Of a stretch of 64,000 bases of DNA, positions 1-64,000 are shown piece after piece. The notes under the pieces are model-generated. The model was not told where the DNA came from. It worked only from the letters and a program-made list of their open reading frames with translations, and made no database searches. The translations under genes were made by a program, and so were the position numbers. The DNA comes from Planctomycetota bacterium (GTDB taxonomy: Bacteria > Planctomycetota > UBA8108 > SXIK01): positions 1,632,001 to 1,696,000 of the forward strand of contig OZ244999.1 in the NCBI GenBank assembly GCA_965223265.1, written 5' to 3'. Within the stretch, counting starts at the first letter, position 1. Each line of letters opens with the position of its first letter.

Positions 1-135
1 CGTCGCGTCGATGTTGCGCGCGCCCGCAGCGTCGAGTTCAGAGACAACGCGCCCACCTGAGATGCAGACGTCTCTCACTTCGCCGTGAATGTCGTTTGCC
101 GGGTCGTAGACCCTGCCGCCGGTTATGCGCAGCAT
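1..135 (-). CDS. fwdA: Formylmethanofuran dehydrogenase / formyltransferase-hydrolase subunit A, N-terminus (truncated by window edge)
   Basis: Manual translation from ATG at 135: MLRITGGRVYDPANDIHGEVRDVCISGGRVVSELDAAGARNIDAT, which fits the FwdA/FhcA amidohydrolase N-terminus (GGxVYDPxN..GE..D..I..G+VV); lies directly downstream of fwdB. Confidence 0.85.
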   Translation of the reverse strand, partial: MLRITGGRVYDPANDIHGEVRDVCISGGRVVSELDAAGARNIDAT

Positions 136-184
136 GCGTGTCGCGTCCGCCTCGTTTCTCTCTGAGTGATCAAACTCGAGCTTG

Positions 185-345
185 ACAGCCCGTTGAAAAA
201 GTCATTCGGCCGAGAAACTGGCCTCTTCGCGCCCAGCTCGACCGCGTCAATACTCGATAATCCCGAAGATTGCCTGCGTTTGCCGCGGCCGATCTGGACG
301 CGAAGAGACCAGTTTTCGGCTCGAAGCATTTTTTCAACAGGCTGT
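185..345 (-). mobile_element. ~161-bp MITE-like palindromic element, copy 1
   Basis: Terminal inverted repeats ACAGCCYGTTGAAAAA...TTTTTCAACRGGCTGT plus a long internal inverted repeat; homologous copies at 14943-15105 and 23053-23213. Confidence 0.85.
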
Positions 346-1676
346 TAAGCGCATGGCACCGTCTTGTACGTCGCCGGCAGCCAAGGCGGCTTCTCTTTCA
401 CTTTGTCGTAGATCCGTCGCACGATCTCTTCGTCGGTGGGATACGGCGAATCGAGAATCGGCCGTAGCGGCAGCGGAATCTCGTCCATGCGGTAGACCGT
501 TCCCGGCGCGCTGATGCCCGTGGTGGCGGTCGTGAAGTGAACGCGCGCCAGGTGGCTCGTGTGCGTTACCTTGGGGTCGAGGACGATCGTTGGGATTCTC
601 GCCAGGTGATCGATCGCCGGCTGCGGCATGGTCGCTCCCGGGTCGGCACCTATGATCAGCGCGGCATCGTTGTCGCCGCGCACGAGCACGTCGATCGTCG
701 AGAACTCGCCCGGGTTGAAGCGGGGGTAGCCGCGCGACAGGTTGACGCCAAACGGATACCCGGTCGACCAGCGCATGATCACGTCGGCGCCGGTGACGTT
801 GCCGTGGCCGCGCATCGGCATCGACACGAACTTGGTGAACGCGTTCATCTCGGCGGCGAGCGCTAACGCAGCGGCCGAGTTCATGTGCTTGCCGCGCGTC
901 ATCGACAGGCCCATGCCGAAGAAGAGAACACCGAAGCGCGCCTTCTTCATACGGTCGACGATTTCCTGCAGCTGCTCAAGTGAAAGGCCCGTCTCCGCCA
1001 CGGCCTCAGCGTCGACGGGCTGGCCCTTGACCAGCGCGCGCATCGTCGTCAGCACCTCGAAGTCTTTCCCCGGTCGCACCTGCAGGAGGATGTCGGCGAA
1101 GCGGCTGCTCAGCGTCTCGCGCACGTCGACGAGCACCATCGTGCGCCCCTTGCGGCCCTCCGGCACGAATTTTCCTTTGGGGGTCAAAGAGTACTTGGTG
1201 AAGTGCCGTGGGTGGCAGTCAGCAGGATTGCCCCCCCAAAAGATCAGGAAGTCCGCCCGGTTCATCACTTCGCCGAGCGTGCAGGTGACTTTGCCACCCA
1301 ACTGGGCGGCGATTTCCGTTGGCCCGTGTCAGAGCGAGGTGTGGCTGTCGACCACGCCTCCGACCAGTTCAGCGAGCGCGACGGCTCCGCGCTGCGTTTC
1401 GCAGGTGGTATTACTGAGGCCGTAGACGAGCGGCATGTTCGCGGCGTAGAGGTACTCCGCCGCAGCGTCGACCGCGTCGTCCACCGACGCCGGCTTGCCG
1501 TCAATCAATGCTTCGGGATAGAGCTTCTCCGCCGTGTGGTTTTTGAACCACGCCTCGCCGAGGCCGCAGGCGCGCTTGGTCTTGGTGATGCGGTCGCCTT
1601 CGGCGTGCAGCTCCATGTCGTCGCACACGCAGCCGCAAAACGTACACGTTGCGTTTTCTACGATCTTTACACTCAT
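345..1676 (-). CDS. fwdB: Formylmethanofuran dehydrogenase subunit B, selenocysteine-containing (UGA at 1329-1331 recoded), 443 aa
   Basis: ORFs 1329..1676 and 345..1301 are in the same frame, separated only by TGA + 9 sense codons (DSHTSL-U-HGPTEIAAQLGGKVTCTLGEVMNRAD); Fe-S motif CTFCGCVCDD...C; PMRGHGNV active-site motif; flanked by fwdD and fwdA. Confidence 0.9.
1293..1310 (-). promoter_or_regulatory. Putative bacterial SECIS hairpin inside fwdB
   Basis: mRNA GCCGCCC-AGUU-GGGUGGC: 7-bp stem with one G-U pair, 4-nt loop with G in the second position; loop lies 25 nt 3' of the UGA. Confidence 0.7.
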
Positions 1677-1847
1677 GGCTTCCTAAAAAGTTATCGTCGT
1701 CATCGTCGCGGCGACGACGATGCCGTCTCGCTACGCGGGACTCGTTCGAACGCGCGCAGTCGCGTCGACGAGTTCACTCGAGATAGTGCTCTCGAGCGGT
1801 GATCACTCCGAGTCGTCTGAGCCCAGACTGGGCCGGATGATGAAGCT

Positions 1848-1997
1848 TCACCCAAGCGCCCGTCCACGAAAGCTGCCGCGGATGCGGCGCGGCATGTAAC
1901 GGCCGACATCGGCGTCGACGAGTTCCCACGCCTGAGGGTCCTCGACGCCGAGCTGGTCGAGCGTCTCGGGAAACTGCGCCTTCTCGACCTCGCTCAT
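1848..1997 (-). CDS. Possible 49-aa small protein or gene remnant
   Basis: ATG at 1997, MSEVEKAQFPETLDQLGVEDPQAWELVDADVGRYMPRRIR...; GC3-rich codons like the neighbouring genes; no clear RBS. Confidence 0.3.
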   Translation of the reverse strand: MSEVEKAQFPETLDQLGVEDPQAWELVDADVGRYMPRRIRGSFRGRALG

Positions 1998-2453
1998 TTG
2001 GCGGCGAAGCTCTGGTCTCCCCCGTATGGGGGTGCGTCCTGCGTCCACTGGGATCTTCCTAATCTGTCGTTGTGCTAAACCATTCTGTTGAGGAGCTCAA
2101 GGCTCGTGAGGAGCCAGCGAGCTCACCACATAAGATAACCGAAAGGTCGCTCGACTGGTATGTCCGTGATGACCGGGCGATTCACAACACCAACAATTCG
2201 CTCCCTTCGTTTCTCCGTTGCCTTGTGTTCTATGCCTTCACAGGAGTCGGTTTTCCGTCGATGCGATTTCGAAAGGCGAGAAAACGGAGGAAACCAAGGC
2301 CGGAGACGATCGCCGTCCTTCGCGATCGGACGACAGTTTTAAAACGCCACGGTTGGCGAGGTTTGTTGTCGTAAGTCTCATCCCATCAAGGAAATATGGG
2401 CCGGTGTTCGGGCCCGGGCCAGTCCAAAACCAGCTGCTTTTTGGCAACCGAGC

Positions 2454-2816
2454 TTACTGCGGGGCGTCAATGGCCTCGACTTCGACCTCCCAGCCCTTGG
2501 AGAGCGGCATCCCAGTCCCGTCGGTGCTCTGACCCATGAGCTGGCAAGTCGGCGGGCCGTAGGGCACGAAGATCATGCCGCGCGGCACCTTGCCATCCTT
2601 GCCACCATGTTCCTTGCAGGTGAAGGTGCCCTCGCCGTTCTCGGAGCGCACGCGGAGACTGGCACCCGGCTCGACGCCGAGCTCCTTGATGTCATCCGGG
2701 TGCATGATCAGCGTGGTCACCAAGGCTTGGTACTCGGCGCCTTCCTTACCGACGTTGATCTGTCGCCCTTGCTTGGTCGTGCGACCGGCGTTCATGATGA
2801 AAGTTTTGGCGGCCAA
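2454..2816 (-). CDS. fwdD: Formylmethanofuran dehydrogenase subunit D (molybdopterin dinucleotide-binding domain)
   Basis: GRTTKQG..., MHPDDIKELGV, GMIFVPYGP, TDGTGMPLSKG motifs typical of FwdD; TTG start. Confidence 0.9.
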   Translation of the reverse strand: MAAKTFIMNAGRTTKQGRQINVGKEGAEYQALVTTLIMHPDDIKELGVEPGASLRVRSENGEGTFTCKEHGGKDGKVPRGMIFVPYGPPTCQLMGQSTDGTGMPLSKGWEVEVEAIDAPQ

Positions 2817-2931
2817 CTGAGTCTCTCGCTAGGTGTCAAATCGTGCCCAAATGGTGTCGGTGACAACCAGCGCCAGTGTAACCGCGAAGGCGCAGCACGG
2901 GAATCCCGCGTTTCTCAAGCCGTACGTGGCC

Positions 2932-3885
2932 CTACCTCTTGAGCGCTTCTGGATCCACGACGCCGGACGACCCGGCGCTGAGGACTTTGTGCAGGTGAAA
3001 GTGAAACTTGCCAAGCTTGCCGCCGTAGTTGCCGGCGCCGATGGCGAGAACTCCCTCGCCCGACGCAGTCTCGAGGGCTGTGCGCATGGCCGCGGCGACC
3101 GCCGCTTCGTCCGTGCCATCGATGACGATCTCATAGCAGCAGTTGGCGCCGTCGACGAGCTCGCTCTCGACGCGGCCGCGCTGCGTCGGGCAGAGCGGGT
3201 CGTTGGTCGAGGCCACGAGTCCCTTGTAACGCGAGCCGACCTTGCTGCCGCTGCGGACGACGCCACCGGGGAACGGTGTGATCACGCCGGGCAGCGCAGC
3301 GATCGCTTCGCTGGCGCGCCGCGCTGCGGCGAGTGCGACGGCCTGCGAGCGCGCCTGCAAGATGATGTTGCCACCGGCGATGCCCTTGGCGACCGACGCC
3401 GTCTCACCGACGAGGAATTCGCCATCCATCACTGGGACCCGCCAGTAACGGGTGCCGTCGTGCTTCTTACTCTTTTGATAGCCATCGCCGAAGAAGCGCA
3501 GGTGCTTGCCCAGCGCAATCGTGTCGTGGGATTCTGTCCCGTTGGCGCCGGCCGCGTCACCCAAACCATCGTAGCAGGCGGTGGTGGGGCAGGTCATGAT
3601 GCACTGGCCGACGCGGTTGGGCACCGCTTTGGCGAGCCCGTCGGTCGAAAACCCAAACAGCATCACCGCCGCGCCGGGCCGACCGTCGGGGGTTTCGCCC
3701 GGCGAGAGGTAGCGTTCGACACCCGCCTCGGCGTCGCAGCTGATCACCGACGTCCCATATCCCGCGACGGAGCGGAGCGCCGCCTCAAGCCAGTAGTCGT
3801 CGACAGCGGTGACGATAAGCCGCGCGTAGCGCATGCGAAACGCTTCGGCAAACGTGTCAAGAATCGTGGTCGAGCCGATTTGCAT
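2932..3885 (-). CDS. ftr: Formylmethanofuran--tetrahydromethanopterin N-formyltransferase (Ftr/FhcD)
   Basis: DTFAEAF, TSVISCDAEAGVE, TPDGRPG, RVGQCIMTCPTTAC, FPGGVVRSGSKVGS, AGNYGGKLG motifs. Confidence 0.95.
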   Translation of the reverse strand: MQIGSTTILDTFAEAFRMRYARLIVTAVDDYWLEAALRSVAGYGTSVISCDAEAGVERYLSPGETPDGRPGAAVMLFGFSTDGLAKAVPNRVGQCIMTCPTTACYDGLGDAAGANGTESHDTIALGKHLRFFGDGYQKSKKHDGTRYWRVPVMDGEFLVGETASVAKGIAGGNIILQARSQAVALAAARRASEAIAALPGVITPFPGGVVRSGSKVGSRYKGLVASTNDPLCPTQRGRVESELVDGANCCYEIVIDGTDEAAVAAAMRTALETASGEGVLAIGAGNYGGKLGKFHFHLHKVLSAGSSGVVDPEALKR

Positions 3886-4133
3886 AGAGCACTTCCGCAT
3901 TGATCAAGGGCTCACCGCACTTGGCGCCCGCAGCGTCGGAGCAGCTGCGGCGACCGCGAGGTGCGACGTTCGAAGCCTATGAACGTAGCCAGGACCGCGG
4001 TGCGAAGCAACTATTTCCAGGGTTTCGATCGAGGGAGCTGGATCGGCTCGCCGGAGGATGTAGGCGATGCGAATAGCCCGAGTGTGCACCCGCGAAGACG
4101 GCTTCAAGGCTCGTTCTACGTTCGAGTAGTGCG

Positions 4134-7100
4134 CTACTGGCACGCTGCGTTGTCGTCACATTCCGGAACCGGCACGCAAGAGAGCGGAGCTCCCGGGAGA
4201 GAGAGCGGATGAGACTCTCCCGCGTCGGTGAAGAGAAACAGGAGAAGGCCAACACCGTCTGCAAGATCAAGCTCGGAATTCGAGTCATGGTCAAGTAGTG
4301 CGATGTTTCCGGCGGCGTCCACCGACCCATCGCCACATGGGAGTGGCCTCGGGTTGCCTCCGAAGAGGTGCAGGAAGAGGCAGATCGGATCAGAGACGTC
4401 TAGGCCCGCGTTTTGGTCGCAGTCGCCAGGCACTCGAAGTCCACCTTCGCAGTCGTCCGGAATCTCATTCGTGTTCACGTCGGTGGAATCGCCCGCGCCG
4501 ATGTCGCAGGCATCGGGAGCGCCGTTGTCATTGCAGTCGGCCTTGACGAATGGAGCGCTCTCGTTGATCAACAGTGAGACAGTGTCTGATCGATTCGACG
4601 TGGCGATTTCAGGGTAACCGTCGCCGTTGACGTCGAGTTGCACAATCCAGGTAGGTTCCGCGCCAACACCAAACGGGACCGGCGGGGCAAAGCGACCGCT
4701 TCCGTCTCCGAGCATGGCTTCGACAAGATTTGACTCAAGTGAGACGACGAAGATATCCGTATGCCCATCGCCGTCACCGTCAGCGCCGACGGCAGGACGC
4801 GCCGAGCCTGCGCCGTCAGCGAATCCACGAGGGGGAAGGAATCCGCCGTCACTATGGCCGAGCAGAATCGCAGTTCTGGAGCCGGAGCTTCCCCTGGAGA
4901 CGGCGACGTCGAGGATCCCGTCACGGTTGAAATCGGTAGCGAAGAGGTGCCGCGGCGTCGATATAGGACCGAAGATTCTTGGGACTCCGAAGGTCCCGTC
5001 ACCCAGTCCCGGCCACAGACGTATCTCATCGGCATCGCGTTCCGTACTGACCAGGTCGAGGAGGTCGTCGCCGTCGAAGTCGGCGGCGACGAACGCTGTG
5101 GTTTGACTGCTCCGATAGCGAATGCCTTCACGAAAGGATCCGTCTCCAACTCCGAGAAGCACGTTCTCTCCTACTATGAGATCTACTCTCCCGTCATCGT
5201 TGAGGTCGGCCGCCGCGATGTTCAGAGAGATGACTCTGTCCGACGCGAGACTCCGCCGCGAGCCGAATCGGCCGTTCCCAGATCCGAAGTGACCGCTGAC
5301 CGCTGTACTCGGGTGCGTCACCGCGAGATCGATCGCTCCGTCCAGATTGAAATCACCCATCGCAATTCCACTGGGTTTTTGAGCTGTCGGAACTGTCTGG
5401 CTAAACCGAAGTCGATCGACCCCGTCGCTGAGTAGTACCGTTAAATCATGGGAATCGTCGTTCAGCGTCACGACGTCGTCGAACCCGTCGCCGTTGAAGT
5501 CGCCGGCGGCGAGCTTCAGTGGGTCGTCACCGACAGGAAAATCCCTTTGTCGGAACGCAAAACGCCTGTCCGAGAAGTTGCACTCGTCAGGAACTCCGTT
5601 GGTATCACAATCCTCACTCTCACCTGCCAGGATCTCGGCTTGGTCGTCGAACCCGTTGACGTTGCAATCGTTTCGGATTGTTGCGACCACTTCGCATTCG
5701 TCAGGGATGCCGTTTCTATCTGCATCGAGACTATTTCCTGTGGTGACGTCGCACTCATCGGGCGTGTGATTGCCGTTACAGTCGCGACTGCTCGGCTCCG
5801 AGGAGCGATTAACGAACAGCTGTAAACGGCCGCTAGCGGACACGGTTAGCAGCTCCGGTCCGCCGTTGTCGTTGATATCGGAGACAAACAGGCCGACTGG
5901 GCGCCCTTGCGTAGACAGTTCGCCCAGCGACCGAAACGTTCCATCGCCGGCTCCCGTAAACAGTGACACTGAACGGGCAGTCTGATTGACTGTGGCGATG
6001 TCTACCCAGCCGTCTTGATCGACATCAGCGATGGCGCTCAACCGCGGGCGGTCGGCGGTTGTCAAACTCTGGCCGAGTGCGAACCTGCCATCCCCCTCAC
6101 CCAAGGCAACGGTGACCGCGTTCTCCTCGAAACTCGTTGCGATGACATCGAGGCGGCCGTCGTCGTTGACGTCACCAACAGTCAGTGACTGCACCGAGAA
6201 TCGCATTGGGCTGATGAGAGCGCTGTCGAACTCGCCGTTCCCACGGCCGAGGAGCGCGAAAAGAAAGAGAGCGTTCTGATCCTCCGATTCCGCCGTCAAC
6301 AAATCCACGAATCCATCGTCGTTCAAGTCGGCTGCAGCGAGCGCGACCTGGCGATCGCCAAGAGGAATCTGCTGGGTAGACATGAAGTCACCACCTCCGG
6401 ATGCCAAAAGGGTGGTGATTCCAGAATGGTTCAAGATCGCGAGGTCGTCGACGTCGTTGCCATCAAAATTCTCGGCGACGATAGCGAAATGTGGCTCGTC
6501 GACTTCAACGGTGCTGGGATCTGAAAAACCCTCGCCTGCAAGGGACAGGAGGATGTCGACTCGTGCTTCGTTGGGGTAAACGACAGCTATATCAGGCCAC
6601 TCGTCGGAATCGAATCGTCCTAACGCGGCCCACCTTACGTTAGAGATCGCTGTGCGGACGATGGTTGCCTCCGGGAAGTCTCCCGAGCTCTCCTGCTTCA
6701 CGAGCGTCAGGCCGTCCTCCGAATCTGTCATGAGAGCATCAAGATCACCATCGAGATCGATGTCCGCCACCGTCAGCGAGTTCGGCTCATAGCCACCCGG
6801 GAAGCTCCTGGCGTCGTGAAACGACCCTCGGTCTTTGCCTCGATAGAGTGTAACGTCTTCAGAATCTCGGGCGGCGACGATGAAGTCCGCCCAACCGTCA
6901 CCGTCGACGTCCTTCACGACCACACCCAACGCGAATCTCCCGACCGGCAGCCGCACATACTCGCGAAACGTTTCATCCTCGGCGCCTTGAATGAGGATGA
7001 ACTGCTGCGTCACTCGATCCGAGATAGCAAAGTCGACTCGATCGTCGCCGTCGATGTCGATCGGCACCACTTTGTCTGGGTTACCACCAACGTTGAGGAG

Positions 7101-8015
7101 AGGGCGCTGGTCGAACGTGCTTTCCGTAGATCCGACGAAAAGCTCAACGTCCCCCGGAATGGTGACCACGACGAGATCGGAGGCCCCGTCCTTGTTGACG
7201 TCCGTCGCGGTCAGGCCGTAAATCCTCGGCACTTCGATATCTACCGGGGCTCGAAATACTGTATCGCGATCTCCGAAAAGGACGGTCACGTTGTTGCTGC
7301 TAGCTACCGCGACGTCCATGAGTCCATCGCCGTTAAAATCGGCCACCGCCATGTCCATTGGATGACTGCTGATGGAAAAACTCTCCGCTGCCGAAAACGT
7401 TCCTTCGCCCATACCGTCGAGCACGCTGATGCTGGCAGAGTCTGAATTGCCGACCACGAGATCAACAACGGAATCACGATTCATGTCGACGGCGATGACT
7501 TGATTCGGTTCCTCTTGCACCGGGTAATTCGTCGGAGGCTGAAACGTGCCATCGCCGTTGCCGAGCATCACCGTGACGTTGTTCGATCGTGTTTCTACGG
7601 CCGCCAAGTCCATTGCTCCGTCGGCGTTGAAGTCTTCAGCCACCATGGAAACAAACGCCCCGACGTTGAGTGAATCGACCCACCCTCGGGGTGTGTCGCT
7701 GAACGCTGCGAGATGAACCTCGACATCGCCGCTGAGCACGGCGACCGCAAGGTCGATCACTTGATCCCCATCGAAGTCTGCGGCGACGATTGAGGTCGGT
7801 TGGCGGCGAAGGGCCAAGCGTTCACTCGAGTAGAACGGAAACTGAGGCACGTCGAGGCTGTCGGGGACGTCGTTCCCGTTGCAGTCTCCGCCGATCCCAG
7901 CGACGGCGAGCTCCATGCCTCCGGGAAAAACCGTCCAAAGCGAAAGCATAAGCGCGGTCCGGATGACGGGACCTTGCATACTCTGGCAACATACGACGAA
8001 CACGTTCCGTTCCAC
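4134..8015 (-). CDS. Large secreted FG-GAP/VCBS-repeat protein with DCNxNGxPD Cys/Ca repeats and a C-terminal dockerin-like domain
   Basis: Many DFxGDGxxDL repeats; DCNGNxxPDxC motifs; PGDCDQNAGLDVSDPICL dockerin-like tail; GAGGGAGG RBS before GTG. Confidence 0.85.
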   Translation of the reverse strand: MERNVFVVCCQSMQGPVIRTALMLSLWTVFPGGMELAVAGIGGDCNGNDVPDSLDVPQFPFYSSERLALRRQPTSIVAADFDGDQVIDLAVAVLSGDVEVHLAAFSDTPRGWVDSLNVGAFVSMVAEDFNADGAMDLAAVETRSNNVTVMLGNGDGTFQPPTNYPVQEEPNQVIAVDMNRDSVVDLVVGNSDSASISVLDGMGEGTFSAAESFSISSHPMDMAVADFNGDGLMDVAVASSNNVTVLFGDRDTVFRAPVDIEVPRIYGLTATDVNKDGASDLVVVTIPGDVELFVGSTESTFDQRPLLNVGGNPDKVVPIDIDGDDRVDFAISDRVTQQFILIQGAEDETFREYVRLPVGRFALGVVVKDVDGDGWADFIVAARDSEDVTLYRGKDRGSFHDARSFPGGYEPNSLTVADIDLDGDLDALMTDSEDGLTLVKQESSGDFPEATIVRTAISNVRWAALGRFDSDEWPDIAVVYPNEARVDILLSLAGEGFSDPSTVEVDEPHFAIVAENFDGNDVDDLAILNHSGITTLLASGGGDFMSTQQIPLGDRQVALAAADLNDDGFVDLLTAESEDQNALFLFALLGRGNGEFDSALISPMRFSVQSLTVGDVNDDGRLDVIATSFEENAVTVALGEGDGRFALGQSLTTADRPRLSAIADVDQDGWVDIATVNQTARSVSLFTGAGDGTFRSLGELSTQGRPVGLFVSDINDNGGPELLTVSASGRLQLFVNRSSEPSSRDCNGNHTPDECDVTTGNSLDADRNGIPDECEVVATIRNDCNVNGFDDQAEILAGESEDCDTNGVPDECNFSDRRFAFRQRDFPVGDDPLKLAAGDFNGDGFDDVVTLNDDSHDLTVLLSDGVDRLRFSQTVPTAQKPSGIAMGDFNLDGAIDLAVTHPSTAVSGHFGSGNGRFGSRRSLASDRVISLNIAAADLNDDGRVDLIVGENVLLGVGDGSFREGIRYRSSQTTAFVAADFDGDDLLDLVSTERDADEIRLWPGLGDGTFGVPRIFGPISTPRHLFATDFNRDGILDVAVSRGSSGSRTAILLGHSDGGFLPPRGFADGAGSARPAVGADGDGDGHTDIFVVSLESNLVEAMLGDGSGRFAPPVPFGVGAEPTWIVQLDVNGDGYPEIATSNRSDTVSLLINESAPFVKADCNDNGAPDACDIGAGDSTDVNTNEIPDDCEGGLRVPGDCDQNAGLDVSDPICLFLHLFGGNPRPLPCGDGSVDAAGNIALLDHDSNSELDLADGVGLLLFLFTDAGESHPLSLPGAPLSCVPVPECDDNAACQ

Positions 8016-8116
8016 AGGAGACCCTCCCTCAACAGGATTTGTAACTGGGACTCATTATATAGCGGACGCGACTCGCAGCGAGATCTGTCTGCGGGATGAG
8101 CGCTCGCGCGTCGTTC

Positions 8117-9145
8117 TCATGGAGGGCCAGGGGGCGAGTGATCACCACAACCAGTGCCGACTCGTCGTCCCGCCGCCGTCAGGGCGCGCATCAAGTCGGC
8201 GACGCGGCCAGCGTCGATCCCACGCCGACGTTCGCCGTCTGCGCAGGCGGCCCCACGGACGGCGAGGACGTCCGCTCCCAGCTCAACCATTGGCGCTACG
8301 TCCTGTCGTCGTAGCGATCCTGCGAGGGCCACCGCGACGCCATTCGCGTGAGCATGTGCGATGAGGCAACTCAGCTCACGAGTGGTCAAAAAGTCTCGTA
8401 GCGAACCCGTCCCTTTGACGAACGTGTCGATCAAGAAGAACGGTAGCCGACGGCGCACGGCGAAATCGAGAACCTGCTGCGGTGCTGGCGCTTTCGCGGC
8501 TGCGTGGTCGGCGTAGGCTACCGCGACGAGGTTTGCCCCGGAGCCGGCGATGCGTTGATACCATGCGTCGAGACAGGCCATCCACGAGTTCGTCGCGTTG
8601 CACGACGAAAGTCCCAGTTTGTAAAGAGCGACGCCAGCGACTGGAAGGAAGGCCTCGGGCGTTTCACACTCGAGCAGCTCACCGAGAGCCGCAGTCACCA
8701 CGACGCGCCGCGACGATCGGATGGTGTCTCCGTTCTCTATGGTCAGTGCTTTGATGACTTCGGCTTGGACGGCTGACGACGCACGACCGAGAGAGCCATT
8801 TGCAGGTTCTTTGATGTCGACGATCGCAGCACCGCCGTTGAGCGCGATCCGTGCCTCCGCGGCATCTCTGACACTGACGAGCAGTCGAGGCGAAACTCCT
8901 GCGTCGGCTGTCGCTCCACGTCGTCCGTTGCACTCGTTCGCAGGCCCATTGGTTCCGCTCTGCAGTGCCGACTGCTTCGCGCTGCGTTCGCGATTGCGGG
9001 CAAATACGCCGCCATCGGAGGGTTGCTGTGATCGCCTCTCTCTCGGTGCCCCCAGATTATCGTCCTGCCGTTCGGGCGCGCGTCGGAAACGACGCGGATT
9101 CGCCGTCTCAGACGTTGGATGGAGTCGATCGCCATCAGGTATCAT
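8117..9145 (-). CDS. mfnB: (5-formylfuran-3-yl)methyl phosphate synthase (MfnB/DUF556, methanofuran biosynthesis); start uncertain
   Basis: LLVSV...EA..AL.GGA.IVDIKEP..GSLG, VAVAYAD, LIDTFVK, ALAGSL, VRGAAC motifs; the conserved domain begins near 8890. Confidence 0.85.
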   Translation of the reverse strand: MIPDGDRLHPTSETANPRRFRRAPERQDDNLGAPRERRSQQPSDGGVFARNRERSAKQSALQSGTNGPANECNGRRGATADAGVSPRLLVSVRDAAEARIALNGGAAIVDIKEPANGSLGRASSAVQAEVIKALTIENGDTIRSSRRVVVTAALGELLECETPEAFLPVAGVALYKLGLSSCNATNSWMACLDAWYQRIAGSGANLVAVAYADHAAAKAPAPQQVLDFAVRRRLPFFLIDTFVKGTGSLRDFLTTRELSCLIAHAHANGVAVALAGSLRRQDVAPMVELGADVLAVRGAACADGERRRGIDAGRVADLMRALTAAGRRVGTGCGDHSPPGPP

Positions 9146-9177
9146 GAACGTCATTCGAAGTGAGAAGACCAAACATC

Positions 9178-11412
9178 ATGCGACCACGGAAACCCCTCAT
9201 TCTACTTGCCGCGCTGCTGTCGACAAGCGCGGTCCCGCCGATCCAGGCCGGCGAGGCGACCGGGTCTGATTGGGCGTTCACAGCGCCGACTCGAAGTGAA
9301 CCGCCGGTTCGCGCTGAGCTGAAACACGCAGAGCGTGTCCTTAGTCCGATCGATCAGTTCGTGCTCCGGCGTCTCGAGGACGAGGAGCTCGAGCCTGCCC
9401 CGCCCGCCGATCGTGTCACTCTCGTGCGCCGCGCTTACTTCGACTTGCTGGGGCTGCCTCCGACCCCGGAGCAGGTCGAAAGCTTCGTCGCTGACAGCTC
9501 AGAGGCGGCTTGGTCGCAGCTGATCGACACGCTGCTCGAGTCAAAACACTACGGCGAGCGTTGGGCTCGGCATTGGCTCGACGTCGCGCGCTATGCCGAT
9601 AGTGGCGGCTACGAGACGGATATCTATTACCGCAACGCATGGCGTTACCGAGACTACGTCGTCAAGAGCTTCAACGACGACAAGCCCTATGACATCTTCG
9701 TTCAAGAACAAATCGCCGGCGACGAGTTGTGGCCCGACAACCTCGATCTCGACCCGCGCCGCGTCTACGTCGTCTCTGACAAGAAGCGACGCCATCTCGA
9801 GGCACGCATTGCCACCGGGTTCTATGCGCTCGGCCCGCGCGTCCACGAGTCTGGACTCGACGCCAAGCGGTTCGCCTACGAGACGAGAACCGACTGGATC
9901 GACACGACCGCATCGGCGTTCATGGGCCTGACACTCGCTTGCTCACGCTGCCACGATCACAAGTTTGACCCTTTCACGCAGCAGGACTACTTTTCACTGC
10001 ATGCGGTTTTTGCGAGCGCACGCGAGGTGGATCTGCCGCTCTGGACAGCGATGGAAGAGGCCGACTGGCGCCAATCGTTTCCCAAAATCGTCGCCGTTGA
10101 TGAGGCACGCAAGACTTACGAACGGTTCGTGGCGCAGATCGGCGAGAAGCCGACACCCCAGCAGGAAAAGCGCAAACAAGAGCTTCTCGCCGCTGTTGGC
10201 CAAGCGGTACTGAACCTGCCGCAGCGCGCCGCTGGGCAGGCTGCGGTCGAGTATGAAGGCTTGATGCACATTCCGACCGCGAGCGTTCTCGGTCGCGTTC
10301 ATCCCGCACTCATGGACCCGGTGCATGTGCTCGTTCGCGGCGAGTTGAACAAGCCCAAGGAGCGCGTCGAACCGGCGTTACCGCTTCAGCTGGCGAAGGC
10401 GACAGGAGTCGATCCAGCGCTCGGTTCGCCATTCTCGAGCCGCAAGGACTTCGCGCTGTGGCTGACGCGGCCCGACCACCCGCTCACCGCGCGCGTCATG
10501 GTGAATCGCATTTGGCAGTGGCATTTCGGTCGCGGCATCGTCGAGACGCCGAACGACTTCGGTGCGATGGGGCAGCCGCCATCGCATCCAGAGCTTCTCG
10601 ATTGGCTGGCTACCGAGTTCGTGGCGAGTGGCTGGAAGGTGAAGGCGCTTCATCGGCTGATCATGGACTCCGCGACCTACCGCCAAAGTAGCCGCGTCGG
10701 CGATGCACGTCACCTTGACGTCGACCCCGACAACAATCTGCTCTGGCGCATGAACCGCCGCCGGCTTGAGGGCGAAGCGCTGTGGGACTCCGTCCACGCC
10801 GCCGCGGGCACTCTGAACTTGAGCATGGGCGGGCGCCCCATCGTGCCGCCGCTCGCTGACGACGAAATCGCATCCCTGCGCGACAAGTGGCACTGGGTCG
10901 TTACCAGCGACCCGAAACAGCACACCCGGCGAGGCCTCTATATCATCGTCAGGCGCAACTTTAAGTTTCCGATGTTTGAAGTCTTCGACGCGCCGGTGAC
11001 GTCGGCCAGTTGCCCGACGCGCGACGTGACGACCGTGGCGCCGCAGGCTTTGTGGGGGCTCAACAATCGCTCCGTTTTGCGTCAGGCAATGCACTTCGCC
11101 GCTCGCGTGGCCAAAGAAGCCACACCGACCAGTGTTGTCACTGGGACAGCGGCTGCCGGCGCCGCTGGGGCGACTGAAGATCATGTCCGCGGTGCTCAGG
11201 TCGATCGAGCTTGGCGCATCGCTCTCGGGCGAGCGCCCACGGGTGAGGAAGTCAGCTCGTCCCTGCGGCTGCTCACGCAACTCGAAGCGGAGAACGCCCC
11301 GCTAGACGATCCACCCGCAGAACTCGCGGCGCTACCGCCGGAGCGCGCACAAGCGCTGTCGAAATTCTGCCTGGCGCTCTTCAATCTCTCCGAGTTTGCT
11401 TTTGTCGACTGA
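9178..11412 (+). CDS. DUF1549/DUF1553 (PSCyt2/PSD1) domain protein
   Basis: Signal peptide; YGERWARHWLDVARYADS, CSRCHDHKFDP, HPLTARVMVNRIWQWHFGRGIV, HPELLDWLA. Confidence 0.92.
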   Translation: MRPRKPLILLAALLSTSAVPPIQAGEATGSDWAFTAPTRSEPPVRAELKHAERVLSPIDQFVLRRLEDEELEPAPPADRVTLVRRAYFDLLGLPPTPEQVESFVADSSEAAWSQLIDTLLESKHYGERWARHWLDVARYADSGGYETDIYYRNAWRYRDYVVKSFNDDKPYDIFVQEQIAGDELWPDNLDLDPRRVYVVSDKKRRHLEARIATGFYALGPRVHESGLDAKRFAYETRTDWIDTTASAFMGLTLACSRCHDHKFDPFTQQDYFSLHAVFASAREVDLPLWTAMEEADWRQSFPKIVAVDEARKTYERFVAQIGEKPTPQQEKRKQELLAAVGQAVLNLPQRAAGQAAVEYEGLMHIPTASVLGRVHPALMDPVHVLVRGELNKPKERVEPALPLQLAKATGVDPALGSPFSSRKDFALWLTRPDHPLTARVMVNRIWQWHFGRGIVETPNDFGAMGQPPSHPELLDWLATEFVASGWKVKALHRLIMDSATYRQSSRVGDARHLDVDPDNNLLWRMNRRRLEGEALWDSVHAAAGTLNLSMGGRPIVPPLADDEIASLRDKWHWVVTSDPKQHTRRGLYIIVRRNFKFPMFEVFDAPVTSASCPTRDVTTVAPQALWGLNNRSVLRQAMHFAARVAKEATPTSVVTGTAAAGAAGATEDHVRGAQVDRAWRIALGRAPTGEEVSSSLRLLTQLEAENAPLDDPPAELAALPPERAQALSKFCLALFNLSEFAFVD

Positions 11413-11420
11413 ATCACAAG

Positions 11421-12896
11421 ATGCGACGAGACTTTGGGAAAATGAACGAAACGCAGACGATCCAAGAGAACGAATCGAGTCGCCATAGCGTTCGTCCCGC
11501 GGGACTGCTCGGTAGACGCGATGTTCTTCGCACTGCGAGCCTCGGGTTCGGCTCATTGGCTCTCGGCGATCTTCTGACGCGGCAGACCCAGGCGGCGACG
11601 CTGAACCCTCTCGCGCCTCGCGAGCCGCATCTTCCTGGGACTGCGCGCAGCGTGATCTTCCTCTTCATGCAGGGGGGGCCGAGCCAATTGGAGACGTTCG
11701 ACCCAAAGCCGGTCCTGACGAAGTATCACGGGCAGTTGCTCCCGAAAGAACTACAGGATTATGATCTGGCGCAGATCAACACGGCCGACTCGACGATCAT
11801 GGCGCCGCAGTTTGCGTTCGAGCGCCATGGAGAGAGTGGACAGCAGGTCTCGAGCGTTTTTCCTCACCTGGCGAAACACGCTGACAAACTGGCGATTATT
11901 CGCTCGCTCCATCACGAGCTCTTCATTCACGGCTCGGCAATGATCATGGTGCATTCGGGCACACAGCTATTGGGGCATCCGAGCGTTGGCGCTTGGGTGG
12001 TCTACGGGCTTGGGTGTGAGAGCGATAACCTACCAGCCTACGTCGCCATGACGGACAGCGTCTTTCGCAACGGCGCGTCGATGTACACATCAGGGTTCTT
12101 GCCGGCGATCTATCAAGGCACCGACATGCGGATCGAGGGCGTGCCGATTCAGAACCTTGTGCGCCCCTCGAGCATCGGCGCGCAGGAGCAGCGGCTTCTG
12201 CTCGATCAGATCGTCGAGTGGAATCGCCAGCACCGAGAGTCACGACCAGGGGATAGTCGCCTGGACGCGCGGATCGCAAACTACGAGCTCGCGTTCCGTA
12301 TGCAGACGGCGGCTCCGGAGATGATGGATCTGTCGCAGGAGTCGGCCGCGACGCGGTCGCTCTACGGCATCGACGACGCTACGTCTGAACGCTTTGGTAA
12401 GATGTGCCTGATGTCGCGCCGCATGGTCGAGCGTGGGGTGCGCTACGTACACTTGATTTCGGGCGGTTGGGATGCGCATGGCAACTGCAAGGGTAACCAT
12501 CAAAACCAAGCGAAGAAAGTCGACCAACCCATCGCCGGCCTCATCACGGATCTGGCACGGCGCGGCCTACTCGACAGCACGCTACTGGTGTGGGTCGGTG
12601 AATTCGGCCGCACACCCATCCGGCAAGGGTCGAACGGACGCGACCACCATCCGTACGGCTTCAGCGGTTGGCTCGCCGGTGGGGGAGTCGTCGGTGGTAA
12701 AACGATCGGGGCGACCGACGACTTCGGTTTCGAGGCAGTCGAAGACAAAGTCCACGTCAACGACCTGCACGCGACGATGCTAGGGCTGCTGGGCATCGAC
12801 CATGAGCGGCTCACGTACCTCTTCGAAGGCCGAGAACGTCGCTTGACCGACGTCGGGGGGCACAACAACTTGGCTCCTCGACTTGTCCGGGCGTGA
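11421..12896 (+). CDS. DUF1501 family protein (Tat-like RR leader)
   Basis: VIFLFMQGGPSQLETFDPKP, GEFGRTP, GRDHHP, HVNDLHATML. Confidence 0.92.
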   Translation: MRRDFGKMNETQTIQENESSRHSVRPAGLLGRRDVLRTASLGFGSLALGDLLTRQTQAATLNPLAPREPHLPGTARSVIFLFMQGGPSQLETFDPKPVLTKYHGQLLPKELQDYDLAQINTADSTIMAPQFAFERHGESGQQVSSVFPHLAKHADKLAIIRSLHHELFIHGSAMIMVHSGTQLLGHPSVGAWVVYGLGCESDNLPAYVAMTDSVFRNGASMYTSGFLPAIYQGTDMRIEGVPIQNLVRPSSIGAQEQRLLLDQIVEWNRQHRESRPGDSRLDARIANYELAFRMQTAAPEMMDLSQESAATRSLYGIDDATSERFGKMCLMSRRMVERGVRYVHLISGGWDAHGNCKGNHQNQAKKVDQPIAGLITDLARRGLLDSTLLVWVGEFGRTPIRQGSNGRDHHPYGFSGWLAGGGVVGGKTIGATDDFGFEAVEDKVHVNDLHATMLGLLGIDHERLTYLFEGRERRLTDVGGHNNLAPRLVRA

Positions 12897-12942
12897 GAGG
12901 CTGCGCTCTCGCGACCCTTCTCCTTAAGGACCTGCGACGACT

Positions 12943-14943
12943 ATGTACACCGTGCTCGCGTTCCTGATCTCGTTGATGGTGGCGACAACCTCAGAGGCGT
13001 CGCCCGTCTTGATCATTCCACCGGTCCACATTGGCGATGCCGACCCGGCGACAGAGGGTTTTACGGTCGGCGATGGATTGCCCTTCGAAGGTGCACCGGT
13101 GGATGGTGCGTGGCGTGTCGACTTCGTTGGGGTCGAGCGCTACAAGATCCATCTCGCTACCATGCCGAAGACGTGGACCATGACTGTCCGCGGAGCCGTG
13201 GAGCATGCGAGGAACCACGGTATCGGGGTCGCGGTCTCTCTCCCAGGACGCAAGGCCGTGACGATCCGGTGGATCGGTACGACTCAGCTCACCGACATGG
13301 AGACGAAGGTCGCGCTCGGCGCTGAGCAGGTGCACACGTATCAGATCGCCTACGACGGCGAGCACGCCAGTCTCTGGATCGACGGTGAGCGCGCGATCGA
13401 ACGCATGGCGGTGAGGCGTGCCGATGCGATCGGTGCTGACAATATCAAAGGCTTCTGGATTGGCAGTTTCACGGGACCCGGTACGAGCCGTTCCTCCTGG
13501 AGTCTTTGGAAGTTCGACGAGGGCGTGCGGATCATCGAGAGAAAGTCGCCTGCGCCAGAAGGCGCTGCTCAAGAGGTGCGTGCGCTCGGCTCGCGCCTCG
13601 AGCTCTTTGTCGACGATTGGCTGATCGAGCGCATGACGCCGGCAGTCCGCTTGAAGCTACACCGACCGCAGCCCCTGGAGACGGTGCTGCGTTTCGACAA
13701 GCCGTGGGAGGGGCGGTGGTCTGGATACGTCACAATCGTGACCGACGACGATCGCTACCGCATGTACTATCGAGCTGGACTCCACGAGCCGCCGCGGATC
13801 GAGGATCCCGAGTCGGTCTGTTATGCCGAGAGTCGAGACGGCCTCAAATGGACCAAGCCCGAGCTTGGCCTCTACGAGTTCGAAGGCACGAAGGCGACGA
13901 ACATCGTCTGGCGCGGCGTCGGTTCGCACTGCGGTTTCGGCGTTTTCAAGGACACGAATCCCAACGCCAAACCGAACGAACGCTACAAGGTGCTTTCAAG
14001 TAACGGCTACCAGAAACCGTGCTGGGCTTTTGGGTCGCCGGACGGCATTCGCTGGCATTTGATCCAGGAAGACCCAGTGATCACCGAGTATCGCGGCGTC
14101 GCTGCGGCCTATGACAGCCACTTCTGTACGCGCTGGGACCCCGCAACGCAGCTCTACGTCACCTACCATCGCATCTGGTACCGACCCTTCGAGCCGAAAG
14201 TGCGCTCCGTTGCCATGCGCACGTCGAAGGACTTCATCCACTGGAGCCCACTGCGCCGGATCGACTTTGGCGAGACGGTTCCCGAGCACATCTACACGAG
14301 TGGGATTTCGCCTTATCCTCGGGCACCACACATCTTGCTGGGGTTCCCGCGGCGCTTCTGGCCATCGCGTAAGCGTTACCCGGACGAAGATCTGCTCCCT
14401 GGCGTCTCCGACACCTGTTTCATTTCGAGTCGCGACGGCATTCACTTCGACCGTCGGTTCATGGAATCGTGGATTCGTCCGGGACGCGAGCGGCTGGCGT
14501 GGCTAAGTCGAAGCAACACGGTTGCTCCCGGTATGATTCAAACGAGCGTGGACGAGATCTCTCTTTTCGTCTCGCACGGTTGGGCGGATCCGTCGCAGCA
14601 CGTGCGGCGTTATGGGATCCGCACCGACGGGTTCGTCTCGGTCCATGCCGCATATGGCGTTGGCGAGCTGCTCACGAAGCCGCTGACGTTTGCCGGGCGC
14701 GAGCTGGTGATCAACTGCGCCACCTCCGCTGCAGGAAGCGTGCGCGTGGAAGTGCAGGGCCCGGACGGTCAGCCGATGCCCGGGTTCGCGTTGGCGGACT
14801 GCTCGGAGTTCTTCGGCGACGAGATCGAGCACACGGTCACGTGGCAAGGCGGCCCCGACGTCAGTGCGTTCGCCGGCCAGGCGGTGCGGCTGCGGTTCGT
14901 CATGAAGGACGCGGATCTTTACTCGCTGCGATTTCGGCCTTGA
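12943..14943 (+). CDS. Secreted protein with a glycoside-hydrolase-like five-bladed beta-propeller
   Basis: Signal peptide; ELFVDDWLI, YRMYY, YAESRDGLKW, SPDGIRW, SRDGIHF, RTDGFVS motifs. Confidence 0.75.
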   Translation: MYTVLAFLISLMVATTSEASPVLIIPPVHIGDADPATEGFTVGDGLPFEGAPVDGAWRVDFVGVERYKIHLATMPKTWTMTVRGAVEHARNHGIGVAVSLPGRKAVTIRWIGTTQLTDMETKVALGAEQVHTYQIAYDGEHASLWIDGERAIERMAVRRADAIGADNIKGFWIGSFTGPGTSRSSWSLWKFDEGVRIIERKSPAPEGAAQEVRALGSRLELFVDDWLIERMTPAVRLKLHRPQPLETVLRFDKPWEGRWSGYVTIVTDDDRYRMYYRAGLHEPPRIEDPESVCYAESRDGLKWTKPELGLYEFEGTKATNIVWRGVGSHCGFGVFKDTNPNAKPNERYKVLSSNGYQKPCWAFGSPDGIRWHLIQEDPVITEYRGVAAAYDSHFCTRWDPATQLYVTYHRIWYRPFEPKVRSVAMRTSKDFIHWSPLRRIDFGETVPEHIYTSGISPYPRAPHILLGFPRRFWPSRKRYPDEDLLPGVSDTCFISSRDGIHFDRRFMESWIRPGRERLAWLSRSNTVAPGMIQTSVDEISLFVSHGWADPSQHVRRYGIRTDGFVSVHAAYGVGELLTKPLTFAGRELVINCATSAAGSVRVEVQGPDGQPMPGFALADCSEFFGDEIEHTVTWQGGPDVSAFAGQAVRLRFVMKDADLYSLRFRP

Positions 14944-15105
14944 CAGTCTGTTGAAAAGTGCGTCGAGTCGAAAGCTGGTCGCTTCACGCCCAGATCGGCC
15001 GCGGCGAACGTAGGTAATCTCCGAGATTGTCATCGAGGCTCGCCGCGGTCGATCTGGGCGTGAAGAGGCTAGTTTCTCGGCCGAATGACTTTTTCAACGG
15101 GCTGT
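14943..15105 (+). mobile_element. ~163-bp MITE-like palindromic element, copy 2 (more diverged)
   Basis: ACAGTCTGTTGAAAAG...TTTTTCAACGGGCTGT; internal inverted repeat CTTCACGCCCAGATCGGCCGCGGCGA / TCGCCGCGGTCGATCTGGGCGTGAAG. Confidence 0.8.
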
Positions 15106-15137
15106 TGCGCGTCGGGAAGCGTATCGCCCACCCATCG

Positions 15138-17024
15138 CTAGTCTTCCTCATCTAACTGCGTCAGCCGTGGCTCCGCGGGTCGAATCGTGCTCGCGCTTCC
15201 GGAAGAGGGAGCAGCGCCGACGCCATAGACTGTCAGTCCGGTCGTAGGGTGCTCCCACAGCGGCGTTTGTCCTGGCAACACGTTGGCGCCGCGGGCGGCG
15301 AGCAAAACGACTGGGTACGGCACCTCGGAGGGTTCCACGTGACGCAAGAAGAGTCGCGCGGCCAGGACTCTGCGGTGAGCCAGCCGCCACAACTCCGAAC
15401 TCGGGAGCGGGGTGTTGAGAGAGGTGCGGCCGGCCAAGTACGGCGCGTGGATCTTCTCATCGAGGACGATCGCGTCAGGAGCGGTGTTAGCGCGGATCCA
15501 ACGGTAGGCTTCGACGTAGTCGTCGGCGATGACGCGGTCGAAGTATTGTTTGTAGTGCGGCACGCCAATGAGAGAAGCGAGCAGAATGAGCCCGAGTACA
15601 GCTCCCGTGTTCGCATTGAAAGTGCGCGCGAACGCCGCGAGCGCGACGCCGGCGAAAACTGCAAGGAACGGCAACGCGTCCGTCAAAAAGCGCCCAGGAG
15701 TCAGCGGTGCAATGTCTTTACCCAGGTAACGCACACTCGCCCAGCGGCCGCCGTACTCGAAGAGAAGAAATGCGACGACGAGCACCGCGCTTGAGAGCGT
15801 CGCAACGTTGACTCGGTTCGCGCAGAGCCGGGGAGACCGTGCGAGGACACAGGCGCCGAGCATCGCGAGAACGAGAAAGATTGGGCCCACAGCCGCCGCG
15901 AGTTTCCAGGCTGTGTAAGGCGCCTCGCGGTAGACGAGCAGTCCTGTGTCCGCCACCGAGTACGGCCCGAGGATTTTCGGTGCGAGCGTGAGCGTGAGCA
16001 CGAGCGCTGTGATCGTCCCGCTGACAACAAGTGTGCGAGTTGTCTCGCTGTCACGCCGAACAGCCCAGTTGTAGACGAGCAGCGACCCGAGAACGAAGAC
16101 GGAAGCGGTGAGCGCATGATGGTTGAGGAAGCTGATCGCCACCCAATGCACTGGAAGCGTGTATCGGATTCCGCGGGTCGAGCCGACCCGTGCTAATCCC
16201 GTGAGACTACCGAGGAGGACATAAACCGCCATCAGGTTCGGCAGGCCTCCCCACTCGTAGTAGCCGAGACTGCCGTCTCCTGCGAGCAGCGCGTACGCCG
16301 CTGTCGAGAAGAGGGCGACCTCGCGGCGCCCTGTCGTCGTGCTGACGAGAGAGAACACCTGGAGGGCGGTGAGAATCCCAAACGCTGCCATGGCGAGCTT
16401 GAACACGCTGTGCGTGGGAAGCGCCGTGATCTTGCTGAGAGTGGCGAGGAAGAGGTGCGATCCGATCGGGTATTGAATTTGAACGTTCTCGATGGGCGTG
16501 AGACTGTCCACGTGAGTCTGAGCCGCGAGGATCTTGTCGACGATGACCATGTGGAAGTAGGGATCCCAACCACGTGGATACTCGTGAAAAAACGTCGGTG
16601 CGATCCAGACGGCGGCGATGAGGGCGAAGAGCAGGATGATCCAGAAGCGGGAGACGACGATCTGTCGGTGTGGAAGCGGAGGGGGTGACGGCGCTTTCAC
16701 GAGGTCCTCATGCGACACGCTGACAGGCACGCTCCTTCGTCTCCACGGGCGTATGATCCAGTAGAGCGCCGACGCGGCCGCGAGCACCAGCCAAACGCTC
16801 CACCAGAAGTTCAACGATGCGAGCGTCAGAAAAAACAGAGTCGTGATGGCGAGCGCACAGGCAAACGCGATCGCGTTGAGTCGGTTCTCAAGCGTTGGCC
16901 GAGCATTGACCGTCAGGTGCCAAAGCGTGAAACCCGGCAGGCTGAAAAACACTAGACTGCCTGCAAATGAGAGAAGTTCCATAGCTGTGGCTCGCGTGCG
17001 AGGAATCCACGTGGCTGTCCGCAT
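15138..17024 (-). CDS. Polytopic membrane protein, possibly GT-C glycosyltransferase-like
   Basis: Many hydrophobic segments; GWDPYFH and YPIGSH loop motifs; C-terminal AYRWIRANTAPDAIVL domain. Confidence 0.65.
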   Translation of the reverse strand: MRTATWIPRTRATAMELLSFAGSLVFFSLPGFTLWHLTVNARPTLENRLNAIAFACALAITTLFFLTLASLNFWWSVWLVLAAASALYWIIRPWRRRSVPVSVSHEDLVKAPSPPPLPHRQIVVSRFWIILLFALIAAVWIAPTFFHEYPRGWDPYFHMVIVDKILAAQTHVDSLTPIENVQIQYPIGSHLFLATLSKITALPTHSVFKLAMAAFGILTALQVFSLVSTTTGRREVALFSTAAYALLAGDGSLGYYEWGGLPNLMAVYVLLGSLTGLARVGSTRGIRYTLPVHWVAISFLNHHALTASVFVLGSLLVYNWAVRRDSETTRTLVVSGTITALVLTLTLAPKILGPYSVADTGLLVYREAPYTAWKLAAAVGPIFLVLAMLGACVLARSPRLCANRVNVATLSSAVLVVAFLLFEYGGRWASVRYLGKDIAPLTPGRFLTDALPFLAVFAGVALAAFARTFNANTGAVLGLILLASLIGVPHYKQYFDRVIADDYVEAYRWIRANTAPDAIVLDEKIHAPYLAGRTSLNTPLPSSELWRLAHRRVLAARLFLRHVEPSEVPYPVVLLAARGANVLPGQTPLWEHPTTGLTVYGVGAAPSSGSASTIRPAEPRLTQLDEED

Positions 17025-17177
17025 GGATGCGGCTGAAGCACCAAGGCCGCTTCACGTTACCGGCCGGTCGGAGATGTGCGCCGCGGTTTTCATCTTCGGC
17101 CGTCTATGGCTCTGACTTCAAACAGGCAGAGGAGCGCCGAGTTGTCACGCACTTCATCGAGTCAGAATGCGTGCGAG

Positions 17178-18965
17178 CTACTTCTTCGTGACGTACGCGT
17201 AGTAGGCGCCGTACTGCGTGCCGTCGGCGGTAGTGAAGAGCGCTGTCATGCGCGTCTGACCTGAGGGGAGCTGCAGCGTGAACGTTACTTCCTTCGCTCC
17301 TGACGTGACGGCTATCTCTTGGTGTCGCTCGCCGATCGCGAGCGTCGCTTTGACCGGCTGGATCGACTTGCCGGGTGTCGTGCGGAATGCCTTCGCACCG
17401 GGGACCGCTGCTCCCGGGGCGAGGGCAGCGTCGATCGCGAGGCCCGTCTCTTCTGGCCAGCGCCGCAAACGCACTTCGTATTCGCCTTCTGCGACGACGT
17501 TGACGTGCCAAAAACCTGTGTTTTCGGCGCCGGTCGTAGCGCGACGGATGTGGGACTGGTTCCACGGCGTCGAACCCGTCGTGATCCAGTCATGCGAAGT
17601 CAGGCGCGCGGGGTTCTCGCGTGGGTGGCCCAGAAAGATCGCGGTGTCACTCGCGAACGTGGGCAGCAGCTCGTCCCACCAAGCATCGTAGAACTCTGTG
17701 AGTCGGCGGACGACCTCCGGGTGAGATGCTGCGACGTCACTCTCTTGTCCGGGATCGTCCTTCATGTCATAGAGTTCTTGACCGTTCACCAGGCGCCAGC
17801 GCGACGTCATGACGGCGCTCTTACGCCACTTGATCGGGTCTTTGACGCGCTGCGAATCAGTTACCAAGATGCGATCCGGCCATGCCTTTCCCTTGCCAGC
17901 GAGGAGCGAGGCGATGCTTCTGCCATCGAACGCCACGCCGGCTGGCGGCGCGATCGTGCACAACTCGATGAGCGTCGGCAGCACATCGACGTGTGCCGTG
18001 ATGGGCGTCACATCGCGCCCTCCGATCAGCCCACCTCGCAGCCAGTGAACGAAGAACGGCACTCGGTGGCCACCGTCGTACTCACTCCCCTTGCTGCCGC
18101 GCATTCCTGCATTGAACGTTTTCGCTCCGGCGGCGGTTCCGTTGTCCGTTGTGAAAATGAAGATTGTGTTCTCTGCCAGCCCTTCGTTCTCAAGGAACCG
18201 GCGTAGCGCGCCGACGTTCGAGTCGATGTTGGCGATCATGCCGTAGAAGTTCGCCAGATGAGTGTCACCAGCACTGGCGTAGGGCTGACTGTATTCCTTC
18301 GGCGCATGCATTGGCCCGTGCGGCGCATTGGTTGCGATGTAGGAGAGGAATGGCTTGCCCGATTTCTTTTGCGCCGAGATGAAACGTTTGGCGTAGTCGA
18401 AGAAGACGTCGGTGCAAAATCCCTTCACGGCTTCTGGCGTACCGTTGTGCCAGTACATGCCGTCGAAGTACGCGTTGTCCCAGTAGTCCGGGGTCTGTCC
18501 GACTCCGCCGCCGCCATGGCGGAGGACTTCGTCGTAGCCGCGGTCCTCTGGTCGATAGGGGTAGTTGTCGCCGAGATGCCACTTGCCGAACATGCCGGTC
18601 GCGTAACCAGCCGCCTTGAACACTTCCCCCATAGTGATTTCATTCGCGCGCAGCATGGACCGCCCCATGATCGTGTGCCAAACACCGGTTCGATTGGTCC
18701 AGCGGCCCGTGAGGAGCGCTGCCCTTGTCGGTGAGCAAGTCGGTGCGACGTGGTAGTCAGCCAAACGCACCGACTCGGCATACAACCGGTCGAGATGCGG
18801 CGTTTTGAGCACCGGGTTACCGTGGCATGCAAGGTCGCCATAGCCTTGATCGTCGGTGATCACGATGACGACGTTCGGCTTGTCTACGGCGAGCGACGAG
18901 GCGGCCGACAGGCACGCGCACACGCAGGAGACAAGTACGAATACCGCTCGGGTCGCAGGATTCAC
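17178..18965 (-). CDS. Arylsulfatase (Cys-type)
   Basis: PNVVIVITDDQGYGD, CSPTR, GKWHLG; GTG start at 18965 overlaps the upstream stop (GTGA) and is followed by a signal peptide. Confidence 0.92.
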   Translation of the reverse strand: MNPATRAVFVLVSCVCACLSAASSLAVDKPNVVIVITDDQGYGDLACHGNPVLKTPHLDRLYAESVRLADYHVAPTCSPTRAALLTGRWTNRTGVWHTIMGRSMLRANEITMGEVFKAAGYATGMFGKWHLGDNYPYRPEDRGYDEVLRHGGGGVGQTPDYWDNAYFDGMYWHNGTPEAVKGFCTDVFFDYAKRFISAQKKSGKPFLSYIATNAPHGPMHAPKEYSQPYASAGDTHLANFYGMIANIDSNVGALRRFLENEGLAENTIFIFTTDNGTAAGAKTFNAGMRGSKGSEYDGGHRVPFFVHWLRGGLIGGRDVTPITAHVDVLPTLIELCTIAPPAGVAFDGRSIASLLAGKGKAWPDRILVTDSQRVKDPIKWRKSAVMTSRWRLVNGQELYDMKDDPGQESDVAASHPEVVRRLTEFYDAWWDELLPTFASDTAIFLGHPRENPARLTSHDWITTGSTPWNQSHIRRATTGAENTGFWHVNVVAEGEYEVRLRRWPEETGLAIDAALAPGAAVPGAKAFRTTPGKSIQPVKATLAIGERHQEIAVTSGAKEVTFTLQLPSGQTRMTALFTTADGTQYGAYYAYVTKK

Positions 18966-20110
18966 TCTTCCGCGCCTTCGGTGCTGCTGATGCCGATGTC
19001 GTCGAGACGATCCGCCGTCACCGCGCGGTCGAACCACTGTTCGATCTGCTCTCGCGCCGTCGTGGCTTCAACGCTTTGGCGGAGTGCGGTGGGCAGCGCT
19101 CCGAAACGCTGCGTCAGAAGGCGGAGAAGCACGTTCTGCAGCGCGGTCACCGTGCCTTCTTCCCGTCCCTCTTCCCGTCCTTCCTCCCGTCCTTCCCTTC
19201 GTCCGCGTTCGTAGCCTCGTTCCATCATCGCCTCTGCTGCCGTCTTCCCCATCGTCAAGATTTCCTTTCGCTCATCAGCGCTGCGAGTAGCTCGCGTGAT
19301 CGAGTCCTGAAGCGGAATGAATTCATGCTCCTCTCTGTAATGATAGATCATGGCATGGACGTACGAAAGAAGCTCGAGCCACCGTTGGTGCTCTGATCTG
19401 GGTAGCGCCCCCAGCTCTTCGAGGACTTGGTCGAGAAGTCGGGAGAACGGTTTAGGTTGTGAGCGGCGCGCCTTGAGGAGTCTGAGGACGGCACCGAAAC
19501 AGCCGCCACGCCTCGTGAGCTCCGTGCTCGGCGTGCGGGCGAGGTGCACGAAGAACGGCTCGAATCGTGGTGTGCACTTCTCGAAGAGCTCCCCCATGTG
19601 CAACAGATCGATCAAAGTTCCTGGTGTCTCCCAGCGTTGTGTGCCGGTGTAGAAGACTAGCGGCAGAACTGGATGGAGTCGCGGCTCTCCCGAAACACCG
19701 ACTTTGCGAGCAGCCTCACGTCGCTGGCGTTTGTAGATCCGTAGCATGTACTCAAGAAGCCTGAGAGGCATGTCTCGGTCCGGCTCGGATTGGTGTTCTA
19801 TGAGGATATAGATCAAGACCGTACTCTGCGTCGCCCGATTGGTGGCGCGACGCAACGGGGCGGTGAGGACGACGTCCGACTCGCGATGGCGGTAGTCTGG
19901 GCCGACGAAGCTTCCCTTCACGGCTCTCAAACCGTCGAAATCGATTCTGTCGACGACATTGACCTCTGCGATTCGTAGTAGATCGCCGACATTGGCAGGG
20001 TTCTCGAGCAGTCGTTTGATACTGTTCTCTGGGAACTGCCGGACGATGTCGCGCGCCCTACTTGCCAGATCCTTTTCGTTCACAACCGCGCCCCGCTGGT
20101 CAAATGCCAT
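18962..20110 (-). CDS. Rpn family recombination-promoting nuclease / putative transposase (PD-(D/E)xK, YhgA-like)
   Basis: SFVGPDYRHRESDVV, IYILIEHQSEPD..MPLRLLEYM, PVLPLVFYTG; C-terminal (GREE)n repeats and LLTQRFG; start at 20110 or GTG at 20083. Confidence 0.88.
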   Translation of the reverse strand: MAFDQRGAVVNEKDLASRARDIVRQFPENSIKRLLENPANVGDLLRIAEVNVVDRIDFDGLRAVKGSFVGPDYRHRESDVVLTAPLRRATNRATQSTVLIYILIEHQSEPDRDMPLRLLEYMLRIYKRQRREAARKVGVSGEPRLHPVLPLVFYTGTQRWETPGTLIDLLHMGELFEKCTPRFEPFFVHLARTPSTELTRRGGCFGAVLRLLKARRSQPKPFSRLLDQVLEELGALPRSEHQRWLELLSYVHAMIYHYREEHEFIPLQDSITRATRSADERKEILTMGKTAAEAMMERGYERGRREGREEGREEGREEGTVTALQNVLLRLLTQRFGALPTALRQSVEATTAREQIEQWFDRAVTADRLDDIGISSTEGAEE

Positions 20111-20322
20111 CGTGCTGAGCCAAACACCCTGTGTGCTGCTCCCGTCACTGCAGCAAATGGAAGCAAACGGATTGCCACGGCAGTCGAATTCGCTCAACTG
20201 GCGCACCCACACGCGGTTCTGTCCGCCACCTTCGACACTTCGGTGAGCCACCTTGTCGAAGTGTCCGTTCCGATCCGCGACAGTCTCGCGAAAACGAGAC
20301 AATGCCCGCGCGCCAAGCGAAT

Positions 20323-22254
20323 TCAGCGGGCGCGAGGACTCTCGAGAATGTGTCGAAGCATGCGGCTGACGTAGCCGTTGGCACGACCTGGCGTGTTTTT
20401 CGCCTTGTGCGGAAGCGATCGGATCTCTTCTTTGACGTGCCCTGGGAGCTCGGGGAGATGGTCGAGAGCATTGAGTGCGGCAACAGCGTGATAGGCTTCT
20501 ACCGCTTCAGGGTTTGCGTTCGCCATCAGGGTGCGGATGGCCCGCTGGCGCGTCGCTGCGTCCTGAGAGTGAATCCCCAAGGCTTCAGCAGCTGCTACTT
20601 GAACGCTGCGGCTGGGGTCGCCGAGAAGCCCAACGAGTTCCGTTTCCAGCTTGCGCACAAGCCCTCGGCCGCGATCGAGGCAGTAGAGTGCCGTCCAGTA
20701 GCGAATGGAGGCGTCGCGCCGGGATGTCAAATAGTTGCGGACCGTCTCGACACTCGCTTCCGGATCCAGGGCCAAGTTGCGTGCTTCACGCAGCTCGGCG
20801 AAGGGGAACTCCTTGAGCGTCCCGATGAGCTCGGCCGGCAGCACGCCCAGTTCGCTGGCCCTGTCGTGCATCATGCCTTCAGGGAAGATGCCAGTGTCGC
20901 GCGTCGCCGCCATGTGTTCGGCGAGGGCGCTTCGGAATCGCTCGAGCGCTGGGCGATGCTTTGGATCGTGGGCGAGGTTCTTCGTCTCGTGTGGATCAGC
21001 GGTGAGATCGTACAGCTCCTCCGGTGCCTTGGGTCGCCAGAAATGCGACTGCACTTCGTTCAATTTGCCGCGACGAAAGAGATCGCGCCACACGCGCGTC
21101 GTCGGCGTCTCGAGCTGATAGTGGAGATCCTGGCAATGCGGCAGGTGCGGCATGAAATGGCGGATGTACGCGAATCGACCGTCGTAGACAGAACGTGACG
21201 AATCCGGGCGCTCGTCCATACGCCCACGGAAGCCGAACGAAAACTCGGGCGCCGGTGCGATGTAGCTGCCGAGAAAAGCATGGCCTTGATGAAACTCGCG
21301 TGGCTTGATCCCAGCGAGTGACAGCACGGTCGGCGCGAAGTCGACGAACCCGACGAGGCGTGTCGTTGATCCACCGTCATGGTAGTCTCGAGGGCGGAGG
21401 TGCTTGAACTGCTCAGGGATGTGAACGATGAGTGGCACGTGGATTCCGGACCAACCAGCGTAGCGCTTGCCGCGCGGCATGCCCGATCCATGGTCCGCCC
21501 AAAAAAAGACGATCGTGCTGTCGGCAACACTCGCCGCCTCGAGGGCCTCGAGTTGTTCGCCGAACCACGTATCCATCTGCGTCAGGCGATCGTAGTACTG
21601 CGCCCAGTCCTTCCTTACCTCTGGCGTGTCCGGATGGTAGGGGGGCAGCGTCACACTGGCTGGATCGTGCTGCGGGCGCGGATTTTCGTCGCGGATTCTG
21701 CTTTCGTGCGTGATTCCCTGATTGAAGACGGCGAAAAAAGGTTGGCCGATGCGGCGGTTCTTGTAGTGGGCTTCCGCCGAGGACTCGTCCCATACCTGCT
21801 CGATCTTCCATTCGAGGTTGTAGTCAGTCTTTCGGTTGTTCGTGCAGTAGTACCCGGCATCGCGCAGATACTCGGTGAAGAGACGGTGCCAACTCGGGCG
21901 CCGCACCTGCGAGCGCATGTGATGGGCACCAAGGGACGTGGCATACATGCCACTGATGATCGTTGTACGTGCTGGTGCGCAGACCGGCGCGGTCGAAACA
22001 GCGTTTTTGTACCGCAGCGAGCGCCGCGCGAATGCATCGACGTTCGGCGTGACGGCGTAGGCGTCACCGTAGCAGCCGAGGTGAGGCCCGTGGTCTTCCG
22101 CGGAAAGCCAGAGGATGTTTGGTTTTGGTGACGAGGCGTGGAGGCTCTCGGACGGCGCTAACGCGACGCTGAGAAGCACCATCGCGACCCATGAGGTCAA
22201 GTCGGTTCGTTCCATGAGTTTCTCGAAAGCAGGGAAAGACCGTGAACGAATCAT
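20323..22254 (-). CDS. Sulfatase with C-terminal HEAT-like repeats
   Basis: PNILWLSAED, CAPAR, DHGSGMPRGKR, EELYDL..DPHE; helical C-terminal extension. Confidence 0.9.
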   Translation of the reverse strand: MIRSRSFPAFEKLMERTDLTSWVAMVLLSVALAPSESLHASSPKPNILWLSAEDHGPHLGCYGDAYAVTPNVDAFARRSLRYKNAVSTAPVCAPARTTIISGMYATSLGAHHMRSQVRRPSWHRLFTEYLRDAGYYCTNNRKTDYNLEWKIEQVWDESSAEAHYKNRRIGQPFFAVFNQGITHESRIRDENPRPQHDPASVTLPPYHPDTPEVRKDWAQYYDRLTQMDTWFGEQLEALEAASVADSTIVFFWADHGSGMPRGKRYAGWSGIHVPLIVHIPEQFKHLRPRDYHDGGSTTRLVGFVDFAPTVLSLAGIKPREFHQGHAFLGSYIAPAPEFSFGFRGRMDERPDSSRSVYDGRFAYIRHFMPHLPHCQDLHYQLETPTTRVWRDLFRRGKLNEVQSHFWRPKAPEELYDLTADPHETKNLAHDPKHRPALERFRSALAEHMAATRDTGIFPEGMMHDRASELGVLPAELIGTLKEFPFAELREARNLALDPEASVETVRNYLTSRRDASIRYWTALYCLDRGRGLVRKLETELVGLLGDPSRSVQVAAAEALGIHSQDAATRQRAIRTLMANANPEAVEAYHAVAALNALDHLPELPGHVKEEIRSLPHKAKNTPGRANGYVSRMLRHILESPRAR

Positions 22255-22360
22255 CGCTTTCGCTCATGATAGCAAACATTGGCACGCAGAGGGCCTTTCG
22301 GACTCGACGCCTGTGTGGAAGGGGCGTCGGACAGTGACTGGAATTCAGGAGTCGGTGAGC

Positions 22361-23053
22361 ATGACTGTGGAAATCCTCCATCGAGACGACCTGCAGCGCC
22401 GCGGCTTTGCGGGTCTTCGCGAGCATCGATTGGTGATGGACTCGCGCGTCTTCGGCGCTCGGACGAACCCCGGTACATGGGGTGGAATTGGTAGTCTCGT
22501 CTACCTGGCGGATGCGACTTTTTTGCCCAAAGGTGAAACGGGACTCCACCCGCATCGGCAGATCGATGTGATGTCCCTGATGGTTGACGGCAGAATTCTT
22601 CATCACGGCTCCCTCGAAGATGGTGGCGAGCTACGAGCCGGCGATGTTCAGGTCCAGAGCGCCGGCGCCGAGGGGTTCGAGCACAATGAGGTCAATCCAG
22701 ACGACGACGAGAACCGCATGCTGCAGCTCTGGCTCCTGCCGGAAACGAGCGGATCAGGGGCGGACTACGAAGTTTCTCACCTGGCTCCTGATTCAGGTAT
22801 GACCCGTGTTTACGGTGGCCGGCCGGGCGACGCGAAGACGAGGTTCGAAAGTGGCACTCTCATCGAAGTGGGCAGGCTAGCGGCCGGTGGCGCGGTGACT
22901 CTTCAGCAACCGTTTCTGGCATACGTGTATCAAGGCTGTGGAACGGCGAACGGTGCGAGCGTCGCTGACGGCGATCTCTTTCGTGGCGACGCACTGGACT
23001 TCACGGCGCAATCGGATGCGCAGCTTTTCGTTGCTCGCACAATTGAAGGTTAA
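22361..23053 (+). CDS. Pirin family protein
   Basis: TGLHPHRQIDVMS, H.GS, VQVQSAG..G..HNE.N, LQLWLLP; AGGAG RBS before ATG 22361. Confidence 0.88.
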   Translation: MTVEILHRDDLQRRGFAGLREHRLVMDSRVFGARTNPGTWGGIGSLVYLADATFLPKGETGLHPHRQIDVMSLMVDGRILHHGSLEDGGELRAGDVQVQSAGAEGFEHNEVNPDDDENRMLQLWLLPETSGSGADYEVSHLAPDSGMTRVYGGRPGDAKTRFESGTLIEVGRLAAGGAVTLQQPFLAYVYQGCGTANGASVADGDLFRGDALDFTAQSDAQLFVARTIEG

Positions 23054-23213
23054 CAGCCTGTTGAAAAAGTGCTTCGAGCCGAAAACTGGTCTCTTCGCGT
23101 CCAGATCGGCCGCGGCAAACGCAGGTAATCTCCGAGATTTTCGAGTATTGACGCGGTCGATCTGGGCGTGAAGAGGCCGGTTTCTCGGCCGAATGACTTT
23201 TTCAACGGGCTGT
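23053..23213 (+). mobile_element. ~161-bp MITE-like palindromic element, copy 3
   Basis: GTTA-ACAGCCTGTTGAAAAAGT...ACTTTTTCAACGGGCTGT-TAAC; nearly the reverse complement of 185-345. Confidence 0.85.
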
Positions 23214-23230
23214 TAACTGTCACGGAGCGA

Positions 23231-24967
23231 TCAGGGGCCGAGCCGACGGAAGACGAGAAACGGGACCTCCTGCGGTCGGCCACGTGTCTCGGCGTTGAAC
23301 CAAGCTTGAACAAACGTCGGTCCCGCTTCGAGCGTCGTTTTGAGCGTGATCTGAGCGGTGCCTCCGGCGAACTTCTCTCTTAGGTGGAGATCACCGATTC
23401 TCAGCTCCGCCTCGGTCGCCGTCAGCGATTGACGGATTGCTGCCGGGTGCTGCTGCGACAGCGTCACCTCGTAGGAGCCGCCGCGGACGACTTCCACAGC
23501 GAGCTGCCGTGACTCCTCGAGTAGGTCATGCTTCGTGAGCATGGTCGGGTTCGCCTCCGGCGCGCCGATGACGAGGCGCGAGTGTTCGTCAAATCGTTTG
23601 GAGACATGGTTCCAGTGGCCGTCGTACCACTTCCGTAGATGCGCGACGATGTGCGGGTGCTTGGCTGCGACGTCGTGACGTTGCCCGAGGTCACTGGAAA
23701 CGTCGTAGAGCTTGTCGCCATTGACGAGTCGCCAGCGCTCGGTCAGCACTGCAACTCGGTACCACTTGGGTGGATCCTGGTCCCGATTGACGGCCACGAC
23801 CAAGTTGCGGTCCGGCCACTGTTTTTCGGATCCACCGCGCAGAAGTGGCGTCAACGACACACCGTCGAACGAAATCGTCTCTGTGCCTCGCAGTCCGCAG
23901 AGATCGACGAGCGTCGGCAGCAGGTCAAAGTGCGCCGTCAACCGATCCACGTCGTGCCCGGGAGCTCCACCGATGCCGCCGCCTGGCCAGCGGAGGAAGC
24001 AGGGGACGCGATGGCCACCGTCATACATCGATTGCTTAGCGCCTCTCATACCGGCATTGAACCCCGAGACGACAGCGCCATGATACTTCTCGGCAAGTTC
24101 CAACCCGCCCGTGCCACCGTTATCCGTCATGAAGATGAAGATCGTGTTCTCCTCGAGCTCGAGCTCGCGCAGTTGCTGGCGCAGTCGACCGACGTTCTCG
24201 TCGATATTTGCACACATGCCGTAGAAGGCCGCGCGCTGCTCGGGTATGCCCATCTCAATATAAGGCTTCGAGTACTTCTCTGGGACGCGATAGGGGCCGT
24301 GTGGTGTGTTCGGCGGCAAATAGAGAAAAAAGGGGCGATCACGATTTTCTTCGATGAAGCGGCGGCCTTCACGAAACCAAACGTCGGCGCAATAGCCTTT
24401 CACCTTTTCAGGTCGTCCGCTCCGATAGTACGTGTCGTCGAAGTAGTCGTTACCGGGAAAGTCGGGGAGTTGTCCGACGCCGCCGGAGTAGTGCACGAGC
24501 GACTCGTCGAAGCCGCGGTTCTCCGGCAAGTAGGGATAATTATGACCGAGATGCCATTTGCCGAAGATTGCTGTGCGATAGTCGTTCTTTCGGAAGACGT
24601 CGGCCATCGTCACCTCGTCACGCCGAAGGATTTGTCGGCCGCTCGAGGTATCCCAGACCCCGGCGCGCGCCGCGTACTTGCCGGTCAAGAGTGCAGCACG
24701 CGTCGGAGCGCAGCTTGGATCAACGTGAAAGTCGGTCAGCCGAACGCTTTCGGAGTGGAGCCGGTCGAGGTGCGGCGTCTTGAGGATCGGGTTGCCATGG
24801 CAGCTGAGGTCGCCGTAGCCTTGATCGTCCGTCATGACGAGGACGACGTTCGGTGGTCGAGCGACCGCATTGGAAAAGTGAACCACAGCCAACAGTGCGG
24901 CCAACGCGCCGGCGCGAACGTGCCAAGCCCGACTCGCTGAGAGTTTCGGATGGTGGCGGTTCATCAT
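23231..24967 (-). CDS. Arylsulfatase (Cys-type)
   Basis: PNVVLVMTDDQGYGD, CAPTR, GKWHLG; paralog of 17178..18965. Confidence 0.92.
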   Translation of the reverse strand: MMNRHHPKLSASRAWHVRAGALAALLAVVHFSNAVARPPNVVLVMTDDQGYGDLSCHGNPILKTPHLDRLHSESVRLTDFHVDPSCAPTRAALLTGKYAARAGVWDTSSGRQILRRDEVTMADVFRKNDYRTAIFGKWHLGHNYPYLPENRGFDESLVHYSGGVGQLPDFPGNDYFDDTYYRSGRPEKVKGYCADVWFREGRRFIEENRDRPFFLYLPPNTPHGPYRVPEKYSKPYIEMGIPEQRAAFYGMCANIDENVGRLRQQLRELELEENTIFIFMTDNGGTGGLELAEKYHGAVVSGFNAGMRGAKQSMYDGGHRVPCFLRWPGGGIGGAPGHDVDRLTAHFDLLPTLVDLCGLRGTETISFDGVSLTPLLRGGSEKQWPDRNLVVAVNRDQDPPKWYRVAVLTERWRLVNGDKLYDVSSDLGQRHDVAAKHPHIVAHLRKWYDGHWNHVSKRFDEHSRLVIGAPEANPTMLTKHDLLEESRQLAVEVVRGGSYEVTLSQQHPAAIRQSLTATEAELRIGDLHLREKFAGGTAQITLKTTLEAGPTFVQAWFNAETRGRPQEVPFLVFRRLGP

Positions 24968-24999
24968 GACCTCAGGAAAGCACGCAGATCAGCTGTCGT

Positions 25000-25377
25000 T
25001 CAAGCCTTGTCGAACGCCATCTGTTTGACCTTCCGCCACGGGCCACGCGCCGCGCGCGTCGTGAGGCGAGTCCAGGCGCAGACGCGGGCAGTCAATGATC
25101 GCCTTCCAATTCTCTTGCGCGCTTCGATGCACACCCAATGGGGATCGAATCCGCTCCACACGCCCGCCACGACGAGATGGTTCGATCCGAGAAACGGAGC
25201 GAGCTCGAAGCGGAAGATGCGCTCGACCTCTTTTTCGGAGTATCCGGAATCTCTCACGATCGTAGCGATCTCTTCGAGTTCACCTTCATTGAGGTCAGAG
25301 TCACGCCACAAGTCCGACATCGCGACCCACACGGGTCGACGTCGCTCTAGCTCGCTGCGCGGTCGAGTGTCTCTCAT
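25000..25377 (-). CDS. Conserved hypothetical protein (DUF7079-like)
   Basis: RRPVWVAMSDLW.D.DL, SGYS..EVERIF..ELAP, AGVWSGFD..W pattern; GGAGA upstream of ATG 25377. Confidence 0.7.
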   Translation of the reverse strand: MRDTRPRSELERRRPVWVAMSDLWRDSDLNEGELEEIATIVRDSGYSEKEVERIFRFELAPFLGSNHLVVAGVWSGFDPHWVCIEARKRIGRRSLTARVCAWTRLTTRAARGPWRKVKQMAFDKA

Positions 25378-25513
25378 GAGATCCCGTTCTCCAAAGGGAG
25401 CTCGTCCGTAGGGGGGCGGCGCGCATCGGTGCGCGTTGAGCTCGGACGCTGGTCGTCGCTCCGACACTCGCCTCGCCTTTTATCGTACCCAATGTGGGGG
25501 GGACGATCGAGCC

Positions 25514-27103
25514 TCAAGAGGCTCCGTAGCCAAGGGCGCGCCCCGGTTGGCCCGCCTCACGGGCGCCCACAGGTTCGCGAGCGGCGAGGATGATGCGGCC
25601 GTTGACGATGACGGTGTCGATTCCCGAGGCCAGGTTGTGTGGATCGGAATAGGTGGCGTTGTCCTGAATCGTGTGAGCATCAAAGACGAAGAGATCGGCG
25701 AACGCTCCAGCGCGCACAACGCCACGGTCGACGAGTCCGAAGCGTTCCGCGGCATGGCCACTCGATTTCCGAACGGCTTCCTCAAGGGAGAAGAGCTTCC
25801 GGTCGCGCACCAGCGGACCGAGCAACCGCGGCACTGAGCCGTAGACTCGTGGATGGACAATGCCATCCGGGAAGTAAATACCGTCACTCCCAAGCATGAA
25901 CTTTTCGTGTTTGAGGAACGGCTCGACGAGAGAGTCCGCCTGCGCCTCATCGGCCGTGCGAAACACGGCGAGCGCAGCGAGGTTCTCGTCGATCAGTAGG
26001 TCGCAGATGGCCTCCGCGGGGCTGCGATCGACGGCACGGGCGTACTCGGCGATCGTGACGCCGTGGTATTGCGAGTTAGCCTTCGACGCCACCCAGGCCA
26101 GGTGAAGGTGATCGACATCCACCCGCATTTCGTCCAGTAGTACTGCGAAGCGTCGCCGCACGGCTGGATCGGCCAACTTTCGCACCACGCCGAGCGGGCC
26201 GTCTTCCCACACTTCGTAGGGCAGAAGAAAATGGAGCATGGTGCTGCCGGGAAAGTACGGGTAGACGTCGAACGAGAAATCGACTTCGTGGACGGCAACG
26301 CGGTCGACGTAGTCGAGCAGTTCTTCGCTTGCTGCGGCCGTCGATGCTTTGAGATGCGAGATGTGGACGGCGACACCGGCGCGCTGACCGATCTCGACGG
26401 CTTCTTTGACGCCGTCAAGGACGCCCTTCTTATAGCGAACGTGCGTGACGTAGAGCCCACGATACGGTGCCATCGCCTGGCACGCGCTGACGAGTTCTTC
26501 GGTCGTTGAGAAGGACTGCGCGACGTAGTCGAGACCTGTGGAGATGCCGACTGCACCGGCTTCCATCGCACGCTTAACTTCTGCTTGGATGATGCGCGTC
26601 TCGGAATCATCTGGCGGTGCGCGTCTCCAGCCGATGGCGAGCGCGCGCGCGTTGGCGTACGGCAGGTGGGCGATGACGTTTTGAGCGCTGTGGCCGTCGA
26701 TCAACCGCAAGTAGTCGGCGATGCTCTTCCAGCCGCGGTAGTCCGTCTGGGAGAGGCCATTGAGCGAACGCAGGTAAAACATCCACTCCGTCGCGGTTTC
26801 CGCTGCCAGAGGAGCATAGGAGATGCCGTCGGCCATGATCACTTCGGTCGTGATGCCTTGGCTCGTCTTCGGCAGGAAGTGTCGCTCCTTGACCAACCAA
26901 CCATCGGAGTGGTTGTGCACGTCGACGCAGCCGGGAGCGACGATGCGGCCCCGAGCATCGACAGTGGAAAGGGCGCGAGTGGGATCAAGTTGGCCGACCG
27001 CAGCGATCCGGTCACCCTGGATCCCGACATCGGCGCGCTGCCGCGGTGCACCCGTGCCGTCGATCACATCGCCGCCGTGGAGGATCAGATCGAATTCAGG
27101 CAT
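25514..27103 (-). CDS. N-acyl-D-amino-acid deacylase (D-aminoacylase, amidohydrolase family)
   Basis: GGDVIDGTG, APGCVDVHNHSD, GISTGLDY, VHISHLK, GSDG, HPRVYG. Confidence 0.9.
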   Translation of the reverse strand: MPEFDLILHGGDVIDGTGAPRQRADVGIQGDRIAAVGQLDPTRALSTVDARGRIVAPGCVDVHNHSDGWLVKERHFLPKTSQGITTEVIMADGISYAPLAAETATEWMFYLRSLNGLSQTDYRGWKSIADYLRLIDGHSAQNVIAHLPYANARALAIGWRRAPPDDSETRIIQAEVKRAMEAGAVGISTGLDYVAQSFSTTEELVSACQAMAPYRGLYVTHVRYKKGVLDGVKEAVEIGQRAGVAVHISHLKASTAAASEELLDYVDRVAVHEVDFSFDVYPYFPGSTMLHFLLPYEVWEDGPLGVVRKLADPAVRRRFAVLLDEMRVDVDHLHLAWVASKANSQYHGVTIAEYARAVDRSPAEAICDLLIDENLAALAVFRTADEAQADSLVEPFLKHEKFMLGSDGIYFPDGIVHPRVYGSVPRLLGPLVRDRKLFSLEEAVRKSSGHAAERFGLVDRGVVRAGAFADLFVFDAHTIQDNATYSDPHNLASGIDTVIVNGRIILAAREPVGAREAGQPGRALGYGAS

Positions 27104-27203
27104 GTCTCGGTGTTGGTCTCGTGGTCATGGGGCTGCGGCCGCGACTCGGTCTCCGTCCGTCCGTATCCTCTCTTCGTGTGCGTGAGCGTGTGCATTTTTC
27201 AAA

Positions 27204-27416
27204 GTAGCAAGCACACTCCTGGGCTGTGAAGTTTTTAAAACTTGCCGTCGCAACTCACGGACGCCCGGAACGGCACACGGCGTGTGCCTGCTACTTTGAA
27301 GAGCGTGTTGGCGACTTCCTTATAGTAGCAGGCACACGCCGTGTGCCGTTCCGGAAGTTTCCCTGAGTTGCGACGGCAGTTAAAAAACTCACAGCCTCTC
27401 CGTGTGCCGTCCGGTC
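27204..27416 (+). repeat. GTAG-type REP interrupted in its loop by a 179-bp palindromic element
   Basis: GTAGCAAGCACACTCC [27220-27398] TCCGTGTGCCGTCCGGTC. Confidence 0.75.
27220..27398. mobile_element. 179-bp palindromic MITE/REPIN-like element containing an inverted REP doublet
   Basis: Ends GGCTGTGA...TCACAGCC; subterminal inverted repeat TGCCGTCGCAACTCA/TGAGTTGCGACGGCA; inner inverted repeat CCGGAACGGCACACGGCGTGTGCCTGCTACT / AGTAGCAGGCACACGCCGTGTGCCGTTCCGG; flanked by TCC on both sides. Confidence 0.75.
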
Positions 27417-27664
27417 TCGTGAGCGTGATGCCGATTGTGTGTGCGCCTCGATCTCTGCGTCAAAATCCGTGTGCGGCCTCTGCTTCCGTTTCCATCTCTG
27501 TCTCTGTCCAGTCAGCGCTTCCGTGCGACAACTATCCTAACACCGGGGGTGTCTCAGTCTCACGCATTCGCAGTTTGACAGCAGCGCAGCTGGCCATTCT
27601 CATCGAATCTCTGTCGTTGGCCAGTACGTACTGTGTTGACTGTCATGGAATCGGAGGCGGCGGC

Positions 27665-28726
27665 ATGCATCAAATCCGCCAGTGGCGCAAGGAGCCCGGT
27701 GCGCGTCTTCAAGGTTCGCGCGATCTGGACAGCGCGAAGCTTCAGGCGCCGTGTATCGTGGCGCTGCCGGGAGGTGGCTACCGACTCTTCTACACAGCCG
27801 TCGGACCAGCGAAGCCGTATCCGGCCTGCCAAGGATACATCTTGAGCGCGATTTCGGCAGACGGTCTTCGATTCCGTCCCGAACCGGGGATTCGATTGGC
27901 GCCGGATTCACGCGTGCCTCATAGAAGCCTCCGCCTCATCGCGCCCACCGTTGTACCGCTCGCCGACGGGCGTTGGCGCATGTATGTTGAGTCGCGCGGA
28001 CCAGCGAATCAGCCGACGGTCATCGCCAGTGCGGTTTCCGCGGATCTTCTCGACTGGGAACACGAGGACGGTATCCGTCTCGCGTGCCAAGGCGGCGTCG
28101 GCGGGCCGCGCTACTGCCGACTTTCGGACGGTCGTGGTCGCCTCTATTTTTTTCGATCGGAATTTGGACCAGGAGGACCAGTGCGCGGACCGAGGCTGTC
28201 GCAAAGCGTCGTGAGTGCCATGACGACCGACGGCGTGCAGTTCGAGCTCGAGCCAGGATACCGGCTGCGAGACGGGCACGATGAGTTCGATGCGGTCGGA
28301 ATCACTGGAGCCGAAGTCCTCCCACCGGCAACGTCTAGCGACGCGTGGACGATGTACTATTCCGCTTGGCAAGACGTACCGGCAGGTTCGGAGGTCCCTC
28401 TCCACCCCAGTGCTGATCCGGACGCTGTGGCAAGCGGCAAAAGCGATGACTTTGCGGCGGCATCGATTGCGGCTGACATGGCGGGGTATCGCTCGCGCAT
28501 CTTTGTCGCACACTCGACTGACGGCCTTGCTTGGGAACGTGCGGGGTGCGCGATCGAGGGTGCAGGTTATGGCTCTGAGGGTATTGATGCCGTCCACGCC
28601 GAAGACATGTCTCTCACAAGGATCGGGGAACGAAAGCCCGGGGCGCCTGAAAAGCTTCGGATGTACTACGCCGCTTGCGATAATAACGGAGTCTGGCGCA
28701 TCGCGAGTGCTGTGGCCGAAACGTGA
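27665..28726 (+). CDS. Hypothetical protein, glycoside-hydrolase-like beta-propeller
   Basis: Repeated YRLFY/WRMY...SxDGxxF/W blades; GGAGG RBS before ATG 27665. Confidence 0.75.
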   Translation: MHQIRQWRKEPGARLQGSRDLDSAKLQAPCIVALPGGGYRLFYTAVGPAKPYPACQGYILSAISADGLRFRPEPGIRLAPDSRVPHRSLRLIAPTVVPLADGRWRMYVESRGPANQPTVIASAVSADLLDWEHEDGIRLACQGGVGGPRYCRLSDGRGRLYFFRSEFGPGGPVRGPRLSQSVVSAMTTDGVQFELEPGYRLRDGHDEFDAVGITGAEVLPPATSSDAWTMYYSAWQDVPAGSEVPLHPSADPDAVASGKSDDFAAASIAADMAGYRSRIFVAHSTDGLAWERAGCAIEGAGYGSEGIDAVHAEDMSLTRIGERKPGAPEKLRMYYAACDNNGVWRIASAVAET

Positions 28727-28796
28727 GCCATCCACTTGGATGAAAGCTTCACCTGCCGAACGATCATCCAGATCTCGACAACCGGGGAGAAAGATT

Positions 28797-30650
28797 ATGA
28801 ATTACGCGCAATCGAGGGCTTGCCGTGCGCTGTTTTGGGGCGTCGTGACATTAGCCACGCATCTCACGTTCACCTCACACGCCACCGCCGGCCCAAGGAT
28901 GACGATCGACACACCGCTTGCGCCTCCACCTTGGGCTTTGGCGCAGCGCGCACTCCTCCGTGCGAACTACGAAGCGGCCTTGGTGGCGACGGACAAGTAC
29001 ATCGATGTACGAGGTTGGGCGCGGATCACGCCGAACTGGGGCGCCATGGATGGACCTGACGATGTCATGGAGACGTATCGCCATTGGCCCCTCCTCTATG
29101 CCTTGGGGGCGCCCACGGAGATTCTTGAGATCTACAAACGGATCTGGGAGGGTCATCTCGATCAGTTCACCGATTTTCGCGAACCACTCGTCGAAGCCGC
29201 TAAGGACGGGCTTTACTACAAGGAGTTTTGTCCGTCACTCGACTGGGAACACACCGGCGAAGGCATGGCCGCCTGGTACTGGTACGGCCTCGCACGCCCA
29301 GACGACCCGCAGTATTTGATTCGAGCGCGACGTTTCGCTGGCTTCTATATGAATGAAGACCCTGAGGCTCCGAACTACGATCCGAAGCACAAGATCATTC
29401 GCAGCCTCTTCAACGGCAGCCGCGGGCCGCTACTGACGCAGGCGACGGAAGCCGAGTGGGGCGGACCGCCGCGTCCGCGTCACGATCCTCGACCTGGCCA
29501 GCTGCCGCGCACCGAGCGTTGGACGCGGCTCGGTTACACCGTGAGTCTGAGAGGAGACCATCCACAGAACATGCTGGCGACGAATCTCGCCATGACAGCG
29601 TATCTCCTCACTGGCGAGGCGAAGTATCGCGACTGGATCCTTGAGTATATTGATGCATGGGTTGAGCGCGCACGGCGAAACCGCGGCAATCTACCCAGCA
29701 ACATCGGCCTCGACGGCAGCATAGGAGGCGAGTGGGACGGCAAGTGGTGGGGTGGAGTGTACGGCTGGAACTTTCGACCACTCAATGACGATGGCTCGGA
29801 GAACCCGGGCAACAATTATGTCCTTCGCGGCGCTCGCGTCGGCTTCGGAATCGCTTACATGCTCACCCGCGACGCGAAGTACGTCGACACGCTCCGCACG
29901 CAGATCGACAACATGTATAACGCGGCCAAGGTGATCGATGGTGAGCTACGCGTGCCGCACAAGTATGGCGATAACGGCTGGTATGCTTACATCGGCAAGG
30001 AGCAGCGACGTGGCGGCAACACGAACTTTTGGAGTCGGCCAGAGTTGACGGACGTGTACCTTTGGTCGCTCAAGTCTTCCGACTTGCCGCGCCTCGCCGA
30101 TGAGGCGTGGGTCCGGTATCTGCAAGGCCAAGACCCCGGCTTCCCGCTGCGGGCTCTTGCCGACGACCACGAGCTTGTGCGTCAGAAAGTCGAACGAGTG
30201 CGAAAAGACTCAAAGACCACGGACACGCGTCAGTCGGCCGAAATGCACGATCCGACCGCAGTCGACAGCTTGTTCAACCTAATGCTCGGAGCGAACTATC
30301 CTGGTGGTGGTGGCAACGTCGTTCATGCGCAAGTGCGCTATTTCGATCCTGAGGCGAGGCGCCCCGGACTGCCGCCGGACGTCGCTGCGCTTGTCGACAC
30401 GATTCGACCTGAAGGCATCACGTTGACGCTCGTGAACGTCGATCCAGTGCGCGACCGCGAGCTCATCGTGCAGACAGGCGCCTACGCTGAGCATCGCGCC
30501 TCAGCAGTCACTGTGGCGGGCCGCCGCGCGCGTGTCGACGACTCTCAATTCAAGGTGCGTCTGGCACCTGGTGCCGGCGCGCGCATGACGATCGAGATGG
30601 AACGCTACGTCAATCAGCCGACACTCGCTCTGCCTTGGAATCAGGAGTGA
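28797..30650 (+). CDS. Conserved secreted hypothetical protein, probably an alpha/alpha-barrel enzyme
   Basis: GGGGAG RBS, signal peptide, DGPDD, DWEHTGEG, PSNIGLDG, GKWWGGVYGW, RYFDP..RRPGLP. Confidence 0.8.
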   Translation: MNYAQSRACRALFWGVVTLATHLTFTSHATAGPRMTIDTPLAPPPWALAQRALLRANYEAALVATDKYIDVRGWARITPNWGAMDGPDDVMETYRHWPLLYALGAPTEILEIYKRIWEGHLDQFTDFREPLVEAAKDGLYYKEFCPSLDWEHTGEGMAAWYWYGLARPDDPQYLIRARRFAGFYMNEDPEAPNYDPKHKIIRSLFNGSRGPLLTQATEAEWGGPPRPRHDPRPGQLPRTERWTRLGYTVSLRGDHPQNMLATNLAMTAYLLTGEAKYRDWILEYIDAWVERARRNRGNLPSNIGLDGSIGGEWDGKWWGGVYGWNFRPLNDDGSENPGNNYVLRGARVGFGIAYMLTRDAKYVDTLRTQIDNMYNAAKVIDGELRVPHKYGDNGWYAYIGKEQRRGGNTNFWSRPELTDVYLWSLKSSDLPRLADEAWVRYLQGQDPGFPLRALADDHELVRQKVERVRKDSKTTDTRQSAEMHDPTAVDSLFNLMLGANYPGGGGNVVHAQVRYFDPEARRPGLPPDVAALVDTIRPEGITLTLVNVDPVRDRELIVQTGAYAEHRASAVTVAGRRARVDDSQFKVRLAPGAGARMTIEMERYVNQPTLALPWNQE

Positions 30651-30703
30651 ATGCCTCAGATCCCTATTCCTTTTTTGACACGATTTTGCCGGAGACGAAG
30701 GAA

Positions 30704-31432
30704 ATGACCCGATTGTTGATTCTCTTGGCGTTGCCGTCGCTGATCGTTGCCGCCGAGTCACAGCCGCAGGTGGCTCCGCCTGAGTCAGAAGAAATGCGGA
30801 AGATTTTTAACGGCAAGAATCTCGCCGGCTGGGAAGGAGACCCTCGGCTTTGGTCGGTCAAAGATGGTGCGATTCGTGGCGAGACGACACCAGAAAAGAA
30901 AGCGAACGGTAATACCTTCCTGATCTGGGCAGGCGGCGAGACGAAAGACTTCGAGTTGCGTCTTTCGTTTCGCTGTAACGCTACGAACAACTCGGGTATC
31001 CAGTATCGCTCGAAGCATATCCAGACAGGGAAGGTGCGAAACAAGTGGGTCGTGCGCGGCTATCAGCACGAAATCCGTAACCAGATCAAGCTTCCAAGCG
31101 TCGCTGGCTTCATCTACGACGAAGGCGGCAAGCGCGGGCGAACATGTCTCGTTGGGGAGAAGGCGACATGGGAGGACGATGGCAAGAAAGTCACCGCGTC
31201 CCTGATCGATCAAGCCGGTTTCGAGAAGCTCTTCAAACTGAACGACTGGAACGACGTCGTGATCATCGCCAAAGGCAATCACATCCGTCACTACCTCAAC
31301 AACCGCCTGATCCTCGATTTTACCGATAGCCCCGAGCTCGCTCTGCGCGACGGCATCCTGGCGCTACAACTGCACGCCGGCAAACCGATGTGGGTGGAGT
31401 TTAAGAACATCCGGATTCGCGACCTGAAGTAA
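30704..31432 (+). CDS. DUF1080 family protein (3-keto-disaccharide hydrolase-like)
   Basis: IFNGKNLAGWEG, DFELRL, NSGIQYRS, GYQ, WN, GILALQLH, FKNIRIR. Confidence 0.9.
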   Translation: MTRLLILLALPSLIVAAESQPQVAPPESEEMRKIFNGKNLAGWEGDPRLWSVKDGAIRGETTPEKKANGNTFLIWAGGETKDFELRLSFRCNATNNSGIQYRSKHIQTGKVRNKWVVRGYQHEIRNQIKLPSVAGFIYDEGGKRGRTCLVGEKATWEDDGKKVTASLIDQAGFEKLFKLNDWNDVVIIAKGNHIRHYLNNRLILDFTDSPELALRDGILALQLHAGKPMWVEFKNIRIRDLK

Positions 31433-31446
31433 CGGTGCGTCCGGTC

Positions 31447-31560
31447 GAGGCGGAGGCGGAGACAGAGGCGGAGGCGGAGACAGAGGCGGAGGCGGAGGCG
31501 GAGGCGGAGACAGAAAGGCCGCACTCACCCACCCACGCCCACGCAAACGCCCACGCAAAC
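31447..31560. repeat. Bipartite hexamer microsatellite: 11 x GAGGCG/GAGACA followed by CCCACG/CAAACG units
   Basis: Read directly from the sequence; lies between convergent genes. Confidence 0.85.
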
Positions 31561-31652
31561 CGTCGGCGACAACCGTTACCGAGTTACTCTCAAAAGAAAT
31601 GACGGCAAGAAATGGCTGGGGCGCGCCACTTTAGCAAAATCAGATCAGACGG

Positions 31653-33368
31653 TCAGTAGAGGCAGATGGCCCGCCCCGGCGCGCCATGCGCGCCCCGGAT
31701 TTTGGGCGCCGCGAATAGAAAGTAAGCGTTCTCGGGGATCTCATCGGCATGGATGAGGAACTCGACGCCGACCATGCCTTTGCTGCCGAGCGCCCAGTAG
31801 GTCCAGAGAGCTGCCTTCGGATCGACGCCGCCGAGCGTTGGTCCGTCGGTCGCGATGCAGCGGATGCCTTTGGCGGCGAGATAGTGAACTGCCGCGGCAC
31901 TGACCGCGGGCCAACCCTCGCTCACACCATTGAGCGGATCGGCCATGCATGCCGTGCCATCAGGAAAGGGCTTGAACGTGCGGTCGCTGTGGGCACTGAC
32001 GAAGATGACAATGTCGCCCGGTTTGAGCGTGCCTCCGCGCTCTTCGGCGTGGCGGATGTGCTCCGGCGTGATCTTCGGTGAGGCGGGCCACATTTCCTTT
32101 GACGTCGTACCGACGAGCTCACGTACGTCGATCACGCGAGCCGGGCCGCATGTCTGATCGAGAGGAACTCGTTCGACTGTCACGTCGCTCGTACCACGTT
32201 TCCCATATTTGGCTTCGTATTCCGTGAGCCACTTCTTGACGTCGTCGCTGTAAGCGACATCTTCGTCGGCCCTCGGTAGAGCGTAAGCTGGCGGCACGAG
32301 ATGCGTTCCAGTGTGAGCGTCGAGGAGGTGTGTGTTGTGGTAGTAGTCGATTCCCGGAGAGTATTCGAAGTCGATGCGAAAGTACGGCTGACGATGTTTC
32401 CCGACACCGCGACCCGGCCACCACACTGGGAGCTTGCCGTCGAGCTCGACGGAGAGGTCCAGAGCACGTTTGGCGCGCGCCGACTCGATGAGGCGGGCGG
32501 CGAGCGGACCAACGACGGCGAATGCACGTCCTTCGCCGTAGGCACCGCCCACGTGCTTCGGTCCCATCATGCAGTAGAACGCCCCGGTGTCCGGGAGCTG
32601 GTCGAGGTTCGTTGCACCTTCCGTGAAGATGCCGCCATGCTTCAACCCTTCGACGTGCGTTTCGTTGGCAAGCTCAGGGATGGGGCCCATGCTTGGGCTG
32701 TCCGTGCCCATGTGCATGACGTTCTTCTTCGAGATATAGTCGAGGCAGCTGGGATGCGGGTTGGGGTAGCCAGGAACTTTCTTTTCCAAGCAGTCGGCGA
32801 CGAACTTCCGTCCTTCCGGTAGCGGTTTGTAGAAAATATCTGTGTAGCGGCTGCGAAACAGAGCAACGTCGCCGAAGCGTAGCGGACGATGCGAGCGCTC
32901 CCAAGCCTCGACGTGCCCTTTGAGGACGAACGGACTTTGTCCCGGCGGCGCTTTACCGAGAAGATCTTGAATGTCGATCACGCACGCCTCGCCGCAAAAC
33001 TGCCACGCCGGAATGCTCTCGGTGAAGAGTTCACCGGCCGCTCCCTCGTATTCGAGGCCGGAGCCAGGTTTTGGAATCGAATGGGGGGGCGTGTCCATCT
33101 GCGTCCCTGTATTTCCATCGAGGCTGAGGATGTCGACGTTGTACGGACTCAGCCTGCCGATCGTGCGATGGTGGTTGAGCTGGAACGGAGGCCAGCCACC
33201 GGGCCACGTGCAGGGATACTCGGTCGCGATGAGGAGCGACAGATCGACGAAGCGCGACCCTTCTGCGTGCGCGCGGCTGGTTTCCCAGAGCACCAGCGCC
33301 GCCCAAAGCATGACAGGTGCGGTCAGGGACACGATCGCGCCGCGCCGCGCCGAAGTTGCAAGAATCAT
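31653..33368 (-). CDS. Cyclase family (kynurenine formamidase-like) protein with a tandem duplicated domain
   Basis: Two copies of DLS...; DGNTGTQMDTPPH and DAHTGTHLVPP; GEACVIDI/GPARVIDV; GTDSPS/ATDGPT; signal peptide. Confidence 0.85.
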   Translation of the reverse strand: MILATSARRGAIVSLTAPVMLWAALVLWETSRAHAEGSRFVDLSLLIATEYPCTWPGGWPPFQLNHHRTIGRLSPYNVDILSLDGNTGTQMDTPPHSIPKPGSGLEYEGAAGELFTESIPAWQFCGEACVIDIQDLLGKAPPGQSPFVLKGHVEAWERSHRPLRFGDVALFRSRYTDIFYKPLPEGRKFVADCLEKKVPGYPNPHPSCLDYISKKNVMHMGTDSPSMGPIPELANETHVEGLKHGGIFTEGATNLDQLPDTGAFYCMMGPKHVGGAYGEGRAFAVVGPLAARLIESARAKRALDLSVELDGKLPVWWPGRGVGKHRQPYFRIDFEYSPGIDYYHNTHLLDAHTGTHLVPPAYALPRADEDVAYSDDVKKWLTEYEAKYGKRGTSDVTVERVPLDQTCGPARVIDVRELVGTTSKEMWPASPKITPEHIRHAEERGGTLKPGDIVIFVSAHSDRTFKPFPDGTACMADPLNGVSEGWPAVSAAAVHYLAAKGIRCIATDGPTLGGVDPKAALWTYWALGSKGMVGVEFLIHADEIPENAYFLFAAPKIRGAHGAPGRAICLY

Positions 33369-33448
33369 CTCAATGAACCTCCAGATATGCCGGGTACTTT
33401 AACGTTTTTCACGATCGTTCGGCCACCATGGAGGCCTAAAATGGGGCG

Positions 33449-35908
33449 ATGCGTTTCTCGTGCATGTTTGTCCTGATCGTTCTCTCGGCACCGAGTCTTC
33501 TGAGCGACGTGCCGCCGCCGTTTGTTGCCGGCTTCGAGCGGTTCGCGCGACACGGAATTATCGGCGCGCGCGACGGCGGTCGGTTGTTGCTTTCGGAGCT
33601 GAGCTGCACCTCCTGCCATGAGAGTGGTGCGAGCGACTTAGATCCGAAGCTCGGGCCGCGCCTTGACGGTGTTGGCAATCGAGTCCGCGCCGAGTGGCTG
33701 CGTCGATTCCTCGCTGCGCCTCACGACATCAAACCGGGGACGACGATGCCCGACGTGCTGGGCTCGTTTGCCGCCGCCCGCAGGGAGCACGCGATCGAGG
33801 CTCTGGTCGCGTTTCTCTCGACACTCCGGACCCCTTTTCCGGTGGTCAAAGCCGGCGGCAACAATCCAGTGCCGCATGAGTTTTGGCGGCACGGCGACCC
33901 AAAGCGTGGCCGCAGCCTCTATCACCAAGTCGGCTGCGTCGCCTGCCACGAACCGGATGCAAGTTTCTCTGCCGGCACGACGGCGTCGGAGCTTGACCGA
34001 CTTCTCGAACAGCTCTCCCCCGCCGAGCTCGAGAGCATGGGGATTCGCACTAGGGCGCGTGCCGTCGTCTCGGTTCCACATGGCGACATCGCATCGAAGT
34101 ACTCTGCCAGGTCGCTGACGTTCTTTTTGATGGATCCGTCCGCGACGCGTCCCGGTGGACGCATGCCGAGTTTTCGTCTGGCTGCCGTCGACGCGGCGGA
34201 TATCGCGTCCTACCTCTTGACGGGCGAGACAGAACAGGCGGCGTCGACGCGCTCCACTCTCTCGTCGCGGCACCGTGACCTCATCCGGGAGGGGCGGCGA
34301 CTCTTTGCGGAGCTCCGCTGCGTGAGCTGTCACTCGGCGGGCGACGTATCCGCCACGCGAAGCTCCAAGCCGCTCGGCGAGCTGAATGTCGCTTCATCGA
34401 ATTCTTGTTTCGCGCCTGCGGGCACGCAGAACGAGGGGCAGCCGCACTTCCCTCTCGACGACCTGCAGTCGCGTGCCGTCCGTGCGACGCTGGGGGAGCT
34501 GAACGGGTCGCAGGCGGAGGAGCGGTCGCAGACAGTGAGCGCGGATCTTGACTTTCGTCTGCTACAGCTTAACTGCTACGCCTGTCACGAGCGGGACTCC
34601 CGCGGCGGGGTTGGTCGGAAGCGCCGACAGTACTTCTCCACTGCGGGTGAAGTCGACATCGGCGACGAAGGCCGCTTGCCTCCAACGCTGACCGGGGTCG
34701 GAGACAAGCTGCAGGCGGCGGAGCTGGCCCGTGTCCTCGCCGGCAGTGGGCACGTACGGCCCTACGTGATCGCGCGGATGCCGACCTACCCTAAGGATCG
34801 GATTGAGTCGTTGCCGGATCTTTTTGTTCGCAGCGATCGCCTATCGCGTGTGGAGGCTTCAATGCCGCCTATGCTGCCTCGCGACGCAGTGTCTCGAGGT
34901 TCCTTCGAGGATGCCGGTCGCGCACTCCTTGACGTCGGCTGTGTGCAGTGCCATCCGGTGCGTGGCGAGAGTCTGCCAGGCATCGTCGGCGTCGATCTCG
35001 CCACGGCGACGACGCGTCTTCAGCCGCACTGGTTTCGACAGTTTCTTCTCGACCCGGCGGCGCTGAAACCTGCGACGCGCATGCCGAGTTTTTTTCCCGA
35101 CGGCAAGAGTACTCGTGCAGACATTCTCGGCGGCGACCGTGAGCAGCAGATCGCTGCGATGTGGGCTTATCTGAGCGCGGTCAGCCACCAAACCCTGCCC
35201 GCGCAGATCATTGCGGCGCGGGTGCAAAGTTTTGAGCTGCTTCCAGCGGAGCGGCCGATCGTTCTGCGTACTTTTCTACGCGGAGTGAGCACACATGCAA
35301 TCGCTGTCGGCTTCCCACAAAGGGTTCACTACGCGTTCGATGCTGAGGCGGTGCGGCCGGCGCGCGCGTGGCGCGGTCGATTCCTCGACGCCTACGGGAC
35401 ATGGTTCACGAGGGCGGCGCCGCCGGCGCAGCCGCTTGGCGAGAACGTCGTCGATCTGCCCTCTGGGATGCCACTTGCAATCCTGCGGAACGAGGAGGAC
35501 CGCTGGCCGAGACACGCTGCTGACGCCCGCGAGGCGGAGTACCGTTTTTTGGGGTATCGGCTCGATCGCACGGGGGTGCCGACCTTCTTGTATCGCTATC
35601 GCGGTTTCGGTGTCGCCGACCGCTTCGAGGCGCTCGAGGAGGATGGCTTACTCCGCCGCATACGCGTCGAGAGAAATGCGACATCACAACCACAGAATGG
35701 CAATGCGCTTTGGTTTCGACTGCACGCCGGCAAAAATCTTCGGAGTGATCGGCCCAGCTCCTATACGCGAGATGATGGGCTCAGCGTTACAGTCCATGAG
35801 GCCACTGCGCGGCTTGGCATCGTTCGCACGATCGAGGGCGACGCCGACTGGATCTTGCCGCTGAGCTTCGATCGAGAAGCGGTCATCGAACTGACTTACA
35901 CATGGTAG
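33449..35908 (+). CDS. Multiheme c-type cytochrome (5 CxxCH)
   Basis: CTSCH, CVACH, CVSCH, CYACH, CVQCH; MP motifs as candidate axial Met ligands; signal peptide. Confidence 0.88.
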   Translation: MRFSCMFVLIVLSAPSLLSDVPPPFVAGFERFARHGIIGARDGGRLLLSELSCTSCHESGASDLDPKLGPRLDGVGNRVRAEWLRRFLAAPHDIKPGTTMPDVLGSFAAARREHAIEALVAFLSTLRTPFPVVKAGGNNPVPHEFWRHGDPKRGRSLYHQVGCVACHEPDASFSAGTTASELDRLLEQLSPAELESMGIRTRARAVVSVPHGDIASKYSARSLTFFLMDPSATRPGGRMPSFRLAAVDAADIASYLLTGETEQAASTRSTLSSRHRDLIREGRRLFAELRCVSCHSAGDVSATRSSKPLGELNVASSNSCFAPAGTQNEGQPHFPLDDLQSRAVRATLGELNGSQAEERSQTVSADLDFRLLQLNCYACHERDSRGGVGRKRRQYFSTAGEVDIGDEGRLPPTLTGVGDKLQAAELARVLAGSGHVRPYVIARMPTYPKDRIESLPDLFVRSDRLSRVEASMPPMLPRDAVSRGSFEDAGRALLDVGCVQCHPVRGESLPGIVGVDLATATTRLQPHWFRQFLLDPAALKPATRMPSFFPDGKSTRADILGGDREQQIAAMWAYLSAVSHQTLPAQIIAARVQSFELLPAERPIVLRTFLRGVSTHAIAVGFPQRVHYAFDAEAVRPARAWRGRFLDAYGTWFTRAAPPAQPLGENVVDLPSGMPLAILRNEEDRWPRHAADAREAEYRFLGYRLDRTGVPTFLYRYRGFGVADRFEALEEDGLLRRIRVERNATSQPQNGNALWFRLHAGKNLRSDRPSSYTRDDGLSVTVHEATARLGIVRTIEGDADWILPLSFDREAVIELTYTW

Positions 35909-37551
35909 ACCTGCAGCAGAAGCAAAGCGTCCAGGCCTATCGCGCCACGGCACGACAACGGTCGCTCGCGACAGGCTTTGGCATCACAGACCTTAGCCTG
36001 CGACGGAGAACGAATCTTCTTTTGCTTGCGATACTGCTCGCGCTTTCCGGAGCGATCCGCGCCGAGGAGAGTGACTACTATCGTATCGTGTCCATCCTCA
36101 CACCCAAGGCGAGGGCGGAATCACGCTCGAAGAATTGGCGTCCCGCGCCCGAGGGTCTTGTGCTAGAGGTGAGCGGTATCGCGATTCTTGACGCGCGGCG
36201 CATTGCGGTTGCCATCCGCAAAGGCGAGGTTTGGATTCTCGACGGGGTGTACGAGGATCCGCCGGCCAACGTGCGCTATCGCCGCTTTGCATCCGCGCTG
36301 CACGAACCTCTCGGGCTCATCTGGCATGGTGACTCGTTCTACACCGTGCAGCGAAGCGAACTGACGCGCCTTCGCGACGTCGACGTCGACGGCGTTGCGG
36401 ATGAGTATCTGACGATCGCGAAAGGCTGGGGAGTGACAGGGCATTATCATGAGTACGCGTACGGACCCGAGCTCGATCGCGACGGCAATTTCTGGCTCAC
36501 GTTAAACATTGGACTGAGGCTGAAAAAGGACGACCTTCGCGGCGGGGTGCATGAGCCCACGCTCGGCTACACCCAGGGGCGATGGCGCGGCTGGGGCATG
36601 AAGGTCACGCCCGCTGGCGAGCTCATTCCTGTGTGCGCGGGTATGCGTTCACCGAGTGGCCTCGGCATCAATCGTGAGGGGGACGTTTTCTACACCGACC
36701 AGCAAGGGAGTTGGGTGGCGACGAATTCCCTTCACCACATGCGTGAAGGAGCCTTCTTCCATCACGCCGAGGCGCTTGCGTCCATGAATCTGCCCGGCTC
36801 CCCGATTGGCGGGATTGAGACGATCCCTGATGGCCTGCCGATTCCTGATGCCGTCGAGAAGATGCCGCACATGAAGCCGCCGGCAGTGTGGTTCCCGTAC
36901 CGCAAGGCTGGGCAATCGACGACCGACATCCTACTCGACGCGAGCGATGGAGCGTTCGGGCCGTTTGATGGCCAGTTCTTCGTCGGCGAGTTCACGTTGG
37001 CATCGATCCACCGCGTCTTCCTAGAGAAGATTGACGGCGAGTATCAGGGCGCGTGCTTCCCGTTTCGGCGAGGGTTCGCCTCGGCGGTGCTGCGTCTAGC
37101 ACAAGGGCCCGGCGGCAGCGTATTCGTGGGCCTGACGAATCGCGGTTGGAGCAGTCTCGGTGCGGCGTCCTACGGTCTTCAGCGTCTGCTTTGGACCGGA
37201 AAGACACCGTTTGAAATCTTGGAGATGCGTGCACGCCCCGATGGTTTTGAGCTGGCGTTCACCAAGCCGGTCGATCGCGATGCCGCGAAAAAACCAGAGT
37301 CCTACGCACTCAGCAGTTACACCTACAACTACCACTCGACGTACGGCAGTGAAGAGATCCTGAAGAAACGGCTCGACGTTCAGTCGGTGGCCGTCTCCCC
37401 GGATGGTCTGCGCGCATATCTCCGAGTCGCGGGACTGCGGCGATTGTTTGTGCACGAGCTCGAGGCTTTCGGTGTCCGCAGCGCCGGCGGAGAGCCGCTT
37501 TTGCATCCGCAGGCGTACTATACGCTGAATCGGATTCCGGTGGCGCGGTAG
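35902..37551 (+). CDS. Secreted beta-propeller protein (DUF7133 / glucose-sorbosone dehydrogenase-like), partner of the cytochrome
   Basis: LHEPLGL, YHEYAYGP, GMRSPSG, YTDQQG.W, PAVWFP, FGPF.GQ, YQGACFPF; overlaps the cytochrome stop; exact start uncertain. Confidence 0.8.
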   Translation: MVDLQQKQSVQAYRATARQRSLATGFGITDLSLRRRTNLLLLAILLALSGAIRAEESDYYRIVSILTPKARAESRSKNWRPAPEGLVLEVSGIAILDARRIAVAIRKGEVWILDGVYEDPPANVRYRRFASALHEPLGLIWHGDSFYTVQRSELTRLRDVDVDGVADEYLTIAKGWGVTGHYHEYAYGPELDRDGNFWLTLNIGLRLKKDDLRGGVHEPTLGYTQGRWRGWGMKVTPAGELIPVCAGMRSPSGLGINREGDVFYTDQQGSWVATNSLHHMREGAFFHHAEALASMNLPGSPIGGIETIPDGLPIPDAVEKMPHMKPPAVWFPYRKAGQSTTDILLDASDGAFGPFDGQFFVGEFTLASIHRVFLEKIDGEYQGACFPFRRGFASAVLRLAQGPGGSVFVGLTNRGWSSLGAASYGLQRLLWTGKTPFEILEMRARPDGFELAFTKPVDRDAAKKPESYALSSYTYNYHSTYGSEEILKKRLDVQSVAVSPDGLRAYLRVAGLRRLFVHELEAFGVRSAGGEPLLHPQAYYTLNRIPVAR

Positions 37552-37596
37552 GCGCCGCCGGGAGACGTGTTCGTGGCAGCCCTTGGATTCGTGTCG

Positions 37597-37792
37597 GTGA
37601 GCGTGAGCGAGCGAGTGGGTCTTCCAAAGTAGCAGGCACACTCCGTGTGCCGTCCGGTCCTGTGACGTGAGCGTGAGCGAGCGAGCGAGTGGGTCTTCCA
37701 AAGTAGCAGGCACACTCCGTGTGCCGTCCGGTCCTGTGACGTGAGCGTGAGCGAGCGAGCGAGTGGGTCTTCCAAAGTAGCAGGCACACTCC
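37597..37792 (+). repeat. Tandem array of 3 GTAG-REP units, 74-bp period
   Basis: GTAGCAGGCACACTCC(GTGTGCCGTCCGGTCC) at 37629, 37703 and 37777; the third copy is interrupted. Confidence 0.85.
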
Positions 37793-37976
37793 GAGGCTAT
37801 GAAGTTTCTCGAGCGTGCCAGCGTAACTCCCGGTCACGCTTCGCGCTCACCTCCGGAACGGCACACGGCGTGTGCCTGCTACTATAGACACGGACCTCCG
37901 CGAAGACGATTTTCAAAGTAGCAGGCACACTCCTGTGAGCGAGTTACGACGGCACGTCTAAATAATTCACAGCCTT
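37793..37976. mobile_element. 184-bp palindromic MITE/REPIN-like element inserted in a REP loop (homolog of 27220-27398)
   Basis: AGGCTATGAA...TTCACAGCCT ends; subterminal CGTGCCAGCGTAACTC/GAGTTACGACGGCACG; internal inverted REP copies; TCC on both flanks; REP resumes as GTGGGCCGTCCGG at 37980. Confidence 0.72.
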
Positions 37977-38095
37977 TCCGTGGGCCGTCCGGCCCTGACC
38001 GTGGGCGCGCTCGTAATCGGAGTCCGTCTCATCCCATCTCCGTATCTGTCTCCGCCTCCCCTTCCTTCTCCGAGCCACCGCCCCGACCCCAACTC

Positions 38096-40636
38096 CTACC
38101 GCACCGGATTCTCGTACCAAATGACGCCCAGAGCGTCCCGCTCCTCGGACGTCAGCACGTCGAGGTCGCCGTCGCGATCCAGATCGATCAGCTCGATACG
38201 GTCGTACTTGCCTCCTGGAATACCACTGATGTCGTGGCGTCGCCAAGACTCGCCGGCCGCCCCTGATTCGCCGCGCAGCCAAACTACGCCTGATCCTTCG
38301 TTCGCTGCTTCGGCGCTGCAGACGATGTCGAGCTCGCCGTCGAGGTCGATATCGCCGACGGCGATTGCCTTGGCCGATCCGGCGCTGGCTGGCCAGCTGA
38401 GCGTGCGTGCCTCCCACACCACCGGGTCGAGGGTGACGCGACGAAGGAATTCGATTTCCGTCTTACGGTTGGCCACGAGAACATCAAGGAGACCATCGCG
38501 GTCAAAATCTGCCGGCCAGAGAAACATGGCTTCCTTGCCGGTGGAGCCGATCCGATGCTCGGACCAGCGCGTTCGAGCCTGTGGACCAGGGCCGGGGTTT
38601 TCTAACCAGAGACAACCACTGCGCGGCCCCCTGCGATCAGTGACGATCACGTCCAAATCGCCGTCGAGGTCGAGATCGCGCGTCTCGAGCGACATGATCC
38701 AGCCCGCGTCGTAGAGAGGATGCCATGTCCAACCGCCGACGTCGCGCGGCGACTCGGGTGATGCGAGCCAACCCACCTGCGCGCCTTCACCTTTTGCGCC
38801 ACAGATGAGATCGACCCCATGCTGACCGTCGACGTCGAGAGGTGTGACGTACATCCACTTGGCCTTGTTCTTGGTTACCGCGAACGCTTCAGTCTTCCAT
38901 GCACCCGGGTCGAGATATCGTTCGGCGCTAGCCGGTGCCCAATGAACGAAAAGGCTCCGCGTGCGGCCCTCACAAGCGCTCACCACGTCGAACGCGCCAT
39001 CGCCGTCGAGGTCGACGCTGACGGCGTCTTCCGAAGACGTCACCTCGCCGACCGTCACCGCAGGCCACGGCTTTTTCGCCGCCCCTGGACCTGGGTTGAG
39101 ATAGAGGCGTACGACGCCGCCTTGTTCCCACGGTGTTGCGACGTCGAGAAGGCCATCTCCGTTGACATCAGCCAGCCGGGTTCCGTCGGCGCCGCGCGAC
39201 GTGTCATCGATGGTGTGTCGGTGCCAAGGCGCGTTGGGGTCGATCCTCTCGGCTCGCGCCGAGACCCGCTTCACGGCGGGACCGACTTCCTTCTCCCACG
39301 CGGTCAACGCCGCGTCGAGTTGGGAAACGACGTCCGGATGCTTAGCCGCGACGTCGGAACGTTCACCAATGTCTCGACTCAAGTTGTAGAGGGCGGCTTG
39401 GCCGCGGTCGCGGATCAGCTTCCACGGTCCATGTCGCGCTGCTTGGCGCCGTCGTTTGCGCCAAAAGAGAGTTCGTGGTGGCAGCCGTTGGCTCTGGAAA
39501 AGGAGCGAGGTCAGCTCGGTGCCGTCCAGTGTTGCCGGATTATTTGGGGCAGGTGCGCTGAGTCCAGCAAGCCGCAGATAAGTCGGCATGAGATCCATCG
39601 TCATAACCGTCTCATGTGTGACACCGGGGGCTATTCGCCCCGGCCACCGCGCGATCGCGGGCACTCGATGTCCGCCCTCAAAGATGTCCGATTTCTGCCC
39701 TCGCAGAGGCCCATTGCTTGAGATCTGGCCGCGGTGTTTGCCGTTGTAGCTCAGGTAGCCGCCGTTGTCGGAAGTAAAGAAAACGAAGGTGTTCTCTTCG
39801 AGCCCGAGGTCACGGACGCTCTCCATGAGACGACCGACGCTCTGGTCCAACGACTCAATCATCTCCTTCACTGCGATCGTCGGATCGGAGTGGTGGCCAA
39901 GCTTGGTTAAGCCAGGAGTCTTGGCGCCAAGCCCCGGCCTTCGGTGCGTTTTTGGGTCGGTGTCGTTCGGCGATTGCCAGGGGAAGTGAATCGCGGAGTG
40001 CGGCAGGTAGAGAAAGAATGGCCGTTTGCGGTGGCGACGCATGAAGTCGATGGCGTAGTCGGTCAGGAGGTCGGTGTTGTAGCCCTCTTCGCTCAACGGC
40101 TTGTCTTGGTGCCACCAATCTGGGTTTCCGGAGCGGCTAACGCGAGAGAAGAAGTCGGAGTCGCCGGTGGTGTGTCCCTTATACTCATCGAATCCATGAC
40201 GCAGGGGGCCATTGTCGATCGTGCCGAGATGCCACTTGCCATAGATGGCTGAAACATAACCGGCTTCCTTCAAGCGCTCCGCGATCGTGACGGTCTCTTG
40301 AGGCAAACCGGGCGAATGCTCGCCGAGAGGTGATTCGATGCGAACGCGCTGCTGGTAGCGTCCGGTCAGAAGCGCAGCGCGGGTCGGCGAGCACATCGAG
40401 CCGTTCGAATGGAAGTCCGTGAAGCGCAGCCCTTCGCTTGCTAGTCGATCCAGGTTCGGTGTGAGGTTCTTGGTGTTGCCGAAGCAACCGATGTCGCCGT
40501 AGCCCAGGTCGTCGGCGACGATCAAGATGAAGTTGGGAGGCCGCTTCTCGTCCTCCGCGGCAGCCGGCAGCGCCGATAGCACGAACACTGCGAGGAAAAC
40601 GGCGGCACTTAGTCGTTGGAACTTCACTCGCTGCAT
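38096..40636 (-). CDS. Sulfatase fused to a C-terminal FG-GAP/VCBS beta-propeller
   Basis: Signal peptide from ATG 40636 (GAGAG RBS), PNFILIVADDLGYGD, CSPTR, GKWHLG; then DxxGDGxxD repeats ending WYENP. Confidence 0.88.
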   Translation of the reverse strand: MQRVKFQRLSAAVFLAVFVLSALPAAAEDEKRPPNFILIVADDLGYGDIGCFGNTKNLTPNLDRLASEGLRFTDFHSNGSMCSPTRAALLTGRYQQRVRIESPLGEHSPGLPQETVTIAERLKEAGYVSAIYGKWHLGTIDNGPLRHGFDEYKGHTTGDSDFFSRVSRSGNPDWWHQDKPLSEEGYNTDLLTDYAIDFMRRHRKRPFFLYLPHSAIHFPWQSPNDTDPKTHRRPGLGAKTPGLTKLGHHSDPTIAVKEMIESLDQSVGRLMESVRDLGLEENTFVFFTSDNGGYLSYNGKHRGQISSNGPLRGQKSDIFEGGHRVPAIARWPGRIAPGVTHETVMTMDLMPTYLRLAGLSAPAPNNPATLDGTELTSLLFQSQRLPPRTLFWRKRRRQAARHGPWKLIRDRGQAALYNLSRDIGERSDVAAKHPDVVSQLDAALTAWEKEVGPAVKRVSARAERIDPNAPWHRHTIDDTSRGADGTRLADVNGDGLLDVATPWEQGGVVRLYLNPGPGAAKKPWPAVTVGEVTSSEDAVSVDLDGDGAFDVVSACEGRTRSLFVHWAPASAERYLDPGAWKTEAFAVTKNKAKWMYVTPLDVDGQHGVDLICGAKGEGAQVGWLASPESPRDVGGWTWHPLYDAGWIMSLETRDLDLDGDLDVIVTDRRGPRSGCLWLENPGPGPQARTRWSEHRIGSTGKEAMFLWPADFDRDGLLDVLVANRKTEIEFLRRVTLDPVVWEARTLSWPASAGSAKAIAVGDIDLDGELDIVCSAEAANEGSGVVWLRGESGAAGESWRRHDISGIPGGKYDRIELIDLDRDGDLDVLTSEERDALGVIWYENPVR

Positions 40637-40782
40637 ACTCTCTCTCGTCAAGGTCTCCTGCATTTCGAACGTTCGGCACCTGCTATTGACGCCGTCGCGA
40701 CTTGCGATCGCAATCATTATCTCAGAAGAGCGAGAACTATCACCCCGCTGTTGCAAAAGAGAAGCGCTTCTATACCATGCGC

Positions 40783-40806
40783 GATTGCTATTGCTATTGC
40801 GATTGC
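40783..40806. repeat. (NATTGC)4 hexamer run flanking the REP array
   Basis: gattgc tattgc tattgc gattgc. Confidence 0.6.
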
Positions 40807-41942
40807 GTGAGCGTGAGCTGAAAGTAGCAGGCACACTCCCGTGTGCCGTCCGGTCTTGTGTGAGCGTGAGCGTGAGCTGAAAGTAGCAGGCACACTCCCG
40901 TGTGCCGTCCGGTCTTGTGTGAGCGTGAGCGTGTGCTGAAAGTAGCAGGCACACTCCCGTGTGCCGTCCGGTCTTGTGTGAGCGTGAGCGTGAGCTGAAA
41001 GTAGCAGGCACACTCCCGTGTGCCGTCCGGTCTTGTGTGAGCGTGAGCGTGAGCTGAAAGTAGCAGGCACACTCCCGTGTGCCGTCCGGTCTTGCGTGAG
41101 CGTGAGCGTGAGCTGAAAGTAGCAGGCACACTCCCGTGTGCCGTCCGGTCTTGCGTGAGCGTGAGCGTGAGCTGAAAGTAGCAGGCACACTCCCGTGTGC
41201 CGTCCGGTCTTGCGTGAGCGTGTGCGTGTGCTGAAAGTAGCAGGCACACTCCCGTGTGCCGTCCGGTCTTGCGTGAGCGTGTGCGTGTGCTGAAAGTAGC
41301 AGGCACACTCCCGTGTGCCGTCCGGTCTTGCGTGAGCGTGAGCGTGAGCTGAAAGTAGCAGGCACACTCCCGTGTGCCGTCCGGTCTTGTGTGTGCGTGT
41401 GCGTGTGCCGAAAGTAGCAGGCACACTCCCGTGTGCCGTCCGGTCTTGTGTGTGCGTGTGCGTGTGCCGAAAGTAGCAGGCACACTCCCGTGTGCCGTCC
41501 GGTCTTGTGTGTGCGTGTGCGTGTGCCGAAAGTAGCAGGCACACTCCCGTGTGCCGTCCGGTCTTGTGTGTGCGTGTGCGTGTGCCGAAAGTAGCAGGCA
41601 CACTCCCGTGTGCCGTCCGGTCTTGCGTGTGCGTGTGCGTGTGCCGAAAGTAGCAGGCACACTCCCGTGTGCCGTCCGGTCTTGTGTGAGCGTGAGCGTG
41701 TGCGTGTGCTGAAAGTAGCAGGCACACTCCCGTGTGCCGTCCGGTCTTGTGTGAGCGTGAGCGTGTGCTGAAAGTAGCAGGCACACTCCCGTGTGCCGTC
41801 CGGTCTTGTGTGAGCGTGAGCGTGTGCTGAAAGTAGCAGGCACACTCCCGTGTGCCGTCCGGTCTTGTGTGAGCGTGAGCGTGTGCTGAAAGTAGCAGGC
41901 ACACTCCCGTGTGCCGTCCGGTCTTGTGTGAGCGTGAGCGTG
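40805..41942 (+). repeat. Tandem array of 19 GTAG-type REP units, 59-bp period (one unit of 65 bp)
   Basis: Invariant core GAAAGTAGCAGGCACACTCCCGTGTGCCGTCCGGTCTTG (hairpin GGCACAC-TCCC-GTGTGCC); GTAG from 40824 to 41892; linkers made of GTGWGC hexamers. Confidence 0.95.
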
Positions 41943-41961
41943 GGAGTACGCGAATTTTACT

Positions 41962-42020
41962 TCCGCCTCTCTATCTGTATCTTCCTCTCCCTCTCCCTCT
42001 GTATCTGTATCTGTATCTGT
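41962..42020. repeat. Pyrimidine-rich hexamer run (TCTGTA / TCYCYC)n
   Basis: Read directly, just downstream of the REP array. Confidence 0.65.
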
Positions 42021-42174
42021 AGCCTGGGTCACGTACGGCGGCGGTTCGGCCGATGGCATAAGTTGGTCGAAGCCCGCTGCGAAGTCTCGCGTCCGTCTTT
42101 TTTCGCGAATCGTGCTTTGATGAGCGTACCACTCAGGCGAGGCTTGTTTTCCGGTCTTTTGCGTGGGAGGTATC

Positions 42175-44241
42175 ATGTGCGCATCTATGACGCGTTTTTT
42201 GTCTCTAGTGGCAGCATCGACTGTCGTTGGCGGATTTGGTTTCGGGGTCAACGCGGAAGAGTGGTTCGATGGTTGGAGGCTAGAGCAGCGCGTCTCTCGC
42301 TCCCATCTCGTGCTTGTGGCACAGGTGACCAATGTCAGCGAGCTCACGGTCGTTGAGGGCGCGAAGACCAACACAGGCCTAAGAGAGTACCGCTTCCAAC
42401 CAGTCGAGCGAATCAAGGGCGTGTTCAGCCGCGACGAGTTGGCGATGAGCAGCCACGATTTGGGTCTTGGTGTCGAGGATGCCGGTACGCCGCCGCCGCT
42501 CAGCCAAGGGCAGTACCGACTTCTCTTTCTCGTCCGTTCGGGCTTTCGTGGAGGATGCTCGACTGCGGGCGCCCGCGACGCTCCGTTCTTGCAGCAGGTT
42601 CCACTGCTGACGGGGCCGGAAGACCCTCTCGTCTCGATGGCGCGAACTGTCGTTGACATCGCCGAGAGTCGTTCTCGACGCGAGCTCGTGCTGCAAATTG
42701 CTGAACGCCTAGGGGAACTTGACGGCGCGGCGACCATTCCTCTTCTCAAGAGCCTCGAACGTCGGTTGGTTTGGGCGGCGCAAACTCCTGAACTCTCAGC
42801 ACCACTCGCACGGCTCGCGCGTCACGACTCGAGCGCCGTTCGCTCTGCTGCCCTGCAAACGATCGAGAAGGTGCTCGCAGCACGCTATCTCGACGTGGAC
42901 GATGGCGCGACGCTGCGGCAGTTTGCTGCAGCTTTGGAGGATGCTTTTGCAGCCAGCGTTGTAGAGACGAATGCACGCGTGGCGCTCGTTCGCGCCATCG
43001 GGCACCTGGGCGATTCTGCGCCGACGCTGCCGTGGACCTCAGACCGGCTCGTCTCTAGCCTGCGTCATGGAAGGACGTACGCCGAACGCGCAGCCGCAGC
43101 GTCTGCGCTGGCGCAGGGCGGCTTCGAAGGCGAAGCGCGTGCCGTGCTCGAGGTACTCGAAACCCTGCCGCTCGACGTCAAAGACGAGCCGGAGAGGGAG
43201 ATTGTCGGTGCCGCAATCATGCTTGACCGAGAGCCGGCGCTCGCTCTCGTGCGGGGGCGCCTCAGTGAGTCAACCGCTTCGGGGCATTCGCCTCTCGTCG
43301 AGATCCGGGCGCTTGGCGACGCCGTCGACATCGGTGCCGTTCCAGTTCTTCTCGATGCGATGCCTACGATCTCGCGTTTGTACAACGGTGTCAACATCGC
43401 TGGGCATGCGCTGCGGCAGGTGGCTGACGAGCGCTGCCTACCGCTGGCGTCAGAATGGCTCCGGCACAGCCAGACCGACCATCGTCTTGTCGCCATCGGA
43501 ATCCTCGAGAAGCTTGGCTCTCGCGCGGCGGCGCAAGTTGCGCGGCCGCGGTTGAAGATGGAGCGTCACCTCGAGATCAAACTACGCATCGCAGCGCTCC
43601 TTGGGCGTCATGGGATTCGCGACGGGTATTCGATCGCCATCGAGCACCTCGCCGACGGCGCTCATTCGAAGCTGGCGGTCGAGGCGCTCGCTGCCATCGG
43701 CGACCCGCGGACTACAGAGGTTCTTGAAGAACTTTTAAGCGCGAGCGAAGATCCGACCTGGGCTGCCTCGGCTCTCGAGACGTTCGTTGCCCTTGGGAAC
43801 AAGGACGCCCGCGCCAGAATCGTCGAGATTCTCGGCGACGTTCACGATCCGCTTTTTGAGTCAGCTGTGGAGATCTCTCTACGCTTGCCTTCGACTCCCG
43901 AAACCATCCGCGCGCTGGGGGCGTTGACCTCTTCGCGCAGCCACGAGGTCTCAACTCGGGCGCTACGGTCGCTGGAGCAGCTGTTCTCGCAGCTGACGAC
44001 GTCGGATTTGCCGGAGCGGCTGCACGAATCGGTCGCAATGAGCGCCGCAGCGACGCTTGGCGATCCGCACGCAGATGTGGCGCAACGCCTTGCGGCGCTC
44101 GATTGCCTGCGCGCCATGAAAGAGGCTCGTCTCGACGACGTCCTCCATAAGCTCGTCGATCAAACTGGGCTTGAATCGACTAGTCTTTTGACGCCGATTG
44201 AATCCGAGCTGAGGCGGCGGCGTGTCGCTCTTCGTCGCTGA
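42175..44241 (+). CDS. Secreted HEAT-repeat protein
   Basis: GGGAGG RBS before ATG 42175; signal peptide; repeated VR.AA..AL helical units. Confidence 0.8.
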   Translation: MCASMTRFLSLVAASTVVGGFGFGVNAEEWFDGWRLEQRVSRSHLVLVAQVTNVSELTVVEGAKTNTGLREYRFQPVERIKGVFSRDELAMSSHDLGLGVEDAGTPPPLSQGQYRLLFLVRSGFRGGCSTAGARDAPFLQQVPLLTGPEDPLVSMARTVVDIAESRSRRELVLQIAERLGELDGAATIPLLKSLERRLVWAAQTPELSAPLARLARHDSSAVRSAALQTIEKVLAARYLDVDDGATLRQFAAALEDAFAASVVETNARVALVRAIGHLGDSAPTLPWTSDRLVSSLRHGRTYAERAAAASALAQGGFEGEARAVLEVLETLPLDVKDEPEREIVGAAIMLDREPALALVRGRLSESTASGHSPLVEIRALGDAVDIGAVPVLLDAMPTISRLYNGVNIAGHALRQVADERCLPLASEWLRHSQTDHRLVAIGILEKLGSRAAAQVARPRLKMERHLEIKLRIAALLGRHGIRDGYSIAIEHLADGAHSKLAVEALAAIGDPRTTEVLEELLSASEDPTWAASALETFVALGNKDARARIVEILGDVHDPLFESAVEISLRLPSTPETIRALGALTSSRSHEVSTRALRSLEQLFSQLTTSDLPERLHESVAMSAAATLGDPHADVAQRLAALDCLRAMKEARLDDVLHKLVDQTGLESTSLLTPIESELRRRRVALRR

Positions 44242-44305
44242 ACGCCGTCGAGTCGCCGGCCACAACCCGATCGCGAGATGGACGTCACGCTTGCCAGGAA
44301 AGCGC

Positions 44306-45442
44306 TCAGTCGACGATCTGAAACTCAACGCACGTCGGCGAAGGGCAATTCACCACCTGACCGCTGAAGACGAGCTCCCCCGTGGACGTGTCGATGCGAA
44401 ACACGGACACCGTGTTTGATCGAGCACCTGCAGCAAGCAGCCAGCGTCCGGTAGGGTCGAGGTTGAAGTTTCGCGGCCAGCTGCCGCGGATCGGCTCACG
44501 CTCAATGAACTTTAGGCGTCCAGTCGACGTGTTGATCGCGAACGCAGCGATGGAGTCATGGCCGCGGTTCCCGGTGTAGAGAAACCGTCCGGATGGGTGG
44601 ATGCGGATTTCGGAGCCGCTGCTCGGTACCTCGCGCATCTCTTCGGGCAGTGTTGAGATTGTTTGCACAGGGGTCAGAGTTCCCGCCTCAGCGTCGTATC
44701 GAAACACCGTGACAGACAGGTGAAGCTCGTTCAGGACATAGGCGAACTTTCGATTGGCGTGGAATTTCATGTGACGCGGACCGCTCCCCGGAGGACAAAC
44801 ACCGCTGCCGTGCGGCGCGATCCGCGCAGTGTCAGGATAGATGCGGTAGATCTCGACGCGGTCCGTGCCGAGATCCGGCGAGAAGAGGAAACGGTTGTCG
44901 TGATCAGTCCCGACCCAGTGTGGGTGGGGGCTCTCTTGGCGTTCTTTGTTGGGTCCAGATCCTTGATGTTCGATCAGCGCGGAGCGTGGGAGCAGTTTGC
45001 CATCGGAGGCAATCGGGAACGCAGCGACCGAGCCGCCGCTGTACTGGGCTGTGAATAAGCACTGGCCGGAGTGATCGACGGCGAGGTGCGACGCTCCGCC
45101 GTCGCCGATGGGCTCCTTGTTGACAAGGGTCAAAGTCGATGCGTCTTTGGAAACCGCGAACGCTGCGACCCCTCCCTGACCGTCGTCGAGCCGCGATAGC
45201 GAATAGAGGTGCGTTCCCTTTGGGTGCAAAGCGACGAAGCCTGCGGAGCCTTCCGCCGCGAGCTGCGGGGAGCTGAGCTTGCCCGACTCGAGGTCGAGAG
45301 TCGCATGGTAGATGCCCTGACCGCTGATCCAGACTGATGCGGTTTTCGGACTGGCGTCTGCGGCCGAGCTGGGCGTGGAAAAGAGGCTCAACGAGCCAGC
45401 GAACGAAACGAAAAGAATCGAAAGCCAGGCGGTGCGCGTCAT
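44306..45442 (-). CDS. pgl: Lactonase family 7-bladed propeller (6-phosphogluconolactonase-like), secreted
   Basis: RQESPHPH, PDLGTD, GSGPRH, YVLNEL, GRFLYTGNRGHDSIA, PRNF motifs. Confidence 0.85.
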   Translation of the reverse strand: MTRTAWLSILFVSFAGSLSLFSTPSSAADASPKTASVWISGQGIYHATLDLESGKLSSPQLAAEGSAGFVALHPKGTHLYSLSRLDDGQGGVAAFAVSKDASTLTLVNKEPIGDGGASHLAVDHSGQCLFTAQYSGGSVAAFPIASDGKLLPRSALIEHQGSGPNKERQESPHPHWVGTDHDNRFLFSPDLGTDRVEIYRIYPDTARIAPHGSGVCPPGSGPRHMKFHANRKFAYVLNELHLSVTVFRYDAEAGTLTPVQTISTLPEEMREVPSSGSEIRIHPSGRFLYTGNRGHDSIAAFAINTSTGRLKFIEREPIRGSWPRNFNLDPTGRWLLAAGARSNTVSVFRIDTSTGELVFSGQVVNCPSPTCVEFQIVD

Positions 45443-45589
45443 GTCGGTCTCCGTCTTGTTGTCGAGTTGCCATCTGTGCGAAAGCCGAGAAATACATTAC
45501 TTTGGACGGTGCGCTCCATCCAGCGCCAGTTGACGCCGCTTGGCTGGTAAGCGTCTCAACGAGATCGCCTTCGCACCGGTCGAGGAACT

Positions 45590-46366
45590 ATGGCTGACGA
45601 CTCTTCGCGGACATTCACCGTTCTTCTCGTCAACTACAAGACACCGCGCCTCACGCCGATCTGTCTCGATCTTCTCAAGAGCCATCTTGACCTGACGGTG
45701 GCCAAAGTTTGCGTCGTCGACAACGATTCGAGGGACGAGAGCACGGAGTACCTTCGATCACTCGATTGGATCGAGCTGTTGGAGCGGCGCGTGAGCGAAG
45801 CTGAAGAAGGGCATCTCGCACACGCTCGTGCGCTCGACTTCGCTTTTCGGACCGTCACAACGCGACACGTTCTCTGCATGCACACTGATACCTTCGTGCA
45901 CGATACGATGGCTATCGATCTCATGTTTCAGCATGCCAACTCACCGGACGTTGCCGCTGTCGGCTCGGTAGACCAAGTATGTCGGTCGCTCCTCAGACAA
46001 TGGTGGCGAACCGGAAAGAGCGTCGTGACGTACGGGGCGCGTGGCGTAGCGCGACGATTGCGCCTCTCCGACAGGCGTGCCAAGCCGCTTTTCGATCGCT
46101 ATCTGAAGAGTTACTTCTGTCTCTGGAACGCCGAACTCATTCGTCGGCATGGGCTCGCATTCTGTATGGGCGATCACAACCCTGGCTACGCGATGCAGGA
46201 TGCACTCGAGCGCTTCGGATATCGGTGTGTCCGCTTGCCCGCCTGCCGTCTCTTCAAATCGATCGATCATGTCCAGGCTGGAACGCTGGTCGAGACCGGG
46301 CGTCTGGCAGGAAGCCACCGGCGCAGTAGGGAATACGCTCGGCTGCTCTCGCGGCTGGACTCTTGA
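45590..46366 (+). CDS. Glycosyltransferase family 2
   Basis: VLLVNYKT, VVDNDSRDES, HARALD, MHTDT; GAGG RBS. Confidence 0.85.
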   Translation: MADDSSRTFTVLLVNYKTPRLTPICLDLLKSHLDLTVAKVCVVDNDSRDESTEYLRSLDWIELLERRVSEAEEGHLAHARALDFAFRTVTTRHVLCMHTDTFVHDTMAIDLMFQHANSPDVAAVGSVDQVCRSLLRQWWRTGKSVVTYGARGVARRLRLSDRRAKPLFDRYLKSYFCLWNAELIRRHGLAFCMGDHNPGYAMQDALERFGYRCVRLPACRLFKSIDHVQAGTLVETGRLAGSHRRSREYARLLSRLDS

Positions 46367-46403
46367 AGCGATCGACACCGAGTTCGGTCCAACCGCGGAG
46401 AGA

Positions 46404-47900
46404 TTATGCCATGATATCGACGATCGGATGGCCGTAGTCGACCTCGAGGCGTTTGCGACCGGGCACCTCGAGCTGCCGCGCATCCAAACCGAGGAGCGCG
46501 AACACCGTCGCATGAATGTCGGTGACGTAGTGGCGGTCCTCGATGGCGTGGAAGCCCAATTCGTCCGTCGCACCGTGCACGACGCCAGGTTTGATGCCGC
46601 CACCGGCCATCCAGACCGAAAAACCGTAGTTGTGGTGGTCACGACCATCCGCGCCCTGGCCACCCGGCGTGCGGCCGAACTCCGTCGTCCACAGGAGGAT
46701 CGTATCGTCCAAGAGTCCGCGCTGCTTGAGATCCTGTAGCAGTCCCGCGATCGGTCGGTCGACTTCAGCGCACGCCTTGGTGTGCGTCGTCTTCAGCTTG
46801 GCGTGCCCATCCCAGTCGCCTGACGGGCCGACGCCATGAAAGACCTGAATGAATCGTACGCCTTTTTCGATCAGCCTCCTCGTTGCAAGCAGCTGCTGGC
46901 CGAAAGGTCGAGTCACATCGTGGTCGAGGCCGTAGAGTTCGTGAGTCGCTTGGCTCTCACCGGCAAAGCTCATGAGATTGGGCATGACGGCCTGCATGCG
47001 GAACGCGAGCTCGTACGACTTGATCCGTGCGCGCAGCGCTTGGTCGGTCGGATACTGAAGCGCGGCACGTCGATTCAGGCGACCCAAAAGCGCCGCGCCG
47101 ATTGTCTGCTCTTCTCGGCTGACGTCGAGTTCCGGCTGCGCGTAGGGTAGTGGGTCGCTCGGATCGATCTTCAGATGCACGCCGGCATGCTCGGGGCCCA
47201 GATAGTCTGCGCCCAGACCCTCGAAACACTGCTTGTGTAGCTTCGGTCCGATTGAAATGAATTGAGGCAAGTCGTCGTTGAGAGAGCCCAAACCGTAGTG
47301 GATCCACGCGCCGATCGTCGGAAAACAGCCATCCAACAGATGGCGGCCTGAAAGCATCTGGATCTGTGCGCCATGGTTGTTGTCAGTCGTCCACATCGAG
47401 CGAATCACTGCGATGTCATCGACATGGCGGCGAACGTGGGGCCACCAATCACTCACCCCGACGCCGTTTTCCCCGCACCTTTGGTAGCCGACCTGAAGTG
47501 GGAAAATCTTTGCCTGGTCGTTCTTGATCACGTTCCCGGCGATTTGCTCGCGAACGTTCTTGACGAAGGGTGAGTTGAGGATCTGAGCCTCGTACGGCGT
47601 CTGGCGAAACGTCTTGCCCGCGTACTTGTTGAGGGCTGGCTTGGGGTCAAAGCTCTCGATGTGACTGACGCCGCCTCGCATCATTAGCCAGATCACCCGC
47701 TTCGCTTTCGGTGCGAAGTGAGGCACTCCGCCTGGAGGAGAAGACGCGGCAGGCGAGGAGGTCGACGTCGCAAAGCCGTCGCGCTCAAGGAGTGCCGCCA
47801 GAGCAATTCCGCTCAGGCCGCTCAGTCCGCCGAGAAATGTGCGGCGACTGACAGCGTCAGTTGACTGGGCGTCGCCGGGCGCACTGCGAATCGTATGCAT
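46404..47900 (-). CDS. DUF1501 family protein
   Basis: SRRTFL leader, GGVSHIESFDPKP, TEFGRTP, GRDHH, DIHAT. Confidence 0.92.
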   Translation of the reverse strand: MHTIRSAPGDAQSTDAVSRRTFLGGLSGLSGIALAALLERDGFATSTSSPAASSPPGGVPHFAPKAKRVIWLMMRGGVSHIESFDPKPALNKYAGKTFRQTPYEAQILNSPFVKNVREQIAGNVIKNDQAKIFPLQVGYQRCGENGVGVSDWWPHVRRHVDDIAVIRSMWTTDNNHGAQIQMLSGRHLLDGCFPTIGAWIHYGLGSLNDDLPQFISIGPKLHKQCFEGLGADYLGPEHAGVHLKIDPSDPLPYAQPELDVSREEQTIGAALLGRLNRRAALQYPTDQALRARIKSYELAFRMQAVMPNLMSFAGESQATHELYGLDHDVTRPFGQQLLATRRLIEKGVRFIQVFHGVGPSGDWDGHAKLKTTHTKACAEVDRPIAGLLQDLKQRGLLDDTILLWTTEFGRTPGGQGADGRDHHNYGFSVWMAGGGIKPGVVHGATDELGFHAIEDRHYVTDIHATVFALLGLDARQLEVPGRKRLEVDYGHPIVDIMA

Positions 47901-47906
47901 AGGGGC

Positions 47907-50726
47907 CTATCGAATCGTGATGAAGTCGTTGTGGTTGAGGAGAACGTGAACCAGGTTTTCTCGGGCGCGCTGCAGCGCGGCATCGGACGTCGCCGTGTCC
48001 GCGTTTGCTGCCGTCTCAAACTGTCGCAGCGCCGTCCTACAGTCCGCATGTTCGTCCGCCGTGGGCAGTCGACCGATGATACGCTCGAAGGCGGAGGCGA
48101 TGAACGCCGCCGTAGCGGCTGGCGTATCGGCGCCAACAACCTCGCGTGTGATCTCTGCTGCGAGCTTGCGTGCCCGCGCGAGCACCATCTTACTGTTGCT
48201 CATCGCGAGTGCCTGTTGTGGCACAACGCTGTCGCGACGACGATAGCACTCTTCCACGTTCGGTGCATCAAACATCGTGAGAAACTTGATTTGGTCCTCG
48301 CGCGTGTAGCGGTAATAGATCGTCCGCCGCGTGCCTTCATCACCGGCTGCGATCGGCAAATCAGCGCCACCCATCGTGGTGTCGAGTTCGCCAGCGAGAT
48401 AGATCAACGTGTCGCGAACAGATTCCGCTTCCATACGGCGCGGATTCATGCGCCAAAAGAGGCGGTTGTCCGGATCGAGGCTTAAGTTCGGATCCTCGCT
48501 ACCTGATGTCCTCGACTGCATTTGATACGCCTGCGACGTCATGATCAGTCGGTGCAGCGTCTTCGTGCTCCAGCCGCTCTCCATGAACTCGACGGCGAGC
48601 CAGTCGAGGAGCTCGTGGTGGGGCGGGCGCGGAGTGCGCAGGCCAAAGTCGAACATGGAGCTGACCAGCGGGGCGCCAAAGTGGCGCGTCCAAACGTGGT
48701 TGACCGCAACGCGAGCGGTTAGCGGGTTCTTCGGGTTCGCGATCCAGTGCGCCAGGGCCGTACGCCGACCTGTCGTCTGTGTCGGGTAGACGTTGCCCGC
48801 AGGCGAGTACTCGACTCCTGGGGCCTCAGCTGCTGCCTGAGCGGTCTGCATCGCTTCGCGTGCTTCGGTCAGTCGCTTCTCCGCCGCAGCGATCGCTGCG
48901 GCTTGCGTCGTCGATGACTCTCGGGGCGCGGGCGTCGATCGTGCGGACTCAAGTGCGTGTTCGGCCAAGAGCAATTCGAGTTCCGCCTTCACGCTCTTTG
49001 CTTGTCGTTCAAGCACACTTGCCTGCGTCGCAAGATCCGATAGTTTGGCCGTCGCCGGTGCGTCGTCACCGAGGAACTTCGCCACGTCCGACGCGATGCG
49101 CGCTTTGAGCGAAGCTGTTTCAGCCTTCGCCAGCTCCGTTTTTTTCTCTGCCGCAGCCAACGCGCGCTGAGCGGCGGCAAGCGACGCCTGAGATTCCGCT
49201 TTCGACTTTGGCGCGTCGCTACGATTGTCCCCAGCTGTCGCCGCGTTCACCGTCTGCGGTGCGCCGGTTGCCTTTGCTCCGTCGCCTCCTTCCTTGGACG
49301 CCGCAGCCACGAGCTCTTCAACTTCGGCGCTGGCGATCTCGACCGCGGCCCTCTGCGCCGCGACTTCCTCGATAGCCTTTTCGATGGCTGCTTCCGCTGC
49401 CGCGATCGCGCCGCGGCGGGTGACGCCCCGCAGTTCAGGGTAGTAGGCTGCAACCGGCAGCTGGTGCGCCACAATCGGGCCGATCGTCCCGACGACGGCG
49501 GGTACACCTGGCTTGTGCGCGCGGGTCTTGTCAGGCCGTGTCTCTTCGCCGCGGACGAAAAGATACGTCTCGGCCTCCAGGTCAGCGTCATAGACCCGTG
49601 GCATGCCATCCTTCTCGAGATCCATTTCGCTGCCGACGTGGTCGAGTCTGACGCGATGCGGTTCGAAGAAAGCGCGGAAGCGGTAGTAGTCCTCATGCGC
49701 TATGGGGTCGTACTTGTGCTCGTGGCAGCGCACGCAATTCATCGTGATGCCGAGGAACCCCTTGGCTGTGTGTTCGACGACGTCGTCGAGCCAGTAATTG
49801 CGGTTATAGAGGTACCAATTGCGCGCCAAGAAGCCGGTAGCGCGAACAGTTTTTGCATCGCCAGGAGCGATCTCGTCCCCGGCAAGCATCTCGACGATCA
49901 TCCTGTCGTAGCCTTTGTCCTCGTTGATCGACTCGACGATCCAGTCGCGCCACCGCCAGATATGCTTCTGGCTGTGGCGCATCTTGTTCACCAGTCCGAA
50001 CCAATCGCTGTAACGCCACACGTCCATCCAGTGACGCCCCCACCGTTCGCCGTATCGCGGGCTGGCGAGTAGACGGTCGACAACGGTTTCGTAGGCCTGA
50101 TCTGTGGCGTCAGCACGAAAGGCGTGGAGCTCGTCGCGCGTTGGCGTGAGTCCGACGAGATCGAAGTACACGCGCCGGAGTAAGGTTTCTCGGCTTGCTT
50201 CTGGGCGCGGCACGACCCCGCGCCGTTGACGCTCCGCGTCGAGGAATGCATCGATGGGGTGCGCCGCTGGGGAGGTTTTCGACTGCGGCGGGTTCGTGCG
50301 CTGTGGAAGTTGGTAGGCCCAGTGGAGTCGTGGGTCCGGCGGCACTTCTTCATCCTCGGCCTTTGCCCCCTGGTCGATCCATGCGGTGATCAGCGCGATC
50401 TCTTTGTCGTCAAGGGGGCGCCCCTCGTCTTCGGGCGGCATGAGTAGGACGTCGCCGTCGCCCCGAATCGCTTGGACAAGAAGGCTCTCCGAGCCCTTTC
50501 CCGGTACGACCGCGGCGCCTTGATCGCCGCCCGCCCGTAGTAGCTGGACCGCGTCGAGACGAAGGCCTGAGCGTTGCCGCAGTGCGCCGTGGCAACCGAA
50601 GCAGCGCTCCGCCAAGATCGGCTTGATCTGCTGCACGTAGTCGACAGGCTCGTCGCCGCTGAGCTCGGTCGCACCGGAGAGCCAGAGTAAGAGCGAACCT
50701 AAGAGATAAGGATGCGTGAATCTCAT
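47907..50726 (-). CDS. Planctomycete cytochrome C (PSCyt1) + DUF1549 + DUF1553 protein
   Basis: CFGCHG..SGLRLD, YGERWGRHWMD, CVRCHEHKYDP, NPLTARVAVN; Ala-rich coiled-coil insert. Confidence 0.92.
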   Translation of the reverse strand: MRFTHPYLLGSLLLWLSGATELSGDEPVDYVQQIKPILAERCFGCHGALRQRSGLRLDAVQLLRAGGDQGAAVVPGKGSESLLVQAIRGDGDVLLMPPEDEGRPLDDKEIALITAWIDQGAKAEDEEVPPDPRLHWAYQLPQRTNPPQSKTSPAAHPIDAFLDAERQRRGVVPRPEASRETLLRRVYFDLVGLTPTRDELHAFRADATDQAYETVVDRLLASPRYGERWGRHWMDVWRYSDWFGLVNKMRHSQKHIWRWRDWIVESINEDKGYDRMIVEMLAGDEIAPGDAKTVRATGFLARNWYLYNRNYWLDDVVEHTAKGFLGITMNCVRCHEHKYDPIAHEDYYRFRAFFEPHRVRLDHVGSEMDLEKDGMPRVYDADLEAETYLFVRGEETRPDKTRAHKPGVPAVVGTIGPIVAHQLPVAAYYPELRGVTRRGAIAAAEAAIEKAIEEVAAQRAAVEIASAEVEELVAAASKEGGDGAKATGAPQTVNAATAGDNRSDAPKSKAESQASLAAAQRALAAAEKKTELAKAETASLKARIASDVAKFLGDDAPATAKLSDLATQASVLERQAKSVKAELELLLAEHALESARSTPAPRESSTTQAAAIAAAEKRLTEAREAMQTAQAAAEAPGVEYSPAGNVYPTQTTGRRTALAHWIANPKNPLTARVAVNHVWTRHFGAPLVSSMFDFGLRTPRPPHHELLDWLAVEFMESGWSTKTLHRLIMTSQAYQMQSRTSGSEDPNLSLDPDNRLFWRMNPRRMEAESVRDTLIYLAGELDTTMGGADLPIAAGDEGTRRTIYYRYTREDQIKFLTMFDAPNVEECYRRRDSVVPQQALAMSNSKMVLARARKLAAEITREVVGADTPAATAAFIASAFERIIGRLPTADEHADCRTALRQFETAANADTATSDAALQRARENLVHVLLNHNDFITIR

Positions 50727-50870
50727 CGTCTCGCTTGCATCGGGGGTGAGATCCTACAGGATCTCAAAAAGGCTACTCTAGCCCATCGAGCTGCACGTCG
50801 TCAAATGGTCGGGTCGGAGTTGCCAAGTGCGGCATGAGCACATTTCGACGATGACGGATTCAACGGGCCA

Positions 50871-52172
50871 TCAAGGCCGCCGAAACGACGGGTCGCCGCG
50901 GGTGGGCAGCAGTGGATTGGGCGCGTGCGGGTAGTCGACCGGCGTGTACCGAATCGCCAGTTCGGGGGTCTCGATCTTCCTGCCCCCCTCGTGGAGGGAG
51001 GTGAGCAGGCGGTCGAGCGCGCCGCCGGTCAAAAGGGTTCGTTCGGCGGGGTAGGTTGGTCTGCCGGTATGAAACATGCGCTCGATCGCATGGAGAAGAT
51101 AGCAAAAATGCGGCACACGAGGCTGCAAGTACTCCATGCCGCGAGTGACGCGCTTTTCCCCACCCTTGAGCCGCAGCGCGACGGACGACCCCCGGGCGAA
51201 GCTACCCTGCATGAGCACGGCGCCGCGTAGTCCGTCGTTGTACTCGAAAAGAAACAACGCGACCCACTCGTGGTCGTTTTCTCGCGCCTTCTCGGGGTCA
51301 TGAGGCGATGCCGCCTTCAGCGCCATTTGAATCAGATCCTTCGAGACGCGGCCGGCGTCGATCGCTTTCCACATCTCCTCATATCCAAGACACTGCACCC
51401 ACTTGATCCCGGTTTCCCCGCCGCGACGGCGTTCCACCAGGGACTGGAGCAGCTCGAGCATGTGAATCCCATACCTGTCGAGTGCCGCGTAGCCGACGCC
51501 GACGACCTCCTCAATCTCGCAGTCGCGCGGTAGCGTCAGGTCGGGGACGCGAAAGCTCAAGGGAAGTGACGAGCCGGCCATGAGCGGGACGTTGAGCTCG
51601 CGAGCGCGCTCATACATCCAGATCGCATCCTCCCATTCAGGGCCTAGGTGTTTGTCGTTGAACACCGGTACGACGCGCCCGTGCTCCTCGAACGTCTCAG
51701 CGATTTCTGCCAGGAAGCGGCGGCGCGGGTAGAGATCCTGTCCTTTCTCGTTCATTGGGTAGCGCCCGTGCTCGCCGATGCTGAGCACTCCGTCGACCGG
51801 GATGCCGCGCGTGCCGACGGTGATCGCGTCCTTGATGGAGTCAAAGATCGGCACTCCATGCTTTTCAGCCATGCGTCGCGCGATGTCGTTCGGTGGAAAC
51901 TGCTCAACGTACATAGAGCTGAGTGCGAGATGCGGACCCGCGCCGCCGTCTTGGTCCCAGCCTTCAAGGATCTTGCCGACGAGGACGTCGGCGTGCGAGC
52001 CTGGATAGTAGACGGTGCAGATCGCGGCGACTTTCTTCTTTTCGCGCGCCGGTGTGTAAGCGAGCCAAGACGGCTGCTGTGGTGTGGTACGGCAACTCGG
52101 CACGACGGCGAGCGACGCAGCACCGGCGATGAGCCGCAGCGATTCACGCCGGGTCATGAGCGAACGTTTCAA
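50871..52172 (-). CDS. Conserved hypothetical Tat-exported, oxidoreductase-like protein
   Basis: TRRESL leader, [49 protein letters not shown]. Confidence 0.75.
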
Positions 52173-52630
52173 ATCTTAATCCTTCCACACTATCGAGCGA
52201 ATGCGCACACGCAGCGACCGGCGCGCTGCTTCCGAGACGCACCATACTGGGACGTGCGACGGAAATGAACGGTACACTTTCGCGTTCACATCGCCGCCGA
52301 GTTTTCGCAGCGCATTCCGGCGGATGGCGACGATGATGTGCCCTGTATCTAAAGGTCTTCACCCACACGATGGCGCCGAAAGAGGGGAGATGTTCGGCTG
52401 TCGCACCCGATCAGCCGTCCCTGTCACTCCCAACTCCGGCCCAACAAAGATCGTTGTGGAGCGCCGCTCCTTCGCTCCCACTCCGGATGTGCGTCGGAAC
52501 TCCCTTCCTTGACAGATTCGACTGCTGGCAGGCATCCTAAGGATGGGGTTCTGGCGAACGGCGCCGGAGACCGTGACGACTGTTCGCCCCAGGCCGTGTC
52601 TCACCCGATCTTCTTTTGCCACGATTTCCG

Positions 52631-54307
52631 ATGAACAACATGTTTTCTTGTCTCATTCCTGTGCGCGTCCAAATCTACGTCGACCTCGCTTCTCACTGCG
52701 CCAGAAGGTCCCGGAACTCCCGAGTCTCTGTGGCGGTGCTCGTTGCGGTGTTTCTGGGCTTCGGTAGTTTCGCCTCAGCTCATGACGAGCCGAGAGCGCC
52801 TTACCCGGAGAAGGAAGCGCACCGTCCGACGCCTATTCCTGATCGCATCGTCTTGACGTTCGCGGCAGACCCGAGCACGACGCAGTCGGTCACTTGGCGA
52901 ACAGACACATCGATTACCGAAGCAGTAGCCGAAATCGGTGTGACCTCTGAGGGGCCGCAAAAGGCTGAGAGAACCGTCTCAGCGACGACGACGATGCTTG
53001 AGTCAGACCTCGGGCCTGCGCACTACCATACCGTCCACTTCGATGGACTCCGGCCGCAAACTACATATTCATATCGAGTCGGCGACAACGTCGATTGGAG
53101 CGAGTGGTTTCAGTTCCGTACCGCGAGTGCGGAAGCGCGTCCGTTTCGGTTCGTCTACTTCGGTGACGCGCAAAACAGCGTCAAGATGCACTGGTCACGC
53201 GTCTTTCGCGAAGCGTTTCGTGAAGCACCGCGAGCCGCGTTTACCCTCCATGCAGGCGATCTGATCAATCGTGCCAACCGCGACGCCGAGTGGGGTGAGT
53301 GGTTTCACGCGCCGGCTTGGGTGCACGCGACGGTGCCAGTCGTTGCGACGCCCGGCAACCACGAGTACGCCAGGATTGGTGCTGGGCCACGTGAAGAGCG
53401 CCATTGGCATCACCAGAATGGTCATGAGCTATTCGTCCGCATCGTCCAAGAGATTCCGGTCAAGGGTTCAGGTGGAATCGATGTCGGGCTGAAGAGGATC
53501 GAGGCCGAGGCGGAGGGTACGAAGGTCGTGTACACCGTCGACGCAGCTGGCCGTTTGATCGCGGCGGATGACGCATTCGCTGAAGTGACCGGGTACCCCG
53601 TCACTGAGGCGCGCGGCAAAGTCGTCCGCGAGCTTTTCGGCGATCACCAAGCTGAGCCCGGTATCCGGGTGCTGTCGAATCACTGGCGTCCCCAGTTCGC
53701 GTTTCCAATGAACGGTCCCGAAGGGCTTGAAGAGACGTGCTTTTACCTCGACTATCAGGACGTTCGTATCGTCTCGCTCAACTCGAACGAGCAGGAGGAG
53801 CGGCAAGTCGATTGGCTGCTCCGAGTGCTAAGCGACAACCCCCAGCGCTGGACGATTCTGACGTTCCACCATCCGATCTTTTCTGCCGCCGGAGACCGCG
53901 ATAACCCGGAGCTCAGAGCGCTGTGGCGGCCGCTGATCGAGGGTTTTCGCGTCGACCTCGTCCTCCAGGGCCACGATCACACGTACGCCCGCAGCGGTTT
54001 TACAAACCTGCCGACAGGACTCAACAAGCAGGATGTGGCGAGCGGCACCGTATACGTCGTCTCGGTGAGTGGGCCGAAGATGTATTCGCTCACACGTGAG
54101 CCTTGGATGGCGCGCGCGGCTGAGGACACGCAGCTTTTCCAAGTGATCACCGTTGATGGAGACGAGCTGCACTATGAGGCGCGTACAACGACCGGCCGTC
54201 TCTACGACGCGTTCACGCTGGCGAAGCGAACTGGTCTCCCGAACGAACTCCGTGAGGCGCTACCCGCTGAGCGTCTGCGGCCACCGCCCGCCCCGGCATC
54301 GAAGTAA
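52631..54307 (+). CDS. Purple acid phosphatase-like metallophosphoesterase (FN3 + calcineurin-like domain) with a PAS-like insert
   Basis: FGDAQ, HAGDLI, PGNHEY, FHHP, LQGHDH.Y motifs; start uncertain. Confidence 0.88.
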   Translation: MNNMFSCLIPVRVQIYVDLASHCARRSRNSRVSVAVLVAVFLGFGSFASAHDEPRAPYPEKEAHRPTPIPDRIVLTFAADPSTTQSVTWRTDTSITEAVAEIGVTSEGPQKAERTVSATTTMLESDLGPAHYHTVHFDGLRPQTTYSYRVGDNVDWSEWFQFRTASAEARPFRFVYFGDAQNSVKMHWSRVFREAFREAPRAAFTLHAGDLINRANRDAEWGEWFHAPAWVHATVPVVATPGNHEYARIGAGPREERHWHHQNGHELFVRIVQEIPVKGSGGIDVGLKRIEAEAEGTKVVYTVDAAGRLIAADDAFAEVTGYPVTEARGKVVRELFGDHQAEPGIRVLSNHWRPQFAFPMNGPEGLEETCFYLDYQDVRIVSLNSNEQEERQVDWLLRVLSDNPQRWTILTFHHPIFSAAGDRDNPELRALWRPLIEGFRVDLVLQGHDHTYARSGFTNLPTGLNKQDVASGTVYVVSVSGPKMYSLTREPWMARAAEDTQLFQVITVDGDELHYEARTTTGRLYDAFTLAKRTGLPNELREALPAERLRPPPAPASK

Positions 54308-54361
54308 GGCGACGCGGTGGCGCGGGCGAGCGCTCTGGCGCATGCAAAGAGGCGCTGGCGT

Positions 54362-55753
54362 TCACTTGCGTCGCTGGCCGTGCCTTCCTGGCTTCCACCT
54401 CGCACCGCCGGTGTAGACTTTTCCGACCGGATAGCGCGGGCTCGGCGTAGCCGCTGTCTGCATGATGCGCTCGATCTGGCGCACGACTTCCGGCTCGCTC
54501 GCAGCGACGTCCTTGGTCTCGCCGACGTCGTGGCTTAGGTGGTAGAGTTCGACCTTGCTGTCACGGCCGCGCCGCACACCTTTCCAACTTCCAAGTCGCA
54601 CAGCTTGGTCGTAGCGGCTGCGACAGTGGCCGTAGTCCCAGTAGAGGTATTCGTGCGGATTAGCGATTTTTTCACCTTCGAGCGCAGCGACGATAGAGAT
54701 TCCATCGGTACCATCCGGCACGGCGGCGCCGGCGAGCTCGGCAAACGACGGCAGGATGTCCCAGAAAGCGATCACCTCGTCGCTGGTCTTCCCGGACGGT
54801 ATGCGGCCTGGCCAGCGGGCGATGAAAGGCACCCGGATGCCGCCTTCGTAGAGCTCTCTCTTAACTCCACGCAAGGGGCCACCACTGTCGAAGCGCTTCG
54901 GCGCACCGCCGTAGGGGCCGTTATCGCTCGTAAAGATGATCAACGTTTTCTTTGTGAGCCTCAGCTCATCGATCAGCTCAACGATGCGACCAACGTCTCG
55001 GTCAAGCATCGACATCATCGCGGCGAAGTTTTTTTCTTTTTGCGACCAGTCCTTGTCTGTATAGGGAGCGTCCGACGGCACGGTAAACCGTGTCGGGTCT
55101 TCTTTGGCGGATGAAAAGTGCGGCAGGGTGTAGGCGCCGTAGAAAAAGAACGGTTCATCCTTCGACTCGCGAATGAATCGGAGCGCGCGCTCGGTCATCA
55201 GATCATGACTGTAGTGCTGCCGCGAATCCGTGTTACCTTTCAGTTCGAGGCGAGCGTCGTTATCGTCAAGGTATTCTGTGTAGTAGTAGTGCGCGTGGTC
55301 CTGGTTGAGGTAGCCGAACCACATGTCGAATCCCTGCTTTGTCGCACGTCCCACGGTGCCGGCGTCGCCGAGAGACCACTTGCCGATCCCACCGGTTCGG
55401 TAGCCAACGCTCTTGAGCACTTCGGCGACGGTGACGTCGTCGTCCTGCAAGTACGTATCGTAGTGCGGGACGTTATCGCGCACAGCCGCGTGGCCGTTGT
55501 GCCGTCCTGTCATGACGATAGCTCGCGTGGGCGCGCAAACCGAGCTGCCCGCATAGGCCTGCGTGAAGCGTATCCCTTGGGCGGCTAAGCGGTCGATGTT
55601 CGGCGTTGCGATGATCCTCTGGCCGTAACAGCCGAGATCGCCGTAGCCGAGGTCGTCGGCCATGATGAAGACGATGTTCGGTTTGTCTGCCGCCGACAGC
55701 TGAGTCAATGCGAGCAGCAACAGAAAGAGCAAGGTGAAGGAAAACGTTTTCAT
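54362..55753 (-). CDS. Arylsulfatase (Cys-type)
   Basis: Signal peptide, PNIVFIMADDLGYGD, CAPTR, GKWSLG, SDNG, YEGGIRVP. Confidence 0.92.
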   Translation of the reverse strand: MKTFSFTLLFLLLLALTQLSAADKPNIVFIMADDLGYGDLGCYGQRIIATPNIDRLAAQGIRFTQAYAGSSVCAPTRAIVMTGRHNGHAAVRDNVPHYDTYLQDDDVTVAEVLKSVGYRTGGIGKWSLGDAGTVGRATKQGFDMWFGYLNQDHAHYYYTEYLDDNDARLELKGNTDSRQHYSHDLMTERALRFIRESKDEPFFFYGAYTLPHFSSAKEDPTRFTVPSDAPYTDKDWSQKEKNFAAMMSMLDRDVGRIVELIDELRLTKKTLIIFTSDNGPYGGAPKRFDSGGPLRGVKRELYEGGIRVPFIARWPGRIPSGKTSDEVIAFWDILPSFAELAGAAVPDGTDGISIVAALEGEKIANPHEYLYWDYGHCRSRYDQAVRLGSWKGVRRGRDSKVELYHLSHDVGETKDVAASEPEVVRQIERIMQTAATPSPRYPVGKVYTGGARWKPGRHGQRRK

Positions 55754-55866
55754 CGACGTCGCTTTCAAACCGGGCTGCGGTCGACGGCCGCTGACGCTTT
55801 GGAGGCAGCAAACGGCAACGGAGGATCGTTCCGCGCTCAGCGCTATACAGCTGAATCAACGGGGTG

Positions 55867-57288
55867 CTAAGTGTAGATACCCTCGATCGGCTCGCCCATA
55901 TAGATTTGATGCGGCCTTCCGTCGACGTCGACCCAGGTCGCCGTGCGCGGGATTCCCAGCGCGTCATAGATCGTAGCGGCGAAGTTTTCGGGCGTCTGCA
56001 CGTCACGTGTTGGTTCCGCGCCGATCTGATCGGAGGCGCCGACGATGTTGCCGCCGCGTACGCCGCCACCGAAGAACATCATCGTATTCACCGGTCCCCA
56101 GTGATCACGTCCAGCATCCTTGTTGATCTTCGGCGTACGTCCGAACTCACCGGTGACGATCACGAGCGTCTCGTCCATGAGCCCTGTGGTCTCGAGATCG
56201 TCGATGAGTGCCGAAATCGAGCGGTCGAAAGGCGGCAACAGGTGGTTTTTCAAGCTGCCGAAGTTGTTGCGGTGCGTGTCCCAGGAGGAGTTCTTACCGA
56301 GGTTGACTTGAACCAGGTTGACTCCACTTTCGACCAAGCGCTTGGCCATGAGGAGAGACAGCCCGAACTTGTTGGCGCCGTAGCGCTCAAGGATCTTCGG
56401 GTCGGCGTTTTCGACGTCGAATGCCCGAGTGACTTTCTCGTCCGTGAGCACGGAAATCGCTTGTCGCCTTTGGCCGTCAAACGCGTCCGCCGCTCGCTGG
56501 AGCGCGTCTTGTTGACTTTGAACCTCTGCGAGCAGCCCCAGACGACCCTTCAGTCGACTCTGCCCTCCCTCGGGGAGAGTCAGCATGGGGGTTTCGAAGA
56601 CCGTGTCGGAGGCGTGTTCGAAAGGCGTACCTTCGAACCGAAAACATTCAGGACAGGCACCGTTACCTTTCGGGCACTTCGCGGCGATGTCAACGTGCCA
56701 CGCGTCCCAGTGGCTTCCCAGGCGCCCAGCGTACTGTCCCGGGCGTACCTTGTTGGCTTCGTTGACGCTTGGCTGCGGCAGTACAACCGCGGGCGGCAGA
56801 TTGCCGCGCTGGTGACGGAGGGCGTAGGTGGTCACCGCGGGAATCGATGGCCACTCGTTCGGACTCGGCACCTTGTTGAGTGAGAACCCCGGCGGCAGAT
56901 CGAGCCGGCCCGTCAGGAGCATGTGGCAGGCGGGCTCGTGGCCGTTACTTGCGGTGCGCATCGAGCGAACGAGCGCGTAACGATCGCTGCGCTGTGCAAG
57001 CAGCGGCAGGTGTTCACAGACACGGAGACCCGCGGTGCGCGATGGAATCGAGCCAAACTCACCGCGGATTTCAGACGGTGCATCGGGCTTCATGTCGAAG
57101 CTGTCGTGGTGCGACAGGCCGCCGGTCAGAAAAACAAAGATGACGGATTTAGCTTTTGCTGGAGGGGCTCCCGCGAGTGCTCGCAGCGCCGCGACGTGAG
57201 TTGTCGTCAGCCCCAGGCCGATGGCACCTACTTGGATCGCTGCCCGTCTGGTGATGGTTCGCTTTGGGTGGCTGCCAGCGTCGCTCAT
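55867..57288 (-). CDS. DUF1501 family protein
   Basis: TRRAA leader, GGLSHHDSFDMKP, GEFGRTP, GRDHW. Confidence 0.9.
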   Translation of the reverse strand: MSDAGSHPKRTITRRAAIQVGAIGLGLTTTHVAALRALAGAPPAKAKSVIFVFLTGGLSHHDSFDMKPDAPSEIRGEFGSIPSRTAGLRVCEHLPLLAQRSDRYALVRSMRTASNGHEPACHMLLTGRLDLPPGFSLNKVPSPNEWPSIPAVTTYALRHQRGNLPPAVVLPQPSVNEANKVRPGQYAGRLGSHWDAWHVDIAAKCPKGNGACPECFRFEGTPFEHASDTVFETPMLTLPEGGQSRLKGRLGLLAEVQSQQDALQRAADAFDGQRRQAISVLTDEKVTRAFDVENADPKILERYGANKFGLSLLMAKRLVESGVNLVQVNLGKNSSWDTHRNNFGSLKNHLLPPFDRSISALIDDLETTGLMDETLVIVTGEFGRTPKINKDAGRDHWGPVNTMMFFGGGVRGGNIVGASDQIGAEPTRDVQTPENFAATIYDALGIPRTATWVDVDGRPHQIYMGEPIEGIYT

Positions 57289-57569
57289 GCGCTACATCCT
57301 TGTTGTGAGTGCAGCAGAGGATTCGTCGACGATGTCACGGCTCGCGACGAAGTAGAGACCAGGAAGAAATTCTAACGTACTCACAGAGTTGTCGTAAAGC
57401 CGAGAACGATGATCTCTAAGGCCGATCTGGGCCCGATCGGTGCGCGCAGCCTGGTGCGCCTGATCGTCTGGAGTGCAGCTGGGCGCTTTGGCATGAGCGG
57501 CCCTGGCCGAGGGCTTCGAGCATCGTGCGATTGACGCGGTCGCGGAAATCTACGAAAATGCGTTCTACT

Positions 57570-60293
57570 ATGGTCAACACGCATCCCGCTTCAACGATGT
57601 GGGCGTCTCGGTTGTGGAATCGGCGGCGGACGCGACCGCTGCGTACGTGCTGGTGGCCTTGTGCGATCGTCGCCGTGCTGATGGGTGGCGCCCAGGTCGC
57701 GGCTGCGCCGGACGCTCCCGAGGTGGACGTGCCGCTCGAGCCGATCACCATCGGTGAGCCGCAGAGCATCGAAGTTTCGCCGGCTGAGTTCCTGCTGCAG
57801 AGCCGGGGCGAGAAAGTTCAACTGATCGTCACAGGCGTCTACGCGGACGGTCACGTCCAGGACCTGACGCGGGTGGCCGAATTCGCCTCGCGCGATCCAA
57901 GTATCGCGGTCGTCGAGGATGCAGTGGTGTTGCCGCGCAGCGACGGTGAAACGACGATCGTCGTCAAAGCCGGGAAACAAGCTGCGAGTGTTACCCTCCG
58001 TGTCGTCGGTGTCGCCGGGAAGCGGGCTCAGAAGTCCGTGTCGTTTCGCCACGATGTGCTCGCCGCGCTCTCCAAGCAGGGATGCAATTCCGGCGCCTGT
58101 CATGGTTCCCCCACCGGCAAGGGGGGATTCCGTCTGTCGCTGCGCGCGTTCGACGCCGAGCTGGACGAATTCACGCTGCTGCGGGAAGACTATGGGCGCC
58201 GCACGAATCCTTTCGACGCAGAGTCAAGTCTGCTGCTCATGAAGCCGCTCATGCGCGTGCCACACGGCGGCGGGCGCAAGCTTGAGGCGACCGATCCAGC
58301 TTTTGGCGTACTGCGCGACTGGATTGCGGCAGGGACCAAAGTCGACGACCCCGACACATCCCGGTGCGTCGGCATCGAGATCCTGCCCGGCGACAACCGT
58401 ACACTCGCGCGCCCCGCGCACACTCAGCAGCTCTCCGTCCTGGCGAAGTTCTCGGACGGCACCGTGCGCGACGTGACTGAGCTCGCAGTCTACAGTGTGT
58501 CGGACAACGAAGTGGCCCGCGTCACGAGAGGCGGGCTGGTGATCGGTCTCGATCGCGGCGAGGCTGCGATTCTTGTGCGTTATCTCGAATTCGTCGAGTC
58601 GACGATCATGACGTTCGTGAGGGAATTCGACGGGTACGAGTGGAACGACCCGCCAACGAATAACTTCATCGACTCGCTCGTGCACGCGAAACTCAGGAAG
58701 CTCAGGTATTTGCCGTCCGAGTTGTGCAGCGATGCGGAGTTTTTGAGGCGCGTCTCTCTCGACCTCACCGGCGCCTTGCCGACGGTCGCCGCCGCCCAGC
58801 GGTTTTTGGGAAACTCCTCGCCAAACAAGCGCAGTGAGCTCGTCGACGAGCTCCTTGAGCGCCCCGAGTACGCCAAGTTTTGGACGCTTAAATGGGGCGA
58901 TCTCCTGCGCATGAATAGCGTTCAAGTCGGAGCTGACGGAGTTTACAAGTATCACCGCTGGGTCGAGCAGACGATCGCCGCCAACGTGCCGTATGACGAG
59001 TTCGCGCGGCAGCTGCTCACCGCCTCCGGGAGTACGATTCACAACCCCCCGGCGAATTTCTATCGCACCGCAAACGACATGAACGACTGCGTCGAGTCGA
59101 TCTCGCAGATCTTTCTGGGGGCGCGTCTGCAATGCGCCAAGTGTCACAATCACCCGTTTGAGAGCTGGACCCAGGACAATTACTACGGCATGGGCGCCTT
59201 TTTTCATCGCGTGCAGCGAAAGAAAGGCCAAGGCGTCGATGAGCTTCTCGTCTGGATGTCGACGAACGGCGATGTGACGCAGCCCCGTACCGGAGAGAAA
59301 ATGAAGCCTTGGGTCCCTGTCGCTGGTGTGCTCGAAGAGGTCAACTCGTCGGATCACCGCACGACGTTCGCGGACTGGTTGACTTCGCCCGACAACCCAT
59401 TTTTTGCTCGCATCGAGGCGAACCGCATTTGGAGTCATCTTTTTGGCCGCGGTATCGTCGATCCTGTGGATGACTTCCGCGCCTCAAACCCACCGTCGAA
59501 CGCGCCCCTTCTCGACGCGCTCGCTGCTGATTTTGTCGAGCATGGGTTTGACCGCAAGCACCTCATCCGCACCATTTTGAACAGCCGCACCTACCAGATG
59601 AGTTACGTTCCCAACCGCTTCAACGAGAGCGATGAAAAGTACTTCTCGCACTTCCAACCACGTTTGTTGAGTGCCGAGCAAATGCTTGACGCCATCTGTC
59701 ACGTCACCGGTACGACCGAGCGATTCGGCGCACTGCCGCCGGGAATGAAGGCGACGCAGATCCCGGCGCCGGATGTCGCCAACCACGAATTTCTCAAACT
59801 CTTCGGTCAGCCGGAGCGTGACACCGTGTGCGAGTGTGAACGCGTCAAAGAGTCGAATCTCGGGATGGCGCTGCAGTTCGTCAACGGTCCGCTGATCGAG
59901 GGCAAGGTGCAGGCAGCAGACAACAGGTTTCGCCGCTCGCTTGAAGCGGGGCGAACGGACGAGGAGATCGTCACGGAAATGCATCTCGCAGCGTTGTCGC
60001 GCCGGCCGACCTCAGATGAGATGGCGTCAAGTCTTGACCACTTGGCGAATAAGCGGCGTGAGCTCGAGGCGCAGAACGCGAGGGTACGCGAGGAGCTAAC
60101 TCAGGCCAACGAAGAGCTGGCCGAATTGACGGCGGCGACGTCCCCCTCGAGCGCTGAAAGACTCGAGGCGGCGAAGGCCAAGATTGCGGAGCTTGAGAGT
60201 GCGCTGGTGTCTGCCGAGCACGTGCGCGCGATTGGTCTCGAGGATATCTGCTGGGTGCTCCTCAATCGCAACGAGTTCTTGTTCAATCATTGA
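57570..60293 (+). CDS. DUF1549/DUF1553 protein with Ig-like (BIG2) domains; start uncertain
   Basis: GCNSGACHG..GKGGFRLSL, CAKCHNHPFE, NPFFAR..NRIW..FGRGIVDPVDD, CECER, EFLFNH. Confidence 0.9.
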   Translation: MVNTHPASTMWASRLWNRRRTRPLRTCWWPCAIVAVLMGGAQVAAAPDAPEVDVPLEPITIGEPQSIEVSPAEFLLQSRGEKVQLIVTGVYADGHVQDLTRVAEFASRDPSIAVVEDAVVLPRSDGETTIVVKAGKQAASVTLRVVGVAGKRAQKSVSFRHDVLAALSKQGCNSGACHGSPTGKGGFRLSLRAFDAELDEFTLLREDYGRRTNPFDAESSLLLMKPLMRVPHGGGRKLEATDPAFGVLRDWIAAGTKVDDPDTSRCVGIEILPGDNRTLARPAHTQQLSVLAKFSDGTVRDVTELAVYSVSDNEVARVTRGGLVIGLDRGEAAILVRYLEFVESTIMTFVREFDGYEWNDPPTNNFIDSLVHAKLRKLRYLPSELCSDAEFLRRVSLDLTGALPTVAAAQRFLGNSSPNKRSELVDELLERPEYAKFWTLKWGDLLRMNSVQVGADGVYKYHRWVEQTIAANVPYDEFARQLLTASGSTIHNPPANFYRTANDMNDCVESISQIFLGARLQCAKCHNHPFESWTQDNYYGMGAFFHRVQRKKGQGVDELLVWMSTNGDVTQPRTGEKMKPWVPVAGVLEEVNSSDHRTTFADWLTSPDNPFFARIEANRIWSHLFGRGIVDPVDDFRASNPPSNAPLLDALAADFVEHGFDRKHLIRTILNSRTYQMSYVPNRFNESDEKYFSHFQPRLLSAEQMLDAICHVTGTTERFGALPPGMKATQIPAPDVANHEFLKLFGQPERDTVCECERVKESNLGMALQFVNGPLIEGKVQAADNRFRRSLEAGRTDEEIVTEMHLAALSRRPTSDEMASSLDHLANKRRELEAQNARVREELTQANEELAELTAATSPSSAERLEAAKAKIAELESALVSAEHVRAIGLEDICWVLLNRNEFLFNH

Positions 60294-60399
60294 CAGGGGC
60301 GGCAGTCGTTCTGAGGGGCGCCCTCTGATCTCTACGAGAACGCCGCGCACCGTCGGCCCCCTGTGCAAGCTCAGCAGTCGCGGGTGGTCTCAACGGCAC

Positions 60400-61857
60400 T
60401 CAAGCCATGATCTCCCGCACCACTCGGCCATGCACGTCCGTGAGGCGGAAGTCTCGACCCGCGAAGCGATACGTGAGCTTCTCGTGATCGAGACCTAAGC
60501 AATGGAGGATTGTGGCGTGGAGGTCGTGGTAGTGCACCTTGTCCTCGACAGCGGCGAAGCCAAGATCGTCGGTCGCGCCGTGGATGTGTCCGCCCTTCAC
60601 GCCGCCTCCCGCGAGGAGAAACGTGAAGCCGTAGTGGTTGTGGTCGCGCCCTGAAAGCGACGGCAGCTCGGCCACCGGCGTGCGGCCAAACTCGCCGCCG
60701 ACGATCACGAGCGTACTGTCGAGGAGGCCGCGCTGTTTCAGGTCGGAGAGGAACGCAAAGAGCGGCTGGTCGGCTTCCCGCGCGAGTCGTCCGTGCGCTG
60801 ACCTCAGGTTCTCGTGGCTGTCCCAGCCGCCGCCGGCATGGGTGAATACCTGCACGAAGCGTACGCCGCGTTCGATCAGCCGACGCGCGATCATGAGTTG
60901 GCGTCCGTGCGGCCCCGAGCCGTAGAGTTCATGCATGTATCGCGGCTCTTGATCGACGTCGAAGACGTCGCTCGCCTCGAGCTGCATGCGCGATGCTAGC
61001 TCGAAGGATTGAATGCGCGCCTCAAGACGCGGATCCGTTTGGCGTTCGCGGCGGTGCAGCTCGTTGAGGCGGCGGACGAGGTCAAGCTGCCGCCGCTGTT
61101 CGACGGGTGAGAAACTGGTGTTGCGAACGTTCTCGATCAAACGGTCGACATCGCGATGTCGCGTCTCGATGAAGGTGCCCTGATACGCACCCGGAAGAAA
61201 CGAGGATCCCCAGAGTCTCGACCCGAGCGTGGGTACGCCTTCCGGGCAAAGGGCGAAGTAGCCAGGCAAGTTTTGATTCTCGGAGCCGAGCCCATAAGTG
61301 ATCCACGCGCCCCAGCTCGGTCGTGTGACGACGTTGTGGCCGCAGTTGAGAAGCTGAATCGACGGCTCGTGATTCGGCACGTCGCAGTGCATGGAGCGGA
61401 CGACGCAGATGTCATCGATCAGCGCGCCTGTTTTCTCGAAAAGCTCGCTGACTTCGATGCCGCTCTCGCCGCGGTGCTTGAACTTAAACGGCGATCGCAT
61501 CACCGCCCCGGTCTTGCGTTCGGTTGGAAGTCCGAGATCGCCAGCGGGCTGACCGTGCAGCCGATCGAGCATTGGCTTCGGGTCGAACGTGTCGACTTGC
61601 GACGGGCCGCCTTTCAGAAAGAAGTGGACAACGTGTTTCGCCGTGCCGGGAAAATGTGGCTGCTTCGGGGCCAAGGGGCTCAGATTCGCCGTTGACGGTG
61701 GAGCCTCCGCACCAAGCGCGCCATCGTCGGCAAGCACTCCCGCTAGGCCCAGTAGTCCGAGTCCCGCGCCGACGCGGCCGAGCAGGTCACGTCGCGAGCA
61801 TCCCGCCCGCTGCAGTGATTCGAACTGTTGGCTCAGCAATCGATTTGTCGCTCGCAT
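60400..61857 (-). CDS. DUF1501 family protein
   Basis: SRRDLL leader, GGPSQVDTFDPKP, GEFGRTP, GRDHN, DLHATIL, RLTDVHG. Confidence 0.92.
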   Translation of the reverse strand: MRATNRLLSQQFESLQRAGCSRRDLLGRVGAGLGLLGLAGVLADDGALGAEAPPSTANLSPLAPKQPHFPGTAKHVVHFFLKGGPSQVDTFDPKPMLDRLHGQPAGDLGLPTERKTGAVMRSPFKFKHRGESGIEVSELFEKTGALIDDICVVRSMHCDVPNHEPSIQLLNCGHNVVTRPSWGAWITYGLGSENQNLPGYFALCPEGVPTLGSRLWGSSFLPGAYQGTFIETRHRDVDRLIENVRNTSFSPVEQRRQLDLVRRLNELHRRERQTDPRLEARIQSFELASRMQLEASDVFDVDQEPRYMHELYGSGPHGRQLMIARRLIERGVRFVQVFTHAGGGWDSHENLRSAHGRLAREADQPLFAFLSDLKQRGLLDSTLVIVGGEFGRTPVAELPSLSGRDHNHYGFTFLLAGGGVKGGHIHGATDDLGFAAVEDKVHYHDLHATILHCLGLDHEKLTYRFAGRDFRLTDVHGRVVREIMA

Positions 61858-61899
61858 CGTCTTCGAATCGCCCTCTCGTTTCTCGCGACACACTTTTCG

Positions 61900-64000
61900 T
61901 CAGTCGACGAAGACAAACTCATTCGCCATGAGCAAGGCCTGGGCGAGTTGCTCCCACGGCTTAGCCTGCGGACCGCGAAAGTCGAGCCGCGAATCCCAGC
62001 GCGGCGTGTCGCTCGTTCGACTGTCGGCGTCGACGGGAAAGATTTTGACCTCCCATTCGAATTGATCATCGGAGGCATCGCCCACGCCATCCACAACAAA
62101 GTCGAGTGTCGCCCCAGCAGCGAGTTGAGTGATTGCAGCCGTTGTTTTGATGTCGTCACCGTGAACGCTCCAGCGGGAGATCTCTTGACGGCCGTTCAGA
62201 ATCAACCGGGCGCAGACACCATCGCCGAGCGTCTTTTCAACCTCATCGTTGCCTTCCTTGACTTTTTCCTTCTTGGCGACGTGGCTCAGACGTCCTTGGA
62301 TGCGGACGTTGACTGCTCTGCGCGCCGTCCAGCGCCGCACCGGAGTCGGCCCCGGAGCTGGCGCTGTGTGGCCGCCGGTGACATCGAGTCGTATGACCGA
62401 AAGGCCATCTCGGTCGCTGTCTTTCCCTGTGTTCTCGCCGAGGCGCCAGTCGACTCCACTCCAGCGAGGTAGGAGATGGAAGTCTGTCAGATGGCCGGTG
62501 TCCCGCTCGAGCTCGCCGTAGCCGTAGGTCCAGTCGGCGTAGTCTTGGTGAGGCGCGGCGGTGGTCTCGACGAAGTTGTACGCCGCCTCGAGCTCTTCAG
62601 CTCGCGGCTGACGTGCGAAGACGATGCGATAGAGCTCGCGGACTACATCACTCTCGCTGCGCTCAGCTCCAGCGCGCGCTCGTCGTAGCAAGCTGGCTGC
62701 GCACTCGACGACGAAGTGGTGATTCATGAAGAAGAGCGTCTGCTGTGGTACAGTCGTCTCCGGCCGCCGGGCGCTGGTCGCGTCCGGGCTTGGAAAGTCG
62801 AACGCGGAGAGTAAGCCGGGCAAGTCGCCACGGTCGACGAAGCCGTAGACCGCTCGCCGTTTCGGAAAAGGGCGCGAGAGAAGTTTGACGCTCGGTCCGC
62901 CTAAGCGTCTGTCTAAGTCTCCTGCCGCGTCGAGCAACGAGTCGCGGACGCCTTCGAACGAGAGCCGCCGTCGATTCTGTCGCCATAAGAGATTGTTTTC
63001 TGCGTCGATGGTTGCAGCGTCCACGCGATGTTCGCTTGCCTGTCGATACGTCGCCGACAGCAGAATCCGGCGGTGCAGTCGCTTGATTGACCAGCCGTCT
63101 TCCATGAGTCGACTGGCGAGGTGGTCGAGGAGTTCCAGGTGTAGCGGTCGTCCGCTCCTTAGGCCAAAGTCGCTCGGTGTCGCGACGAGAGGGACGCCGA
63201 AGTGATGCATCCACACACGGTTGACCAACACGCGCGCCGTGAGTGGATTCTTTGCGTCGACGATCGCACGAGCGAGCTCAAGTCGCCCACTGCCCATCCT
63301 GAATGATTTGCGGTGTTCGCCGGCAAGTGCACCGAGGAATTGCCGCGGCACAGCTTGACGAGGCTGCGCTGGATTGCCGCGATGGAAGATGCGTGGTTCG
63401 TGGGGGACCGGTGTGTCGACGAGCACCATAGCCCGAGGCGCCATGTTTTTCCCTTTGGCGGCCCAATCCTCGACGTCTTTCAACAGCTTCTTGACGATCT
63501 CCTGCGCGTCGCGGTCGGGAAGGAAGCGGACGAGGTTGAAGCCGATATCGGGAAGCGGGATGTTGGCAGGCGCACCTGGAGCGTAGAGCAGTTGACGCAG
63601 TTCTTCTCGCGCGGGATCGGGGAGACTTTCCGGCGGTGAATCTGGAGCGGCGGCTTTGGACGCGGTCTGCCACATCGCGTCTGTCTCCGCAAGCAGCTCG
63701 CCATAGACGTTGGCGGCGTCCTTCAGAGAACGCGGCGGACTTTTTGCGAACGCGGCGGCAACAAGCGAGTTGACTCTCGGAGGCGCCTTGGGTGCCGCGT
63801 TATGGACGAGCGCTGCGCCTGCTGGAGCACGCTGTACCTGACTGTCGGTCGGCTGCCTCTTCGCGTCGGCCTCCGCGTCCCCGGCCGCAGGCGCACCGGA
63901 GCGCTCGCCTGCGGTGGTGGCGAGTCGCGCCGACAGGCGACGTGCCTCCGCAGCGAATCCTTCTTCCGGCAAGGCTGCAAAGGCGTGCCATGGAGATAAG
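61900..64000 (-). CDS. DUF1553 (PSD1) domain protein, 5' part outside the window
   Basis: SGRLELA, NPLTARVLVNRVWMHHFG, SDFGLRS, EFVFVD; reading frame runs to the window edge. Confidence 0.88.
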   Translation of the reverse strand, partial: LSPWHAFAALPEEGFAAEARRLSARLATTAGERSGAPAAGDAEADAKRQPTDSQVQRAPAGAALVHNAAPKAPPRVNSLVAAAFAKSPPRSLKDAANVYGELLAETDAMWQTASKAAAPDSPPESLPDPAREELRQLLYAPGAPANIPLPDIGFNLVRFLPDRDAQEIVKKLLKDVEDWAAKGKNMAPRAMVLVDTPVPHEPRIFHRGNPAQPRQAVPRQFLGALAGEHRKSFRMGSGRLELARAIVDAKNPLTARVLVNRVWMHHFGVPLVATPSDFGLRSGRPLHLELLDHLASRLMEDGWSIKRLHRRILLSATYRQASEHRVDAATIDAENNLLWRQNRRRLSFEGVRDSLLDAAGDLDRRLGGPSVKLLSRPFPKRRAVYGFVDRGDLPGLLSAFDFPSPDATSARRPETTVPQQTLFFMNHHFVVECAASLLRRARAGAERSESDVVRELYRIVFARQPRAEELEAAYNFVETTAAPHQDYADWTYGYGELERDTGHLTDFHLLPRWSGVDWRLGENTGKDSDRDGLSVIRLDVTGGHTAPAPGPTPVRRWTARRAVNVRIQGRLSHVAKKEKVKEGNDEVEKTLGDGVCARLILNGRQEISRWSVHGDDIKTTAAITQLAAGATLDFVVDGVGDASDDQFEWEVKIFPVDADSRTSDTPRWDSRLDFRGPQAKPWEQLAQALLMANEFVFVD

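Follow-up and report, generated by a model that had tools for sequence, protein, structure and literature searches.

Does an in-frame TGA that splits the gene for subunit B of formylmethanofuran dehydrogenase (fwdB/fmdB) in a planctomycete encode selenocysteine (Sec) in an archaeal-type enzyme, and what is the small conserved reading frame, itself ending at a TGA, that lies just upstream of it? Both belong to an operon at the beginning of the window, by which we mean the whole 64,000-nt stretch of DNA that was analyzed. The enzyme genes found there and the elements of fwdB are as follows:

2932..3900, minus strand: ftr/fhcD, formylmethanofuran:H4MPT formyltransferase (TIGR03119, 396 bits; PF01913 and PF02741)
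2454..2816, minus strand: fwdD-like subunit, molybdopterin dinucleotide-binding cap domain (PF01568, 1.5e-9)
345..1676, minus strand: fwdB/fmdB, formylmethanofuran dehydrogenase subunit B, 443 residues with TGA read as U (TIGR03129)
1329..1331, minus strand: predicted Sec codon UGA of fwdB, codon 116; TGA in orthologues, a Cys column in homologues
1293..1310, minus strand: apical stem-loop of the predicted fwdB SECIS, 7 bp, loop AGUU, with G30-U31 counted from the U of UGA
1..135, minus strand: start of fwdA (amidohydrolase subunit), which leaves the window and is followed by fwdC

When TGA is translated as U, positions 1676..345 form a single open frame, 443 residues long, in which codon 116 is U (...DSHTSL-U-HGPTEIAAQLGGK...), while table 11 breaks the same stretch into ORFs of 115 (1676..1329) and 318 residues (1301..345). 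This bears out the sequence-only reading, which had seen one FwdB gene presented as two ORFs around the TGA at 1329-1331; its further expectation that pipelines would call a pseudogene was mistaken, for the 318-aa C-terminal piece instead gets called as a gene, "formylmethanofuran dehydrogenase subunit B". In a database search, every relative above 80% identity among the matches listed is a piece of 306-329 residues. The joined protein matches the NCBIfam model TIGR03129 (one_C_dehyd_B) with 497.6 bits against a cut-off of 327.8, residues 8-426 covering profile positions 1-421 of 421, although a Pfam search at E <= 0.001 returned no match. Its best solved relatives are archaeal FwdB/FmdB chains (E 3e-114 to about 2e-95), among which those of the W/Mo enzymes 9sfi_Q, 8rja_B and 5t5i_B align over the full length (E 3e-114 to 3e-109), in keeping with the archaeal type assigned to it from the sequence. 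The tetrad U116-H117-G-P falls on C/X-H-G-P of these chains, with X in the best relative, 9sfi_Q, at the column of U116; likewise, the N-terminal C11-x2-C14-x3-C18...C37 is aligned with their Cys residues and the PMRGHxN motif with its counterpart in the archaeal FwdB/FmdB structures. We take the Cys/Sec that precedes this His to be the metal ligand and the N-terminal Cys motif to bind a [4Fe-4S] cluster, roles transferred from the M. wolfeii structure.

Among full-length orthologues (79-86% identity), all 12 of 12 have exactly one TGA, at the column of codon 116, so that the codon is not a peculiarity of this assembly set against TGC or TGT in its close relatives. More broadly, TGA is present in all 102 fwdB loci with the motif (87 distinct sequences, several phyla), and the base that follows it is C in 87/87 distinct sequences. 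The exchange with Cys that had been suggested as a check is indeed seen at this column: six homologues at 58-61% identity have Cys (TSVCHGPS), and planctomycete paralogues at a greater distance show G, S or a gap. Members of the Sec-fwdB clade also occur on contigs that bear the labels Acidobacteriota, Rokubacteria and Actinomycetota. As a separate observation, the class of this genome differs from the class of the cultured families sampled.

On a different account, the TGA would have arisen by a sequencing error or by a mutation that turned fwdB into a pseudogene, and the complex would work without redox chemistry, as a formyltransferase/hydrolase like the Fhc of methylotrophs. The distant paralogues that lack Cys and have G or S at the UGA column lend it something, as they imply that non-redox forms exist in the phylum. 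Nevertheless, both flanks of the TGA remain in frame at 79-86% identity to the orthologues, no second FwdB homologue was found in the genome, and contigs from two runs are identical to the stretch letter for letter, though both come from one study and may be the source of the assembly. No RNA run containing the stretch was listed. Together with the occurrence of the TGA in all 102 loci and the selection on the hairpin described below, the conservation data already contradict an error or a pseudogene, which we consider highly improbable. On these comparative grounds, the in-frame TGA of fwdB is a genuine, conserved Sec codon.

The machinery that such a codon would need had been proposed as a further check, and all of it is present: profile searches of the genome recovered selA (548 bits), selB (324 bits) and selD (309 bits), each above its cut-off, along with a tRNA-Sec (70.3 bits) that ARAGORN calls as tRNA-SeC with anticodon tca. 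The genome also encodes a second selenoprotein gene, fdhA (739.7 bits, 1 TGA), with a hairpin whose loop is GGUCU and with C as the base after UGA.

Bacterial SECIS elements, as captured by the bSECIS model, follow the UGA closely on its 3' side, as stem-loops that carry G (and U) in the apical loop, while archaeal ones are located in the UTR and not in the coding frame. The hairpin that the sequence-only reading placed with its loop 25 nt past the fwdB TGA was recovered at 1310..1293: GCCGCCC-AGUU-GGGUGGC spans nt 22-39, where nt 1 is the U of UGA, at a UGA-to-loop distance of 25 nt. Its loop is thereby 7 nt farther from the UGA than the loops of fdhA and of the small ORF, which counts against it. 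Both this hairpin (loop AGUU, G30-U31) and that of the small ORF (G23-U24) agree with the bacterial consensus. Taken alone, the 26-nt hairpin piece folds at -14.6 kcal/mol (z = -3.67; 1/200 shuffles folds equally well), but in pieces of 52-71 nt folding is no better than in shuffles (z = -0.25 to -0.46), for which reason folding energy by itself is weak evidence. The support for the hairpin comes instead from comparison with other sequences. All seven stem pairs are formed in 84/87 distinct fwdB sequences with TGA, the loop codons CAG-TTG are invariant (87/87 distinct sequences), and 100% of the stem cells are paired, the only changes being flips between GC and GU. A weakness is that the stem pairs vary on just one side, the remaining positions being fixed by the amino acids. 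In a 13-sequence set, the four fourfold stem sites hold only C or T, the pyrimidines compatible with pairing, a state found gene-wide at 9/124 such sites. Judged by this pattern, the hairpin is under selection, and its conservation across relatives, another of the checks proposed, is thereby answered.

The machinery, the Cys/UGA exchange, the conserved hairpin and the protein family thus all support the central claim of the sequence-only reading, an archaeal-type selenoenzyme equipped with a bacterial in-frame SECIS; FwdB of this genome differs from archaeal FwdB in that its predicted SECIS is bacterial and lies inside the coding frame. We infer that Sec is actually inserted at UGA-116, which would be read via bacterial SelB and tRNA-Sec under the guidance of the in-frame stem-loop 3' of the codon.

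A Sec-fwdB in a planctomycete is not new, having been reported once already: Rhodopirellula sp. P2 was predicted by Kim et al. 2016 (PMC4807772) to carry a Sec-fmdB within an fmdD-B-A-C operon, and a 2026 inventory (PMC13188914), in its available part, marks the Sec-FwdB/FmdB family as bacterial as well as archaeal. The two planctomycetes share an fmdB split by TGA at the Cys/Sec column, the presence of Sec machinery, the order fmdD-fmdB-fmdA-fmdC and, in the case of IMG, annotation as two genes. They differ in that bSECISearch found no SECIS in strain P2 fmdB (Table S9), whereas the hairpin here is defined and, by comparison, under selection, and in that a small ORF between fmdD and fmdB is absent from the available part of that report and present here.

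FwdB is co-encoded with FwdA (TIGR03121, 705.9 bits; locus L075, 13492-15135), FwdC (TIGR03122, 261 bits; L075, 12631-13443) and the FwdD-like protein, which matches the FwdD model NF042908 at 1.7e-20 with 73.5 bits, below the cut-off of 175. It accordingly resembles archaeal FwdB in its Fe-S cysteine motif, its U/C-H-G-P and RGH motifs and its FwdA, FwdC and FwdD partners. Unlike in the archaeal system, no electron-transfer subunit gene (polyferredoxin, FwdF/G) was found in the fwd operon, and the direction of the reaction is here probably oxidative, since fae and mch, both found in the genome, accompany ftr. The genome further contains moaA at 388.8 bits and, with a sub-threshold score of 78.6 bits, a mobA-like gene, which speak indirectly for a W- or Mo-bis-pterin guanine dinucleotide cofactor. 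The other point of comparison is 6s6y_B, FhcB of the Methylobacterium extorquens formyltransferase/hydrolase complex, which is not known to contain the pterin. FhcB belongs to the same superfamily and likewise serves H4MPT-linked formaldehyde oxidation in a bacterium, but FwdB matches it only at E 5e-12 over 97 residues (57-153), has lost neither the catalytic Sec-His nor the Fe-S motif, and has a FwdD subunit beside it. Given the retained Sec-His and the weak match to 6s6y_B, we rejected a non-redox subunit of the FhcB type as a candidate for FwdB.

We propose that FwdB, as an archaeal-type catalytic subunit, would be redox-active and contain a tungsten- or molybdenum-pterin cofactor; its metal (W or Mo) and its electron acceptor we infer rather than observe. 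With FwdD, FwdA, FwdC and the adjoining formyltransferase, it would catalyze the final step in H4MPT-linked C1 oxidation, from formyl-methanofuran via formate to CO2. The presence of Sec-FwdB suggests that this planctomycete, and by extension its relatives on contigs labelled Acidobacteriota and Rokubacteria, possesses a true metal-pterin dehydrogenase for formyl-methanofuran oxidation and not the methylotroph hydrolase; models of their C1 metabolism and of their trace-element needs (Se, W or Mo) would change accordingly. Our best overall explanation, which we regard as very probable, is that fwdB is a real selenoprotein gene in an archaeal-type Fwd, joined by the small ORF in the part set out next.

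Between fwdD and fwdB, the following elements were recognized:

1848..2048, minus strand: small ORF of 66 codons with a GTG start and AGGAAG 6 nt upstream, ending ...GRYMPRRIRGSFRGRALG and then TGA
1848..1850, minus strand: putative second Sec codon UGA, that of the small ORF; TGA in all loci examined
1803..1847, minus strand: candidate read-through extension of the small ORF, SFIIRPSLGSDDSE plus the stop TGA at 1805..1803
1820..1834, minus strand: SECIS-like hairpin of the small ORF, loop G23-U24-C25, with covarying pairs

The small ORF is kept in 11/11 relatives' loci that cover the fwdD-fwdB spacer, and its conserved end, ...GRYMPRRIRGSFxGRxLG followed by TGA, recurs in 119/119 loci (101 distinct). 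Conservation is limited to the ~25 residues before the UGA, the N-terminus varying in both length and sequence. In a sample of the phylum, the ORF accompanies all 6/6 Sec-fwdB genomes and 0/24 genomes with other FwdB homologues, and in Cys-type operons fwdD directly adjoins fwdB; these counts are not independent of each other, as all loci may share one ancestral module. No family in Pfam or NCBIfam matches it even at E up to 10, and an Rfam scan of window positions 1-4500 at its E-value threshold gave one chance viral-hairpin match and no riboswitch in the 780-nt spacer. A TAT signal was dismissed for want of a hydrophobic stretch, as was an extension of FwdD, which has its own stop; the FwdD-FwdB fusion protein P0076 has no linker resembling the small peptide, and a match in one further genome (G194, locus L097, E 1.4e-4) was weak and judged to be noise.

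Several features suggest that the UGA of the small ORF is itself a Sec codon. TGA stands at this position in 27/27 genome loci and 80/80 metagenome loci, and neither TGC nor TGT was found in these 107 loci. The hairpin has 90.2% of its cells paired, a share that never exceeds 55.9% once the hairpin is slid, and shows 63 compensatory cells against 19.1+-3.5 in shuffles (0/500). Past the UGA, the next four codons keep their amino-acid character, with T/S/A at +1, F at +2, V/I/L at +3 and an aliphatic residue at +4, while their third positions are free and synonymous changes occur. The read-through frame stops at the fwdB start or <=15 nt away in 73/97 loci, with ATGA, GTGA or TAATG overlaps in 27/97, gaps of 0-15 nt in 41/97 and gaps of >15 nt in 24/97. 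For the present genome, the distance from the read-through stop to fwdB is 126 nt, and any coupling to fwdB would therefore be loose here.

It is thus likely that the 66-codon ORF is read through its UGA as Sec into a peptide of ~80 residues, the frame of which, in most relatives, closes at or close to the point where fwdB begins; translation of fwdB would then follow ribosomes that have already passed a Sec codon. The ORF probably has one of two roles. As a small selenoprotein, it would be new and stand for an uncatalogued family that lacks a Cys form; as a selenocysteine-dependent gate for fwdB, it would be a device, set ahead of a selenoenzyme gene, that checks whether selenocysteine is in supply. 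Most true selenoprotein families possess a Cys-containing homologue; none was found for the small ORF among the 120 proteins listed of 196 database clusters. The literature yielded no description of a small ORF between fwdD and fwdB, and the available part of the 2026 inventory of 119 prokaryotic selenoprotein families (PMC13188914, Table 1) holds no fitting entry.

That the peptide is only a leader, a selenocysteine-sensing gate and not a working protein, is a possibility that we put forward tentatively. Only if SelB with Sec-tRNA decoded the UGA of the small ORF would ribosomes open the hairpin and arrive at the start of fwdB; in the absence of selenium, they would halt 45-80 nt upstream and leave fwdBAC untranslated or cut short by polarity, a device that would avert synthesis of truncated FwdB. 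As in leader-peptide attenuators, the ORF is short, lies just upstream of fwdB and contains a codon for the amino acid that would be sensed. The strictness of the UGA, with no Cys form among the loci and listed proteins examined, the restriction of the ORF to Sec-fwdB genomes in the phylum sample, the lack of a spacer in Cys-type operons and the many overlaps or short gaps with the fwdB start all fit such a gate, and the ~25 conserved residues before the UGA are of a length fitting the ribosomal exit tunnel. A pure sensor would not, however, need residues +1 to +4 past the UGA to be conserved as amino acids; fwdB has Shine-Dalgarno-like sequences of its own; gaps of >15 nt separate the two frames in a quarter of the loci, this one included; and the co-occurrence with Sec-fwdB may reflect only one common origin. 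Such a gate would be a leader-peptide switch that responds to selenocysteine, the 21st amino acid, a type of regulator that we did not find in the literature. The nearest parallels, as far as the available parts of the reports go, are fdhF-Sec of Treponema primitia (PMC3892789), where transcript elongation through the UGA is selenium-dependent, and E. coli selAB (PMC13449736); in both, a UGA or SECIS(-like) hairpin ties expression to selenocysteine supply, as the small ORF would do here if it is a gate. In T. primitia, though, the UGA lies inside the enzyme gene, and here in a separate conserved peptide ORF just upstream, while the selAB hairpin is an untranslated repressor site, and that of the small ORF lies within a peptide frame.

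It is doubtful that the UGA of the small ORF is an ordinary stop and that the hairpin has another role, as a SelB-binding operator or an RNA stability element. UGA followed by A or G terminates better than UGA followed by C, and the base after this UGA is A in 28 and G in 5 of 33 cases, where fwdB and fdhA instead have C. The database proteins are also called as ending there (120/120 among the matches listed from the 196 clusters stop at ...LG, before the UGA), and the SECIS-like operator that E. coli selAB carries in its 5' UTR, as given in the available part of the report (PMC13449736), offers a precedent. Against an ordinary stop, the position is invariably TGA in the 119 loci, yet the next in-frame stop is free to be TGA (55), TAA (29) or TAG (13 of 97 loci); the amino-acid-like conservation with synonymous changes goes on beyond the UGA; and in most loci the frame past it stays open up to the fwdB start.

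The window carries an operon of formylmethanofuran dehydrogenase genes and their partners with two UGA codons, one in fwdB and one ending a 66-codon small ORF, each with a conserved hairpin, in a genome (G000) that has the selenocysteine (Sec) machinery.

Features in gene order, with the second selenoprotein gene of G000
3900..2932, minus: ftr/fhcD, first gene
2816..2454, minus: fwdD-like gene
2048..1848, minus: small ORF, ending ...LG then TGA
1676..345, minus: fwdB, 443 codons if TGA is translated
1331..1329, minus: in-frame TGA of fwdB (U116), context DSHTSL-U-HGPTEIAAQLGGK
1310..1293, minus: fwdB hairpin, loop AGUU, 25 nt between UGA and loop
from 135 past the window edge, minus: fwdA, after fwdB
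after fwdA, minus: fwdC, last gene
G000:C1:8399754-8401757, outside the window: fdhA (formate dehydrogenase alpha; TIGR01591, 739.7 bits)

Translation table 11 renders fwdB as two ORFs of 115 and 318 residues; as the sequence-only reading had it, these form one frame split by an in-frame TGA. The product scores 497.6 bits against NCBIfam TIGR03129 (formylmethanofuran dehydrogenase subunit B; cut-off 327.8), with no Pfam match at E <= 0.001, and the solved structures that match it best are archaeal FwdB/FmdB chains (9sfi_Q, E 2.9e-114; 8rja_B, E 7e-112; 5t5i_B, E 3e-109), which confirms the archaeal type proposed earlier. These chains align over the full length, including the N-terminal cysteine motif and the C/X-H-G-P motif, and 9sfi_Q shows X in the column of U116. 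Chain 6s6y_B, which we take to be the non-redox FhcB of Methylobacterium extorquens, aligns over 97 residues only (E 5e-12). We infer that the Sec of FwdB would serve as a ligand of W or Mo, and that formate released by FwdA would be oxidised to CO2 by FwdB. A 4-HFC-P synthase homologue of methanofuran synthesis lies at 9172..8117, and fae, mch, moaA and a mobA-like gene lie elsewhere in the genome.

Exactly one TGA occupies the U116 column in 12/12 full-length orthologues, which are 79-86% identical and come from three families within one order (41 related genomes examined). In a phylum sample of 401 genomes, 30 encode a FwdB homologue at E <= 1e-20, six of them with the TGA. Cys/UGA exchange is seen at this column, six further homologues (58-61% identical) reading TSVCHGPS, and paralogues further removed show G, S or a gap. 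All listed database relatives above 80% identity are pieces of 306-329 residues, and full-length ones at 60-70% have C, S or T at the Sec column. Among these proteins, P0005, P0006 and P0008-P0010 (full-length, 64-69% identical) carry Ser or Thr at the metal-ligand column, so within the clade the residue there alternates among U, C, S and T. Contigs of two sequencing runs match the stretch exactly, both from one study that may be the assembly's source.

The GCCGCCC-AGUU-GGGUGGC hairpin noticed earlier 3' of the fwdB TGA is present and, on comparison, conserved. Folded alone it reaches -14.6 kcal/mol (z = -3.67), but pieces of 52-71 nt fold no better than shuffled sequence, and folding energy alone is therefore little proof. 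In a 13-sequence set all 7/7 pairs are kept with GC/GU flips as the only changes, the four fourfold sites of the stem hold C or T only (vs 9/124 fourfold sites gene-wide), and of the 25 Leu columns that never vary, only that of the loop uses TTG throughout. In a set of 87 distinct genome and metagenome sequences, all seven pairs are complete in 84 and CAG-TTG is invariant, with the adjacent Gly, Pro and Thr codons using all four third bases. A Sec-fwdB in a planctomycete is already known: Kim et al. 2016 (PMC4807772) list fmdB of Rhodopirellula sp. P2, in an fmdD-B-A-C operon, as a selenoprotein, and note Sec forms in two unclassified bacteria. Their Table S9 gives 'SECIS present: no' for P2 fmdB, whereas a conserved hairpin follows the UGA here.

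Of the Sec machinery, selA (548 bits), selB (324 bits), selD (309 bits) and tRNA-Sec (70.3 bits; SeC with anticodon tca by ARAGORN) were all found in the genome, and SelB is predicted to decode both operon UGAs. The fdhA gene has one TGA at 8400141 (...CSRA-U-HAPTVAGL...), then a hairpin with loop GGUCU. Separately, selD (G000:C1:3460739-3461653) lies within an open frame of 790 residues and may therefore be fused to another domain, and the mobA-like gene (G000:C1:7175403-7176026; 78.6 bits, below cut-off) is about 5 kb from selB (7168194-7170086).

The small ORF, in a 780-nt spacer, is conserved in 11/11 relatives' loci covering this spacer; Cys-type operons (L052-L054) are without a match to it and have fwdD-fwdB gaps of about 8, 20 and 100 nt. 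Its N-terminus is variable and its last ~25 residues are nearly invariant: (A/P)W-E-x-(I/V)-x-x-G-R-(Y/F)-M-P-R-R-I-R-G-S-F-x-G-x-x-L-G. The next codon is TGA in 12/12 relatives, 27/27 genome-contig loci (labelled Planctomycetota, Acidobacteriota, Rokubacteria and one Actinomycetota MAG) and 80/80 metagenome loci, in total 119 loci, 101 of them distinct, which are not independent samples. Matching database clusters number 196, of which the 120/120 listed end at ...LG, with no Cys form among the listed matches. The small ORF has no Pfam or NCBIfam match and no fitting entry in Table 1 of a 2026 inventory of prokaryotic selenoproteins (PMC13188914), and we found nothing on it in the published literature. 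Here the fwdD-to-small-ORF spacer (window 2049-2453) measures ~400 nt, compared with some 90-170 nt in relatives; the genome contains a single copy of it, and Rfam gives no match.

This UGA is probably read through. Its hairpin sits at a fixed distance 3' of the UGA, with G23-U24 in the loop, the same position as in the fdhA hairpin of this genome. Across 101 sequences, 90.2% of cells are paired vs <= 55.9% with partners slid, and two-sided changes occur in 63 cells vs 19.1+-3.5 in shuffles (0/500); one stem pair is CG 58, UA 34, UG 7. Codons +1 to +4 encode T/S/A, Phe (33/33), V/I/L/T/A and an aliphatic residue while their third bases vary freely, and the next in-frame stop varies (TGA 55, TAA 29, TAG 13). 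That the UGA, for all its constancy after ...LG, is an ordinary stop and the hairpin has some other role we consider unlikely.

Read through, the small ORF would yield a selenopeptide of ~80 residues, and its translation would deliver ribosomes to fwdB. The read-through frame overlaps the fwdB start by ATGA, GTGA or TAATG in 27/97 loci and otherwise in 5/97, and ends 0-15 nt before it in 41/97; here 126 nt separate the two. This coupling, the strict UGA without a Cys form and conservation confined to residues just before it would suit a leader peptide that acts only as a selenium checkpoint, ribosomes reaching fwdB only after Sec decoding, but the amino-acid conservation right after Sec counts for a functional peptide, and we regard the pure checkpoint as a tentative option. 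The fwdB TGA is visible downstream in 102/119 small-ORF loci, most others ending too early; in the Gemmataceae locus L119, the 2.3 kb following fwdD and the small ORF contain no fwdB. Of the genomes sampled across the phylum, 6/6 with Sec-fwdB have the small ORF, as against 0/24 with other FwdB homologues, a co-occurrence that, given the kinship of these genomes, may reflect one origin.

In L128, a Gemmataceae MAG locus, an insertion of ~600 nt (about 2620-3200) sets fwdB apart from the small ORF. Window 4134-8015, which has the methanofuran-synthesis gene on one side and ftr on the other, encodes a D-G-D-rich repeat protein of 1293 residues, FG-GAP/VCBS-like by eye and without an in-frame TGA; FG-GAP proteins are among the selenoprotein candidates of Kim et al. 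2016 (PMC4807772). The fwdB-fwdA spacer, about 25 nt in relatives, is filled by a ~170-nt palindromic element (window 180-350; arms 180-250 and 280-350, 79% complementary) that has 448 blastn matches genome-wide, with near full-length copies 95-97% identical, and looks like a MITE/REP-type repeat. Beyond fwdC, just outside the window, the operon is flanked by an ISNCY-family transposase and a REP-associated tyrosine transposase homologue (6340-7353 and 9101-10093 of L075, the source-genome stretch reaching past the window edge), the latter fitting with the abundant palindromic repeat.
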